A stretch of DNA of 64,000 bases from an uncultured Gemmatimonadales bacterium (GCA_963851265.1 CAWKNZ010000002.1:1024001-1088000), one strand, 5' to 3'; shown: positions 1 through 64,000, numbered from the stretch's first letter. Notes: a model not told the origin generated them from the sequence alone. Made by a program: numbers and translations.

Positions 1-1
1 C

Positions 2-1294
2 GCGCGCGCCGGATTCCGCGTCGTGGGGTTCGACGTGAGTCCTCGAGTGGTCGACTTGCTCAACGCGGGCGAATCGCACATTCGAGACGTCGCGCGCGAG
101 ACCGTCGCCGAACAAATCGCCGCCGGACGCTTCGTCGCGACGACTGACGAGGCGCGCCTGAGCGAGTGCGACGCGATCTCGATCGCCGTGCCGACGCCGC
201 TGTCGAAGACGCGCGACCCCGATATGGCGTACGTGATCTCGGCGGCGGATACGATCCAGCGGCAGGTGCGGCCGGGCACCGTGGTGATCCTCGAGAGCAC
301 CACGTATCCCGGCACCACGCGCGAACTGCTACAGCCGCGGATGGAGGCGGCCGGGCTCACTGTGGGCGGCGATGTGTTCCTCGCGTTCAGCCCCGAGCGG
401 GTCGACCCGGGGAATTCGACGTGGCACACCAAGAACACGCCGAAGGTGCTAGGCGGCGTGACGCCGGCGTGCGTCGAGGTCGCGACGGCGCTCTACGAGT
501 CGTGCATCGACCGCGTCGTGCCCGTCACGTCGCCCGAGGCGGCGGAACTCGTCAAGTTGCTCGAGAACACGTTCCGCGCCGTGAACATCGGACTCGTGAA
601 CGAAATCGCGATCGTCTGCGACAAGCTCGGCGTTGACGTCTGGGAGGTCATCGAGGCCGCAGCGACGAAACCGTTCGGGTTCATGAAGTTCACGCCCGGA
701 CCCGGGATCGGTGGGCACTGCATTCCGCTCGACCCGCACTACCTCGCGTGGAAGATGCGCACGCTCAACTACAAGACTCGCTTCATCGACCTCGCGAGTG
801 ACATCAACTCCTCGATGCCCGACTACGTCGTCGAGAAGGTCGCGCGCGCGCTGAACGACGACCGCAAGGCCGTCAACGGCAGCCGCGTGCTCGTCATCGG
901 CGTCGCCTACAAGAAGGACATCGACGACATGCGTGAGAGCCCGGCGCTCGACGTAATCCGACTTCTCGAGCAGCGTGGCGCGTCCGTCGTGTACCACGAC
1001 CCCTACGTGCCGCACTACCGTGAGGACGGCGAAGTGCGGGACGGTGTCGCGCTCACGCCCGACGAACTCCGCTCGGCGGACGCCGTGGTGATCGTGACCG
1101 ACCACACGTCCGTCGACTGGTCACTGGTCATGGACCACGCCGGGCTCGTCGTCGACACCCGCAACGCGATCGCGCGGTGGCGTGGCGCGACGCCACGCGA
1201 GGGTGGACGAGCGCGCGTCGTGCCGCTGGCCGCGACCGACGGGAGAGGGCTTCGCTCGAATCCGCGGGATGCCCACAGCCACCAGCCGGCGTGA
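2..1294 (+). CDS. Nucleotide sugar dehydrogenase (UDP-GlcNAc/ManNAc 6-dehydrogenase family), 5'-partial
   Basis: Motifs IAVPTP, LESTTYPGTT, FSPERVDPG, KLLENTFR, GPGIGGHC (catalytic Cys) and AYKKDIDDMRESP. The frame is open to the window edge and the Rossmann GxGxxG lies outside it. Confidence 0.93.
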   Translation, partial: ARAGFRVVGFDVSPRVVDLLNAGESHIRDVARETVAEQIAAGRFVATTDEARLSECDAISIAVPTPLSKTRDPDMAYVISAADTIQRQVRPGTVVILESTTYPGTTRELLQPRMEAAGLTVGGDVFLAFSPERVDPGNSTWHTKNTPKVLGGVTPACVEVATALYESCIDRVVPVTSPEAAELVKLLENTFRAVNIGLVNEIAIVCDKLGVDVWEVIEAAATKPFGFMKFTPGPGIGGHCIPLDPHYLAWKMRTLNYKTRFIDLASDINSSMPDYVVEKVARALNDDRKAVNGSRVLVIGVAYKKDIDDMRESPALDVIRLLEQRGASVVYHDPYVPHYREDGEVRDGVALTPDELRSADAVVIVTDHTSVDWSLVMDHAGLVVDTRNAIARWRGATPREGGRARVVPLAATDGRGLRSNPRDAHSHQPA

Positions 1295-1347
1295 CGCGTC
1301 CGACGAACGCGCGAACCCTGTTCGGGGCGGGCGGGTATAGCTCGGCC

Positions 1348-2430
1348 ATGACGTCGATCTTCGCTTCACACGTCGCCGCGTGTTCGTCCGGCGGCCAGGT
1401 CGCGCGGCCCGCACGGCGGCTTGCGCGTCTCGCGATCGCCGCCGTCGGGCTCGCCGCCGCTTGCGCACCGGGCTTCGAGGCGGCGAAGTACACGAATCCG
1501 GTCGACCTGTACCGCGCGGCCGGGAACCGGATGCAGCGCCACAAGTGGGGTGACGCGCTCGCCGGGTACGACCGGCTCGCTTCGCAGCTTCCGGCGCGCG
1601 ATACGCTGTTGCCGCGCGTCTACTTCGCGCAGGGGCAGGCGCACGCGAAGCAGGGCGAGCACCTGCTCGCCGCGCAGGCCTACGCTCGCATCCAGGACGC
1701 GTTCCCGGACGACTCCCTCGCGCCCGAGGCGCTGTTTCAGGAAGGGCGGGAGTATCAGCGGCTGTGGGACAAGCCGTCGCTCGATCCGCAGTACGGCCAG
1801 ACCGCGCTCGCCACGTTCCGCCAGTTGCTGCAGCTCTACCCCGACGCGCCGCGGGTTCCCGATGCGACGAAGGCCGTTGCCGACGTCAACCAGATGTTCG
1901 CGGCCAAGGACCTCGAAACCGGGATGCATTATCTGCGGCGGAAGGCGTACGACCCGGCACTGATCTACTTCAAGGATGTCGTGCGCCTCTACCCCGGCAC
2001 GCCCGCGGCCCGGACGGCGTATCTGCGAATGGTGCAGTCGTACAAGGCGATCAACTACAAGGAAGAAATCGCCGAGGCGTGCACCGACATGCGGCGGGCG
2101 TACCCGACAGATGTCGACATCACGACGACATGCGCGGGCGCGCCGACGACGACCGCAGCGACAACGGCCGCGACCACCGGCGCGGCCCCGAGCGGAGCTG
2201 CGGCACGCGGTGCGAGCACAGGTGCCGCGGCGGGCTCGGCCTCCGCTCCGTCCTCGCCGACGACCTCATCGCCGACCACGTCGGGTCCAGGCACCGCGGC
2301 GCCGGGTACGGCGGCACCAGCCGCGCGTCCGAGTGCGGGAACTCCCGCATCAGCACCCGTGCCGACACGGCCGCCGGGTGCCCCGCACTCGGCGGAGTCG
2401 CCCACGAGCGCGGGTGCGAGCAGCCCGTGA
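1348..2430 (+). CDS. bamD: Outer membrane protein assembly factor BamD (lipoprotein) with Ala/Thr/Pro-rich C-terminal tail
   Basis: Lipobox LAAAC, TPR-like helices, ALATFRQLLQLYPD and GMHYLRRKAYDPA...VVRLYPGT typical of BamD; ATG at 1348. Confidence 0.85.
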   Translation: MTSIFASHVAACSSGGQVARPARRLARLAIAAVGLAAACAPGFEAAKYTNPVDLYRAAGNRMQRHKWGDALAGYDRLASQLPARDTLLPRVYFAQGQAHAKQGEHLLAAQAYARIQDAFPDDSLAPEALFQEGREYQRLWDKPSLDPQYGQTALATFRQLLQLYPDAPRVPDATKAVADVNQMFAAKDLETGMHYLRRKAYDPALIYFKDVVRLYPGTPAARTAYLRMVQSYKAINYKEEIAEACTDMRRAYPTDVDITTTCAGAPTTTAATTAATTGAAPSGAAARGASTGAAAGSASAPSSPTTSSPTTSGPGTAAPGTAAPAARPSAGTPASAPVPTRPPGAPHSAESPTSAGASSP

Positions 2431-3043
2431 CACGGCGGGCCCGGCAGGGCCGGCACGCGTCGGGATCTTCGGCGGTAGTTTCGACCCTCCGCACGTTGGA
2501 CACCTGCTCGCGGCGTCGGACGCATCCGACGCTCTCGGGCTCGACCGCCTGCTCTTCGTTCCGGCCGCGGCTCAGCCGCTGAAGCACGGGACGCGGGGTG
2601 CCGCCCCTGCCGCCACCCGCGTGGCGATGGTCGAAGCGCTCGTCGGCGACGATCCGCGCTTCGCGGTCGACGCGCTCGAAATCGCCCGCGGCGGATTATC
2701 ATATACCGTCGATACGCTGGAAACCCTTGCCGCGCGCTGGCCCGGTGCGCAGCGGATGCTCCTCGTCGGCGCCGACGTGCTCGACACGTTCGTGCGGTGG
2801 CGCGATCCGCTGCGAATTCGTGCGCTTGCCACCCTCGTCGTGCTCGTGCGCGCCGTGGACGGGGCGGTTCCCGGCGCCGTGCCGTCGGATTTCCCCGGTG
2901 GGTTGCCTCAGCTGTTGCCCACGCGTCGCATCGATCTGTCGTCGACCGAGGTGCGGGAACGCGTAGCCGCCGGGCGACCGATCCGCGGATTCGTCCCCGA
3001 CGCGGTCGCGACGATCATTCGCGACGCCAGATTGTATCAGTAG
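2414..3043 (+). CDS. nadD: Nicotinate-nucleotide adenylyltransferase
   Basis: GIFGGSFDPPHVGH (HxGH), SYTVDTL, VGAD and LSSTEVR motifs. In-frame GTG at 2414; start uncertain. Confidence 0.93.
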   Translation: MRAARDTAGPAGPARVGIFGGSFDPPHVGHLLAASDASDALGLDRLLFVPAAAQPLKHGTRGAAPAATRVAMVEALVGDDPRFAVDALEIARGGLSYTVDTLETLAARWPGAQRMLLVGADVLDTFVRWRDPLRIRALATLVVLVRAVDGAVPGAVPSDFPGGLPQLLPTRRIDLSSTEVRERVAAGRPIRGFVPDAVATIIRDARLYQ

Positions 3044-3089
3044 GACCGTCCGCCCGCGCTGCGTCCGCAGCGTTCCGTCAGGAGACCCG

Positions 3090-6377
<3,288 letters not shown>

Positions 6378-6405
6378 CCCGCGCGGCGCGCAGCGCAAAT
6401 CGGCG

Positions 6406-6455
6406 ACGACGCGAACGGCCCGGCGCTCACGTGAGCGCCGGGCCGTTCGCGTCGT
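6406..6455. terminator. Perfect 50-bp palindrome (25-bp arms, no spacer) downstream of secA; probable terminator hairpin
   Basis: ACGACGCGAACGGCCCGGCGCTCAC|GTGAGCGCCGGGCCGTTCGCGTCGT, ending in a short T run. The palindrome is read directly; terminator function is inferred. Confidence 0.65.
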
Positions 6456-6614
6456 TTGCGGCCATGGTCGGTAGCGGCCCACGCCGGTGCGAGCCCCGCG
6501 GCATAATGGACCAGTTCGCACGATTCTGCGGCCGTGCGCGCCTCATTGCGCGAGTAACGTCGTGTGCCGGCGGAGCCCGTCCGTGCCGGCGCGTTCTCGC
6601 TTGAATGCCCGCTC

Positions 6615-7331
6615 ATGCCTTCGTTTCTCCCGACCGACCACGCGCCGACCGCCGCCCGGATCCGCGAGATGCCGCGCACCGAACGTCCTCGGGAGCGGTT
6701 GCGCGCGCATGGCCCGCACGCGCTCAGCGCCGCGGAGTTGCTGGCGGTCGTGGTCGGATCCGGCACCGGGACCGGGTCCGCGCTCGACGTGGCGCGGACG
6801 GTGCTGGGCCGATACGACGGGTCTCTCCGCCGCCTGGCCGGCCAGCCGATCGCCGCACTGACCGCGGTGCGTGGCGTCGGTCCGGCGCGGGCGGTCGCGA
6901 TACACGCGGCGCTCGAACTCGGGCGGCGACTCGCCGCGGAGAGTCGCGACGAGGGTGCGCCGATCCGAACGCCGCGTGACGTGTATGAGATGTACGCGCC
7001 GCGGCTGCAGGACTTGGCGGTGGAGGAGTTCCACGTCGCGGTGCTCGATGCGCAGCACCGGCTCGAGCGCGACGTGCTGGTCACGCGGGGGATCCTGAAC
7101 TCGTCACTCGTGCACCCGCGCGAGGTGTTCCGCGAAGCGATCGCCGAGCGTGCGGCGGCGCTGGTCCTGGTGCACAATCACCCGAGTGGCGACCCGACGC
7201 CGAGCGTCGAGGACCGGATGGTCACCGAACAACTCGTCGCGGCCGGGCGCTTGCTCGACATCCCGGTCCATGACCACGTCATCGTCGGCCGCGGACGGTA
7301 CGCGAGCTTCGCGGAAGCCGGCCTGTTGTAG
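6615..7331 (+). CDS. radC: RadC-family JAB domain protein
   Basis: ERPRERL, LSAAELLA, HhH GVGPARA, VHPREVF, HNHPSGDPTPSVED and HDHVIVG motifs. Confidence 0.95.
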   Translation: MPSFLPTDHAPTAARIREMPRTERPRERLRAHGPHALSAAELLAVVVGSGTGTGSALDVARTVLGRYDGSLRRLAGQPIAALTAVRGVGPARAVAIHAALELGRRLAAESRDEGAPIRTPRDVYEMYAPRLQDLAVEEFHVAVLDAQHRLERDVLVTRGILNSSLVHPREVFREAIAERAAALVLVHNHPSGDPTPSVEDRMVTEQLVAAGRLLDIPVHDHVIVGRGRYASFAEAGLL

Positions 7332-7493
7332 CGACGCGTCTCGCGGACCATCTCGCGCCGTCTCTAGCGAGTTTCGTGGCCGCACGTCGACCGATGCGCC
7401 GCCGCGCGCGCGCGGAGTTCGTATTTTCCAGAGGCGGCGGCCCGCGGCGGGCGCCCGAGCGGCGCGCCTACACAGGCGGCAGGAGGTTAGCGC

Positions 7494-9728
7494 GTGGGCA
7501 CGACGGCGGACCCGACGGTGAGCACGACCGTGAGCACGAGCGTGAGTACGAGCGCGCTGAGCGACGTCATCCCCGGGTGGGATGGCGTGCCCGAGTCCGC
7601 GCGCGAGCGCCTCGACCCGGCGCTCCTCACGCGCGCGTACCGCTTCAGTGAGCGGGCGCACGAGGGGCAGACACGGTCGTCGGGCGAACCGTACGTGACG
7701 CACTGCGTCGAGGTCGCGAAGATCCTCGCCGACCTGCAACTCGACACGGTGACCGTAGCCGCCGGGCTGATGCACGACGTGGTCGAGGACACGCCCACCA
7801 CGGTGGCCGACATCGAGCGTGAGTTCGGCGGCGAGATCGCGCAGATCGTCGACGGGCTGACCAAGATCGGCAACCTGCCGATGCACTCGAAGGAGGAGCG
7901 GCAGGTCGAGAACTACCGCAAGCTGCTGCTCTCGGTCGCGAAGGACGCGCGCGTGATCCTCATCAAGCTCGCGGACCGGCTGCACAACATGCGCACGCTG
8001 GACTATCTGCCTCCGGAGAAGCGCCGCCGCATCGCCCAGGAGACGCGCGACCTGTACGCGCCCCTCGCGCACCGCTTCGGGATGGCGCGCCTCCGGTGGG
8101 AGCTGGAGGACCTCGCGTTCAAGCACCTCGAGCCCGACGACTACAAGGCGCTCGCCCGCCTCGTCGCGACCAAGCGCGGCGAGCGCGAGTCGCTGATCTC
8201 GCAGCTCCGCGAGCCGCTCGAACGGCAGCTGCGTGCGGCGGGGATCGACGTCGTGGAGGTCTCGGGCCGGCCGAAGCACCTCTGGTCCATCCACAAGAAG
8301 ATGGCCAAGCGCGACAAGTCGTACGAAGACATCTACGACCTGCTGGCCATCCGCGTGCTCGTCACGTCGGTGCCCGAGTGCTACCACGCGTTAGGCGTCA
8401 TCCACGAGTGGTGGACGCCGCTGCAGGAGCGCATCAAGGACTACATCGCGCAACCCAAGTCGAACGGCTACCAGTCGCTGCACACGACCGTGTTCGGGCC
8501 GGGGCGGCAGCTCTTCGAGATCCAGATCCGCACGCGCGAAATGCACCGCACGGCCGACTACGGCATCGCGGCGCACTGGCTGTACAAGGAATCCGGCAAG
8601 GAGCAGGGCGCGCAGGACGAGCTGGACCGCCAGCTCGCGTGGTTCCGCCAGGTGCTGGAGCTGCAGCTCGACGCGGAGGACCCGAAGGAGTTCCTCGAGT
8701 TCCTGAAGCTCGACCTGTACCAGGACGAGATCTTCGTGTTCACCCCCACGGGCGACGTCATCCAGCTCCCGAAGGGCGCGACGCCGATCGACTTCGCGTT
8801 CGCGGTGCACACCGAGGTCGGCCTGCACTGCGCGGGCGCGAAGGTGAACGGGCGGATCACGCCGCTCGCGCGACATCTGAAAAACTCGGAGACGGTCGAG
8901 ATCCTCACGGCGCCCGTGGCCAAGCCGAGCCGCGACTGGCTGGCCCACGTGCGGACGAGTCGCGCGCGCCACAAGATTCGCGGGTGGCTCAAGCAGGAGG
9001 AGCAGAAGACGGCCGCGACGGTCGGCCGCGAGATTCTGGACCGGGAGCTGCGCAAGCGGAAGCTCCCGAAGCCGGACGACGCGCAGTTGGCGGCGGCGGC
9101 GAAACAGTTCAAGCTCACCGACCCGGCGCACCTGATCGCGTCGATCGGACAGGGTGACGTTCCGGTCCTGCAGGTGTTGCGCGCCCTGCATCCGAGTCTC
9201 GAGCAGGCGCCCGATCCGAAGCCGGCGGGCGCGCTGGACCGCCTCGTGGACCGCGTGCGCGGCACCGGCAAGGGCGTCCGCATCCACGGCGCCGACGGCT
9301 TGATGGTTCGGTACGCGCAGTGCTGCCAACCGGTGCCCGGCGACCCCGTCGTCGGCTACGTAACGAAAGGGCGCGGCGTCAGCATCCACCGCTCGGATTG
9401 CGCCAACCTGCTGACCCTCGTGCAGGACCCGGAGCGCCGCCTCGACATCGACTGGCAGCAGATGGCGGGGGAGCGCTTCACGGTGCGCCTGACGATGGAA
9501 GGCTTCGACCGTCGCGGCCTCTACGCCGACGTCGCGTCCGCGGTCACCGCGACGGGCACCGACATCCGGCACATGGAGTTACACACGACGGACGGACGCG
9601 CGACGGGCTCGGTCGTCGTCGAAGTCGAGAACCTGGACCATCTGCAGAAGATCATGCGTGCCGCGCGCCGAGTGAAAGGAATCAACGAGGTCTCGCGCCG
9701 CGAGCGCGTGGACGTGGTGGATGAATAG
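7494..9728 (+). CDS. rel: Bifunctional (p)ppGpp synthetase/hydrolase (long RSH, Rel)
   Basis: HEGQTRSSGEPY, HDVVED hydrolase motif, KLADRLHNMRTL, RIKDYI and NGYQSLHT; TGS, ZFD (CCQPVPGD...HRSDC) and ACT domains. SD GGAGG before GTG 7494. Confidence 0.97.
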   Translation: MGTTADPTVSTTVSTSVSTSALSDVIPGWDGVPESARERLDPALLTRAYRFSERAHEGQTRSSGEPYVTHCVEVAKILADLQLDTVTVAAGLMHDVVEDTPTTVADIEREFGGEIAQIVDGLTKIGNLPMHSKEERQVENYRKLLLSVAKDARVILIKLADRLHNMRTLDYLPPEKRRRIAQETRDLYAPLAHRFGMARLRWELEDLAFKHLEPDDYKALARLVATKRGERESLISQLREPLERQLRAAGIDVVEVSGRPKHLWSIHKKMAKRDKSYEDIYDLLAIRVLVTSVPECYHALGVIHEWWTPLQERIKDYIAQPKSNGYQSLHTTVFGPGRQLFEIQIRTREMHRTADYGIAAHWLYKESGKEQGAQDELDRQLAWFRQVLELQLDAEDPKEFLEFLKLDLYQDEIFVFTPTGDVIQLPKGATPIDFAFAVHTEVGLHCAGAKVNGRITPLARHLKNSETVEILTAPVAKPSRDWLAHVRTSRARHKIRGWLKQEEQKTAATVGREILDRELRKRKLPKPDDAQLAAAAKQFKLTDPAHLIASIGQGDVPVLQVLRALHPSLEQAPDPKPAGALDRLVDRVRGTGKGVRIHGADGLMVRYAQCCQPVPGDPVVGYVTKGRGVSIHRSDCANLLTLVQDPERRLDIDWQQMAGERFTVRLTMEGFDRRGLYADVASAVTATGTDIRHMELHTTDGRATGSVVVEVENLDHLQKIMRAARRVKGINEVSRRERVDVVDE
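7518..7553 (+). repeat. 3 x 12-bp imperfect tandem repeat at the rel 5' end (VSTT/VSTS/VSTS)
   Basis: GTGAGCACGACC GTGAGCACGAGC GTGAGTACGAGC read directly. Confidence 0.8.
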
Positions 9729-10023
9729 CGCCGGGCAGGTCGGCGGCGCGGATGGGGGCGCGTCCAACCGACATCGGCCCGTGGACGTCGCGGACGCGAG
9801 GCTCTCGAGCGCGAGCCGCTCCGACGTGCGCGCGCACGGGCGCGGGGCGCTGATCGCACTCGGCGTCGCCGCGGTCGGCACGGTCGCGTTCGTCGTCGGG
9901 CTGCGCGTCGCGCTGCAGCACCTGCCGCCGGAGCGGCGCGCGGCGGCCGTGGACACGGTCCGCCAGCGACGGTTCGCCCCGCCCGCGCCCAACCAGCCCG
10001 ACGAGTATCCTCGCCTCCGCTGA
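9721..10023 (+). CDS. Small hypothetical single-pass membrane protein
   Basis: ATG overlaps the rel stop region; one hydrophobic segment (ALIALGVAAVGTVAFVVGL); fills the rel-uvrB gap. Confidence 0.5.
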   Translation: MNSAGQVGGADGGASNRHRPVDVADARLSSASRSDVRAHGRGALIALGVAAVGTVAFVVGLRVALQHLPPERRAAAVDTVRQRRFAPPAPNQPDEYPRLR

Positions 10024-10093
10024 GACGCGGCGGAGGACGCAGCGGCGTGCCGGAGCGCCCGAATACAGACCGGCAAGGCGTTAGATTGTGAGC

Positions 10094-12322
10094 ATGACCG
10101 AGCGCGCCCATTTCGACCTGCAAGCCCCGTTCGCGCCGGCCGGCGACCAGCCGCGCGCCATCGAGGAACTCACCGCCGGCCTGCGCCGCGGCGATCGCTT
10201 CCAGACCCTCCTCGGCGTCACGGGCTCGGGCAAGACGATGACGGTCGCCAACGTCATCGCGCGGCACGGCAAGCCCGCCCTCGTGCTGTCGCACAACAAG
10301 ACGCTTGCGGCACAGCTGTACGGGGAGCTGAAGAGCTTCTTCCCGCACAACGCGGTCGAGTACTTCATCTCGTACTACGACTATTACCAGCCCGAGGCGT
10401 ACGTTCCGTCGAGCGACACCTACATCGAAAAGGACGCGTCGATCAACGAGGACATCGACCGGCTGCGGCTGCGCGCGACCTCGTCGCTCATGGAGCGCTC
10501 CGACGTGATCATCGTGTCGACGGTGAGCGCGATCTACGGCCTGGGCGATCCGGTCGAGTACCGCAAGCGGATGGTGCAGCTCGAGCGCGGGCAGCGGGTT
10601 TCGCGCGACGACGTGCTCCGGCAACTCGTCGGCATTCAGTACCAGCGCAACGACGTCGCGTTCGAGCGCGGCACGTTCCGGGTGCGCGGCGACACGGTCG
10701 AAATCCTCCCCGCGTACGAGGAGCAGGGCGTACGCGTCGAGCTGTGGGGCGACGAGGTCGAGCGCCTGTCGAAGATCAACCCGCTCACCGGCGAGACGAT
10801 CGCCACGCTCGAGCGCGCGGCGATCTACCCGGCCAAGCACTTCATCACGAGCCGTCCGTCGCTCGAACGCGCCGTGGGCGCCATCCGCGAGGAGCTCGCC
10901 GAGCGACTCGCGGTGTTGCGGTCGGAGCAGAAGCTGCTCGAAGCGCAGCGGCTCGAGAGCCGCACGAATTTCGACATCGAGATGATGCTCGAGATCGGGA
11001 CGTGCGCCGGCATCGAGAACTACTCGCGACAGCTGGCGGGACGCACCGTCGGCGAGCGCCCGGCCTGCCTGTTCGACTACTTTCCGGACGACTTCCTCGT
11101 CGTCGTCGACGAGAGCCACGTCACGCTGCCGCAGATCCGCGGCATGTACAACGGCGACCGCGCGCGGAAGCTCACGCTCGTCGATTACGGATTCCGGCTC
11201 CCGAGCGCGCTCGACAACCGCCCGCTCGTGTTCGACGAGTTCCTCGCGCTCACGCCGGAGATGATCGCGGTGAGCGCGACGCCGGGCGAGCTCGAGTTGC
11301 AGCTGTCGGAGGGGGCCGTCGTCGAGCAGGTGATCCGCCCGACGGGGCTCGTCGACCCGGAGATCGAAGTGCGGCCGGTCCGCGGGCAGGTGGACGATCT
11401 CCTGCAGGAAATCCGGATCCGCGAGCGGAAGGGGGAGCGCGTGCTCGTCACTACGCTCACCAAGCGCATGTCGGAGGACCTCACCGACTACCTGCAGCAG
11501 GTCGGCGTGCGCGTGAAGTACATGCACTCGGACATCGAGGCGATCGAGCGCGTCGAAATCGTGCGCGGGCTGCGCCTGGGCGAGTTCGACGTGCTCGTCG
11601 GGATCAACCTGCTCCGCGAAGGGCTCGACATGCCCGAGGTCTCGCTCGTCGCAATCCTCGATGCGGATCAGGAGGGGTTCCTGCGGTCGGACCGTTCGTT
11701 GATCCAGACCGTCGGACGCGCCGCCCGCAACGTGAACGGCCGCGCGATCTTCTACGCGGACCGCATCACCGGATCGATGCAGCGCTGCATGGAGGAGACC
11801 GCGCGGCGCCGCGAGATCCAAACGCAGCACAACCTCGACCATGGCGTCACTCCCCGCGGCGTCGAGAAGAGCGTCGAGCACGTACGGTTCGTCACGCGCG
11901 TGGCGGACGCGCGCGAGGAGCGGGACGAGGCGGCCGATTCGGGCAAGAAGGGGCGCGGAAGGGACCGCAAGCCGGCGAAGGTGTCCGAGGCGAACGCGCC
12001 GGCGTACGGCGTCGCGGCGCCGTACGACACGTCGGACCCGGTCGCGCTGGTCGCGCGGCTCGAGGGCGAGATGCGCGAGGCGGCGAAGGCGCTCGACTTC
12101 GAGCAGGCCGCCCGCGTGCGCGATCAGCTGTTCGAGGTGCGCACGCGTTTCGGCGCGCAGCTCGCCGCCCCGGGCAACGCGACCGCGCCGGGCGCGCCGA
12201 CCGGAGCTACGGGCGGCGCGTCCGGCGCCCCCGCCGGCGGCGACGCGGGGAAGGGCGCGGCGCGCCGAGGCGGCAAGAAGGCGGCCGCGAGCGGGCTCGC
12301 GCGGTTGCGCGCCGAGCGCTGA
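10094..12322 (+). CDS. uvrB: Excinuclease ABC subunit B
   Basis: [40 protein letters not shown] and [11 protein letters not shown]-terminal UVR domain ([11 protein letters not shown]). Confidence 0.98.
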
Positions 12323-12335
12323 TCGAGCGCCCGCG

Positions 12336-12776
12336 GTGCGCGTCCCACCGGCCGCCGCGCGCTCGCGCATCGCGCTCACTCGCGACGAACTCGTCGCGTG
12401 GGGCGAGGCGTTCGGGCGGTCGGCGCAGGCCCCGCTCGTCGTCGCGTTAGGCGGCGACCTCGGCGCGGGGAAGACCACTCTCGTGCAGGCGATCTGCCGC
12501 GGGTACGGCGTCGCCCAGGCGGTGACGAGTCCGACGTACGCCCTCGTCCACGAGTACGACGCGCCGCGCGGTCGCGTGTGGCACGCGGACCTGTACCGTC
12601 TCCGCGGCCCCGAGGACCTCGACGCGTTGGGATGGGACGAACTCGTCGCCTCGGACAGGGTCGGGCTCGTGGAGTGGCCGGCGCGCGCGGGCGAGCGGCT
12701 TCCTTCGGGCACGGTGCCAATCGACCTGGAGCACATCCCGGGCGACCCGAGTCGACGCGTCCTCCTCGCGGGATGA
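12336..12776 (+). CDS. tsaE: t6A biosynthesis ATPase TsaE
   Basis: GDLGAGKTT, VTSPTY, HADLYRL and VEWP motifs; start approximate. Confidence 0.93.
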   Translation: MRVPPAAARSRIALTRDELVAWGEAFGRSAQAPLVVALGGDLGAGKTTLVQAICRGYGVAQAVTSPTYALVHEYDAPRGRVWHADLYRLRGPEDLDALGWDELVASDRVGLVEWPARAGERLPSGTVPIDLEHIPGDPSRRVLLAG

Positions 12777-13552
12777 TCGCGGTGCCGACGCGGGCCGGCC
12801 GACTCCTGCTCGCGCTCGACGCGGCGCCCGGGGTGGGGTCCGTCGCGCTCGTCACGATGCTCGACGGGGGCGAGCCGGCGACGGTCGTCAGCGCCCGCGC
12901 CGTCGCGATGCGAGCGCCGCCGAAGCACGCCGGGCACGCGGCCCCGCCACCCGACGACGATCCGCTCATGCTCGCGCTCGTCGCGCTGCTCGAGGAGGCG
13001 GGCGTAGCCGTTCGATCGCTCGCCGGCGTGGCGTGCGGCGCGGGCCCGGGCGGATTCACGAGCCTGCGCATCGCCGCGGCGCTCGCGAAAGGAATCGCGC
13101 ACGGTGCGGGTTGCCCGCTGCTCAGCGCACCGTCGCTCGCGTGGGCCGCCGCGGTGCGCGCGCCGGCGCCTGGCCGTTGGCTCGTGACGCTCGACGCACT
13201 CCGCGGTGAGCACTACGTCGCGGCCGTGACGCTCGTCGGTGCAGGCGAGCGCACACGCCGCGTGACGTCGTACGAGTACCTCGGCGTGCACACCGGCGAG
13301 GCGCTGAGAGCTGTAGGTTCGCTACACGGCGCCGCCGAGGTACTCGAAATCGGTCCGGGCTCGAGCGCAGCGCCGATCGCGGCGGGCGCGGTCGCGCTCG
13401 CGCCGACGCCGGTCGACCTCGCGCGCTGGGAGCCCGTGTACGGTCGACTCGCGGAGGCGCAGGTGCGTTGGGAGGAGACACACGGCCCGTTACCGGCCGA
13501 TCCGCCTCCCACGGACGCGTCCTCCGTGCGGCCCGTGGTCGAGTCGCGGTGA
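12773..13552 (+). CDS. tsaB: t6A biosynthesis protein TsaB
   Basis: LLALD, GAGPGGFTSLRI and LDALRGEHY; lies between tsaE and rimI with ATGA overlap. Confidence 0.88.
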   Translation: MIAVPTRAGRLLLALDAAPGVGSVALVTMLDGGEPATVVSARAVAMRAPPKHAGHAAPPPDDDPLMLALVALLEEAGVAVRSLAGVACGAGPGGFTSLRIAAALAKGIAHGAGCPLLSAPSLAWAAAVRAPAPGRWLVTLDALRGEHYVAAVTLVGAGERTRRVTSYEYLGVHTGEALRAVGSLHGAAEVLEIGPGSSAAPIAAGAVALAPTPVDLARWEPVYGRLAEAQVRWEETHGPLPADPPPTDASSVRPVVESR

Positions 13553-14064
13553 CGTCGATGCCGGTCGAACTCCGCGCGGCCCGCCACGCCGACGTCGACG
13601 CGGTTGCAGCGATCGAGCGAATCGCCTTCTCGGATCCGTGGAGCCGGAACGCGTTCGCGACGCTCGTCGCGAATCCGGCCGTCCTGTTCCTCGTCGCGCG
13701 GTCGGCCGATGGAGCCTTCGAATCGGTCGTGGGCTACATCGTCGCGTGGTTCGCCGCGGACGAATCGGAGATCGCCAACGTTGCCGTGACGCCAACGGCT
13801 CGCGGCCGCGGGGTCGGCGCGATGCTCCTCGACGCCGCTCTCGACGAGGCGGTGCGTCGCGGTGCAGCGATGACGTACCTCGAGGTTCGCGAGTCGAACA
13901 CGGCCGCGCAACGGCTTTACACCTCGCGGGGATTCACCACGCTCGGACGCCGGCGCAACTACTATCACGATCCGCTCGAAGACGCGCTCGTCCTCGGCCG
14001 CCCGACCGCCGGTGCGCTGCCGCGCGCGACCGGCGGCGGCGTCGAATCAGCCCACCGCGCGTAG
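13549..14064 (+). CDS. rimI: Ribosomal-protein-alanine N-acetyltransferase
   Basis: GNAT motifs NVAV...RGRGVG, LEVRESN, LYTSRGF and RRNYY...EDAL; follows tsaB. Confidence 0.93.
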   Translation: MTSMPVELRAARHADVDAVAAIERIAFSDPWSRNAFATLVANPAVLFLVARSADGAFESVVGYIVAWFAADESEIANVAVTPTARGRGVGAMLLDAALDEAVRRGAAMTYLEVRESNTAAQRLYTSRGFTTLGRRRNYYHDPLEDALVLGRPTAGALPRATGGGVESAHRA

Positions 14065-14188
14065 ATTCGATACGGGCGGAACAACCGACCCGTGCTAGGC
14101 TGCCCGGCGTGGCCGTACCATCACGGCCGCGGCATTCCGGGTCGCCGCACGACAACCTGGACTGGACCCTTTCGGACGGAGGATGATC

Positions 14189-14758
14189 ATGAGTCGGAGC
14201 CTGAACAAAGTCACGCTGATCGGTAACCTGGGGAGCGACCCCGAAATTCGCTCCACGCCCGGCGGCGGGCGCGTCGCGCAATTCTCGCTCGCCACGAGCC
14301 GTACCTGGAACGACCAGACCGGCGGGAAGCAGGAGAAGACCGAGTGGCACCGTTGCGTGGTGTGGAACAGCAAGGGGTCCCAGCTCGCCGACATCGTCGA
14401 GAAGTACGTGAAGAAAGGGGACAAGCTCTACCTCGAGGGTCGCATCGAGTACCGTCAATGGCAGGACAAGGACGGCCAGACGAAGTACTCGACCGAGATC
14501 AACGTCCGCGAGCTGATCCTCCTCGGCGGCGGCAAGCGTGACGGGATGGACGCCGAAATGGACGCGGGCGCATCGTCGTTCGGTGGTGGAGGTGGTGGAG
14601 GTGGTGGAGGCGGCGGGATGGGCGGTGGCGCACGCCGCAACGCGCCGCCCCCGGCGCGCGCCAAGCAACCGGCCGGCGCCAACAACGCGGGTGGGAACGA
14701 GGATTTCGAAGACTTCCCGGGCGCCCTCGCGGACGACGACGACGACCTTCCGTTCTGA
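14189..14758 (+). CDS. ssb: Single-stranded DNA-binding protein
   Basis: LNKVTLIGNLGSDPE, EKTEWHR, Gly-rich linker and acidic DDDDDLPF tail; SD GGAGG. Confidence 0.98.
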   Translation: MSRSLNKVTLIGNLGSDPEIRSTPGGGRVAQFSLATSRTWNDQTGGKQEKTEWHRCVVWNSKGSQLADIVEKYVKKGDKLYLEGRIEYRQWQDKDGQTKYSTEINVRELILLGGGKRDGMDAEMDAGASSFGGGGGGGGGGGGMGGGARRNAPPPARAKQPAGANNAGGNEDFEDFPGALADDDDDLPF

Positions 14759-14767
14759 CGGTCGCCA

Positions 14768-14815
14768 GGGGGTGACACGCGCCGGCTGCTCGGACCGGCG
14801 GCGCGTGTCACCCCC
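14768..14815. terminator. 16-bp perfect inverted repeat after ssb (putative terminator)
   Basis: GGGGGTGACACGCGCC (14768-14783) pairs with GGCGCGTGTCACCCCC (14800-14815); no U tract. Confidence 0.6.
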
Positions 14816-14980
14816 GGCCGGTATCACCCCCGGCCCGTGTCGGGCCGCGCCGCGCGGTCCCGCGCCGGCGTCGCGGCCCATATCGGCGGTCCCATGTCGG
14901 CCGGGTTCGCGTAGATTCCGCGGCCCGACCGCGCCCGGGGCCCTCCCGACGCGCGGCGATCCGCACCGATCATCGCTGCA

Positions 14981-15964
14981 ATGCTCTCACGCGCGCTCGT
15001 CACCGGTGGCGCTGGCTTCATCGGCTCCCACGTCGCCGACCTCTGCCTCTCACACGGCTGTGAGGTCACCATCGTCGACAATTTCGCGACGGGTCGCCGC
15101 GAGAACGTCCCGGCGGCCGCCACGCTCCAGGAGGCCAGCATCGGCGACCCGTCGACGCGTGCCCTCATCCGCGACGGCAACTTCGACGTCGTGTTCCACC
15201 TCGCCGCCCAGATCGACGTCCGCAAGAGCGTGACCGATCCGGTGTTCGACGCGACGCAGAACGTCCTCGGTTCGCTCAACGTGCTCGAGGGCGTGCGCGA
15301 GGCGAAGGTGAACCACGGGCGCGCACCGCGCGTCGTCTTCGCGAGTACGGGCGGCGCGCTGTACGGCGACTTCGTGCAGCCGCCCAACGTCGAGACGTAC
15401 CCGAAGGACCCGGAGTCGCCGTACGGCATCGCGAAGCTCAGCGTCGAGCTCTACATGGGATACTACGCGCGCCAGCAGGGCCTGGAGTGCGCGACGCTCC
15501 GGTACGCCAACGTCTACGGTCCGCGCCAGGATCCGCACGGCGAGGCGGGCGTCGTCGCGATCTTCTGCGACCGGATTCTCGACGCTCGGGCGATGACGAC
15601 GTTCGGCGACGGGACACAGACGCGCGACTACGTGTTCGTGAAGGACGTCGCGCGCGCCAACTGGCGGGCGGCGACGACTGCACTCCCGCCGGTCGGGACG
15701 GTCGACGCCCGGGCGTTCAACATCGGCACGGGCATCGAGACGTCGGTGAACGACCTCGCCGAAGCGCTGCGCCACGTCGCCGGAGCGAGCACGCCGATCG
15801 AGCGCGCGCCCGCGCGCGCAGGCGAGCTCCAGCGAAGCGCGGTCGTGATCGACAAGGCGCGCGACGTCCTCGGGTGGACGCCGCAGGTCGCCCTGCACGA
15901 CGGGCTCCGCGAAACGTTCGAGTTCTTCGCCGCGCGCCGCGGAGCCGCGCCGGCGGCCGCCTAA
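14981..15964 (+). CDS. NAD-dependent epimerase/dehydratase (UDP-glucose 4-epimerase-like)
   Basis: TGGAGFIG, HLAAQ, ASTGGALYG, YGIAK, RYANVYGPRQ and GTQTRDYVFV. Confidence 0.93.
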   Translation: MLSRALVTGGAGFIGSHVADLCLSHGCEVTIVDNFATGRRENVPAAATLQEASIGDPSTRALIRDGNFDVVFHLAAQIDVRKSVTDPVFDATQNVLGSLNVLEGVREAKVNHGRAPRVVFASTGGALYGDFVQPPNVETYPKDPESPYGIAKLSVELYMGYYARQQGLECATLRYANVYGPRQDPHGEAGVVAIFCDRILDARAMTTFGDGTQTRDYVFVKDVARANWRAATTALPPVGTVDARAFNIGTGIETSVNDLAEALRHVAGASTPIERAPARAGELQRSAVVIDKARDVLGWTPQVALHDGLRETFEFFAARRGAAPAAA

Positions 15965-15974
15965 CGCGACACGC

Positions 15975-16658
15975 ATGTCCGGTAGTGTGGTCGACCTCGT
16001 GCTGGCCGGTTCGCCGGCCACGCGCGCGGTGCTCGTGCTCCTGCTGGTTCTCTCGCTGCTCAGTTGGGGCGTGACGTTCGCTAAGACGGTCGAGTTTCGT
16101 CGCGTCGAGGCGGCGGGGCGCGCGTTCGTCCGCTCGGTCGAGGCGTCGGCCACGCTCGCCGGGGCCGAGGACGCCGCCGCTCGCGCCACCCCGACGCCGT
16201 TCACGGACGTGTTCCGCCGCGCGCGACGGTTCCTCGCCGAAACGCGCCCTGCGCTCGGCGGCACCGCCGACCGCGCGCCGCGTCTCAGCCAGTCGCAGGT
16301 CGAAGCGCTCCGCCTCGTCCTCGACGCCGAAGCCGACCTCGGCCGCGACCGACTCGGCAGGTTCGTGGGCTGGCTCGCCACGATCGGCTCCGTGAGTCCG
16401 CTGATCGGGCTGTTCGGCACCGTGCTGGGCGTCATCTCCGCGTTCGCCGGGATCGCCCGTCAGGGCTCGGGCAACCTCGCGGCGGTGGCGCCCGGCGTCG
16501 CCGAGGCGCTCGTTGCGACGGCGGCGGCGCTCGCCGTCGCGATTCCCGCGGTCTTCGCGTACAACGTCTTCGCGACCCGGCTCAACCGCGTTGCGGGCGA
16601 ACTCGATGGGTTCGGTTCCGAACTCGTCGCGCTCCTCGTACGCGAGGAACGAATTTGA
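15975..16658 (+). CDS. tolQ: TolQ (MotA/TolQ/ExbB proton channel family)
   Basis: LATIGSVSPLIGLFGTVLG and VAPGVAEALVATA; first gene of a tol-pal cluster. Confidence 0.9.
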   Translation: MSGSVVDLVLAGSPATRAVLVLLLVLSLLSWGVTFAKTVEFRRVEAAGRAFVRSVEASATLAGAEDAAARATPTPFTDVFRRARRFLAETRPALGGTADRAPRLSQSQVEALRLVLDAEADLGRDRLGRFVGWLATIGSVSPLIGLFGTVLGVISAFAGIARQGSGNLAAVAPGVAEALVATAAALAVAIPAVFAYNVFATRLNRVAGELDGFGSELVALLVREERI

Positions 16659-16712
16659 CGCGCCCCCCGCCGCAGCCGGTAGCACGGCCCGGCCGGGCGA
16701 TGCAGCCCTGAC

Positions 16713-17123
16713 GTGGCGACGCGACGCCGGCGCGAACGCGCCTCGCTGAACGCAGACATCAACGTCGTCAGCCTGATCGACGTGATGATGTTGCTGATGA
16801 TCATCTTCATGCTCACGGCGCCCATGATGCAGGGCGGCGTCGACGTCGCGCTCCCGCGCGCGGAGGCGCGCCCGCTCACGACGCGCTCGGGCGTCACGGT
16901 CACGCTCGCGCGCGACGGTCAGGCGTACGTGGACGAGGCGCCGGTCGCCGCCGAGCGACTCGCGGCGGTCCTGGGGACGCGCGCGGATGCGCGCGCGGGC
17001 GGCGTATTCCTCCGCGCCGACAGCGGCGTCGCGTACGGCGCGGTGGTGCGTGTCCTGGCCGGCCTCCGCGCGGCCGGACTCGAAAACGTCGGACTCGTCG
17101 CCACCACCGACGCGGCGCCGTGA
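16713..17123 (+). CDS. tolR: TolR (ExbD/TolR family)
   Basis: INVVSLIDVMMLLMIIFMLTAP, VFLRAD and YGAVV motifs. Confidence 0.9.
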   Translation: MATRRRRERASLNADINVVSLIDVMMLLMIIFMLTAPMMQGGVDVALPRAEARPLTTRSGVTVTLARDGQAYVDEAPVAAERLAAVLGTRADARAGGVFLRADSGVAYGAVVRVLAGLRAAGLENVGLVATTDAAP

Positions 17124-18325
17124 ACACGGCGACTCTCGCCAGCGCCGACGCGCCGGCATATCGCGCGCGCATCGCGCGCGGCATTTCGGTTTCCGGCGTC
17201 GCGCACGCGTGCGTCATCGTGGGCGCGGTCCTCGTTGCGCGCGCGCATCCGGCACGCACGGTCCCACCCGTCTACCGGGTGTCGCTAGTCGCCGCACCGG
17301 CGGGGGGCCGCGGCGCCCGAATCGCAACGGGCGCGACCGCACCCGCACGAGACGTCACCGCGCGGAACTCCGGGACGGCGATCGCGGCGCCCACGGCGCC
17401 CGACCTGGCGGGAGCGCGGCCGAAGGCGGCGACCGCGACGCCGCACTCGCTCATCGCGGAGCCGAAGGCCGCGGTGCGGCCGAGTACACCGCACCCTGGA
17501 ACGCATCCGACGTCGGCCGCGCACCCGCTCGGGGCGGCTCCGCACGTGCCGGCGCCGTCGCTCGCGCCGTCGCACGGAGCTCGTACACCGGCTCCGAACT
17601 TGGCGGCGTCGCACGCGTCCTCGGCGCGCATCGCTCCGTCGCGCGCGCCGGCAACGCCCGAACGACCTGCTCCGGCGCCCACCGCGCCCCCTCGGTACGT
17701 GGCCGCGACTCCGCGCGCGACGCACGCGGCGCCGTCACTGCCGCACACGAGCCCTGCGCCGTCGATTAAGCCCGCGTCGCGACCGAGCGCGTCGACTGCA
17801 TCGAGCGCGTCGACCTCGCGCGACGCGTCGACTCGTACGCGACGGGCTGTCGCGAGTTCGGCAACGTCGGAGACGCCCGAGGAGAACTCCGGATCGCGCG
17901 GGGCCACGTCGTCCCGCGCGGCACCCGCGCCGCAGACCGCGGCCCACCCCGCGGGCTCCGGCACCGAACATGGGGCGGGTACGGCAGCGGCCCGCGGACA
18001 CGACGTCGCCGACGCCCGCGTCGTCGGACTCGAGTTTCCGTATCCGGGGTACCTCGCGAACCTCGTGCGGCAGGTGCGGCTTCGCTTCGCGCCGTCGGAG
18101 GCGCGTGCCGGACTTCACGCCGACCTCGCTTTCATCGTCGCCCGCGACGGGTCGATCACTGACATCCGCGTCGTGCGAAGCTCGGGCAACTACGCGTTCG
18201 ACCTCGAAGCGCAGGGCGCCGTCGAGGCCGCGGGGTCCGCGCGCGCCTTCGGTCCGCTCCCCGACGCGTTCCGACCGTCCTCGCTTCCCGTGAATTTCAG
18301 CTTCGATCCGCGCACCGCCCCGTGA
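17120..18325 (+). CDS. TolA/TonB-like protein (N-terminal TM, long Pro/Ala linker, TonB C-terminal domain)
   Basis: SGVAH transmembrane motif; C-terminal FIVARDGSI...SSGNYAFD...FGPLP; position between tolR and tolB. Confidence 0.8.
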   Translation: MNTATLASADAPAYRARIARGISVSGVAHACVIVGAVLVARAHPARTVPPVYRVSLVAAPAGGRGARIATGATAPARDVTARNSGTAIAAPTAPDLAGARPKAATATPHSLIAEPKAAVRPSTPHPGTHPTSAAHPLGAAPHVPAPSLAPSHGARTPAPNLAASHASSARIAPSRAPATPERPAPAPTAPPRYVAATPRATHAAPSLPHTSPAPSIKPASRPSASTASSASTSRDASTRTRRAVASSATSETPEENSGSRGATSSRAAPAPQTAAHPAGSGTEHGAGTAAARGHDVADARVVGLEFPYPGYLANLVRQVRLRFAPSEARAGLHADLAFIVARDGSITDIRVVRSSGNYAFDLEAQGAVEAAGSARAFGPLPDAFRPSSLPVNFSFDPRTAP

Positions 18326-19647
18326 CGTCCGACGTTCCCTCGATCGCGCGCCGCGGCCGGCGCTACGCCCGCGCACTCGGGGCGTCGGTCTCGCTGTGCG
18401 CCGCCTTCCGCGCAGCCGCACAGGACACCACGACCACGCCCGCGGGCGTGAGTGTGCGCCTCGCGTACGACGCGCGGACGCGCCCCACCATTCTCGTCCC
18501 TCGTGTCGCCGGCCCCGGCGGCGACTCGCTCACCGCGATGCTGCGTCGTGACCTGACGTACGGCGGTCGTGTGGTCGTCGCACCGTCGGCTGCCGCGGAC
18601 GCGGGCGGCGGCGTGGCAAATGTGGACTACGCAGCGGCGGCCCGCGCCGGCGCAGCGGGGATAGTTCGGGCGACCGTCGCCGGCAACCTGCTCCACCTCG
18701 TCCTGGCCGACGTGAGCGCCGGTCGCGTCACCGCGACGCGCGACGTCACGCTTCCCGCGAACACGCTCGGTCCAGAGTGGCGACTCGCGGTCCACTCGGC
18801 GGCGGACGAAGCGGAGCGTTGGGCGACGGGCGTGCGCGGGATCGCCGCGACTCGCGTGCTGTTCGTGCGGGCCGGGCGGGTGTGGAGCGTCGACGCCGAC
18901 GGCGAAAACGTCCGCCCGCTCACCCCGTCGGGCGCGCTTTCGCCCGCCTGGGTGCCGTCGGGGCGCGGCATCGTCCACGGCACGCTCGACGCTGACGGGG
19001 CGCAGCGAATCGTCGCGCGCGCGTACGACGGCGCGACCGCCGGCCCGCCACGCACGATCGCGTCCGGCGGCGTGCTGAATCTCACGCCGGCCGTGTCGCC
19101 GGACGGCGCGACTGTCGCGTACGCGCACGGCGAGGAGGACGGTACCGACCTATACGTGGTCGGCATCGACGGCGGCGGCGCGCGTCGCATCACCGTCGGG
19201 CGCGGGACGGACAACGTGTCGCCCGCGTACTCGCCCGACGGGCGGCGCATCGTGTTCACGTCAGGCCGTTCCGGACACCCCGAGGTGTATATTGCCGACG
19301 CGGACGGGACGAATGCGGAGCTGCTCACCGACTTCGATTTCTCGCCCCGGAACTACCGCTCCAACCCGAGTTGGTCGCCCGACGGCCGCCTCGTCGCGTT
19401 CCAGTCGCTGATCGGCGGCCGTTTCCAGCTCTGCACGATCGAGGTGCGTGGGCGATCGGCGCGCTGTCTCTCGACCGCGGATCGCACCGAGGATCCGTCG
19501 TGGGCGCCCGATTCCCGCCACCTCGTCGCGACCGTCAGTCAGGGCGCGCCGCGTCTCGTCGTGCTCGACGTTGAGACCGGTCAGTCACGTACGCTCGTCG
19601 GCGGGCGCGCGCCTCGCATGCCCGCGTGGTCGCCGCCCCTGCGCTGA
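18322..19647 (+). CDS. tolB: TolB beta-propeller protein
   Basis: Repeated PD40 motifs (SPAWVPSG, PAVSPDG, SPAYSPDG, PSWSPDG, PSWAPDS); signal peptide. Confidence 0.9.
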   Translation: MTSDVPSIARRGRRYARALGASVSLCAAFRAAAQDTTTTPAGVSVRLAYDARTRPTILVPRVAGPGGDSLTAMLRRDLTYGGRVVVAPSAAADAGGGVANVDYAAAARAGAAGIVRATVAGNLLHLVLADVSAGRVTATRDVTLPANTLGPEWRLAVHSAADEAERWATGVRGIAATRVLFVRAGRVWSVDADGENVRPLTPSGALSPAWVPSGRGIVHGTLDADGAQRIVARAYDGATAGPPRTIASGGVLNLTPAVSPDGATVAYAHGEEDGTDLYVVGIDGGGARRITVGRGTDNVSPAYSPDGRRIVFTSGRSGHPEVYIADADGTNAELLTDFDFSPRNYRSNPSWSPDGRLVAFQSLIGGRFQLCTIEVRGRSARCLSTADRTEDPSWAPDSRHLVATVSQGAPRLVVLDVETGQSRTLVGGRAPRMPAWSPPLR

Positions 19648-19699
19648 GCGCGCTACGCACCCTGTTCCGGCGCGGACGCGCCAGCCTTTTCCCGCCTGC

Positions 19700-20341
19700 A
19701 TGACGACGTTCACCCCGCGGCCTCGCGTCGCGCTGTTCACCGTACTCGCCCTCGTCAGTGCAGGGGCGTGTCATCATGCCAAGCCGACAGCCGGCGCGCC
19801 GAGTCCCACGCCGGACGGCCCATCGGCGGCGCAACTCGACAGCATCGCCCGGGCGCGGGCGCGCGACTCGCTCGACGCCGCGCAGCGCGCGCGCGCCGCG
19901 CGAGACTCGGCCGCGGAAGCGCGCCGCCGCGCCAGCGCGCGGCAGGGTGCGGTCGACAGCGCCGTCGCGTCGAGGCGCTCGGTGCTGCTCGCGCCCGTGT
20001 ATTTCGATTACGACCAGTCGGAGCTGCGCGACGACACGCGGGCAGCGCTCGAGGCGAAGCTCGCCATCCTCTCGCAGATCCCCGACCTCCGCGTGCGCGT
20101 GGCGGGGCACACGGACGACCGCGGCGCGGACGAGTACAACCTTGCGTTAGGCGGACGGCGCGCGGCCGCCGTGAAGCGGTTCTTCGCCGAGCGCGGCATC
20201 GGCCCGGAGCGGATCACCGTCGTGAGCTTCGGGAAGGAGCGTCCGACCTGCGAGACGGACGACGAGTCGTGTTGGGGCCGGAACCGGCGCGCGGAATTTT
20301 CGGTCGTGCGCGGCGGCGCGACGTTGGGCACCGAGCAATGA
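19700..20341 (+). CDS. pal: Peptidoglycan-associated lipoprotein (OmpA domain)
   Basis: Lipobox AGAC, VYFDYDQS, GHTDDRG, YNLALGGRRA, SFGKERP and NRRAEF. Confidence 0.93.
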   Translation: MTTFTPRPRVALFTVLALVSAGACHHAKPTAGAPSPTPDGPSAAQLDSIARARARDSLDAAQRARAARDSAAEARRRASARQGAVDSAVASRRSVLLAPVYFDYDQSELRDDTRAALEAKLAILSQIPDLRVRVAGHTDDRGADEYNLALGGRRAAAVKRFFAERGIGPERITVVSFGKERPTCETDDESCWGRNRRAEFSVVRGGATLGTEQ

Positions 20342-21222
20342 TCGGACGCGCCCGCCTGACCCGCATCGGACGCGGCGCGCGGGCGTGCGTCGTGCTCGCC
20401 GCCGCGGCGGCCGGACCGACAGGCTGCCTGGCCACGCGCAACGACGTACAGGCGCTGCAACTCGACCTGGCCAACGCGCGACGAGACGCGTCGCGTGCGG
20501 ACTCGACACGCGCGGCGTCGCTCGATGCGCGGATCGCGGCACTCGACGGCGCCCTCCGCGCCCTTTCCGACACCGTCGCCGGGGCGGGGCAGCGCGCGGC
20601 CCGCTTCGAAGGCGACGCGCGCGAGCAACTCCGCGCCGTCCGCGAGCAGCTCATCCAGGTGCAGGAGCTCACGGGCCAGAGCCAGCGGCGCCTGCAGGAC
20701 TTGCGCGCGTCTCTCGACGCGCGCGCCGATGCGGGCACCCCTGCGGCCGCCGCGCCCACCGCGCCCGCGCCGGCGCCGCGCCCCGCCGCGGCGCCCGATA
20801 GCGACGCTCCGCGGCCGCGCACCGGGCCGAGCGCGGCGGAGCTGTACCGGATCGCCTCCGATCAGCTGCGACGCGGTAGCTACGGCGCCGCACGCACCGC
20901 GTACACCGACCTGCTCCGCCGGTACCCCGACTCCGATCTCGCCGCCGACGCGCAGTACGCGCTCGCGGAAGCGTACGCGGGAGAGCGCAATTCCGCCGTC
21001 GCCGATTCGGCGTACGCCGCGGTGGTCGCGCGCTACCCCGAGTCCCACCGCGCGGCGACCGCGCTGTACAAGCGCGCGCGCATGCGGCACGAGGCCGGGC
21101 GCAAGGCCGACGCGCGCGCGCTGTACGACGAGTTGCTGCGTCGCTACCCACGCGCGGACGAGGCGACGCTCGCGCGCGACGCGCTGCGCTCACTCGGCAC
21201 GACGACGCGGAGAGGCCCGTGA
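20338..21222 (+). CDS. cpoB: CpoB/YbgF coiled-coil and TPR lipoprotein
   Basis: Lipobox-like PTGC, coiled coil, C-terminal TPRs with RYP turns; directly follows pal. Confidence 0.82.
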   Translation: MIGRARLTRIGRGARACVVLAAAAAGPTGCLATRNDVQALQLDLANARRDASRADSTRAASLDARIAALDGALRALSDTVAGAGQRAARFEGDAREQLRAVREQLIQVQELTGQSQRRLQDLRASLDARADAGTPAAAAPTAPAPAPRPAAAPDSDAPRPRTGPSAAELYRIASDQLRRGSYGAARTAYTDLLRRYPDSDLAADAQYALAEAYAGERNSAVADSAYAAVVARYPESHRAATALYKRARMRHEAGRKADARALYDELLRRYPRADEATLARDALRSLGTTTRRGP

Positions 21223-22139
21223 CCGCTCCGGCCCCTCGCCGCGGCACTTCCGACGAGATGCCGTTCCTCGAACACCTCGAGGAACTGCGGTGGCGCCTCG
21301 TCTGGTCCCTCGGCGCGCTCGGGGCCGGATTCCTCGTCGCGTTCGCGGTCGTGTCGAAGGTCGACATCATCCGCATGCTCGAGCGTCCGGTGCTGCCGTA
21401 CCTGCACGGGCACAAGCTCGTCTACACGCATCCGGGCGACCCATTCACGATCGTTCTGAACGCGGCCCTCGTGCTCGGCGTGCTCATCGCGTCGCCGATC
21501 ATCGCGTACCAGGTGTGGGCGTTCATCTCGCCCGCGCTGCACCGCCACGAGAAGCGCATCGTCATCCCGGTCATGGTCGGCGCGGCCGGGCTGTTCGCCG
21601 CGGGCGTCGCGTTGGCGTTCTTCGCGGTGCTGCCGTTCACGCTCGGCTTCCTACTCAACTTCCAGACGGCATCGCTCGACCCGATGCTGACGGCCAACGA
21701 GTACTTCGGGTTCGCCATCAACCTGGCCCTCGCGTTCGGCGTCGTCTTCGAGCTGCCGATCCTGATCCTCGCCCTGACCGCGCTGGGGATCGTGACACCG
21801 CCGACGCTCAAGCGGTTCCGGCGGCATTCGCTGGTGCTCTGCGTCATCGGCGCGGCGTTCGTCACGCCCGGCGCGGACCCGACGTCGCTTTTCGCGCTCG
21901 CGATCCCGCTGTACCTGCTGTACGAGGTGAGCATCCTCCTCTCGATCGTCGTCTTCCGCCGCCGCGAACGCCGCGCGGCCGCCGCGGCGCAGGCCGAGGT
22001 GTCGGCGTCGGGGCAGGCGGACGCTCTGGTGTCCACTCTGGGGCCCGGGTCGTCCGAGTCGGTGGGGGCGCCGCGCTCGCTCGTGGCCGCCGCGCCCGCC
22101 GCCGCGAGCCCGACCCGACTGGACCAAGACGGACTGTGA
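21219..22139 (+). CDS. tatC: Twin-arginine translocase subunit TatC
   Basis: MPFLEHLEELRWRL, YQVWAFISPAL, FGVVFELP, VTPGADP and LLYEVSI. Confidence 0.96.
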   Translation: MTAPAPRRGTSDEMPFLEHLEELRWRLVWSLGALGAGFLVAFAVVSKVDIIRMLERPVLPYLHGHKLVYTHPGDPFTIVLNAALVLGVLIASPIIAYQVWAFISPALHRHEKRIVIPVMVGAAGLFAAGVALAFFAVLPFTLGFLLNFQTASLDPMLTANEYFGFAINLALAFGVVFELPILILALTALGIVTPPTLKRFRRHSLVLCVIGAAFVTPGADPTSLFALAIPLYLLYEVSILLSIVVFRRRERRAAAAAQAEVSASGQADALVSTLGPGSSESVGAPRSLVAAAPAAASPTRLDQDGL

Positions 22140-25100
22140 CCGAGACGCACTCCCGTGGAACCCTCGCGCCCGCGCGCTCGCGCGCGGATGCCGCGCGCGG
22201 GTGTGCCGTCGCGGTGATAGTCGTCGTCGCGTGCGGCAGCGCACCCGGCGCGCTCGCGGCACAGCAGCCCTCGGCCGTGCCGGTACCCCCGCGGGTGCCC
22301 CGCGCCGCTGCGGCGCGCGACTCCTCGCTGCCGCGTGACACCACGGTGCGTGACACCTCGGTGCGTGCTCTCGTAGCGCGCGACACCGTCGGACGTCGCG
22401 ACAGCACCCGCCGCGCACCGCGCGACAGCACGGGGCGCGACACCTCGCTGTTCGTCTTCGCGCCCGAAGATTCGATCATCAAGGCGTTGCGCGCGCGGCC
22501 CAACTACAACGTCGTGCGATATCAGGGCGACACGGTCCGCTTCGGCGCGCGCGACCACGTCCTGACGTTGCGCGGCAAGCCGAGTGCGGTCGAGCGGGAC
22601 AAGGCGCTCCTGGTCGGACCGACGATCCGGTACGACGACTCGACCCAGGTCGTGACCGCGAGCGCCGACAGCGCGGGCCGTGACAGTGTCGTCCTGCGTG
22701 ACCCGACGCAGGGCTCCGACGTCGTCGTTCGCACCTCCGTCCGCTACGACCTCAATGAGCGGCGCGGCATCGTGCGCGGGTTCAGCACCTCGGCCACGCA
22801 GGGCGAGACGTGGTACGTGGTCGGAGGCACCGGCGCGATCGCCGCGGCCGACAGTCTCACCACCCCCAACGTGCCGCGCGGCGCCGAGGGGCAGCGCGTG
22901 TTCTACGCGCACGACGCTTCCGTGACGAGCTGTAACGAGGAGCGGCCGCACTACCACTTCGTCGCGCGCGACGTGAAGATGGTGAGCAAGCGGCTGCTCG
23001 TCATCCGCCCCGCCACGCTTTACATCGGCGACGTGCCGGTGCTGTGGCTTCCCTTCGTGTACCAGGACACGCGGCCGGGTCCGCGCAGCGGCCTGCTGCG
23101 CCCCGTGTTCGGCCCCGCGGAGCTCCTCCGCAACAGCCCGACGTACCAGCGTTCGGTCCGCCATTTCGGGTACTACACCGCGATCAACGACTACGCCGAC
23201 GCGAGCACGTGGATCGACTACCGCAGCGGCGCGCGCCCCGGCGGCTTCTACGGCTTTGGCGAGTTCACCGTCAACGCGGAGACGCGGTACCGCTCGATCG
23301 ACCGCCAGCTGAGCGGCGACCTCGCGATCAAGCGCACGTCGCTCTCCAACGGGCAGCGGAGCTTCGACGTCTACTTCAACCACCAGCAGCAGTTCACGCA
23401 GGACCGCAACCTCCGCGCGTCGATCAATTACTCGCAGAATACGACGATTCAGCGGATCAACCAGTTCGACCCGAACGCGGTGCTCGGCAGCATCCGGTCG
23501 AACGCGTCGTACAGCGACCGCTTCGGCCCGGTCTCCGCGTCGGTGAGCGCGGCGGCGACCGAGTACGCGGGGCGCCCCGACCGGCAGCTCGACTTTCCGA
23601 CGCTGACGCTCAATTCGCGGACGATCAGCGTGACGCCGTGGCTCGACTGGACGCCGACGCTGTCGCTGAACAACTCCCAGCAGTTCAAGATCCTCAACCC
23701 CGGCGCGTACTCCTACAACTACTCGGTCAACGCCGCCGGCACCGTCGACAGCACGCGCATCAACGCGTCGACGCGCCAGACGACGCTGGCGTTCGGGACG
23801 CCGATCAAGATCTTCGGCTTCCAGATCTCGCTCCCGATCAACTACAACGAGCAGGTCACGAGCGCGCCCACGCGTCTCCAGATCTACACGAACATCCGCG
23901 ACACGAGCTCGCGGCAGTTCCGCACGTTCAACCAGACGTTCAACAGCAACTTCGACGTCCAGCCGAGCATCTCGCTCCCGGCGGCGTTTCAGGGCACCTG
24001 GAACCTGTCGCCGAACGTGAACCTCGTGAACGTCGACCAGGGGGGCCTGTTCTACCGCTCGCAGTACACGGGCGGCCGGTACGTGTCGGGCGCCAAGCGT
24101 TTCACGTACGGCCTCACGGCCACGCCGACGCTGTACGCGTTCCTCCCCGGGTTCGGGCCAATCGAGCGCATTCGAAATTCGATCAACCCGACGCTCTCGT
24201 ACACATACTCCCCGACGAAGACGGTGAGCGACGAGTATCTCTCGGCGATTGGCGCCGCGCGCCAGACGTACCTCGGCTCGCTCAAGCAGAACCGCGTTAC
24301 GCTCGGCTTCTCGACCAACTTCGAGGCCAAGATGCGCGCGCGTCCCGTGTCGCCGGTGACACCGGGGCCGGCGCCGGAAGCGGGCGTCGGCACGGTGGGC
24401 GTGACCGCGGGCGCGTCGCCCGCCTCACCGCCCGCGTCGGACAGCACGTCGGCCAACGCGGCGCTCGCGGGTGGGCCGCCGATCCCGAACGCGCCCGTCA
24501 TCCCGACGAGCGGCGGGTCGGCGAACGCGGAGCAGCGCAAGGTCAAGTTGCTTTCGCTGCAGTTCTCGTCGATCAGCTACGACTTCGCGCGCGCGGACTC
24601 GACCGGCCGCGGGTTCGTCGACCCGAGTTTCAGCTATACCGCGACCACCGACCTCATCCCGGGGTTCACGTTCCGCAGCGACTACTCGCTCTACCGCGGC
24701 GACCCGACGGCTGACACCGCGGTGTTCAAGCCGTACCGCACCGGCACGAGCGTGACGTTCCAGCTCGATCGCAACAGCGCGGTGTTCGGCGCGCTCTCGC
24801 GGCTGTTCGGGTTGCGGAGCGGGAATACCGCGCCCGTGCCGTCGCCGACGCAGAATACGGCCGAGCAGGTCGCTGGCGGCGACCCGTTCTTCGGGAGAAA
24901 CGCGGTCGCGTCGCGGGTGGCCGGCAGCGCGCCGTACGACGCGCGCAACACGCTCGCGCCGCAGAACTTCACGATGAGCGTGACGTACACGGAGTCGCGG
25001 CAACGCCCCGACATCGTCGGCGCGACGCAGCTGCTCAACCCCGCGGCGCAGTGCGTCGGGTACGCCGGCCTCGCCTTCGCGTACGACCAGTGCGTGCTCA

Positions 25101-25444
25101 ACGCGCGCAACAACCCGGTCGGCAACGCGACGCAGCTCGGGTCGACCGTCCGCGGCTCGTCGATCTTCATCGCGCCCCCGCAGCGGTCGCTGTCGCTCAG
25201 TACCGGGTTCCACATCACGCAGAAATGGGCGGCGACGTGGCAGACGCTGTACGACGCGGAGCGCAAGCAGTTCGCGAGCAACACGGTCTCGCTGCAGCGC
25301 GAGCTGCACGACTGGCGCGCGAGCTTCAACTTCACGCAGTCGCCGAACGGGAACTTCGCCTTCTCGTTCAACATCGCGCTGAAGGCCGAGCCCGACCTCA
25401 AGTTCGACTACAACCGGCAGACCGTGCGCGGCGCGGTGCCCTGA
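22136..25444 (+). CDS. lptD: LptD-like LPS assembly outer-membrane beta-barrel protein
   Basis: VTSC...PHYHF, PATLYIGDVPVLWLPF, RSGLLRP, beta-strand-rich body and C-terminal LQRELHDW. The true start is about 22136, not the ORF-track start at 20495. Confidence 0.8.
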   Translation: MTETHSRGTLAPARSRADAARGCAVAVIVVVACGSAPGALAAQQPSAVPVPPRVPRAAAARDSSLPRDTTVRDTSVRALVARDTVGRRDSTRRAPRDSTGRDTSLFVFAPEDSIIKALRARPNYNVVRYQGDTVRFGARDHVLTLRGKPSAVERDKALLVGPTIRYDDSTQVVTASADSAGRDSVVLRDPTQGSDVVVRTSVRYDLNERRGIVRGFSTSATQGETWYVVGGTGAIAAADSLTTPNVPRGAEGQRVFYAHDASVTSCNEERPHYHFVARDVKMVSKRLLVIRPATLYIGDVPVLWLPFVYQDTRPGPRSGLLRPVFGPAELLRNSPTYQRSVRHFGYYTAINDYADASTWIDYRSGARPGGFYGFGEFTVNAETRYRSIDRQLSGDLAIKRTSLSNGQRSFDVYFNHQQQFTQDRNLRASINYSQNTTIQRINQFDPNAVLGSIRSNASYSDRFGPVSASVSAAATEYAGRPDRQLDFPTLTLNSRTISVTPWLDWTPTLSLNNSQQFKILNPGAYSYNYSVNAAGTVDSTRINASTRQTTLAFGTPIKIFGFQISLPINYNEQVTSAPTRLQIYTNIRDTSSRQFRTFNQTFNSNFDVQPSISLPAAFQGTWNLSPNVNLVNVDQGGLFYRSQYTGGRYVSGAKRFTYGLTATPTLYAFLPGFGPIERIRNSINPTLSYTYSPTKTVSDEYLSAIGAARQTYLGSLKQNRVTLGFSTNFEAKMRARPVSPVTPGPAPEAGVGTVGVTAGASPASPPASDSTSANAALAGGPPIPNAPVIPTSGGSANAEQRKVKLLSLQFSSISYDFARADSTGRGFVDPSFSYTATTDLIPGFTFRSDYSLYRGDPTADTAVFKPYRTGTSVTFQLDRNSAVFGALSRLFGLRSGNTAPVPSPTQNTAEQVAGGDPFFGRNAVASRVAGSAPYDARNTLAPQNFTMSVTYTESRQRPDIVGATQLLNPAAQCVGYAGLAFAYDQCVLNARNNPVGNATQLGSTVRGSSIFIAPPQRSLSLSTGFHITQKWAATWQTLYDAERKQFASNTVSLQRELHDWRASFNFTQSPNGNFAFSFNIALKAEPDLKFDYNRQTVRGAVP

Positions 25445-25499
25445 GGCGATGCGCCGAGGCGGGGCGCGGCTTCGGGGCGGGTCGACTACACTCCGCCCC

Positions 25500-26489
25500 A
25501 TGCTCTCGGCCCGCTTCAAGCCGTACCACGTCCCGCTGTTCATCGCGAAGTACGCGTACCTCAAGGCCCGGCGCCGGCCGGTACTCGTGCACTTCGAGGT
25601 GACCGAACGGTGCAACGCGCGTTGCGGGTTCTGCGACTACTGGAAGACGCCGGCGGCGGCCCGCGATGCGGAGTTGGCGAGCTTCGTCGATGCGGCGCGC
25701 TTCTTCGACCCGATGCTCGTCACCTGGACGGGGGGCGAGCCGCTGCTTCGGCGCGACCTCGAACGTCTCGTCGCGGGCGTCGGGGCGGCGGTGCGGCTCA
25801 AGTACGTCACCCTGATCACGCACGGCGGACTGTTGAACGTCGAGCGCGCGCGGTCGTTGTGGGACGCGGGCGTGCACCAGTTCAACATCTCGCTCGACTA
25901 CCTCGATGCTCGGCACGATGAAGCGCGCGGCATCCCCGGGCTCTCGGCGAAGATCCTGCGCACGGTGCCCGCGATGCGGGAGGCCGGGATCGACAACGTC
26001 CGGTTCAACACCGTCATCAAGGACGACAACCTCGACGCGATCCTGCCGATCGTGCGGACGGCCGAGGAGCTCGGGTGCGGCGTGAACCTGAGCGTCTACA
26101 CCGACGCGAAGAACGGGAACCGCGAGCACCTGGTCGCCGACGACCGGCACGCGGCGGTCGACGCGCTGGTGGCGGAGTTGCTCGCCTTCAAGCGGCGGCG
26201 GCGCGGCGTCATCACGAACTCGGACTACTACCTCGAACAGTTGCCCCGCTACGTGCGGGGCGAGATGCGCGAGCCCTGTCGGTCCGGGCGCGACACCGTG
26301 CACATCAACCCGACCGGGCACGTCCGGCGGTGCCCGGACTTCCCGGCCGACGGCCACTGGTCCACGTACCGAGGCTACGACCCGATCGCGTGCAACGCGT
26401 GCTACTACGCCTGCCGTGGTGAAGCGCAGGCCCCGCTCCGCCTTTCGCGCGTCGCCGACGTGATGGGATCGACCGCGCACCGCGCGTGA
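25500..26489 (+). CDS. Radical SAM protein with C-terminal Cys-rich (SPASM/twitch-like) region
   Basis: CNARCGFC (CxxxCxxC), TGGEPLLR and ISLD; C-terminal C...C...CNACYYAC. Confidence 0.9.
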   Translation: MLSARFKPYHVPLFIAKYAYLKARRRPVLVHFEVTERCNARCGFCDYWKTPAAARDAELASFVDAARFFDPMLVTWTGGEPLLRRDLERLVAGVGAAVRLKYVTLITHGGLLNVERARSLWDAGVHQFNISLDYLDARHDEARGIPGLSAKILRTVPAMREAGIDNVRFNTVIKDDNLDAILPIVRTAEELGCGVNLSVYTDAKNGNREHLVADDRHAAVDALVAELLAFKRRRRGVITNSDYYLEQLPRYVRGEMREPCRSGRDTVHINPTGHVRRCPDFPADGHWSTYRGYDPIACNACYYACRGEAQAPLRLSRVADVMGSTAHRA

Positions 26490-26746
26490 GCGGCGTGGCG
26501 TCGGTGGGCGGGCTGAGAGGATGCCCACGCTGACGTTTTGGCGGGCGACGCGTCCTGCGAGGGACGGGCGTGCGGCGCCGCGCGGGAACCGCGGCCACGC
26601 TGCCTGCGCTTGCCTGTGGTCGCGTCCGACGCGGACGAGGGCGGCGCGGCGGCTCGCTTGTCCGTGATTTCAGCGAGGGGTAGTATTCGCGGCGCCCGCC
26701 CCCGACGCCGCGGTGCCCCTCCTCCCTCGGAGCTCCGCACCCGGTG

Positions 26747-28591
26747 ATGTCCGCCCTCGCAAAGATCAAGAAAGCCGCGGCTCAACACGAACAGGATCGC
26801 CACTACGACAAGGCGCTCGCGCAGTACGCGCGCCTGCTCGACGGCGCAGCCGATGCGGACGAGGACGTCGATGTCACGCTCTACAACCGGGCGGGTGACC
26901 TGGCGTTGCGCGCGGGCGACGTGCCGCGCGCGGTTACGTATTTCGAGCGTGCGATCGACCTGTACGCGGCGGGCGGATTCCTGAACAACGCCGTCGCGCT
27001 CGCGGTCAAGATCCTTCGCCACGCGCCGGGGCACCTCGCCGCCCACCACACGCTCGGTGTCCTGTACGGGCGGAAGGGATTTCGGGCGGAAGCACGGCAG
27101 CACCTGGCCGACTACGCGGCCCAGATGCACCGCGCGGGGCGCGCGGACGAGGTCCGTCGCACGCTCGGCGAGTTGGCGGCGCTCGGGTCGGGGGCCGACG
27201 AGGTCGCGGCGGTCGGCGAGCTGCTGACAGCGCGCGCTGCGACGCCGGACGATGCCGGCGCGCTCGTCAAGGCTTTTGCCGCGGCCGTCGGTGTCCAGGA
27301 ACCTCGCGCAGCCGCTGACGCAGCGCCCGCCGCGGGAATCCCGCTGTCCGAGCTCATCGAGTTCGAGATCCGCGGCCCGCGCCTCGCGCCCGTGTCGGCG
27401 GATGCGGCGTCCGCCGCGGTTCGCTGGCTGACCGCGCTCCCGGGCGACCCGGCGCCGCTGCGCGTTTCGACGCTGCGCAGGACTGCTCCCCCGCGCGAGC
27501 TCGAGTTCTCGTCGTTTGCTCCACCCGCTCCGGTGGGCGCGGATGAAGGCTCGAGTCAGCTGGCGCTGCTCGATCTGACCGGGTTCGAGCCAACCCCGGA
27601 TGCGCCGACGCGAGCGGACGCGTTCGACCCGACCGGATTCGCGTTGGGCGATGGTGACCCCCACGCGCCCGCACACGAATCGCGCGACTTCGCCGCGACG
27701 GTGCTTGCAACGTCTGGTTTCGAGGTCGGCGGGTTCGACGTCGGAGGGATCGACGTCCCGATGTTCGACGCGCCGGTCACTCCGACGTCCCCGCTCACGG
27801 GCCCTACCCGCGCGGCGCCGCTCTTCGACGCGCCCGAGATCGACATGGTCCCGGTCGGCGCGGAGTTGCCGGCGGAGGTCGAGTCGCCGCACTTCGATCT
27901 GCTGGAGCCCGAAGCGGCCCAACTCGCGACCCGAACGACCGACGACGAAACGGCCGCCCTCGGCGTCGTGATGCTCGACGTCGAACCGGCCACGACAACG
28001 CCCGCGCCGGCTCCCGCCTACGTCGCGCCGGAACGCGACGCGCCGACTGACCTCGGCGAGTGGCTGCGGAGCACGGAATTGCCCGCGTCTACCCGGCTCG
28101 TCACGCAGGCCCCGCGCGAGACCGGGGACGAGGATGCCGACTTCGACGCGGCGTTGCACGCGTTCACCTCTGGCCTCGCGCAGGCGGTGGACGCCGGCGA
28201 CCGCGAGAGCCACTACGACCTCGGCGTGGCGTTCCGCGAGATGGGGCTGCTGACCGACGCGGTGCGCGAGTTTCAGCGCGCGCTCGCTGCCCCGGGTAGC
28301 GGGCTCCGCGAGCGTGAAGCGCTCGCCCAGTGCTTCCTCGACCTGAACCGCCCGGAGCTGGCCCTCGCGACGTTGGAGCCGGCCGCCGACGCTGCGGCTG
28401 CGGCCGGCGTCCCGCCCGAAACGCTCGTCGGCGTGCACTACGTGCTCGCCGAAGCCGCACGCGCGGTCGGGCGAGTCGACGTGGCGCGCGCGTGGTACGT
28501 CCGTGTGCTCGCTACCGATTACGGTTTTCGCGACGCGGCGACCCACCTGGCCGCGCTGCCACCGCCGATTCAGCGCGCCCCGTCCCGATGA
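26747..28591 (+). CDS. Tetratricopeptide repeat protein with acidic linker
   Basis: N-terminal TPRs (LYNRAGDL, HHTLGVLY), acidic Pro-rich linker, C-terminal TPRs beginning ESHYDLGVAFREMGL. Confidence 0.85.
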   Translation: MSALAKIKKAAAQHEQDRHYDKALAQYARLLDGAADADEDVDVTLYNRAGDLALRAGDVPRAVTYFERAIDLYAAGGFLNNAVALAVKILRHAPGHLAAHHTLGVLYGRKGFRAEARQHLADYAAQMHRAGRADEVRRTLGELAALGSGADEVAAVGELLTARAATPDDAGALVKAFAAAVGVQEPRAAADAAPAAGIPLSELIEFEIRGPRLAPVSADAASAAVRWLTALPGDPAPLRVSTLRRTAPPRELEFSSFAPPAPVGADEGSSQLALLDLTGFEPTPDAPTRADAFDPTGFALGDGDPHAPAHESRDFAATVLATSGFEVGGFDVGGIDVPMFDAPVTPTSPLTGPTRAAPLFDAPEIDMVPVGAELPAEVESPHFDLLEPEAAQLATRTTDDETAALGVVMLDVEPATTTPAPAPAYVAPERDAPTDLGEWLRSTELPASTRLVTQAPRETGDEDADFDAALHAFTSGLAQAVDAGDRESHYDLGVAFREMGLLTDAVREFQRALAAPGSGLREREALAQCFLDLNRPELALATLEPAADAAAAAGVPPETLVGVHYVLAEAARAVGRVDVARAWYVRVLATDYGFRDAATHLAALPPPIQRAPSR

Positions 28592-29604
28592 CGTCTGGAG
28601 CGTTCGCTCGCGGGCCGTCGACGCGCACGACCGTCGTGACCTTGCAAGACGTGCAGGCGCCGATCCGCGCCTCGCTCGACCGCGTGGTCGACGAACTCGG
28701 GCGCATCCTCGCGACGGACGACGTGGTCGCGGCGGAAGTGACGTCGCATCTCGCCGCGTTGCGGGGCAAGCTGTTCCGTCCCACGCTACTGCTGCTCGCG
28801 AGCGGCGTGATGGACCGGCCGGAGGCGCGTGCGGTGTCGGTCGCGGCGGCGCTCGAAGTGTTGCACCTCGCGAGCCTCGTGCACGACGACGCGGTCGATC
28901 ACTCGGTGATGCGCCGCGGCATGCCGACGATCAATGCCCTGTTCAGTCACCAGACCGCGGTGCTGATGGGCGACCTGCTCTACGCACGCGCGCTCACCGA
29001 ACTCGTGCGGCTGGGCGATTGGGACGTCGCGCGGGTGTTCGCCGACGTGTCCACGCGGATGACCGTCGGCGAACTTCGCCAACTCGGCGCGGCCGACGCG
29101 CTCGCGTTCAGCGAAGCCGACTACGACCAGTTGATTCGCGCCAAGACGGCCTCGCTGTTCCGGGCCGCGTGCGACCTCGGCGCGCTCTGCGGCGCTCCCG
29201 CCTTCCGTGGTCAGCTCGCGCGGTACGGCGAGCGACTCGGGATGCTGTTCCAAGTCATCGACGACCTGCTGGACTATACCGAAGTGCAGGAAGTCACTGG
29301 GAAGCCGAGCGGTCTCGATCTACGCGAACACAAGGTGACGTTGCCGCTCATCGCGGCGCTCCCGGCCCTCGACCGGGCCGGACGGCGGCGCGTCGACGAG
29401 CTCTTCACGGCCGCGGATCCGGATGATCAGCTCGTGGCGGAGGTCGTGGCACTCGTCGCGCAACACGGCGGGCTGGATTACGCGCGCCGACGAGTCGATC
29501 GCCTCGCCGCGGAGGCCGAGGACGCGCTCGTGACGCTGCCCGACACCGCCGCGCGTGCGGCACTTGCCGACGCGATCGCCTACGCTCAGGAGCGTCGCTC
29601 CTGA
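28588..29604 (+). CDS. Polyprenyl diphosphate synthase (IspB/HepT-like)
   Basis: GKLFRP, HDDAVD...RRG (first Asp-rich motif), KTA, FQVIDDLLD (second motif) and GKP. Confidence 0.95.
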   Translation: MTSGAFARGPSTRTTVVTLQDVQAPIRASLDRVVDELGRILATDDVVAAEVTSHLAALRGKLFRPTLLLLASGVMDRPEARAVSVAAALEVLHLASLVHDDAVDHSVMRRGMPTINALFSHQTAVLMGDLLYARALTELVRLGDWDVARVFADVSTRMTVGELRQLGAADALAFSEADYDQLIRAKTASLFRAACDLGALCGAPAFRGQLARYGERLGMLFQVIDDLLDYTEVQEVTGKPSGLDLREHKVTLPLIAALPALDRAGRRRVDELFTAADPDDQLVAEVVALVAQHGGLDYARRRVDRLAAEAEDALVTLPDTAARAALADAIAYAQERRS

Positions 29605-29638
29605 GCGCCATCCCGCCACCGCTCGAGTTCGTTCCGTC

Positions 29639-29917
29639 ATGTCGCCCCGCACATCGTCCCGGCCGTCGCGATTCTACGTCATCGTTCTCGCGACGGGGTT
29701 CATCGCCGGTGGCGTCCTGACGCAGGTCGCGCGGCTGTTCATGCCCCCCGGCGCTGTGAAGCAATTCTTGACGACCGGCGTGACACCGTCGGTCGGCCCG
29801 CTGCAGATCGATCTCGTTATCTTGAAGTTCGCCGTTGGGCCCGTCGCGCTCGATGTGTCGTTGCTGAGTCTCGTGGGCGTCCTGCTCGCGTACCTGATCG
29901 CGCGGTCCCTCTTCTGA
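29639..29917 (+). CDS. Small membrane protein (DUF4321-like)
   Basis: Two hydrophobic segments; the pattern IDLVILKFAVG...DVSLLSLVGVLLAYLI resembles DUF4321 from recall. Confidence 0.65.
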   Translation: MSPRTSSRPSRFYVIVLATGFIAGGVLTQVARLFMPPGAVKQFLTTGVTPSVGPLQIDLVILKFAVGPVALDVSLLSLVGVLLAYLIARSLF

Positions 29918-29966
29918 CGCCGCGCCGGCTCGGCCGCACGGCCGCGGCGATCACGATCGGAGGCGC

Positions 29967-30284
29967 ATGTTAGGAAATCTGGGGCTCGGCGAGATTCTGA
30001 TCATCCTGGTGATGATCCTGGTGCTGTTCGGGCCCAAGAAGATCCCCGAGCTCGCCGGCACGGTCGGCCGCTACGTCAACCAGTTCCGGCGGCAGATGCA
30101 GGAGGCGCAGCGCGCAGTCATCGACCCGCTACGCGCCGACCTGACGGGCGGCACTCCGCCCGACGGTGGCTACCCGCCGAACGGGTACACGAATGCGCCG
30201 CCGTACGTCCCGCCGCCATACGCGCCCGTCCCGCTCACCGAGGAAGAAGAGCGAGCGCGCCAGCCGAAGCGGTTGCTCGACTGA
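29967..30284 (+). CDS. TatA/TatB family protein
   Basis: LGLGEILII...LFGPKKIPEL followed by an amphipathic helix; SD GGAGG. Confidence 0.92.
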   Translation: MLGNLGLGEILIILVMILVLFGPKKIPELAGTVGRYVNQFRRQMQEAQRAVIDPLRADLTGGTPPDGGYPPNGYTNAPPYVPPPYAPVPLTEEEERARQPKRLLD

Positions 30285-30296
30285 CGCGCGGGGTAA

Positions 30297-30325
30297 CGCC
30301 GGGCCGGCGACGCGCCGGCCCGGCG
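30297..30325. terminator. 13-bp inverted repeat between convergent tatA/B and ppiD
   Basis: CGCCGGGCCGGCG-acg-CGCCGGCCCGGCG. Confidence 0.6.
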
Positions 30326-30330
30326 CTCGG

Positions 30331-32169
30331 TCAGCCGTTGGCCTGTCGCCGCTGCGCGGCCTCGACCTCGGCGCGGCGGTCGTCGATCTTCGCCGTCGAG
30401 CGCAGGTCGGCGAGGAATTCGCGCACGCGGGCCTGGCGGAGTGCCTGTGCGACCTGCTGGCGCTGTACGGCCTTCTGCGCCTGCCACGCGCCCTTGTCGG
30501 CAGCGACGCGACGGTCCACGCGCAACACGTACACGCCGTCGCGCGACGTGACCGGGGCGGTGAGCGTCCCCTGCGGCACGCCGAACGCGGCCCCGATAGC
30601 CTCGGTGTACTGACCGAGCCCCGGCACGAGCATCCCGCGGGTGAACGGACCGGCGTGCTGCACGGCAAGGTGCTGTGCCGCGGCGGCCTGCTCGAGCGTC
30701 GACGTCGCGGCCGCCTGCCGGAGTTGCTGCGCGCGCGGCACGAGGGCTTGGAGCTTCTTGTCCGTGAGCAGGCGCTGCTGAATCTCCCCGCGTACTTCAG
30801 CCAGCGGCTGCGGCCCGCCCGGGGTAAGCGAGTCGAGCCGCGCGAGGTAGTACGCGTCGGGTGCGTCGAACAGCTCGCTCGTTTCGCCCGGATGCACCCC
30901 GCCGAACGCCCACGCGCTCACGCTCGGGACCGGGCGGCCGTTCACACTGAGGGGCTGGTTGGCGAACACGGGCACGCGCCGGGGCGTGAGGCCGAAGCGC
31001 TTCGCGGCCGCGTCGAACTTGCGCGGGTCGTCACTGGACCCCGCCGCGCTCGCGAGCGCATCGGCCTCGCGGTCCACGAGCTTGGCGTTCGAATCGCTCT
31101 GTGCGATCGGGATCAGGATGTGCCGCAGCGCGAGTGTGTCGCCCTTACGCTCGTCGACGCGGATGATGTGATAGCCGAACTGTGTGGCAACGGGCTCCGA
31201 AATCTGACCCGGCTGCAGCGCGTAGGCGGCCCGTTCGAACTCCGGCACGAAACGTCCACGCCCGCCGCGCCCGAGCGCGCCGCCCTGTGCCGCGGAGCCC
31301 GAGTCGGAACTCTCGCGCTTCGCGACGTCCTCGAACTTGGCACCGCCCACGAGTTCCGCGCGGATGCGGAGCGCGCGATCGCGCGCCGCGGCGCTGTCCT
31401 GCGCCGTGATCGCGCGCGGGAGCGTGAGCAGCGAAACCAGGGCGCGCCCGGGCCGTTCGAACGTCTTGCGGTGCGCGTCGTAGTACGCCTGCACCTCGGC
31501 CGGACTCACCGAGACGGCGTTGTCGGCGACGAGGTCGGGGCGGAACACCACGTAGGACACCTGCGCCGAGTCGTGCTCATCCTGGTAGAGCTGCCAGAGC
31601 CGGGCGTCGGACGCGTATGCGCCGCTCGCGACCTCGTCCAGCAGCTTCTCGCGCGGGATCCCGGTGCGGTAGTAAGCCTCAAGTTGAAGCAGGAGTCCCC
31701 CTCCGCGAGCGGTCGGGCTCGAGAGGAAGCGGCGGTACTTTTCGGGGTCGAACTGCCCGTTTGTCTGCAACTCCGGGCTGTCCCGCAGCTCCGGCGGGGG
31801 CTGGTTCTGCGCCGCGGCCCGGATCTCGTCGTCGGTCACGCCGATGTTGCGCTTCGCGATTTCCTGCGAGACGAGGCGATCGCCGATCATCTGATCGAAC
31901 GTCGCCTGCTCGACCTCGCGGCGCTCGTCGAGCGTCAGGGCGCGGCCGAGGCGCTGGCTTTCCTGTTGCGCACGGGCCTCGACGGCGCGAAGGTAGTCGG
32001 TCGCGAGGATATCGTCGCCATTCACCTTGGCGACGACGGAGTTCGTCGTCAGGCGGCTGGCGCCGCCGCCGAGCAGCCCGGAGGTCTGACCGAAGAGGAA
32101 GACGGCGACGAAAGCGGCGGCCATGATGACGACGAAATACTTGCCGCTGCTTCGCATCTGTTGCAGCAC
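30331..32169 (-). CDS. PpiD/SurA-like peptidylprolyl isomerase
   Basis: N-terminal TM anchor, VAKVNG SurA_N, GQFDPEKY, and parvulin motif FEDVAKRESSD...GGALG...FVPEFE...TQFGYHII. Confidence 0.92.
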   Translation of the reverse strand: MLQQMRSSGKYFVVIMAAAFVAVFLFGQTSGLLGGGASRLTTNSVVAKVNGDDILATDYLRAVEARAQQESQRLGRALTLDERREVEQATFDQMIGDRLVSQEIAKRNIGVTDDEIRAAAQNQPPPELRDSPELQTNGQFDPEKYRRFLSSPTARGGGLLLQLEAYYRTGIPREKLLDEVASGAYASDARLWQLYQDEHDSAQVSYVVFRPDLVADNAVSVSPAEVQAYYDAHRKTFERPGRALVSLLTLPRAITAQDSAAARDRALRIRAELVGGAKFEDVAKRESSDSGSAAQGGALGRGGRGRFVPEFERAAYALQPGQISEPVATQFGYHIIRVDERKGDTLALRHILIPIAQSDSNAKLVDREADALASAAGSSDDPRKFDAAAKRFGLTPRRVPVFANQPLSVNGRPVPSVSAWAFGGVHPGETSELFDAPDAYYLARLDSLTPGGPQPLAEVRGEIQQRLLTDKKLQALVPRAQQLRQAAATSTLEQAAAAQHLAVQHAGPFTRGMLVPGLGQYTEAIGAAFGVPQGTLTAPVTSRDGVYVLRVDRRVAADKGAWQAQKAVQRQQVAQALRQARVREFLADLRSTAKIDDRRAEVEAAQRRQANG

Positions 32170-32364
32170 GGGGCGGAACTCCTCGCGGGGTAGAGCGGAT
32201 GGTCGATGGGGCGCGCGACGGCCCCGAACGCGCGCGGCGCGCCGACGGCGGTATCGACCGTGGCGCGCCTCGGGCCGGAACGGAACCTCGAAACGTACGA
32301 GTCGCCGCGCGCTAAAGGCAAGGGAACGTGAGACTTCGGCACCGGCGTTCGCGGGGCGCGCGCG

Positions 32365-32394
32365 TTGACGCGTCCGTTCACGAGCGCGTATTCT
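32365..32394 (+). promoter_or_regulatory. Putative sigma70-type promoter
   Basis: TTGACG-N18-TATTCT in the divergent intergenic region, upstream of the TPR-aroQ operon. Confidence 0.5.
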
Positions 32395-32466
32395 TCCCGC
32401 TCGTCTTCACCGTTGCCCGCCTCTGCCGCCGCGTGCCGTTTGCCGCGACGGCGCCGCCCGCCTCCC

Positions 32467-33792
32467 ATGGCCGCCCCTGTCCGGATCGACGAGTTGCGGC
32501 ATCGCTACGCCGCGCAGCCGCGCCGGTATCTCGCTCCACTTGCGAACGCGCTGCGGCAGGCGGGTGCGCTCGAGGAGGCGGTGACGATGTTGCGCGCGCA
32601 GTTGGCGGAGTACCCCGATCACCTGACGGGCCACGTCGTGCTCGGGCAGGCGCTCTTCGATACCGGCGCCCTCGCCGACGCTCGCGTCGCGTTTGAGGCC
32701 GCGCGTGCGCTCGACCCGGGGAACCGCGTCGTGCTGCGGCAACTCGGCGAAATCGCGAGTCTCGCAGGCGATCGTGAGGCCGCGCGGCGGTGGTTCGAGC
32801 GGCTCCGGGCTGCCGAACCGTATGCCGACGACGTCGGCGTCCAGCTCGGCGGCGCGTCGTTCACGCCGCCCGAAGCCGAGGACGTCGACGGTGTCGCGGG
32901 CGCGATCGAGCCGGATCGCGAGGTGCGCGGGCAGGTGATCGCGGCAGAGGTGCCGACGCTGGTGGCACCAGGACCGGAGCCCGAGGACGCCCGTGGTCCC
33001 GAGCTACTCGGCACCGACGCGTTCGAACCGCTCGAGTTCGCGCCGCACGAGTTCGCCCTGCACGAGCTTGCGCCGGTGACGACCGACACCGCCGCTTCGG
33101 AGCGCGTGGCGGTCGGAACGACGCAGGCCGACGCGGCTCCGCTCGATCCGGTGGTCGGGCTCGACCTCGCGCCGTCGGAAGCGCCAGCCGTCCTGGCCGA
33201 CGCCGACGTGGCCAACGCCGACGTGGCCAACGCCGACGTGGCCGATTCGCGCGCGTCGCGCGACGTCGGCCAGCTTCACGACGACGCCGCGGGGTTCGAG
33301 CACATCACCAACGGGCCGTTCGCGACCGAGACGATGGCCGGATTGCTCGCCGCACAGGGACACACCGACCAGGCGATCGCGCTGTACGAACGCCTGACAG
33401 CCGATCGCCCCGGCGATGCGGGGCTACGCGCCCGTCTGGGCGCGTTGCGCGGCGACGGGCCGAGCGACGCGCCCCCACCTGTGTCGCCGAGTTCGGCGCC
33501 CGTGAGCGGCACCAGCGACGCCGAACGGGGCGCGGTGCTCGCGGCCGCATTCGCGGACCCCTACGCGGATCTGTCGTTCGACCGGTTTTTCGCGGCCGCG
33601 CCTGCGGAGGCCGCGGGGCTCCCGCCATCGCCGCCGGCAAGAGCGGCGACGCCTTCGCCGCCCACGGGAGCGGCCGCGGCATCGAACGGCGACGATGCGT
33701 CGCTGGACACGCCGGACCCGATGCCTAACGGTGCGTCGGAGGATGCGGACCTGGCGCGGTTCGACACGTGGCTCCGCGACACGGCGGCGTGA
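32467..33792 (+). CDS. TPR protein with acidic linker
   Basis: N-terminal TPRs ([12 protein letters not shown]...GHVVLGQAL) and internal TPR motif [26 protein letters not shown]. Confidence 0.8.
33202..33246 (+). repeat. 3 x 15-bp tandem repeat ([15 protein letters not shown])
   Basis: GCCGACGTGGCCAAC twice, then GCCGACGTGGCCGAT. Confidence 0.85.
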
Positions 33793-33814
33793 CGGACCGC
33801 GCGATGCGCGGCCG

Positions 33815-34312
33815 ATGAGCGCGCCGTGGCGGGTCGCGGTGTTGAACGGCCCCAACCTGAACCTCCTCGGACGGCGCGAGCCGCAGCTGTATGGGCGCGA
33901 GACGCTGGCGGACGTCGAACGGCGGATGCGGATGCTGGGCGGTGACCTCGGCGCGGAGCTGTCGTTCGCGCAACACAACGGGGAGGGGGAACTCGTCAGC
34001 GCCGTGCACGCGTTCGCCGGCGCGGTCGACGCCGCAATCGTGAACGCGGGCGCGTACAGCCACACGAGTCTCGCATTGCGCGACGCGCTCGTCGGTGTCG
34101 CGGTCCCGTTCGTCGAAGTGCACGTCACCAACGTCTACGCCCGCGAGCGCGAGCGGCACCGATCGGCCCTCGCACCGGCGGCGGTCGGGACGATCGTCGG
34201 ATTCGGAATCTTCGGCTACGAACTCGCGCTCCGCGCGGTCGTCGCGGTTCTCGAGCGGACGCGCGGGTCGGCCGGCGCCGCACCGGCCTCATCGCCCGAC
34301 CACCGTTCATGA
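33815..34312 (+). CDS. aroQ: Type II 3-dehydroquinate dehydratase
   Basis: LNGPNLNLLGRREPQLYG, NAGAYSHTS and VEVH. Confidence 0.96.
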   Translation: MSAPWRVAVLNGPNLNLLGRREPQLYGRETLADVERRMRMLGGDLGAELSFAQHNGEGELVSAVHAFAGAVDAAIVNAGAYSHTSLALRDALVGVAVPFVEVHVTNVYARERERHRSALAPAAVGTIVGFGIFGYELALRAVVAVLERTRGSAGAAPASSPDHRS

Positions 34313-35400
34313 CTGACCACCGTTCCGCGCGCGTCGCGGCGCTCGTCGCACAGCTCGAGGTCGCGCACTTCGACGCGGTGCTGTTGACCGGACTCGCGAA
34401 CGTGCGCTACCTGACCGGGTTCAGCGGCACCAGCGCGCTCGCCGTCGTCACGCGTCGTGCCGACGTCCTGCTCATCACCGACTTCCGCTACCAGACGCAG
34501 GCCGCCGAACAGGTCGGGGGGGCCGCGCGCGTCGTCATCGAACAGGCGAGCCTCTGGAGCGGGCTCTGGCAGCAGCTGCCGCAGCTCGCGTACACGGAGG
34601 TCATCGGGTTCGAGAGTGCTCACCTCCTGCACCGCGACTTCCAGCGCCTGCTCGAAGCCGGGTCGCGCTGGTCGTGGCGCCCCACCACCGACCTCGTTGA
34701 GGCGTTGCGGGAGCGTAAGGACGCCGACGAGGTCGCGTGCGTACGGGCCGCGGGCGAGGTCGCGATGGCGGCGCTCGCGCGCACGCTCGACGACGTGAGG
34801 CCTGGGATGACGGAGCTGGGCGTGGCGGGGTTGCTCGAAGGGAACCTTCGCGCTGCCGGCAGCGAGGGGTTCCCGTTCGAAACCATCGTCGCAAGTGGGC
34901 CGCGTTCGGCGCTGCCGCATGCCCGCGCGTCCAATCGGGTGCTCGCGCGCGGCGACCTGCTGCTGGTCGACTTCGGAGCCGTGGTCGACGGCTACTGCGC
35001 GGACGTCACGCGCACGGTCGTCCTCGGGCCCCCGGACGACCGGCAGCGTGAGGTGCACGGGATCGTTCGAGCTGCCAACGAGCGCGCGTCGGCCCTGGTG
35101 CGCGCCGGCATGAGCGGGCGACAGGCCGACGCGCTGGCGCGCGACTTCATCGCCGCGCACGGTTTCGGCGACGCGTTCGGTCACTCGCTCGGGCACGGCC
35201 TCGGCCTCGAGGTGCACGAGGCGCCGCGCCTCGCGCGTACGGCTGACGCGGTCCTTCCGCCACAGGCCGTCGTCACGATCGAGCCGGGGATCTACCTGCC
35301 TGGTTGGGGCGGGGTTCGCGTCGAGGATGACGTGCACCTCGCGGCGGACGGTCCGGTGCTCCTGACCGACTTCTCGCGCGATCTGTTGACGATTTCGTAA
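34309..35400 (+). CDS. Xaa-Pro peptidase (M24B)
   Basis: YLTGF, TDFRY, SALPH, DFGA...YCADVTRT, HSLGHGLGLEVHE, TIEPGIY and GVRVED. Confidence 0.95.
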   Translation: MTDHRSARVAALVAQLEVAHFDAVLLTGLANVRYLTGFSGTSALAVVTRRADVLLITDFRYQTQAAEQVGGAARVVIEQASLWSGLWQQLPQLAYTEVIGFESAHLLHRDFQRLLEAGSRWSWRPTTDLVEALRERKDADEVACVRAAGEVAMAALARTLDDVRPGMTELGVAGLLEGNLRAAGSEGFPFETIVASGPRSALPHARASNRVLARGDLLLVDFGAVVDGYCADVTRTVVLGPPDDRQREVHGIVRAANERASALVRAGMSGRQADALARDFIAAHGFGDAFGHSLGHGLGLEVHEAPRLARTADAVLPPQAVVTIEPGIYLPGWGGVRVEDDVHLAADGPVLLTDFSRDLLTIS

Positions 35401-35571
35401 GCGGGCACGGGTGGTGGGGGCCGCCCGGCGCTCCCGTCCGCGTGCTCGTCGTGCTACCCTCCCCGGTCTTCCGCGGATTGGATCTCCGCGGGCCAGGCTT
35501 CCGCGCGCCGGGCGTTCGCCCGACCGCCGCGGCGTTCGCCGTCGCGCGTCGCGCTTCCTTCCTCGCTCCTG

Positions 35572-36099
35572 ATGATCGACCTCCGCTACGTCAAGAAGCT
35601 CATCGAGATGCTGGACGCGTCGTCCGTCGATTCGATCGAGATTTCGTCCGACAAGGGGATGAAGCTGCGCATCGCGAAGACGCCGACGCAGCGCGGCGCG
35701 CCGATGGTCGCCGCGCCCTTGCCCGCGGTTCCCGCGGTGCTCGCGGGCGGGGCGGTTGTTTCGGGCGCGCTGGGCGCCGCGACCGGCGCGGCACCGCTCG
35801 CGGCCGCTCCGGTCGCGGCGCCCGCGCCCGCCGCGCCCGCGCCGCCGACCCCGAGCGGAGTCGAGATCACCTCACCGATGGTCGGCACGTTCTACAGCTC
35901 GGCGGAGCCTGGCGCGCCGGCGTTCGTCACCGTCGGCCAGCGCGTGAGCAAGGGCCAGGTCGTGTGCATCATCGAGGCGATGAAGATCATGAACGAGATC
36001 GAGAGCGATCACGACGGCGTGGTCACGGCGGTTCTCGCCGAGAACGCCCACCCGGTCGAGTACGGACAGGCGCTGTACCGCGTCGATCCGAACGGCTGA
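35572..36099 (+). CDS. accB: Acetyl-CoA carboxylase biotin carboxyl carrier protein
   Basis: SPMVGTFY and [10 protein letters not shown] biotinylation motif. Confidence 0.97.
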
Positions 36100-36112
36100 C
36101 GCGTCGCGCTTC

Positions 36113-37537
36113 GTGTTCAACAAGGTTCTCATCGCCAACCGGGGCGAGATCGCGCTCCGCGTCATCCGCGCCTGCCGCGAGCTCGGCGTCGACGCCGTTG
36201 CGGTCTACTCCGAGGCGGACCGTGAATCGCTGCACGTGCGCTTCGCGGACGACGACGTGTGCATCGGCCCGGCGGCGGGTCGCGAATCGTACCTCAACAT
36301 CCCGCGGCTGATAGCGGCCGCGGAAATCACCGGCGCCGACGCGATCCACCCGGGCTACGGATTCCTGGCCGAGAACGCGGAGTTCGCCGAGACGTGCGCG
36401 GCGAGCGGCATTGCGTTCATCGGTCCGACCGCGTCACAGATCCGCACGATGGGCGACAAGTCGGCGGCGCGCCGCGCGATGGCCGACGTGGGCGTTCCGA
36501 TCGTGCCCGGCACGCCCGGCCCCGTCGAAGACCCCGCCGAGGCGCTCGGCTTCGCCGAAACGATCGGTTTTCCGGTCATCATCAAGGCGGCGGCCGGCGG
36601 GGGCGGGAAGGGGATGCGCGTCTCGCACGACCCGGACGACTTCCTGCGGGCGTTCCAGCTCGCACGCTCGGAAGCGTTAGGCGCGTTCGGGAACGGCGAC
36701 GTGTACATCGAGAAGTACCTCGAGCGCCCGCGCCACGTCGAGTTCCAGATCCTCGGCGACCAGTTCGGCCACGTGATCCACCTCGGCGAGCGCGACTGCT
36801 CGGTGCAGCGGCGGCACCAGAAGCTCGTCGAGGAGGCGCCGTGTCCGGTGATCACGCCCGAGCTGCGCGAGGCCATGGGCGATGCGGCCGTTCGCGGTGC
36901 GAAGGCGATCGACTACGTCGGCGCGGGCACGGTCGAGATGCTGCTCAACGCGGACGGCGCGTTCTACTTCATGGAGATGAACACGCGCATCCAGGTCGAG
37001 CACCCGGTCACGGAGATGCTGACCGGCGTGGACCTCGTGAAGGAGCAGATCCGCGTCGCCGCCGGGGAGCCGCTCTCGGTCCGTGCGATGCCGCCGCTGC
37101 GCGGGCACGTGATCGAGTGCCGCGTGAATGCGGAGGACCCGACGCGCAACTTCCAGCCATCGCCTGGTCACATCACGACCTTTCACCCGCCCGGCGGGCC
37201 GGGCGTGCGTCTCGACACGCACGTGTACGCGGGCTACACGGTGCCGCCCTACTACGACTCGCTCATCGCCAAGCTGATCGTCCAAGGGAGCGACCGGGAG
37301 GAGGCACTCCGGCGCATGCAACTCGCGCTCGAGACGTTCATCATCGAGGGCGTCGCGACGACGATGCCGTTTCTCGCCGTGGTGATGCAGGATGCGCAGT
37401 TCCGAGCGGCGGACGTTGACACGAAGTGGTTGGAGCGCAATTTCGACCGCCTCCGCGGCGAACTCGCGCAGGCCGAGCAGGCCCGCGCCGACGCGGCGCG
37501 CGTCGAGCCGCGCGCGATCACGCACGTCCCGCGGTAG
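36113..37537 (+). CDS. accC: Biotin carboxylase
   Basis: [46 protein letters not shown] and YYDSLIAK. Confidence 0.98.
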
Positions 37538-37669
37538 CGGGGCGCGTCACAGCGGTCGCGTGCCCGGCGCCCGGTTCGGCGTCGGCGCCGCGCCGAGGTG
37601 GGCCGTGCGGCGCGACACGCCGCGCGTAGATTCGTGGAAGGGTTCGGACCGCGCGTCGCGCACACGAGG

Positions 37670-40201
37670 ATGATGACGGCTTTGCGGGGATGGGTGGCGG
37701 CCGCGTTTGGGACGGGCGCGGCTCACGACGCGGGGGTCGCGCTCTCCCCCGAGCGTGCGCGGCGGCGCGAGTACGAGCGCTCGGAACTGGCCGGGCTGGC
37801 GTGGCTCGCGCTCGGGCTGTTCCTCGCCGTCGCGCTCGGGCTCAAGGCCGTACAGACCGCCTTCGGCCACGCGGGCGGCGGCTTGGGTGCGGTCGGCTCG
37901 TTCGCGGCCGGCGCGCTCGTGACCGCCCTCGGCTGGAGCGGCGCCGTGCTCGTGCCCGCGGCGCCGCTCGCGCACGCGCTGCGCGGCTTCGGGCGCCTCG
38001 CGCCGGCGGACGACCGGCGCTGGCTCGCATTGTTAGGCGGCCTCGCGCTGCTCGTCCCAGTCGCCGTGGCCCTCGCCGTCGGTGCGGGTCGCGGCGAACT
38101 CAGCGCGGCGGCCGGGCTCTGGGGCGGGTTCGCCGCGTTCTCCGCGCGCGAGTTGTTAGGGACGGCCGGCGGCTGGATCGTCGTGCTGTTCGCGTCGTCG
38201 GCGCTCCTCGTGCGCACCGTGGCGTGGAATCCGGTTCGCGCGCTGCTCCGCCCGCGCCGGCGCGGCGCGCCCGTGCTCACGTATGCGGAGGTCCTCGGCG
38301 ATGAGACGCCCGCGGATCGCGGGCGACGCGGGCGCAGGAAGTCGCTGCCGCTGGACCTTGCGCGTGCGCTCGAACCCGCGCCGGAGGAGATGCCAGCCGC
38401 GGATCGCGCGATGCTCGAAGCCGCCAGGGAGTTTCCGCGCCCGGCCGCGGCCGGAGACGGGAGCGGTGTCGCGTCCGCGGTGGCCGAGGTCGAGGGCGCG
38501 CGCCGCGGCAAGAAGGTGCGCGGTGGCACGCTGGGCGTCGCGCAGCCGGTGCTCGAACAGATCCGGAGCGACGTGGCCGCCGAAGCCGCCGCGGAGGCGG
38601 GCGGCGCCGAAGTGCTCGCCGAACGGCCGCCGCGCGAGCTGCTGGACGCGGCGCCGCCGCGGAACTCCGAGGTGAGTCGGCGCGAGCTGGACCTCGCGGG
38701 CGCGCGGCTCGAGGAGGTGCTGCGGACGTTCCGCATCGACGGCCAGATCACCGGGCGCACGGTCGGGCCGACGGTGACGCAGTTCGAGTACACGCCCGCG
38801 GCCGGCGTGAAGGTACGGCAGATCGCGTCGCTCGCGGACGACCTGGCGCTCGCGATGCGCGCGCCGAGTATCCGCATCGTCGCACCGATTCCGGGCAAGG
38901 GAGCCGTCGGCATCGAGGTGCCCAACGCGACGCGCGAGATGGTCGCGTTCCGCGACCTCGTCGAGAGTCGCGAGTTTCAGGACGCGAAAGCTGCGCTGCC
39001 TGTCGCGTTGGGCAAGGATCTCGAAGGGCGCACGATCGTCGCCGACCTCGCCAAGATGCCGCACCTGCTCATCGCGGGCGCGACGGGCGCCGGGAAAAGC
39101 GTGTGCGTGAACACGATCATCACGTCGCTCGTCTACCGGCACACGCCGCGGACGCTGCGCTTCCTGATGGTAGACCCGAAGATGGTCGAGCTGTCGGTGT
39201 ACAACGACCTGCCGCACATGCGGCACAAAGTGATCACCGACAGCAAGGACGCCGCCGCCGTTCTCAAGTGGGCGCTCATGGAGATGGAGGAGCGCTACGC
39301 GCTGCTGGCCGAAAACGGCTGCCGCAACCTCCAGGACTTCAACCGGCGCGTGCGCCAGCACGCCGACGGTGCGGGCGCCCCGTTGAAGGCGAAGGTCCCG
39401 TCCGACACGGGCTTTCTGTACAACGAGTACACGAAGGGCGAGTTGCCGTACGTCGTCGTGGTGATCGACGAGATGGCCGACCTGATGATGACCGTGCAGG
39501 GCGAGGTCGAGACGCCGATCGCGCGCCTGGCGCAGAAGGCGCGCGCGATCGGGATCCACCTCATCATCGCGACGCAGCGGCCGAGCGTGAATGTCATCAC
39601 CGGTCTGATCAAGGCGAACTTCCCGAGCCGCATCGCGTTCCGGGTCGCGTCGCAAATCGACAGTCGCACCATCATCGACGGCGCCGGGGCCGAGTTGCTG
39701 CTCGGGAACGGCGACCTGCTCTTCATTCCGCCGGGCAGCAGCGCGCCGTCGCGCATCCAGGGCGCGTACCTGTCGAGCGAGGAGACCGAGCGCCTGATGG
39801 GTTGGTACCGCGACCGGGCCGAAGGGACCTCGGCGGAAGGGCGCGCGCGGGCCGCCGGTGTGGACGCGGAGATCGCGGCGCGCGACGGCGACGAGGAGGA
39901 CATCCTCGAGGTCGTGCGCCGTCGCGAGGCGCTCGACGCCGGGTCCGGCGCGGGCGACGACGAGCCAGCGGCGGGCGAACGCGACAAGCTGTTCTACGAG
40001 GCGGCAGAGGCGTGTATCCAGCACCAGGGCGGGTCCACGTCGTTGCTCCAGCGCCGGCTGAAGATCGGGTACGGTCGTGCCGCGCGGATCATCGATCAGC
40101 TGAACGCGGCCGGCGTACTCGGGCCGCCCGACGGTTCGAAGCCGCGCGACGTGCTCGTCGGGCTCGAAGACCTGCACCGGCTCCCCGCCGGGCGCGAGTG
40201 A
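37670..40201 (+). CDS. ftsK: DNA translocase FtsK
   Basis: N-terminal TM region, MPHLLIAGATGAGKS, DPKMVEL, IDEMADLMM, ATQRPS and gamma domain LQRRLKIGYGRAAR. Confidence 0.97.
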   Translation: MMTALRGWVAAAFGTGAAHDAGVALSPERARRREYERSELAGLAWLALGLFLAVALGLKAVQTAFGHAGGGLGAVGSFAAGALVTALGWSGAVLVPAAPLAHALRGFGRLAPADDRRWLALLGGLALLVPVAVALAVGAGRGELSAAAGLWGGFAAFSARELLGTAGGWIVVLFASSALLVRTVAWNPVRALLRPRRRGAPVLTYAEVLGDETPADRGRRGRRKSLPLDLARALEPAPEEMPAADRAMLEAAREFPRPAAAGDGSGVASAVAEVEGARRGKKVRGGTLGVAQPVLEQIRSDVAAEAAAEAGGAEVLAERPPRELLDAAPPRNSEVSRRELDLAGARLEEVLRTFRIDGQITGRTVGPTVTQFEYTPAAGVKVRQIASLADDLALAMRAPSIRIVAPIPGKGAVGIEVPNATREMVAFRDLVESREFQDAKAALPVALGKDLEGRTIVADLAKMPHLLIAGATGAGKSVCVNTIITSLVYRHTPRTLRFLMVDPKMVELSVYNDLPHMRHKVITDSKDAAAVLKWALMEMEERYALLAENGCRNLQDFNRRVRQHADGAGAPLKAKVPSDTGFLYNEYTKGELPYVVVVIDEMADLMMTVQGEVETPIARLAQKARAIGIHLIIATQRPSVNVITGLIKANFPSRIAFRVASQIDSRTIIDGAGAELLLGNGDLLFIPPGSSAPSRIQGAYLSSEETERLMGWYRDRAEGTSAEGRARAAGVDAEIAARDGDEEDILEVVRRREALDAGSGAGDDEPAAGERDKLFYEAAEACIQHQGGSTSLLQRRLKIGYGRAARIIDQLNAAGVLGPPDGSKPRDVLVGLEDLHRLPAGRE

Positions 40202-40231
40202 GCGTCGCACGCGACGACGATCGGTGAGCGT

Positions 40232-41059
40232 GTGATCCTGCTCGACCCCGACGCCCGGCTCGTCATCGCGCATCGCGGGGATTCGGCGCACGCGCCGGAG
40301 AATACGATCGAGAGTTTCGCTCGGGCCGTCGAGTTGGGCGCGCACGCGCTCGAATTCGACTGTCGCGTGTCGGCGGACGGCGTCGCGATGGTCGTGCACG
40401 ACGAGATGCTGGACCGGACCACCGACGCGCGCGGCCTTGTACGCGCGCTGACCGCCGACAGGTTAGGTGAGGTCGACGCGGGCGCGCGCTTCGTCGCCGA
40501 CCGCGCCGGCTCGCGTCCCTTCGCCGGGCGCGGGATCGGGGTGCCCACGCTCGACGCGGTCCTCGGTGCGTTCCCGGGAGTCCCCGTGCTGATCGAGGTC
40601 AAGGAACTCGCCGCGTGTGACGCCGTGCGCGCCACGCTGGATCGTCATGCCGCAGTCGATCGCGCAGTCGTCGCATCGTTCCGCGACGACGTGGTGGCCT
40701 ACTTCCGCGGGACGGCGTACCCGACGGGCGCGGCGCAGGGGGACGTGGTCCGACTGCTCCGTGCGGCGGTCACGGGCGGACGCATCGTCCCGGCGTACCG
40801 CGCGGCGTCGATCCCACCGTCGTACCGCGGGCTTCCGCTGCCGCTCGGACGATTCGCGCGGCTACTCGCTCCGTTCGGCGTACCCGTGCACGTGTGGACG
40901 GTCGACGACGCGCGCGCGGCCACGCGGCTGTGGGATGTGGGCGTGAGCGGGATCGTGTCGAATGCCCCGGGCGTCGTGCTCCACGCGCTGCGCGGGCGCC
41001 AACCGACCGGCCGCGAACCGTCCGGGCGCGGTGGGCAGGCGGTCGCGCGCGAGGTTTGA
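40232..41059 (+). CDS. Glycerophosphodiester phosphodiesterase family protein
   Basis: AHRG, PENT, EFD, VHD...RTT, VPTL, EVK and VWTVD. Confidence 0.92.
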   Translation: MILLDPDARLVIAHRGDSAHAPENTIESFARAVELGAHALEFDCRVSADGVAMVVHDEMLDRTTDARGLVRALTADRLGEVDAGARFVADRAGSRPFAGRGIGVPTLDAVLGAFPGVPVLIEVKELAACDAVRATLDRHAAVDRAVVASFRDDVVAYFRGTAYPTGAAQGDVVRLLRAAVTGGRIVPAYRAASIPPSYRGLPLPLGRFARLLAPFGVPVHVWTVDDARAATRLWDVGVSGIVSNAPGVVLHALRGRQPTGREPSGRGGQAVAREV

Positions 41060-41117
41060 GCCCACTTTGACACGTTCTGATGCACGCGGAACGGGACGTC
41101 TCGCGTAGCCTGGGCCC

Positions 41118-41585
41118 GTGCTCAACATCTCAAGCGCCCGAGCGCAGGCCGCGCTCGCAAGACGACCGACGGTGGACGCGTCGCGACCGGCGGCCGACGT
41201 CGAGGCTTGCGTCGACCCGCGGCAGGCGCTCGGGATCGCCGGTGAGCGCGTCGCGGAGCGGTGGCTGCGGGCTCGCGGATGGACGGTCGTGAGTCGTCGA
41301 TTCCGATCGGGCCACCGCGATCTCGACCTCGTGGTCGCGCGTCCGGGGCTGGTCGCGTTCGTCGAGGTGAAGGCGCGTCGGGGCCCCGCGTTCGGCGGTC
41401 CTCTGGAAGCCGTACACTGGCGGAAGCGGCGCGAACTGGTGCGGAGCGCGCACGCATGGATCGCGCGTCACGGGGGCGGCGCGACGGCGTACCGATTCGA
41501 CGTGATCGGGGTAGTGTTCGGCCGTGGCAAGAGGCCCGTCGTGCGGGTTCGACACGTCGCGGACGCGTTCCAAGTGCCCACGTGA
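41118..41585 (+). CDS. yraN: YraN (UPF0102) family protein
   Basis: LGIAGERVAERWL, DLDLV, FVEVKAR and YRFDVI; start uncertain. Confidence 0.9.
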   Translation: MLNISSARAQAALARRPTVDASRPAADVEACVDPRQALGIAGERVAERWLRARGWTVVSRRFRSGHRDLDLVVARPGLVAFVEVKARRGPAFGGPLEAVHWRKRRELVRSAHAWIARHGGGATAYRFDVIGVVFGRGKRPVVRVRHVADAFQVPT

Positions 41586-41612
41586 CAACACGTTACAACG
41601 CACTCGCGGCGC

Positions 41613-41641
41613 TTGCGCCTGCGGTGACTTCTTCGTATTTT
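41613..41641 (+). promoter_or_regulatory. Putative recA promoter
   Basis: TTGCGC-N17-TATTTT about 90 nt upstream of the recA ATG. Confidence 0.5.
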
Positions 41642-41732
41642 GTTCGGGTGCTTCACGTCCTCGTCCTGTCGTCCGGCAGGCGACGTCGTGCGGGCAGTTG
41701 CGGCCAGGACCCTTCAACGACTTGAGGCGAGT

Positions 41733-42776
41733 ATGGCGACGACGGTGCAAGGCGACGACAAGAAGAAGGCGTTGAACCTGGCCATTGCGCAGATCGAGAA
41801 GAATTGCGGCAAGGGCTCGATCATGCGCATGGGGACGGACACGAAGGTCAAGGTCGAGTCGATCCCGACGGGCGCGATCAACCTCGACGCGGCGATCGGG
41901 ATCGGCGGCGTGCCGAAGGGTCGTATCACGGAGATCTACGGGCCGGAGTCGTCGGGGAAGACGACGCTCTGTCTGCACGTCGTCGCGAACGCGCAGAAGG
42001 CGGGAGGCGTCGCGGCCTACATCGACGCGGAGCACGCGCTCGACACCGAGTATGCACGGAAGCTTGGCGTCGACATCGAGGCGCTGCTGATTTCGCAGCC
42101 GGACACCGGTGAGCAGGCGCTCGAGATCTGCGACATCCTCGTGCGCTCGGGCGCCGTCGACGTGATCGTGATCGACTCGGTGGCCGCGCTCGTACCGAAG
42201 GCGGAGATTGAGGGCGACATGGGGGATAGCCACGTCGGGCTGCAGGCGCGCCTCATGAGTCAGGCGCTCCGGAAGCTGACCGGTGCGATCGCTCGCTCGA
42301 AGACTTCCGTGGTGTTCATCAACCAGCTGCGCGAGAAGATCGGCGTGATGTTCGGCAACCCGGAGACGACGACGGGTGGCAAGGCGCTCAAGTTCTACGC
42401 GTCGGTGCGCATGGACATTCGGCGTATCGGACCGGTGAAGGACAAGGAGGACGTGGTGGGCTCGCACGTCCGCGTGAAGGTGGTGAAGAACAAGGTCGCG
42501 CCGCCGTTCCGTCAGGCGGAGTTCGACATCATGTACGCCGAGGGGATCAGCCACGCGTCGCTCGTGCTCGACATCGCGAGTGAGGCGGGGATCATCGAGA
42601 AGTCGGGCGCGTGGTACAGCTACCAGGGTCAGCGGATCGGGCAGGGGCGTGAGAACGCGAAGATGTTCCTGAAGGACAACCCGACCCTGATGGCCGACGT
42701 CGAGGAGAAGGTGAAGGGCATCCTCGGCATTACGGGCGAGGTTGGCGCGGAGACGGCGGAACCCGGCGAGGAGTGA
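41733..42776 (+). CDS. recA: Recombinase RecA
   Basis: [52 protein letters not shown] and KNKVAPPF. Confidence 0.99.
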
Positions 42777-43522
42777 TGCGTCGCGCGCCGGCGCGTGCCG
42801 AGTCGCCGGCGCAGCCGCCGGTTCGGGCGGGGGTCATCACGGAGATGGTCCCCGCGACCCGACGCGCCGGCCGGTGGGAGCTGTCCATCGAGGGGAGGTC
42901 GGTCGGCGTCGTGTCGATCGACCTCGTCGAGCGCATGGGCGTGCGGGTCGGTCGGGCGCTCGACGACGCGGCAGCGGCGCAGCTCTCAGACGGCATCATG
43001 GAGCTGTCCGTGTACGACAGCGCGCTCGGGATGCTCGCGGCTCGTGCGCGATCGTCGCGCGATCTGCGTCACCGGCTGATTCGCGGGGGCGCATCGCCGG
43101 TCCACGCCGACGCCGCGATCGCGCGGTTGCAGGAGGCGGGCTTCCTCGACGATTCGGAGTACGCACGGCAGGTGGCGAGAAGCCGCGTCTCGACGCGCGG
43201 GGATTCGCGGAGGCGCGTGTCGCAAGCGCTCGCGCAGGCGGGCGTCGCGCGGTCGACTGCCGACGAGGCGGTTGCGGAGGTCTTCGTCGACGAGGCCGTG
43301 GACGAAGTCGCGCTCGTCGAACAGGCGGCTCGCAAGCGCGTCCGGAGCCTGGGTGGGCTCGATTCCGCGGTGCGACGGCGACGGCTGTACGGCTACCTGG
43401 CGCGGCGAGGGCACGACGGCGCCGTGATCCGCGACGTCGTCGATCGCGTGCTCGGCGAGAAGTCAGAGGGCGCGGACGATGAGTCCGACCCGTTCGGGTC
43501 GGCCGAGACCGTGACGGAGTAG
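42776..43522 (+). CDS. recX: Regulatory protein RecX
   Basis: Overlaps the recA stop; LAARARSSRDL, GFLDDSEYA and YLARRG motifs. Confidence 0.92.
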   Translation: MRRAPARAESPAQPPVRAGVITEMVPATRRAGRWELSIEGRSVGVVSIDLVERMGVRVGRALDDAAAAQLSDGIMELSVYDSALGMLAARARSSRDLRHRLIRGGASPVHADAAIARLQEAGFLDDSEYARQVARSRVSTRGDSRRRVSQALAQAGVARSTADEAVAEVFVDEAVDEVALVEQAARKRVRSLGGLDSAVRRRRLYGYLARRGHDGAVIRDVVDRVLGEKSEGADDESDPFGSAETVTE

Positions 43523-43843
43523 TATGCGCGACTCGCGCCGGACAAAGGGGGACGCCGGCCTTGATATCGGCCTTCGTATGGGCCATCGCTCGGCATGCAC
43601 GTTCGGCCGGGCGCCTCATCGCACTGTCGCAACGCTGATCCTCGAACGCGCGAACGAGGGAATGTTTTCAATATCTGACACCTTTCCCTCGGTAAACGAG
43701 AGCAGAACGAAACCGATTGCGCAGACTCACCCGGCGTGCATAGGTCGACCACGGCCTGCCGCCGAAGCCCGCCGTGTACCACCGTCGCACACCATAAAGC
43801 CCACACGCGCGAACCGATCGCGCCTGATCGGAACCGACTCACC

Positions 43844-44625
43844 ATGGACAGCGCCTCGCACTTCAGCTTTGTCGCGCGTACGGACACCGCGGACCTGCCA
43901 GAACGCACGGGCGCGACCGCGGTCGAACGCATCGCCGTGCGGACGGTCGCCCGAGAGATTGCCGCGATGCCGGCGTCGATGGTCGTCCAACTCGCGCTCT
44001 GGCCAGATGAACTCGCGCGGTGGTCGCGCAGCACACGCACGGATACTTCGGTCGTGTACAACGCCCTCGCAGGTCGGAAGCCGTACCGCGCGGTGCGCGA
44101 ACGACTCGCCGCACGGCTCGGTGTCTCACCGGGCGTGCTCGGGCAACTCATCGACGCGGCGCGCCCGCTCCCGACGAGCCAGCGCGACCCCGACGCGCCG
44201 CCCCCGGCCGAGCCGAGCGCCAGCTGGGACGAACCGCCGTACCCCGCCCACCGCACCGGATCCAATCCGTCGAGCGCCGCGCCGCGGCAACGGTCGCGCG
44301 CGAGATCGCCGCGCTGCCGGCTAGCACGGTCGTCGGGCTCGCGCTCTGGCCCGAAACGCTGGCGGCGTGGTCACGCGAGCGGAAGCTCGCGGCTTCCGTC
44401 GTCTGGGCCGTCCTCGCCGGCACGCCGAGTGCGCCCGTGCGCGACATGCTCGCTCGACGGCTCGGCGTCTCGATGCGCGATCTCGGCGCGCTCATAGACG
44501 CGCGACGGCAGGAGCCGGCGGGGCGTCGCGCGTCGGCCGGCGGCGCGGACACCGGAACGTCCGAGACGCCCGACGAGGTCCTGTCCGTCGACGCGACCTC
44601 CGAAGGCGCCCCACGTCCGGATTAG
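43844..44625 (+). pseudogene. Tandem-duplicated HTH-like (Cro/XRE/Ner-like) domain gene interrupted by a -1 frameshift near 44242-44245
   Basis: Two ~81-aa units about 60% identical lie in different frames (43922-44164 and 44269-44508). The cause may be a sequencing error, a pseudogene or recoding. Confidence 0.6.
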
Positions 44626-44636
44626 ATTGCCGCAAC

Positions 44637-47381
44637 ATGCACGCCGCCGACATCCGATCACGGTTCCTCGAGTTCTTCGCGCGCCAGAACCACGCCGTCC
44701 GGCCGAGCGCCTCGCTCGTGCCCGCGGACGACCCGACCCTGCTGTTCACCAACGCCGGGATGGTCCCGTTCAAGCGCGTCTTCCTCGGTCAGGAGGAGCC
44801 GCCGACGCCCGCGCGACGCGCGACGACGGCGCAGAAGTGCGTGCGTGCCGGCGGCAAGCACAACGACCTCGAACAGGTGGGGCACACGGCCCGGCACCAC
44901 ACCTTCTTCGAGATGCTCGGGAACTTCTCGTTCGGAGACTATTTCAAGCGTGACGCGATCCGCTTCGCGTGGGACTTCGTCACCGGCGACCTCGGGATCC
45001 CGCGCGAGCACCTGCGCGTGAGCGTGTTCCACGAGGACGACGAGGCGCGCGCGCTCTGGCGGGAGATCGCCGGGCTGCCCGACTCGCGGATCTACGGCCT
45101 CGGCGCGAAGGACAACTTCTGGCAGATGGCCGACACCGGGCCGTGCGGCCCGTGCACGGAGATCTACGTCGACCTCGCGGCGGTGGCGCGCGACTACCGC
45201 CTCCCGGACGGCGCGGCCGGCGAGTGGGCGGACCTCGGGCGCGCGGAGTTCTCGACCGATGCGTTCGCCGAGGGGGCGGAGGCTGGCCGGTTCCTCGAGA
45301 TCTGGAACCTCGTGTTCATGCAGTACGACCGGCAGCTCGACGGGACGCTCGTGCCGCTCCCGCGGCCGAGCGTCGACACCGGGGCCGGCCTGGAGCGCAT
45401 CGCCGCCGTGATGCAGGGCGTGACCAACAACTTCCACACCGACGTCTTCGCGCCGCTGATCGCAGCCGTCGAAGCCGCCGTAGGGAAGTCGTACCGAGGG
45501 CGCGAGTCCGACGCGGTCGTCGAGGGCGTCGATCCGGCGTCGTTCCGCGTGCTCGCCGACCACGCCCGTGCGGTTGCGTTCCTCCTCGCCGACGGCGTCT
45601 TCCCCTCCAACGACGGGCGCGGATACGTGCTGCGCCGCATCCTCCGGCGCGCGGTCCGGCACGCGTATCTGTTAGGCAGGACGAGCGAGCCGACGCTCTA
45701 CCGCGTGGTCGAGGCGGTGGTCGCGTCGATGGGCGACGTGTACCCGGAGCTGCGCATGCGCGCCGAGTACCTCGTGGCGACCACGCGCGCCGAGGAGGAG
45801 CGCTTCCTCGCGACCATCGCCGGCGGGCTCGCGCGCTTCGAGGAGCTCGCCCCGGTGCATTCGACGCAGGGCTCGACGTCCCTGCGCGGAGAGATCGACG
45901 GCGAGGAGGCGTTCCGGCTGTACGACACGTTCGGGTTCCCGATCGACCTGACCGAACTCATGGCCGGCGAGCGCGGGTACCGCGTGGACGTGGCGGGCTT
46001 CGAGCGTGCGCTCGGCCGCCAGCGCACGCAGTCGCAGGAGGAGCGACGCTCGCGCAACATCGCCGTTTCGGCCGACACGCTCGGCGACCTCGCGGCGTGG
46101 CAGCGCGACGGCGTGCCGATCGAGGAGGCCGGCCGCTTCGTCGGGTACCAGCGCGTGAGCGTCGAGACCGATGTGGCCGCACTTCGCGACGTGGGCGGCG
46201 GTCGCGTGGCGGTGCTGCTGCGCGAGGCGCCGTTCTACGCGGAGAGCGGGGGGCAGGTGAGCGACCACGGCGAGATCGTCGGCGACGGGTGGCGCGTGGA
46301 CGTGGACGAGGTGCGCAAGGTCGACGGGCGGATCGTCGCGTTAGGCGTCGCGCGCGGAACGCCGACCTTCGGCCGCGTGTTGGCGCGCGTGCCGGCCGAC
46401 CGGCGCCGGGACACCGAGCGGAACCACACGGCGACGCACCTCCTGCACGCCGCGCTGCGCCAGGTCCTCGGCGAGCACGTGCACCAGGCCGGGTCGGTGG
46501 TCGAGCCGGACCGGCTCCGCTTCGACTTCACGCACCACGGGCCCGTCCGAGCGGCCGAGATCGACGAGGTCGAGGCGATCGTCAACCGCGGGATCTGGAG
46601 CGATGCGCCGGTCGGGATCACGGAGAAGGCGTACGCCGACGCGCTCGCGCAGGGCGCGATGGCGCTGTTCGGTGAGAAGTACGGCGACGTCGTGCGCGTG
46701 GTCGAGATTCCCGAGCTGTCGACCGAGCTCTGCGGCGGGACGCACGTCCGGCACACGGCGGAGATCGGGCTCTTCCGCGTCGTCCAGGAGACCGGCGTCG
46801 CGGCCGGCGTGCGCCGCGTCGTCGCACTCACGGGCCCCCGCGCGTACGAACATCTCCGGGCGCGGGAGCGCACGCTCGACGAGGTCGCGAGCGTGCTCAA
46901 GACGCCGGCCGACCAGGCCGTGCGGCGCGCGCAGGCGCTCGTCGACGAGCGACGGCAGCTCGAACGCCGGCTGGACGAGGCGCAACGCGGCGGCGGCGCG
47001 ACGCAGGTCCAGACGCTCGCAGCAGCCGCGGCACCGCTCGGCGTCGGCGCGCGGTTCGTGGCGCGCGAAGTCCAGGCCGGCGACGTCGACGCGCTCAAGT
47101 CGTTGGGCGACGCGGTGCGCGAGCAGCTTCCCGACGGAATCGGCGTGCTTGGCGCGCGTACCGACGACGGGAAAGCGATGCTGCTCGCCGTCGTGGGCGA
47201 CGCGTTGCGCGAACGGGGGATTCGCGCGGACGAGGCCGTGCGGCGCGTGGCCGCGGCGGTCGGTGGACGCGGAGGCGGCAAGCCGCACATGGCGCAGGCC
47301 GGTGTGCCGGATCCCGCGCGCCTTGGTGAGGCGCTCGCGGCGGCTGAAGCGGCGCTCGGACCGCTGGTCGACGCGCGGTGA
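44637..47381 (+). CDS. alaS: Alanine--tRNA ligase
   Basis: LLFTNAGM, HHTFFEMLGNFSFGDYFK, GPCGPC, EIWNLVFMQ, HTATHLLH, ELCGGTH and GGRGGG. Confidence 0.99.
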   Translation: MHAADIRSRFLEFFARQNHAVRPSASLVPADDPTLLFTNAGMVPFKRVFLGQEEPPTPARRATTAQKCVRAGGKHNDLEQVGHTARHHTFFEMLGNFSFGDYFKRDAIRFAWDFVTGDLGIPREHLRVSVFHEDDEARALWREIAGLPDSRIYGLGAKDNFWQMADTGPCGPCTEIYVDLAAVARDYRLPDGAAGEWADLGRAEFSTDAFAEGAEAGRFLEIWNLVFMQYDRQLDGTLVPLPRPSVDTGAGLERIAAVMQGVTNNFHTDVFAPLIAAVEAAVGKSYRGRESDAVVEGVDPASFRVLADHARAVAFLLADGVFPSNDGRGYVLRRILRRAVRHAYLLGRTSEPTLYRVVEAVVASMGDVYPELRMRAEYLVATTRAEEERFLATIAGGLARFEELAPVHSTQGSTSLRGEIDGEEAFRLYDTFGFPIDLTELMAGERGYRVDVAGFERALGRQRTQSQEERRSRNIAVSADTLGDLAAWQRDGVPIEEAGRFVGYQRVSVETDVAALRDVGGGRVAVLLREAPFYAESGGQVSDHGEIVGDGWRVDVDEVRKVDGRIVALGVARGTPTFGRVLARVPADRRRDTERNHTATHLLHAALRQVLGEHVHQAGSVVEPDRLRFDFTHHGPVRAAEIDEVEAIVNRGIWSDAPVGITEKAYADALAQGAMALFGEKYGDVVRVVEIPELSTELCGGTHVRHTAEIGLFRVVQETGVAAGVRRVVALTGPRAYEHLRARERTLDEVASVLKTPADQAVRRAQALVDERRQLERRLDEAQRGGGATQVQTLAAAAAPLGVGARFVAREVQAGDVDALKSLGDAVREQLPDGIGVLGARTDDGKAMLLAVVGDALRERGIRADEAVRRVAAAVGGRGGGKPHMAQAGVPDPARLGEALAAAEAALGPLVDAR

Positions 47382-47385
47382 TTGC

Positions 47386-47700
47386 GTGAGCGAGGCGAGT
47401 CGCGCGGACGTCGCGCCCGAGGCACTCGAGCGGCGCGTTCGGCAACTCCTCGAGTCTTCAGGCGGCCCCGCGACGTCACCGGTCGAGCGACACCTGACGG
47501 CCGCCGAGCAAACGGTCGCGCGCCTGTTACGCGATCAGTCCACGTCGCGTGCGTCGGCGCTCGACCTGCTCGCGGCCGACGCACTCGCGACGTACGCGTT
47601 CGAACTTGCCGCCGACGACCCGGACACGATCCCGGAACTCGCCATCGCGGCGATGGCGCGTTTCGCCGCGCTCGCCGCTGCCGCACCGCCCGACGTCTGA
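47386..47700 (+). CDS. Hypothetical helical protein
   Basis: GTG 4 nt after the alaS stop; protein-like sequence (RASALDLLAADALATYAFE); fills the gap to gmhA. Confidence 0.6.
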   Translation: MSEASRADVAPEALERRVRQLLESSGGPATSPVERHLTAAEQTVARLLRDQSTSRASALDLLAADALATYAFELAADDPDTIPELAIAAMARFAALAAAAPPDV

Positions 47701-47742
47701 CGCGGTGCGGCTCCCCGCGGCGAACCCCTTCCTGCTCCTTCG

Positions 47743-48348
47743 ATGACGTCTGCACATTCTCCCTCCGTTGCGTCCGCCGCCGTGTCACCCGCCGAGGTCG
47801 TCGGCGCCCTGCGCGAGCTCGCCGACCTCGCTGCGCGCACGGCGGATACTCTGGCGGACGATGTCGCGGTTGCCGCGACGCTCGTGCGCGACACCGTGCG
47901 CGGTGGCGGAACGCTGTATTTCTGCGGCAACGGCGGGAGCGCTGCCGACGCGCAGCACATGGCGACCGAATACGTGATTCGCTACCGTCGCAATCGGCGG
48001 GCGTATCCTGCTGTCGCATTCACGACCGACTCGTCGCTCCTCACCGCGTGCGGCAACGACTTCGGCTTCGACCAGGTGTTCGCGCGGCAGGTGGAAGCGT
48101 TCTGCCGTCCCGGCGATCTGCTGGTCATCCACTCGACGAGCGGCAACTCGCCCAACGTGCTGCGCGCGGCCGAGGCGGCGCGAGAGGCGGGCGTGCGCGT
48201 GCTCGCGTTCTCCTCGCGCGACGGTGGTGCGTTGCGCGCGCTCGCGGACCACAACGTCGTGATCCCGACCGACCGGACGGAGCGCGCGCAGGAGCTACAC
48301 ATGTGCATCGAACACCTGATCTGCGACCTCGTCGAGGCCGAGCTGTGA
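47743..48348 (+). CDS. gmhA: D-sedoheptulose 7-phosphate isomerase
   Basis: CGNGGSAADAQH, GNDFGF, STSGNSPNV and QELH. Confidence 0.93.
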   Translation: MTSAHSPSVASAAVSPAEVVGALRELADLAARTADTLADDVAVAATLVRDTVRGGGTLYFCGNGGSAADAQHMATEYVIRYRRNRRAYPAVAFTTDSSLLTACGNDFGFDQVFARQVEAFCRPGDLLVIHSTSGNSPNVLRAAEAAREAGVRVLAFSSRDGGALRALADHNVVIPTDRTERAQELHMCIEHLICDLVEAEL

Positions 48349-49100
48349 TCGACCTCCGCGGGCGGCGCGCCGTGGTGAGCGGGGCGTCGCGCGGCATCGG
48401 CGCGGCCGCGGTTCGGCTGCTCGCGGGCGCGGGTGCCGACGTGGTCGTGGGCTACCGCGCGCGCGCGCACGACGCCGAAGCCGTGGCCGCGGAGGCGCGC
48501 GCGACCGGGGCGCGCGCGGTGACGTGCGCCGCAGACCTCGACACGCGGGCCGGGTGCGACGCGCTGGTGCAGGCCGGCGTCGACGCGTTCGGCGGGATCG
48601 ACATCGTCGTGATCAACCATGGCGTGTGGCCCGCCGAGGAGGTCGCCGTCGCGGCGATGGACGACGCGCGGTGGAGCGCGACGATGCGCGCCGACCTCGA
48701 CTCGGTGTTCTGGCTCTCGCGCGCGGCGGCCGGCGCGTTAGGCGCGGGCGGACGGCTCGTGCTCGTGTCCAGCACGGCCGGGCAGCGTGGCGAGGCGTTC
48801 CACGCCGACTACGCGGCGGCGAAGGGCGCCATGATCAGCTTCGTCAAGTCGCTCGCCGTCGAACTTGCGCCGCGCGACGTGACCGTCAACTGCGTCGCGC
48901 CGGGGTGGGTCGACACCGAGATGACCGACTCGGCGCTCCGAGGCGGCGGCCGCGCGCGCATCGCGGGCACGATCCCGATCGGACGCGTCGCGAGCGCCGA
49001 GGACGTCGCGGGCCCGATCGTATTCCTCGCGTCGCCGCTCGCGCGCCATGTGACGGGTGAGGTGCTCAACGTGAACGGCGGGAGCGTACTGTGCGGCTGA
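48345..49100 (+). CDS. Short-chain dehydrogenase/reductase (FabG-like)
   Basis: GASRGIG, YAAAK, VNCVAPG and VTGEVLNVNGG. Confidence 0.93.
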   Translation: MIDLRGRRAVVSGASRGIGAAAVRLLAGAGADVVVGYRARAHDAEAVAAEARATGARAVTCAADLDTRAGCDALVQAGVDAFGGIDIVVINHGVWPAEEVAVAAMDDARWSATMRADLDSVFWLSRAAAGALGAGGRLVLVSSTAGQRGEAFHADYAAAKGAMISFVKSLAVELAPRDVTVNCVAPGWVDTEMTDSALRGGGRARIAGTIPIGRVASAEDVAGPIVFLASPLARHVTGEVLNVNGGSVLCG

Positions 49101-50128
49101 GCGCGCCCGGCGCGGCAGACGCGCCGGGCACCGATGCCGGCGCGCGCCGCCCGCGCGTCGTCGCGCTGTTCACCGGCGGAACGATCTCGATGCGCGTGGA
49201 CCCGACGGCGGGCGGCGCCGTCCCGGCGCTCTCGGCGGACGAGATCCTCGCCGCGGCGCGCGGCGTCGATGGCGTGGCGGACGTGCGCGCCGAGGGCTGG
49301 GGCCGCTTTCCGGGGCCGCACATGACCGTCGAGCGCCAGTGGGCGCTTCGGCACCGCATCGCCGTGCTGCTCGACGACGCCGAGGTCGACGGGCTCGTGG
49401 TCACGCACGGCACCGACACGCTCGAGGAGACCGCGTACCTCGTCGCACGCTCGATCGCGTCTCCCAAGCCGGTCGTATTTACCGGGGCGATGCGCTCCGC
49501 GAGCGACCTCGGGTGGGACGGGCCGCAGAACCTGCTCGACGCCGTGCGCGTTGCCGCCGCGCCGGCGAGCGCGGGTCAGGGAACGCTGGTCGTGATGGGC
49601 GGCCGCATCTTCGCCGCGCTCGAAGACACGAAGGCGCACACGCACCAGCTCGACGCGTTCGAGGCGCCCGGCCTGGGACCGTTAGGCGTGATCGACGAGG
49701 ACCGCGTGCTGTTCCGCCGAAGCCTCGTCAACGTGCCCGCACCGCTCAACCCTGCCGCGCCGGGCGACCCGGTCGACATCGTCGGGAGTTGGGCGGGCGC
49801 CGACGCGCGGCTGCTGGATGCGTCGCTCGCGAGCGGCGCACGCGGCGTCGTGATCGCCGCGATGGGGCGCGGCAACCTGCCCCCCGCGATGGTACCGGGC
49901 GTCGAGCGGTGGCTCGACGCGGGCCGACCGGTCGTGATCGCGTCGCGTGCGCCGCGGGGGCGCGTCGGACAGACCTACGCGTACCCGGGCGGCGGCCGCA
50001 AGCTGTGGGAGATGGGCGCGATGTTCGCCGGCGCGCGGCGCCCGGCGCAGGCGCGGATCGACCTCATGCTGGCGATCGGCGTGTCGGCCGATGCGACCCG
50101 GCTGCGCGAGCTGTTCGACGCGCGTTAG
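49091..50128 (+). CDS. Asparaginase
   Basis: TGGTI, HGTDTLEETAY, TGAMR and DGPQNL. Confidence 0.93.
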   Translation: MRLSAPGAADAPGTDAGARRPRVVALFTGGTISMRVDPTAGGAVPALSADEILAAARGVDGVADVRAEGWGRFPGPHMTVERQWALRHRIAVLLDDAEVDGLVVTHGTDTLEETAYLVARSIASPKPVVFTGAMRSASDLGWDGPQNLLDAVRVAAAPASAGQGTLVVMGGRIFAALEDTKAHTHQLDAFEAPGLGPLGVIDEDRVLFRRSLVNVPAPLNPAAPGDPVDIVGSWAGADARLLDASLASGARGVVIAAMGRGNLPPAMVPGVERWLDAGRPVVIASRAPRGRVGQTYAYPGGGRKLWEMGAMFAGARRPAQARIDLMLAIGVSADATRLRELFDAR

Positions 50129-50158
50129 CCCCGTCGCACCGTCCCGTCCCGAGCCGGT

Positions 50159-51517
50159 GTGAGCGAGCCGCCCCCCACCTCGGCGCGCGCGCTCGCCGGG
50201 CGCCTGCGCCCGCCCGAGGGCGTGCTCGAGATCGCGGGCCGCCTCGAGCGCGCGGGGTACGAGGCGTGGTGCGTCGGCGGGGCCGTGCGCGACGTCCTGC
50301 TCGGGCACCCGTCGCTGGACTGGGACCTCGCGACGTCCGCCGAGCCCGCGGTCGTCCAGGAGCTGTTCCGGCGAACGGTACCCAAGGGCGTCGAGTTCGG
50401 TACCGTCGGTGTGTTCGACCGCACCGGCGTGCTGCACGAGGTCACGACGTTCCGCCGCGACGTGCAGACCGACGGTCGGCACGCGGTGGTCGCGTTCGGG
50501 GCCTCGCTCGTGGACGACCTCGCACGCCGCGACCTCACGATCAACGCGATCGCGTTCCGACCCGCGACCGGAGAGATCGCGGACCCGTTCGACGGCGTCG
50601 GCGACGCGCGGCGTCGCCTCGTCCGCGCCGTCGGCGATGCGCCGACGCGTATGCGCGAGGATCGGCTGCGCGCGCTGCGCGCGATCCGATTTGCGGCGCG
50701 ATTCGAGTTCGAGATCGACCGGGATACCTGGCTGGCGATCGTCGCGAGCGCGCCGCACCTCGGCCGGCTCTCGCCGGAGCGCGTACGCGAGGAGATCGAC
50801 AAGACGATGCGACAGGTTCGTCTGCCGTCCGCGGCGCTTCTCCGGTGGCGCGACGCCGGCGCGCTCGCGGTTCTCGTGCCCGCACTCGCCACACAATCCG
50901 AGATCGCGTTCCGAACGGTCGACTGTCTCGCCGCGCCCACGCTCGCCGGCCGGCCGCAGCGACTGCCGAACCGGCTCGCCGCGGCCTGGCTCGGCATCCC
51001 GCGGGCCGACGTCGAGCGGGGCCTGCGTGCGCTCCGCGCCAGCAACCACGAGGTGCGATGGACCGCTGATCTGACGCAACGCGCCGCGGCGTTGCTCGAT
51101 CGCGCGCGCGTCGAGCTCGTGTCTGAGCACGGCGCATCGGACGCGGAGCTGCGGCGGTGGGCGGCGATCTGCGGGCGCACGCTCGCCGCGGCGACGTTTC
51201 GGCTCGTGGCCGCCCGGTTCGCGGCGGAACGTGCGCCCGGGGCAGATTCCGCAGGCGACCGCGCGGGTCCTCCGATTCCTGGTGCCGCGCGTGTGCGGTC
51301 GACCTACCGCCGGCTCGTGCGGATCGCTTACCGTGACCCGATCGAGCTCGCCGACCTCGCCGTCTCGGGAAGCGACCTGCCCGGCGTTGGTGTGACGGCG
51401 GGGCCGGCCGTGGGCGCTACGTTGCGACAGCTTCTCGACGACGTGGTCGAAGACCCGGCGCGCAACACGCGCGCGTGGCTGCTCGCCCGAGCGGCCGCGC
51501 TCGCCGACCGCGCGTAG
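50159..51517 (+). CDS. CCA tRNA nucleotidyltransferase / poly(A) polymerase family protein
   Basis: VGGAVRD, DWDLAT, EVTTFR, DLARRDLTINA, EDRLRALRAIRF and SPERVREE. Confidence 0.93.
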   Translation: MSEPPPTSARALAGRLRPPEGVLEIAGRLERAGYEAWCVGGAVRDVLLGHPSLDWDLATSAEPAVVQELFRRTVPKGVEFGTVGVFDRTGVLHEVTTFRRDVQTDGRHAVVAFGASLVDDLARRDLTINAIAFRPATGEIADPFDGVGDARRRLVRAVGDAPTRMREDRLRALRAIRFAARFEFEIDRDTWLAIVASAPHLGRLSPERVREEIDKTMRQVRLPSAALLRWRDAGALAVLVPALATQSEIAFRTVDCLAAPTLAGRPQRLPNRLAAAWLGIPRADVERGLRALRASNHEVRWTADLTQRAAALLDRARVELVSEHGASDAELRRWAAICGRTLAAATFRLVAARFAAERAPGADSAGDRAGPPIPGAARVRSTYRRLVRIAYRDPIELADLAVSGSDLPGVGVTAGPAVGATLRQLLDDVVEDPARNTRAWLLARAAALADRA

Positions 51518-51587
51518 GCACGTAGGCCGTTCGGTCCGACCAGCCAGGTCCACGGACTCGTCCGGCTTCACCCGCTCCCTCTACGCG

Positions 51588-52139
51588 ATGCTCTTCCGCG
51601 GCCGACAGCCCGCCGCCAGCGTGTGGCGCCGCTTCCGCTCCGACGCCGACGAATTCACGGCAGTCGAGGCGGACGGATATATGGAGATTCGCGTTGACGC
51701 CAATGCGGACCGCGCGGTCGACCTGCTGAACGCGCTCGCGGAGCAACTTCCGCCTGCGGTCGACGTCTACGTCGAGGATGTGCGTGGCCGTCGCGCGTGG
51801 CGCGGCACCGACGTCGCACTGCCCGACGTGCGTGAAAGCATTTCGCGCCTGAAGGTGCCGCTCGCCGCGTACGGCGGAGTTGAGTTCGCGATCTACACCG
51901 CGGACGACCAGATCACGCTTGCGGCCGATCTCACGCTATACGTCTACTCGCGGACCGACCGCTGGATCTACGTCCTCCAGAGCTTCGGACTCATCGAGTC
52001 GCGGACGCCGTCGCGAGACAGCTACGAACTGCTGCGCGACGAGCTCGGCGACGCGCCTGAACTCGCGGACGCCCTCGTCACCGTCGCGGACCGTATGAGT
52101 TTGCCCGCCGTCGGATCGACCGTGGCGACGCGCGCGTGA
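51588..52139 (+). CDS. Hypothetical protein
   Basis: 183-aa globular-looking ORF with typical codon use; its stop overlaps the rarA start (GTGA). Confidence 0.75.
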
Positions 52140-53551
52140 CTGCCCGGCGCCGCGGTGCGCCCGCCGCGCCGGGCGACTCGCTCTTCGGGACGGCGCGCGA
52201 GGCGGCGGCTCCGCTCGCGTCGCGCATGCGGCCTCGCACGCTCGAGGAGTTCGTCGGACAGCAGCACCTGTTGGGGCCGGGCCGACCACTCGGTGACTCG
52301 ATTCGGCGAGGGACCGTGCGTTCGATGATTCTCTGGGGTCCGCCGGGCACCGGGAAAACAACGCTCGCCCGCCTGGTCGCGGGGTACACCGATCGGATGT
52401 TCGTGCCGTTCTCGGCCGTGACCGAAGGCGTTCCGCGTGTGCGCGAGATCGTCGGGGAGGCTGCGGAGCGGTGGCAGCGCGAGGGGCGGGGAACGATTCT
52501 GTTCGTCGACGAGATCCATCGCTTCAACCGCGGACAGCAGGACGCGTTCCTTCCGCATGTCGAGAGCGGTACGGTCACGCTGATCGGCGCGACGACGGAG
52601 AACCCGTCGTTCGAACTCGTCGGCGCGTTGCTGTCGCGCGCGCACGTGTTCGTGCTCGAGCCGCTGGGCGCGGACGCGCTCGTGTCCCTCGTTCGGACCG
52701 CGCTCGCCGACGCCGAGCGCGGCCTCGGCTCGCTCGCGTTGCGGGCCGACGAGGACGCGGTCGCGCTGCTGGCCGAGCTCGCCGACGGTGACGCGCGGCG
52801 CGCGTTGACGACGCTGGAATCGGCCGCGGACCTCGCGGGAGCGGGGGGGCAGATCACGACCGCGCTCATTCGCGACGCACTCCAGCGGCGCGTGCCCCGG
52901 TACGACAAGGCGGGCGAGGAGCACTACAACATCATCTCGGCGTATCACAAGGCGCTGCGGGGTAGCGATCCGCAGGGGGCGTTGTACTGGCTGGCCCGGA
53001 TGATCGAAGGCGGCGAGGACCCTATGTACATCGCGCGGCGAACGGTGCGCTTCGCCGTCGAGGACGTCGGACTCGCCGACCCCAACGCGCTGCGCCTCGC
53101 AATCGCCGCGCGTGACGCGTATCAGTTTCTCGGTTCGCCCGAAGGCGACCTGGCTCTGGCCGAGGCCGCTGTCTACCTGGCGACCGCGCCGAAGTCGAAT
53201 CGGGTGTACGCGGCGTGGAAGGCTGCGCTCGCGGCGGCGCGCGAGTCCCCGGCCGAGCCGGTGCCGCTGCACATCCGGAACGCGCCGACGGGCCTGATGC
53301 GCGAACTCGGGTACGGCGCGGGGTATGAATACGCGCACGATGTGCCCGAGGCGTACATCGCGCAGGAGTATCTCCCGGATCGACTCCGCGGCGCGGCGTT
53401 CTACGAGCCCGGGCCGCACGGCTTCGAGCGGGACGTGGCGCGACGCCTCGCGTGGTGGGCCGACCTCAAGGCCCGCGCGGCGGGAGACGCCGAAGGGCCC
53501 GAATCGACGAACGACCCTACGACCAGCCGCGACGTCGGCAAGGAGGCATGA
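52136..53551 (+). CDS. rarA: Replication-associated recombination protein A
   Basis: [58 protein letters not shown] and QEYLP. Confidence 0.97.
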
Positions 53552-54033
53552 TGCGACATATCACGCGTGGGACCGCAGTCGCCGTCGTGGCCGCCGCGGC
53601 GATCGCGGCGACCGGATGCGCCAGCCTCGGGCACTCAGTGTTCGCGACACCAATCGTCTCGTTCAACACCGTCGAGGTGAACGGGCTCGGCCTGCAGGGC
53701 GGCAGTCTCGACGTCGTTCTGAGCGTGTACAACCCGAACCACTACGGGCTCAGCGCGCAGCGCATGGACTACCAGGTGCTCGTCGATTCGGTGCCGCTCG
53801 GGACGGGCGCGATCACGCGCAAGTTCGACGTGCACGGCGGCGACTCCACCCAGGTGCGGCTTCCCGTCACGTTCACCTACGCCGGCCTCGGCAGCGCCGG
53901 CCGTGCGCTGCTCGCACGCGGCGTCGTCAACTACCGCGTGCTCGGTAACATTACGGTCGGCACGCCGGTCGGCAATTTCACGCGCCCGTTCGACCGCACC
54001 GGGCAGTACAACAGCATCGGCGGCTTTCACTAA
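53548..54033 (+). CDS. LEA type 2 (WHy domain) lipoprotein
   Basis: Lipobox ATGC, VYNPN motif, beta-rich; SD AGGAGG. Confidence 0.85.
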
Positions 54034-54109
54034 CCGCCCGCGTCGCGGCGATCGTGCCGCTTCGTTCCGTTAGTCATACCACGTCACACACGCAGACAGA
54101 GGCCATCCC

Positions 54110-55399
54110 ATCGCACGCGATCTGATCACGCTCGCGCCGCCTACAGAACGCGCGATCCTGGTCGGCGCACCGCTCAAGCGGTCGCACGACCGACACAACG
54201 TCGACGAACACCTCGAGGAGCTCGGCCGCCTGGCCGATACCGCGGGGGCGTCCGTCGTCGGCACGCTCACGCAGCAACTCGACCGCCCGCACCCGGGCAC
54301 GTACCTCGGCAGCGGGAAGCTCGAGGCGCTTAAGGAGCGCGCCGGCGAGCTCGACGCGTCGCTGGTGCTGTTCGACGACGAGCTGTCGCCCGCGCAGGGC
54401 AAGAACATCGAGCAGGCGATCGGCGTGCGCGTCATGGACCGCGCCGAGCTGATCCTCGACATCTTCGCGACCCGCGCGCGCACCAACGAGGCGAAGCTGC
54501 AGGTCGAGTTGGCCCAGCTCGAATACATGCTGCCGCGTCTGACGCGCATGTGGACCCACCTCGAGCGCACGCAGGGCGGCATCGGCACGCGCGGCCCCGG
54601 CGAAACGCAGCTCGAAACGGACCGGCGACTCATCGGCCACCGCATTCGCGTCCTCAAGGAGCGACTCGAAGCGGTGCAGCGGTCGCGCGAGGTGCAGCGG
54701 GCGTCACGGCGCGACAGCTTCCGCGCGGCGCTCGTCGGCTACACGAATGCGGGGAAGTCGTCGATCCTTCGTGGCCTCACCGGTGCGAACGACGTGTTCG
54801 TCGAGGATCGCCTGTTCGCCACGCTCGACCCGCTGACGCGCGAGGCGCAAGTCGGCGCGCACGCGCGCGTCCTCGTCACCGACACGGTCGGGTTCATCCG
54901 CAAGCTGCCGCACCACCTCGTCGCGTCGTTCCGCGCGACGCTCGAGGAGACGCGCGAGGCGGACCTGCTCCTCCACGTGATCGACGCGAGTCATCCGGGC
55001 TGGGAGGAGCAGCGCGCCGTCGTCGAGGACGTGCTCGCCGACATCGGCGTGCGCGAAACACCCGTGCTCTACGTGTTCAACAAGATCGACGCGCTCGAGG
55101 CGGACGTGGTTGACGCGATGCGCACGCGCGAAGCGCACGCCGACGTCGAAGCGGTTTTCGTCTCCGCGCAGACTCCGGGCGGATTGCAGCCGCTTGCCGA
55201 CGCCCTCGCCGCGTGGGAGCAGAAGCGCTACAGCGTGGTCGACGTGTGCCTCGCGGCCGGCGATGGGCGCGAGCTCGCGACGCTCTACCGCGAGGCTGAG
55301 GTGCTGGAGCAGCGGTCGGACGAGGGGATGCTGCACGTACGGGCGCGGGTCGGGTCGCGGCTGCTCGGGCAGCTCCGAGACCGCGGGTTGGTGACGTAA
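54110..55399 (+). CDS. hflX: Ribosome-splitting GTPase HflX with non-canonical start (ATC 54110; alternative CTG 54122)
   Basis: N-domain LEELGRLADTAG...YLGSGK, RGPGETQLE, GYTNAGKS, LFATLD, DTVGF and NKID. No ATG/GTG/TTG in frame between the stop at 54071 and 54365. Confidence 0.93.
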   Translation: MARDLITLAPPTERAILVGAPLKRSHDRHNVDEHLEELGRLADTAGASVVGTLTQQLDRPHPGTYLGSGKLEALKERAGELDASLVLFDDELSPAQGKNIEQAIGVRVMDRAELILDIFATRARTNEAKLQVELAQLEYMLPRLTRMWTHLERTQGGIGTRGPGETQLETDRRLIGHRIRVLKERLEAVQRSREVQRASRRDSFRAALVGYTNAGKSSILRGLTGANDVFVEDRLFATLDPLTREAQVGAHARVLVTDTVGFIRKLPHHLVASFRATLEETREADLLLHVIDASHPGWEEQRAVVEDVLADIGVRETPVLYVFNKIDALEADVVDAMRTREAHADVEAVFVSAQTPGGLQPLADALAAWEQKRYSVVDVCLAAGDGRELATLYREAEVLEQRSDEGMLHVRARVGSRLLGQLRDRGLVT

Positions 55400-55567
55400 T
55401 CCCGCCGGTACGGCACACGGGTGCGACGGCCGGTGCGGCGGCCCTGCTTCCGTCTGCATGCTCGAGCGGCCACATTTGACCGCTGGACTGCGTAGCCGGG
55501 GTTCCGGCGCGCGCGCTTCGCGCCGGCTCGACGCGCGCTGCAGCGGTGACCCGGGATGAGGATCTGA

Positions 55568-57304
55568 GTGCACGGAGCGGGGCAAATCGGTTTCGAAGTT
55601 GGTTCCAAATCCGTCCGCATTCGTGCGCAGCGGTGCCTGTCGCGCGGCCGGCGCGCCGGGCCGATCGTCAGGAGCGTTGGCGCGGTCGTGTTCGCGGTCA
55701 CACTGGCCAGCACGGCCCACGGGCAGGCAGCGCCGCCGGCCCGGCCGACGACGGCGCCAAACACGGCGGCCCCGCCGCTCGGTACCGCGGCGTCAGCAGC
55801 ATCGCCCGGTGCCGTGCCACTCCCGACCGGCGGCCCCCTTCTCGACGCACCGGTCAGTCGCACGCAGTACCGAGTCGGGCCGGGCGACGTGCTCGACGTC
55901 GCGCTCCTCGGCGATCTGACCCGCGTGTTCGCGGTCGGCGTCGCGCCCGAGGGAACGGTGCTCGTCCCAGGGGTCGGCCTCGCGCGCGTCCTCGGCCTCA
56001 ACATCGACGAGGCGGAACGGCGCATCCGCGACCTCGTGCTTCGGTACTACCGCAACGTCGACGTTCGAGTCTCGCTCGCGCAGGTGCGAGCGTTCAAGGT
56101 GTTCGTCGTCGGCGACGTGGCGGCGCCCGGCGTTCGCAACGCGACCGCGGCCACTCGGGTCAGTGAAGTACTCCCGGACGCTCCCACCGATGGAAGCGTG
56201 CGGCACCGGAACGTGATCCTCCGGCGCTCGTCCGGCGACTCGCTCTCGATCGACCTCCTCCGGTTCCGCCAGACCGGCGACCTGAGCGCGAATCCAACGC
56301 TCCGCGAGGGAGACGCGATCATCGTCCCGATCATCGATCGCACGGTTCAGGTTTACGGTCGCGTCGCGTTCCCGGGCACGTACGAGTACCGGCGCGGCGA
56401 AACGCTGCAACAGCTCCTCGCCGTAGCCAACGGCGCCGGACCGTTCCCCGCGGACGCAGCCGACACGCTCCGCGTCGCGCGGTTCGTCGGCGCGGAGCGC
56501 CGCGAATTCCGCGTGTTCTCGCGGACGCAGGCCACCGGTCCGGAAGGTGACCGGTTCGTACTCGAGCCGTCCGACGCCATCTTCGTTCCGGCGGTCGCCA
56601 ACTACAAGGTTCAGAAGACGGCGGCGATCACCGGACAGGTCCTTCGGCCGGGGACGTACCCGATCCGACCGGAGACGACGACCGTTCGTGAACTCGTCGC
56701 CCTGGCCGGCGGATTCACGCCGGACGCGTCGCTCGCCGACGCCACCCTGCGTCGCGTTCCGCCGGCGAGCGAACTCCAGGGCGCGCGACAGCTCGCCAGC
56801 GTCCCACAGGATCTGTTGACGAGCGAGGAGCGGCGAGTCCTCCAGGCGCGGTCGCAGGCCGACCCCGCGCGCGTCGTGATCGACTTCCAGGCGTTGTTTA
56901 CGGGCGGACGCGATGCGCTCGACCAGTCGCTCGAGGCCGGCGACTCGCTCACGGTTCCGGTCCGGCGCACCGGCGTGACCGTGATCGGCGCCGTCACGAA
57001 TCCAGGGATCGTTCCGTACGCGTCGGGGCAGGGCATCGACTACTACGTGAATCTCGCCGGCGGCTACGCGCGGCGCGCCGATCGCGGCGGACGCACGGTG
57101 CTGCGCGCTCGACTCGGCGGTCGCGCGGACGCGACCGACGCGCGCGACATCCGGAACGTCAACGCGGGCGATCAGATCGTCGTCCCGTTCCGCGAACGGT
57201 CGCGCGTTCTGCAAAATTTCCAGACCGCGGCGGCGATCGTCGGTACCGTCACGGGGACGCTCTTCTCGCTGTACACGATTCGCCAGCTGGCGCGCGGCCA
57301 ATGA
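55568..57304 (+). CDS. Polysaccharide export protein with multiple SLBB domains (OPX, Wza/KpsD-like)
   Basis: YRVGPGDVLDV Poly_export motif, repeated G[DRQA]VxxPG SLBB motifs and LAGG motifs; the start may be further downstream. Confidence 0.88.
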   Translation: MHGAGQIGFEVGSKSVRIRAQRCLSRGRRAGPIVRSVGAVVFAVTLASTAHGQAAPPARPTTAPNTAAPPLGTAASAASPGAVPLPTGGPLLDAPVSRTQYRVGPGDVLDVALLGDLTRVFAVGVAPEGTVLVPGVGLARVLGLNIDEAERRIRDLVLRYYRNVDVRVSLAQVRAFKVFVVGDVAAPGVRNATAATRVSEVLPDAPTDGSVRHRNVILRRSSGDSLSIDLLRFRQTGDLSANPTLREGDAIIVPIIDRTVQVYGRVAFPGTYEYRRGETLQQLLAVANGAGPFPADAADTLRVARFVGAERREFRVFSRTQATGPEGDRFVLEPSDAIFVPAVANYKVQKTAAITGQVLRPGTYPIRPETTTVRELVALAGGFTPDASLADATLRRVPPASELQGARQLASVPQDLLTSEERRVLQARSQADPARVVIDFQALFTGGRDALDQSLEAGDSLTVPVRRTGVTVIGAVTNPGIVPYASGQGIDYYVNLAGGYARRADRGGRTVLRARLGGRADATDARDIRNVNAGDQIVVPFRERSRVLQNFQTAAAIVGTVTGTLFSLYTIRQLARGQ

Positions 57305-58560
57305 CCGACCACGGCGCAAGCCTCGGGAACGGCGCGGGCGCGAACGGGCAGTCCCTCCCGCGGGTGGTGGCCGACCCTGTCGGGGGAGGAACCTCCGGCA
57401 GCGTGCCGACCGCGCTCCGCGTCGCTGCCATTCTCGCGCGCGGCTGGCGGCGCGTACTCGCGATCGCACTCGCCACGACGGTCGCGGCGACGGCGGCGGC
57501 CGCATTCTTCCCGCAGACGTACGTCGCGGGGACGCTGCTCGTGCCGTTCGCGGGGTCGTCGCACAGTTCGCTCGCGAGCGCGGGCCTGCCGAGCGGAGTC
57601 GCGGGGCTGCTCGGGAGCGTCGGGAGTTCCCCGGGGGAGCGGCTCCTCAGTTCGGTGCTCTCCTCGGTGCGGCTCTTCGAGGCCGTGTCGCGCCGGGCGG
57701 TTCGCGCACCGCGTGAGTCGGAGATCGTCGACCACGTGCTGCGGAAGGGTGTGCGGGTGGTGCACAACCCGGACGGATCGATCGTGATCCAGGTGAGCGC
57801 GCCGACGCCCGAACTCGCCGCTCGCATCGCGAACACGTATCCGCCAGTGCTCAACGCCGTGCTCGCGCGGCTGAGCGCGGAAGGGGCGGCGGTGAAGCGT
57901 TCGTATCTCCGGACGCAGCTCGACACGGCGGACGAGCGCCTAACGTCGTCGGAGCGGAAGTTCGTCGAGTTCGCCCAGCAACGAACCGCCCCGGCGCCCG
58001 AACAGCAGGCGCAACGCACGCTCGACGCGGCCGCGAGCCTGCAACAGCAGATTTTCGAGCAGGAGGCGGCGATCGCGCAGCTGCGGCGCACGGCGACTGT
58101 CGACAACCCGGAGCTTCGAGCTGCCGAGGCGCTGCTCGCGACGCGCCGCGGACAGCTTCGCGAACTGACCAACGGCGGTGGACCGCAGCGCTCGGTGTTC
58201 GTCCCGGTCGAGCGCGGTCCGGCCCTCCGCGTCGCGTCGACCCGCGTCGAGCGCGAGTACCAGCAGGATCTGCGCGTCTACGCATCGCTCGCGGCGCAGC
58301 TGACCGATGCGGAGATCGACGAGACCAACTCGCTCCCGGTGTTGACCGTCCTCGACCCGGCGCGCGAGCCGGGCGATCCGACTCTCACCGTTCCGGTGGC
58401 GGCGCTGCTCGGGCTCGTCTTCGGGCTCGTGCTCGGCGCCGCCGTCGCGATGGTCCGTGATGCCTTTGCGCGCCTGCGGGGCCGCCCCGACGCCGCGCCG
58501 TATTTCGCCGCGTTCACGCGCGGCGGTACGCGCGAGCCGGCTGCGGTGCAGCGCTCGTGA
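57301..58560 (+). CDS. Polysaccharide co-polymerase / chain-length protein (Wzz/KpsE-like, no kinase domain)
   Basis: Two terminal TM segments around a coiled coil; VLDPAREP Pro motif before the Gly-rich second TM. Confidence 0.8.
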   Translation: MTDHGASLGNGAGANGQSLPRVVADPVGGGTSGSVPTALRVAAILARGWRRVLAIALATTVAATAAAAFFPQTYVAGTLLVPFAGSSHSSLASAGLPSGVAGLLGSVGSSPGERLLSSVLSSVRLFEAVSRRAVRAPRESEIVDHVLRKGVRVVHNPDGSIVIQVSAPTPELAARIANTYPPVLNAVLARLSAEGAAVKRSYLRTQLDTADERLTSSERKFVEFAQQRTAPAPEQQAQRTLDAAASLQQQIFEQEAAIAQLRRTATVDNPELRAAEALLATRRGQLRELTNGGGPQRSVFVPVERGPALRVASTRVEREYQQDLRVYASLAAQLTDAEIDETNSLPVLTVLDPAREPGDPTLTVPVAALLGLVFGLVLGAAVAMVRDAFARLRGRPDAAPYFAAFTRGGTREPAAVQRS

Positions 58561-59522
58561 GCCTGTCACACGGATCCGCCGCGACCGCGACGCCTGCCCG
58601 CGATCCGCTGAACGGCGCGCCGCGCGTGGCCGAACCCGCCGCGGACGGCGCGCCGGTGTCGCGCGCGACGCGCGACGCTGGTTTGGAGACTCACGCGGGC
58701 CACGTTCCGGTGCTCGTCACGATCGACCCGCGGCGCCGGCTGACGTGGCCGAGTCCGCGCGAGCTGTGGGCACACCGCGAGCTTCTGTATTATCTGGCGT
58801 GGCGCGACCTGAAGGTGCGCTACAAGCAGACGCTGCTCGGCGTATTGTGGACCGTCGCGCTGCCGCTCGCGACGGCGCTCGTGTTCACCGTGTTCATCGG
58901 CCGCGTCGCGCGTGTGCAGTCGAACGGGATGCCGTACACGCTGTTCGCGTATAGCGGCCTGCTGCCATGGAATTTCTTCTCGGCGGCGGTCTCTGGCTCT
59001 GCGGGAAGTCTCGTAGGAAGTGCGAACCTGATCACGAAGGTGTACTTCCCGCGCACGATCGTGCCGGCGGCGCAGATCGCGGCGCGACTCGTCGACTACG
59101 CGATCTCGTACGCCGTTCTCGGCCTCATGATGGCGTGGTACCACGTCGCACCGTCGCGCAACCTCTTCCTGCTGCTCCCGCTGACGGTGCTCGCGACGCT
59201 CTGCGCGCTCGCGTTCGGGCTTTGGGTGGCCGCGGTCAACGTGCGGTACCGGGACGTCGGCGTGATCGTCCCGGTCGCGCTCCAGCTCTGGCTGTTCGCG
59301 TCGCCCGTGATGTATCCGATGGAACTCGTCTCGCCGCGCTGGCGCATCATGTACTACCTGAATCCGCTTGCGGGAATCATCGATGGATTCCGCGTCGCGA
59401 TAGGCGGCGGCCGGCTCAACTGGACGGCGCTCGGTATCTCCACGGCCGTCACCTGCGCCGTCCTGGCGTATTCGCTCCGAACGTTCGTGCGATCCGAACG
59501 CAGTTTCGCCGACATCATCTGA
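58557..59522 (+). CDS. wzm: ABC-2 glycan exporter permease Wzm
   Basis: RDLKVRYKQTLLGVLW, LITKVYFPR, RYRDV, SPVMYP and LNPL. Confidence 0.93.
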   Translation: MSLSHGSAATATPARDPLNGAPRVAEPAADGAPVSRATRDAGLETHAGHVPVLVTIDPRRRLTWPSPRELWAHRELLYYLAWRDLKVRYKQTLLGVLWTVALPLATALVFTVFIGRVARVQSNGMPYTLFAYSGLLPWNFFSAAVSGSAGSLVGSANLITKVYFPRTIVPAAQIAARLVDYAISYAVLGLMMAWYHVAPSRNLFLLLPLTVLATLCALAFGLWVAAVNVRYRDVGVIVPVALQLWLFASPVMYPMELVSPRWRIMYYLNPLAGIIDGFRVAIGGGRLNWTALGISTAVTCAVLAYSLRTFVRSERSFADII

Positions 59523-59529
59523 ATTCTGC

Positions 59530-60822
59530 ATGCCGACGGTCGTCTCAGTAGACCGCCTCGCGAAGGTGTACCGCCTCGGTGGGCGTCCCACCTCCGACAC
59601 GCTGCGCGACGCCGTCGTCCAGTTCGCGCGCGCGCCGCTCGGCGCGCTCCGACGCCGCCAGTCGGACGACCCGCTGCAAGAATTGTGGGCACTCCGCGAC
59701 GTGTCGTTCGACATCTCCGATGGCGACGTGGTCGGCTTCATCGGCCACAACGGCGCCGGGAAATCGACGCTGCTCAAGGTGCTCGCGAGGATCGTCGAGC
59801 CCACCTCGGGACGCGTACAGATCCGCGGGCGGGTCGGCAGCCTGCTCGAAGTCGGCACGGGCTTTCACCCCGACCTCACCGGTCGCGAGAACGTCTACCT
59901 GAACGGCGCGTTGCTCGGCATGCGACGTTTCGAGATCGCGCGCCGCTTCGACGAAATCGTCGCATTCTCGGAACTCGAGCGGTTCCTCGACACGCCGGTG
60001 AAGCGTTACTCGAGCGGGATGTACATGCGCCTGGCGTTCGCCGTCGCTGCGCACCTCGAGCCGGAAGTGCTGATCGTCGACGAGGTGCTGGCGGTCGGCG
60101 ACATCGCGTTTCAGAAGAAGTGTCTGGGGAAGATGATGGACGTCGCGAAGCACGGGCGCACGGTGCTCTTCGTGAGCCACAACCTGCAGGCGATCGCGAA
60201 CCTGTGCTCGCGCGCGCTCTTACTCGCGGGCGGTCGCGTCGTGGAAGACGGCGCAGCGGCCGGCGTGATCGACCGGTACTACCAGGCGTTCCAGACGGGG
60301 CAGACCGCGCGTTCGTTCGGCGACCGCGCGGATGGCGACAACCGAATCGTGCTCAGCGCACTTTCGGTCGACCAACCCGGGTCGGAACTCGCGAGCTTCC
60401 GATCCGAAGCGCCGGTCGAGGTCGCGATGCAGGTACGAGTCACCGCCGAGCCCCCGTTCGATGGCTTGGTGATCGGATTCTCGCTCTTCAACTCGGACAA
60501 CGTTGAAGTGCTCTCGTCGTACTACGATGACCTCGAACGCTCGCCACCGGGCGCGGCCGAGTCAGGCGTGTACGACATGCGGTGCACGATTCCCGGCCAC
60601 CTGTTGCAGGAAGGGACGTACCGCCTGATCCCAAACATCGCGATCGCGGAGATCAAGCGGTTCGCGGGTGACGAGCACGCGGTCGAGTTCTCCGTCAGCA
60701 ACGTGCGTGGCGTCGGCAGCCGCTGGCAGTCGCACCGCTGGCGGCGGAGCGTCGTGCTCCCGTACCTCCCCTGGATCGTCGAAGGCGCGGAGTTGCCGGC
60801 GACGGTCGACGTCGGACTATAG
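59530..60822 (+). CDS. wzt: ABC glycan exporter ATPase Wzt with C-terminal extension (Wzt_C-like)
   Basis: GHNGAGKST, YSSGMYMRLAF, VDEVLAVGD and VSH; beta-rich C-terminal domain (LLQEGTY). Confidence 0.93.
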   Translation: MPTVVSVDRLAKVYRLGGRPTSDTLRDAVVQFARAPLGALRRRQSDDPLQELWALRDVSFDISDGDVVGFIGHNGAGKSTLLKVLARIVEPTSGRVQIRGRVGSLLEVGTGFHPDLTGRENVYLNGALLGMRRFEIARRFDEIVAFSELERFLDTPVKRYSSGMYMRLAFAVAAHLEPEVLIVDEVLAVGDIAFQKKCLGKMMDVAKHGRTVLFVSHNLQAIANLCSRALLLAGGRVVEDGAAAGVIDRYYQAFQTGQTARSFGDRADGDNRIVLSALSVDQPGSELASFRSEAPVEVAMQVRVTAEPPFDGLVIGFSLFNSDNVEVLSSYYDDLERSPPGAAESGVYDMRCTIPGHLLQEGTYRLIPNIAIAEIKRFAGDEHAVEFSVSNVRGVGSRWQSHRWRRSVVLPYLPWIVEGAELPATVDVGL

Positions 60823-60843
60823 GTCCGAAGGGGCACTACCGCG

Positions 60844-60875
60844 GCGCGACGGTCGGCCGTCACCGGCCGTCGCGC
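60844..60875. terminator. Hairpin between convergent wzt and the FkbM gene
   Basis: GCGCGACGGTCGG-N6-CCGGCCGTCGCGC (13 bp, one G:U pair). Confidence 0.5.
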
Positions 60876-60880
60876 GCGCG

Positions 60881-61849
60881 TTACGCGTGCGCTGCCGCGG
60901 GCTCGACCTCGATCGTGTTCGGCTGGTTCCCGCGACGACGCGTACGCTCGGCGCGCGTGAACGTCGCGGCGAGCTCCGAATCGTCGGAATGAAAGAGGCA
61001 GAGGTCGACGTAATAGATCGAGCCGTCGCGTCCGTTGGCGTAATCGTGAAGGTCACGGATGAGGTCGATCTCGTCGAGCGTCGTCGAAAGGAGCATGCGC
61101 CCGCTCTGGTCGAAGTAGACGATCGCGGAGTACCCGGCATCGCGCAGCCGCAGCAGCGTGTCGAGGCCGTTCTCGCCGATCGCGTCCATATTCTCCCGAT
61201 TGTACTCCATCAGAATGAGCGGGCGGACGCGCTCGATGTACGACAGTCCACCGCGGATCACGCGACAGTCGAATCCCTCCACGTCCACCTTCAAGACGCG
61301 ATACCGGTCCAGATCGGTCAGCTCCCGCGTGCATTCGTCGAGCGTGGTGAGCGACACCGTCGTCGACGTCGGCCCGGCGTTGGGCACCACCGTCAGGTTC
61401 CACCCTTCCTTCTGGAACACGACGGGGAGGTCTTCGACCCGCTCGCCCAGCAGGACGTTGCGCGCCGTCACGTCCGGAAATTGCCGCATGTTCTGCTGGA
61501 GTATCTCGAAGACGCGTGGATCTCCCTCGATGCAGAAGATTGCGACATCGCCGGCGGTCTTCACGACCGCCGCGGTATCGCCGAAATTCGCTCCGACGTC
61601 GATGACGGCGAGGTCCGGATACTTGGTGAGCGCGAGGGCGACGAGGCGGCTCAGCTCCCCGTTGTGCTTCTCGTCCCAGGTCCGGTGTGGGTAAACGGTC
61701 CCGTTCTCGAACAGCAGGATGGTGTGCGCGCCGACGCGCGTCGGCACGAGCGGAGTCGGGGTGGGCGGCGCCGGTTTGCGCTGAAGCCTGTACCCGAGGC
61801 GATCGAGCGTGTTGGACGCAGCTCGAAGCGTCATTCCCTTCAAGTTCAT
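60881..61849 (-). CDS. FkbM family methyltransferase
   Basis: IDVGANFG, CIEG, TTLD and LKVDVEGFD motifs. Confidence 0.9.
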   Translation of the reverse strand: MNLKGMTLRAASNTLDRLGYRLQRKPAPPTPTPLVPTRVGAHTILLFENGTVYPHRTWDEKHNGELSRLVALALTKYPDLAVIDVGANFGDTAAVVKTAGDVAIFCIEGDPRVFEILQQNMRQFPDVTARNVLLGERVEDLPVVFQKEGWNLTVVPNAGPTSTTVSLTTLDECTRELTDLDRYRVLKVDVEGFDCRVIRGGLSYIERVRPLILMEYNRENMDAIGENGLDTLLRLRDAGYSAIVYFDQSGRMLLSTTLDEIDLIRDLHDYANGRDGSIYYVDLCLFHSDDSELAATFTRAERTRRRGNQPNTIEVEPAAAHA

Positions 61850-61974
61850 GCCGAATTTCCTTGGTGGACGTGGATGACTAGGTCACGTCGGGGAGTCGCT
61901 GCACGACGACCCGAGCGACGTAGATCACCCGATTCCTCGCCGTCCCGCAACGGTCAGCGCGCGAGACGCATGTC

Positions 61975-63255
61975 TCACGCTGCGGCGGATTCTGCACCTT
62001 CGTGATGATACGACTCGGACGCGGCGGCGTCGGGCGTCGAAGCCGTCGCGTGGGGGTCGGAGCGCCGGAACGCCTTGACGGGGAGTTCGCGTCGATTGCC
62101 GTATAAATCGGTAAGCGTCACAAACCTACGTCCGTCCGGTGTCGTCCGAGCCGGCGCAGTGGCCGGGAGCGACGCGATGTCGGTGTCGACCGGGAGCGGC
62201 GTGCCGTGCCGGGCCACCTGCCGTGTCACTGCATCGACTACCTCATCGGGCATGATGGCCCGCATACATGCCATCGCGTGCCCGCAGGTGTTGAGCTTCC
62301 AGCACGGTGAACACGGCACGGGCGCGTACAAGTTCTCGTTACACCCGTAGCCCGTCTGCCCCGGGTGCTCCCGACCCCCGTACACGATGACCGCGCGACA
62401 ATCGACGGCGCGCGCGAGGTGCATCGGCATCCCGACCTGGCCGACGAACAGGAGCGAATTGGCGAGCACGGCGGCCGTTTCACGCAACGAGGTCTTGCCG
62501 CGGAGGTCTACGGCGCCGTCAAGCGGCGGGTCGTTCGGTGAGCCGATTTGCACGAATTCGAAGTCGTGTTTGAGCGCGTCCACCACCGCCTGAAAGCGCT
62601 CGGGAAACCACTGCTTCGTTTTCATCGAGAATCGCGCAGTCAGCCCGGCGCTCTGAATCGCGATCTGGTTGGGTCGCACCACGCCCGCGGCGCGCTCCTC
62701 ATCGGTCAGGTCCAGGCGCGGCTTGAGCGAGATCGGCCCGACGATCCCGACCGCCTCACACATCAAGGTGAGGATGTGCTTGCGCGGGGACACGTCCCGA
62801 TCACCCCAGCGCATGTACCGCGTGTAATGCGGGCGCAGAAGGTCCCAGCCGAACGCGTCGGCCCAACGCATCTGCCGCCAACCCCACTTCAGTAGCAGGG
62901 CGGGGTCGTCGTTCCCGCGCCAGACATCGGGAAACTCGCTCACGACCCAGGTCCCGTCGAACCCGCGGTTCCGCAGCTCGCGGAGCACCACGGTCAGCAG
63001 CAACTCGTCCCCGATCCCGCCGAAGTAGCCGAGGAGCAGGTCGGGGGCGCCGTGGGCACGCCGGACGGCGAACGCCTCGGGTGCCGCGGCGGCAACCATC
63101 ACCTGCTCTCGCGTCCACCGATACCCGGGAACGACGCGCGGAACGTAATGCCGCTCGAACGCCTGCAGTACGCCCGCGGGCCCTTGCTTGCGGGCGATCC
63201 TGCGGGCCGTTTCGAGCTTCCGCTCAACTTTCCGCGCGAGGCTTGGCGGTTCCAT
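61975..63255 (-). CDS. Glycosyltransferase family 9 (heptosyltransferase-like)
   Basis: GGIGD, KQWFPERF, DLRGKTSLRETAA, MHLARA and CSPC...C...CM. Confidence 0.85.
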   Translation of the reverse strand: MEPPSLARKVERKLETARRIARKQGPAGVLQAFERHYVPRVVPGYRWTREQVMVAAAAPEAFAVRRAHGAPDLLLGYFGGIGDELLLTVVLRELRNRGFDGTWVVSEFPDVWRGNDDPALLLKWGWRQMRWADAFGWDLLRPHYTRYMRWGDRDVSPRKHILTLMCEAVGIVGPISLKPRLDLTDEERAAGVVRPNQIAIQSAGLTARFSMKTKQWFPERFQAVVDALKHDFEFVQIGSPNDPPLDGAVDLRGKTSLRETAAVLANSLLFVGQVGMPMHLARAVDCRAVIVYGGREHPGQTGYGCNENLYAPVPCSPCWKLNTCGHAMACMRAIMPDEVVDAVTRQVARHGTPLPVDTDIASLPATAPARTTPDGRRFVTLTDLYGNRRELPVKAFRRSDPHATASTPDAAASESYHHEGAESAAA

Positions 63256-63429
63256 GTCGTCGTCGTCGGTGGAGCGACCGGCGCCGCGCACGAGCCCGCT
63301 CAGCAGCGACGCGCGCGGTGGCGGTCACGCGAAGCGTATCGAAAACCCGGCTGCGCGACCAGTGCCGGACGTCACACAGCGACGCCTTGTGCTCGTCACC
63401 GCGCCGGCGAGCGACGGCGGTGAAGCGCG

Positions 63430-63450
63430 CCTCACCGCGGCGCGGTGAGG
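63430..63450. other. 10-bp inverted repeat between the two GT9 genes
   Basis: CCTCACCGCG-g-CGCGGTGAGG. Confidence 0.45.
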
Positions 63451-63465
63451 ACGCGTGTCGGGCGC

Positions 63466-63999
63466 TTACGCGCCCCCATCCCGGAGCGGGAGCCAAGCGC
63501 GGATGTCCCGTGCCGTGCCGTTCGGGTATGGCACTGTCAGCAGCGTGCGCCCGTCGGCCGTCTCGCGCGACGGCACCCGAGATAACGCGATGGAATCGGT
63601 GTCGACCGCGAGGGGCTCATGACGGCGGGCCACCTGCCGGTCGAGCGCTCGGACGACGTCGGACGGACCGATCGCATCCATACAGCGCAGGCCATAATCG
63701 CACGTGTTGAGCTGCCAGCACGGCGAGCACGGCACCGGAGCGTACAGGTTTTCGTTGCAGGAATATCCCGTCTGGTCGGGGTGTTCGCGTCCGCCGTAGA
63801 CGATGACGCTCGGGCAGTCGACGGCGCGCGCCAGGTGCATCGGCATTCCCACCTGGCCCACGAAGGCCAGCGCGTTGGCAAGCAGCGCCGCGGTCTCGCG
63901 GAGCGTCGTGCGCCCGCGCAGGTCGATGGCGCCGTCGAGCGGCGGGTCGCTCGGCGAGCCGATCTGTAGGAACGTGAACTCCGCCCGCCGCGCGTCGAC
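63466..63999 (-). CDS. Second GT9 paralogue, 5'-partial
   Basis: QIGSPSDPPLDGAIDLRGRTTLRETAA, VGQVGMPMHLARAVDC and NENLYAPVPCSPCW, nearly identical to the neighbouring GT9; frame open to the window edge. Confidence 0.85.
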   Translation of the reverse strand, partial: VDARRAEFTFLQIGSPSDPPLDGAIDLRGRTTLRETAALLANALAFVGQVGMPMHLARAVDCPSVIVYGGREHPDQTGYSCNENLYAPVPCSPCWQLNTCDYGLRCMDAIGPSDVVRALDRQVARRHEPLAVDTDSIALSRVPSRETADGRTLLTVPYPNGTARDIRAWLPLRDGGA

Positions 64000-64000
64000 G

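Follow-up and report, generated by a model that had tools for sequence, protein, structure and literature searches.

The hflX gene of an uncultured Gemmatimonadaceae soil bacterium most likely begins at an ATC codon (54110–54112, + strand) that is led by a Shine-Dalgarno-like AGAGG and is predicted to be read as fMet by the initiator tRNA. We analyzed a stretch of 64,000 nt, referred to here as the window and numbered from its first letter, from a 4.6-Mb assembly of 73% G+C (G000:C2:1024001–1088000). An earlier note on this DNA had proposed the non-canonical start from the window itself, and relatives bear the proposal out: the homologous codon is ATC, ATT or ATA (together ATH) in 76 of 98 distinct genomes of the class Gemmatimonadetes. 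Because these relatives are kin, this and the other comparative counts overstate independence and are given without P values. What is new is the ATH start of hflX across the class, the canonical starts in the other sampled classes of the phylum and in Bacteroidota, and a link between the presence of a Shine-Dalgarno (SD) sequence and the type of start codon. A full-text literature search outside subscription journals returned no report of a non-canonical hflX start.

The 5' end of hflX

The hflX frame is closed by an in-frame TAG at 54071–54073 (+), 13 codons upstream of the ATC, and from there ATG, GTG and TTG are absent from it until the GTG at 54365–54367 (+). The ORF list, the stop-to-stop translation and the codon listing agree on this, as the earlier note had seen, and its placement of AGAGG at 54098–54102 (+) was likewise confirmed in the sequence. 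The AGAGG is complementary to the 16S tail CACCUCCUU and is separated from the ATC by 7 nt (CCATCCC). Starting from the ATC, the proposed coding sequence extends over 54110–55399 (+), which would give a protein of 429 aa plus stop. Canonical-start codons make up 6.4% of the coding codons of this genome, and for 85 coding codons to pass without one has a probability of 0.0036. Such a run explains why the case shows here, and it is the comparative data that bear the argument.

Gene order on the + strand is a RarA/MgsA ATPase, a LEA_2-domain gene (53452–54033, its own start uncertain) that ends 76 nt before the ATC, hflX, and a Wza-like polysaccharide exporter. Families f1 and f2 preserve the LEA_2–hflX order, and one f3 genome has rmlC upstream instead. 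Many relatives have an upstream stop that abuts or overlaps the start region (for example L012, L021, L189, L190, L194, L196 and L197), which puts the hflX SD inside the upstream gene. The TAG at 54071 sits within CGTTAGTC (window 54067–54074), one letter off a genome-wide word, CGTTAGGC, of which there are 8 + 3 exact copies in the window; four of 91 relatives (L011, L015, L019 and L125) have an exact copy in the 80 nt that precede their hflX start.

By its sequence, the frame encodes a full-length HflX GTPase. Its stop-to-stop translation, P0001, contains PIARDLITLAPPTERAILVGAPLKRS, LEELGRLADTAGASVVG and YLGSGKLE in that order, and Pfam matches follow the canonical HflX arrangement of GTP-bdg_N (PF13167, residues 45–132, E = 3e-32), GTP-bdg_M (PF16360, residues 134–212, E = 7.9e-34) and MMR_HSR1 (PF01926, residues 218–337, E = 6e-20), all above the curated cut-offs. 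The GTP-bdg_N match corresponds to nt 54206–54469 (+), and the first canonical start falls beyond its midpoint, in agreement with the earlier claim that this stretch encodes the conserved HflX N-terminal domain. Solved chains of ribosome-bound HflX match strongly as well (5ady_6 from E. coli, E = 1.5e-88; 8vkw_4, E = 5.5e-82) and cover residues 13–424 of the 429. In 8vkw_4 the E of the ERA motif is residue 8, and residue 24 of E. coli HflX aligns with residue 32 of the window protein. The closest named records that encode HflX are Gemmatimonadaceae and Gemmatimonadales MAGs, and the closest named proteins are from Gemmatirosa sp. (91% identity). Judged from its family, the window HflX would be expected to split 70S and 100S ribosomes in a GTP-dependent manner.

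The gene call in the protein collection, P0007 (344 aa, beginning MLFDDELSP), starts at GTG 54365 and corresponds to the sole canonical-start ORF in the hflX frame (54365–55399). This GTG is codon 98 of P0001 and lies within the N-terminal domain. A start there is improbable since it would delete most of that domain; P0007 is 85 residues short and lacks more than half of PF13167.

The homologous codon in relatives and rival starts

We gathered hflX 5' regions from 40 relatives, from a phylum-wide set of 121 genomes (115 matched at E ≤ 1e-40) and from extra stretches, anchored each locus on the conserved strand ERAxLVG by tblastn, and read the codon 10–13 positions before the E. Four loci were left unanchored: L022 is cut by a contig end, and L164, L170 and L175 show ATG starts. 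Among the 98 class genomes, which represent families f1–f9, the homologous N-terminal codon is ATC in 50, ATT in 21, ATA in five, ATG in five, GTG in five, TTG in four, CTG in one and none of these in seven, so that canonical codons total 14. ATH is present in eight of the nine families. Start-type codons other than those for Ile are always GTG where they encode Val, and TTG or CTG where they encode Leu. The seven genomes that lack a start-type codon comprise three with ATG only at position −8 (L143, L150 and L155), three with ACG and one that is diverged. ACG, a near-cognate of ATG, occupies the position in L137, L151 and L204, which belong to three families; in L137 the ACG follows an in-frame stop at a distance of two codons, and ERA is not preceded by any canonical start.

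The same-genus genomes closest in HflX protein (L006, L007 and L009) have an SD and ATC layout identical to that of the window. An in-frame stop upstream combined with no canonical start ahead of ERAxLVG is found in 36 of the 76 ATH genomes. Fifteen of the 76 have an in-frame stop no more than six codons ahead of the ATH. The spacing shrinks to two codons in L189 and, in a set of named MAGs, in L083, and in L081 stop and ATH are directly adjacent. Of the 46 Gemmatimonadota loci in that named set that extend to the N-terminus, 42 carry ATH and the other four carry GTG, GTG, ATG and CTG; the set overlaps the 98 genomes. Outside the class, the N-terminal codon is ATG or TTG in 15 of 16 genomes from three other families of the phylum, the remaining one being masked by N. 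Bacteroidota-type loci have ATG 2–13 codons before ERA in all 26 that contain the motif; six further loci gave no motif. One f1 genome, G080, holds two full-length hflX matches on contigs C58 and C18, with 66% and 59% identity to the query, and the second looks f2-type, so that it is either a paralogue or bin contamination.

An SD-like core, defined as GGAG, GAGG or AGGA located 3–13 nt upstream, precedes 61 of the 76 ATH starts and is missing at 15, as against two of the 14 canonical starts at the homologous position and 111 of the 507 ATH codons found in frame within these genes (22%). Coding signals change at the same place. In the window, the 12 codons that separate TAG from ATC score −0.89 bits per codon in codon-usage log-odds, the 85 that follow score +0.47 and the remainder of the gene +0.67. 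When the relatives are aligned on the ATH, amino-acid entropy stands at 3.6–3.9 bits over codons −8 to −5 and drops at −4/−3, the site of the SD; over the seven codons after the ATH it is 2.1–2.9 bits, and the variation is synonymous (GCA/GCT/GCG; CGC/CGA/CGT/AGA). ATC, ATT and ATA are used 50:21:5 at the start, compared with 418:74:15 at internal Ile codons. ATG is rare there relative to ATH (5 versus 76), yet 44% of all codons in these genes end in G.

These data bear on where translation begins. It is hardly credible that the ATC arose from an ATG through a sequencing error or a mutation private to this strain, or that GTG 54365 is the true start. Indel errors do exist in this assembly, which has at least two frame-broken genes (dnaA and a carboxyltransferase), and the protein collection carries the 344-aa call; but the SD and ATC are shared by the same-genus relatives, ATH predominates in the class, and the call from 54365 sacrifices the 85 residues described above. 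Conservation of the ATC in relatives rules out an assembly indel error for this site. The alignment of related 5' ends found ATC, ATT or ATA conserved rather than ATG throughout, and inspection of reads at 54110–54112 found no difference listed; the latter comes from a contig of sequencing run X1 that covers 54061–54394, and X1 is possibly the source sample, hence weak support. A start slightly farther downstream deserves more attention, although it too is very unlikely: translation could begin at CTG 54122–54124 or ATC 54125–54127 (+), which encode a conserved Leu-Ile, with ATC 54110 in an untranslated leader. CTG at position −8, four codons past the ATH, is seen in many relatives, seven of the 76 ATH genomes have ATG or TTG there, L143, L150 and L155 have no start-type codon other than an ATG at −8, and the other classes of the phylum begin M-I-E at −8. 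Yet the SD is 19–22 nt from the CTG and ATC but 7 nt from ATC 54110, and in many genomes the −8 codon is CCG, TCG, CTC, TCC, GTC or another non-start codon, which makes CTG 54122, named in the earlier note as an alternative, the less likely choice. Codons −11 to −9 also conserve A/S-R/K-D/E with synonymous variation, which implies that they are translated, and Bacteroidota retain the Ile at −7 after an ATG as well, indicating an ordinary residue. A second start may be used at −8, besides the ATH, in the lineages with ATG or TTG there, and Ile at the N-terminal position could be partly conserved as a residue.

A different question is how ribosomes reach the ATC. For the view that hflX is translated mainly by termination and reinitiation from an upstream frame, and not by 30S subunits newly recruited to the SD, one might point to the 26 of 76 ATH genomes in which an ORF of at least 140 codons has its stop in the interval from −30 to +40 nt around the ATH; seven of these ORFs were checked, and six proved to be the LEA_2 gene and the seventh rmlC. 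Several genomes have as that stop the TGA within CTGATC, 10–13 nt past the ATH, and the window itself, where CTGATC likewise holds a +1-frame TGA, has a 23-codon frame from GTG 54054 to the TGA at 54123–54125 that overlaps the ATC. The LEA_2 gene of the window, however, terminates well upstream of the ATC, the small overlapping frame has no SD and is of a kind common in 73% G+C DNA, and 13 of the 76 loci have no other-frame ORF of at least 10 codons ending nearby. The properly spaced SD is the better-conserved feature, and we consider predominant reinitiation unlikely. The 54054–54125 frame was also considered as a conserved coupling uORF and was rejected, as its length and start vary between genomes and it lacks an SD.

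infC and other genes of this genome

The gene for IF3, infC, appears from its sequence to start at ATC in this genome as well. It is located about 70 kb past the window end (L145:1474–1476, contig G000:C2), where GAGGAG is followed after 8 nt by the ATC. Same-genus relatives have ATT at infC, and ATH behind an SD is found in 15 of 15 f1 and four of four f3 genomes examined (19 of 24 overall); five f2 genomes seemingly use CTG behind GGAG(G). An SD-like core precedes only 65 of 470 near-unambiguous canonical starts genome-wide, though the 16S ends in CACCUCCUU. SD use thus seems low in this genome, and the strong SDs at hflX and infC seem to stand out. Given this low rate, a strong SD is unusual here, and it accompanies a weak codon.

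A screen for further cases scored 3,119 coding-like open frames by codon usage and flagged those whose first canonical start is preceded by 25 or more coding-like codons. A prior screen by GC at codon positions had missed hflX itself, and the codon-usage score was used instead. The codon-usage screen flagged 22 frames, among which hflX ranked fifth; infC went unflagged because canonical codons lie upstream in its frame. Pfam was run on 20 of the 22, leaving out hflX itself and a contig-end frame, and most of the 20 have no Pfam domain upstream of their first canonical start. One further good candidate emerged, a DedA/VTT-domain gene (L210:70–72; G000:C7:313114–313116) in which GAGG is followed after 6 nt by an ATC at codon 24 of the open frame, with the first canonical start at codon 66, inside the domain region. 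We regard it as the second candidate ATC start that the screen gives for this genome. From these sequences, ATH starts appear to be rare in this genome, yet hflX and infC each have one.

The screen also drew attention to dnaA (L211; G000:C1:11436–12854, − strand) and the carboxyltransferase gene (L212; G000:C2:1268859–1270346), both of which we rejected as non-canonical starts. In each, the N-terminal part is found in another frame just upstream, indicating a frame break. For dnaA the stretch LVVGTPDRFSAEWN, which we take to resemble DnaA domain I, lies in the +1 frame. The two breaks are either assembly indels or real pseudogenes.

A weak start and the level of HflX

The known role of HflX is to rescue and split ribosomes that are stalled or in hibernation; in some pathogens it also adds to tolerance of macrolides and lincosamides. 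To our knowledge, the control of its level has been described in only a few species. AUU starts regulate infC and pcnB, and IF3 holds such starts down. By extension from E. coli, a member of another phylum, the AUC start of hflX is likely to be held down by IF3 in the same way and to yield a small percentage of what AUG would yield; in reporters tested in E. coli, AUA, AUC, AUU and CUG reached 1–2% of the AUG level (10.1101/063800). On this reading the cell would keep HflX scarce and would make more of it whenever there is too little IF3 for the ribosomes present. In relatives with an abutting or overlapping upstream stop, coupling to upstream translation may add to initiation.

A link of hflX to IF3 or to ribosome stress would fit the layout shared with infC and the pairing of the SD with ATH rather than with canonical starts. 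In its strongest form, hflX and infC would be an IF3-sensed pair, such that a shortage of IF3 raises both an anti-association factor and a 70S splitter, with the wiring kept across the class. We put this forward tentatively, as an idea more apt to be wrong than right. A simpler account, which we rate as plausible though short of probable, is that the weak start merely fixes a low level of HflX with no IF3-linked regulation, ATH plus a strong SD being one of several equivalent ways to do so. Selection on output alone predicts the observed distribution of SDs, present at most ATH starts and at few of the canonical-start lineages. That lineages with a canonical start have mostly lost the SD suggests that output level is under selection; IF3 sensing as such does not follow from it. 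The surroundings of the start are also plain, as this simpler account would have it. The leader (54034–54160) folds no better than its shuffles (z = +0.77) and gave no sign of a thermosensor or attenuator, and a search of 53300–55700 gave neither an Rfam family, with E allowed up to 1, nor a match to a sigma-70-type promoter or an intrinsic terminator. Against a mere fixing of the level, ATH persists in nearly all families though one mutation makes ATG, and infC in the same genomes has the same layout. That one particular solution recurs suggests that the identity of the start codon may itself matter.

The ATH start of hflX is a further case of the infC/pcnB type. Like hflX, infC is a translation-factor gene in which a strong SD is followed by ATH, is kept over a long evolutionary distance and is missed by gene finders. 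The two differ in that IF3 itself discriminates start codons, closing an autoregulatory loop (PMC2830850), whereas HflX is not known to judge start codons and any loop would run through IF3. The pcnB gene, described as the second non-canonical ATH-start case of E. coli (10.1101/063800; PMC2830850), likewise has an ATH codon, AUU, which limits the expression of a protein that is harmful in excess; its AUU is reported for E. coli and close kin, whereas the hflX ATH is kept across a whole class. Deinococcus dnaA, for which N-terminal proteomics is reported to show an ATC start (PMC2830850), resembles hflX as a conserved housekeeping gene whose start was found through poor N-terminal annotation and orthologue alignment. 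It is a different gene from a different phylum and has peptide evidence, whereas the hflX start is proposed from sequence. Finally, sigR of Streptomyces is a stress-response gene with a GTC start reported to be repressed by IF3 (PMC5472188); it differs from hflX in using GTC rather than ATH and in encoding a sigma factor rather than a ribosome-associated GTPase.

An infC-type start of hflX that is kept across a bacterial class points to control at the initiation step and offers a testable link between ribosome splitting and IF3. It also has a practical side, as standard gene finders cannot call ATH starts and the N-termini of HflX are corrupted in databases, alignments and structure predictions. 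Indeed, the public hflX calls of the relatives begin at varied internal or upstream codons.
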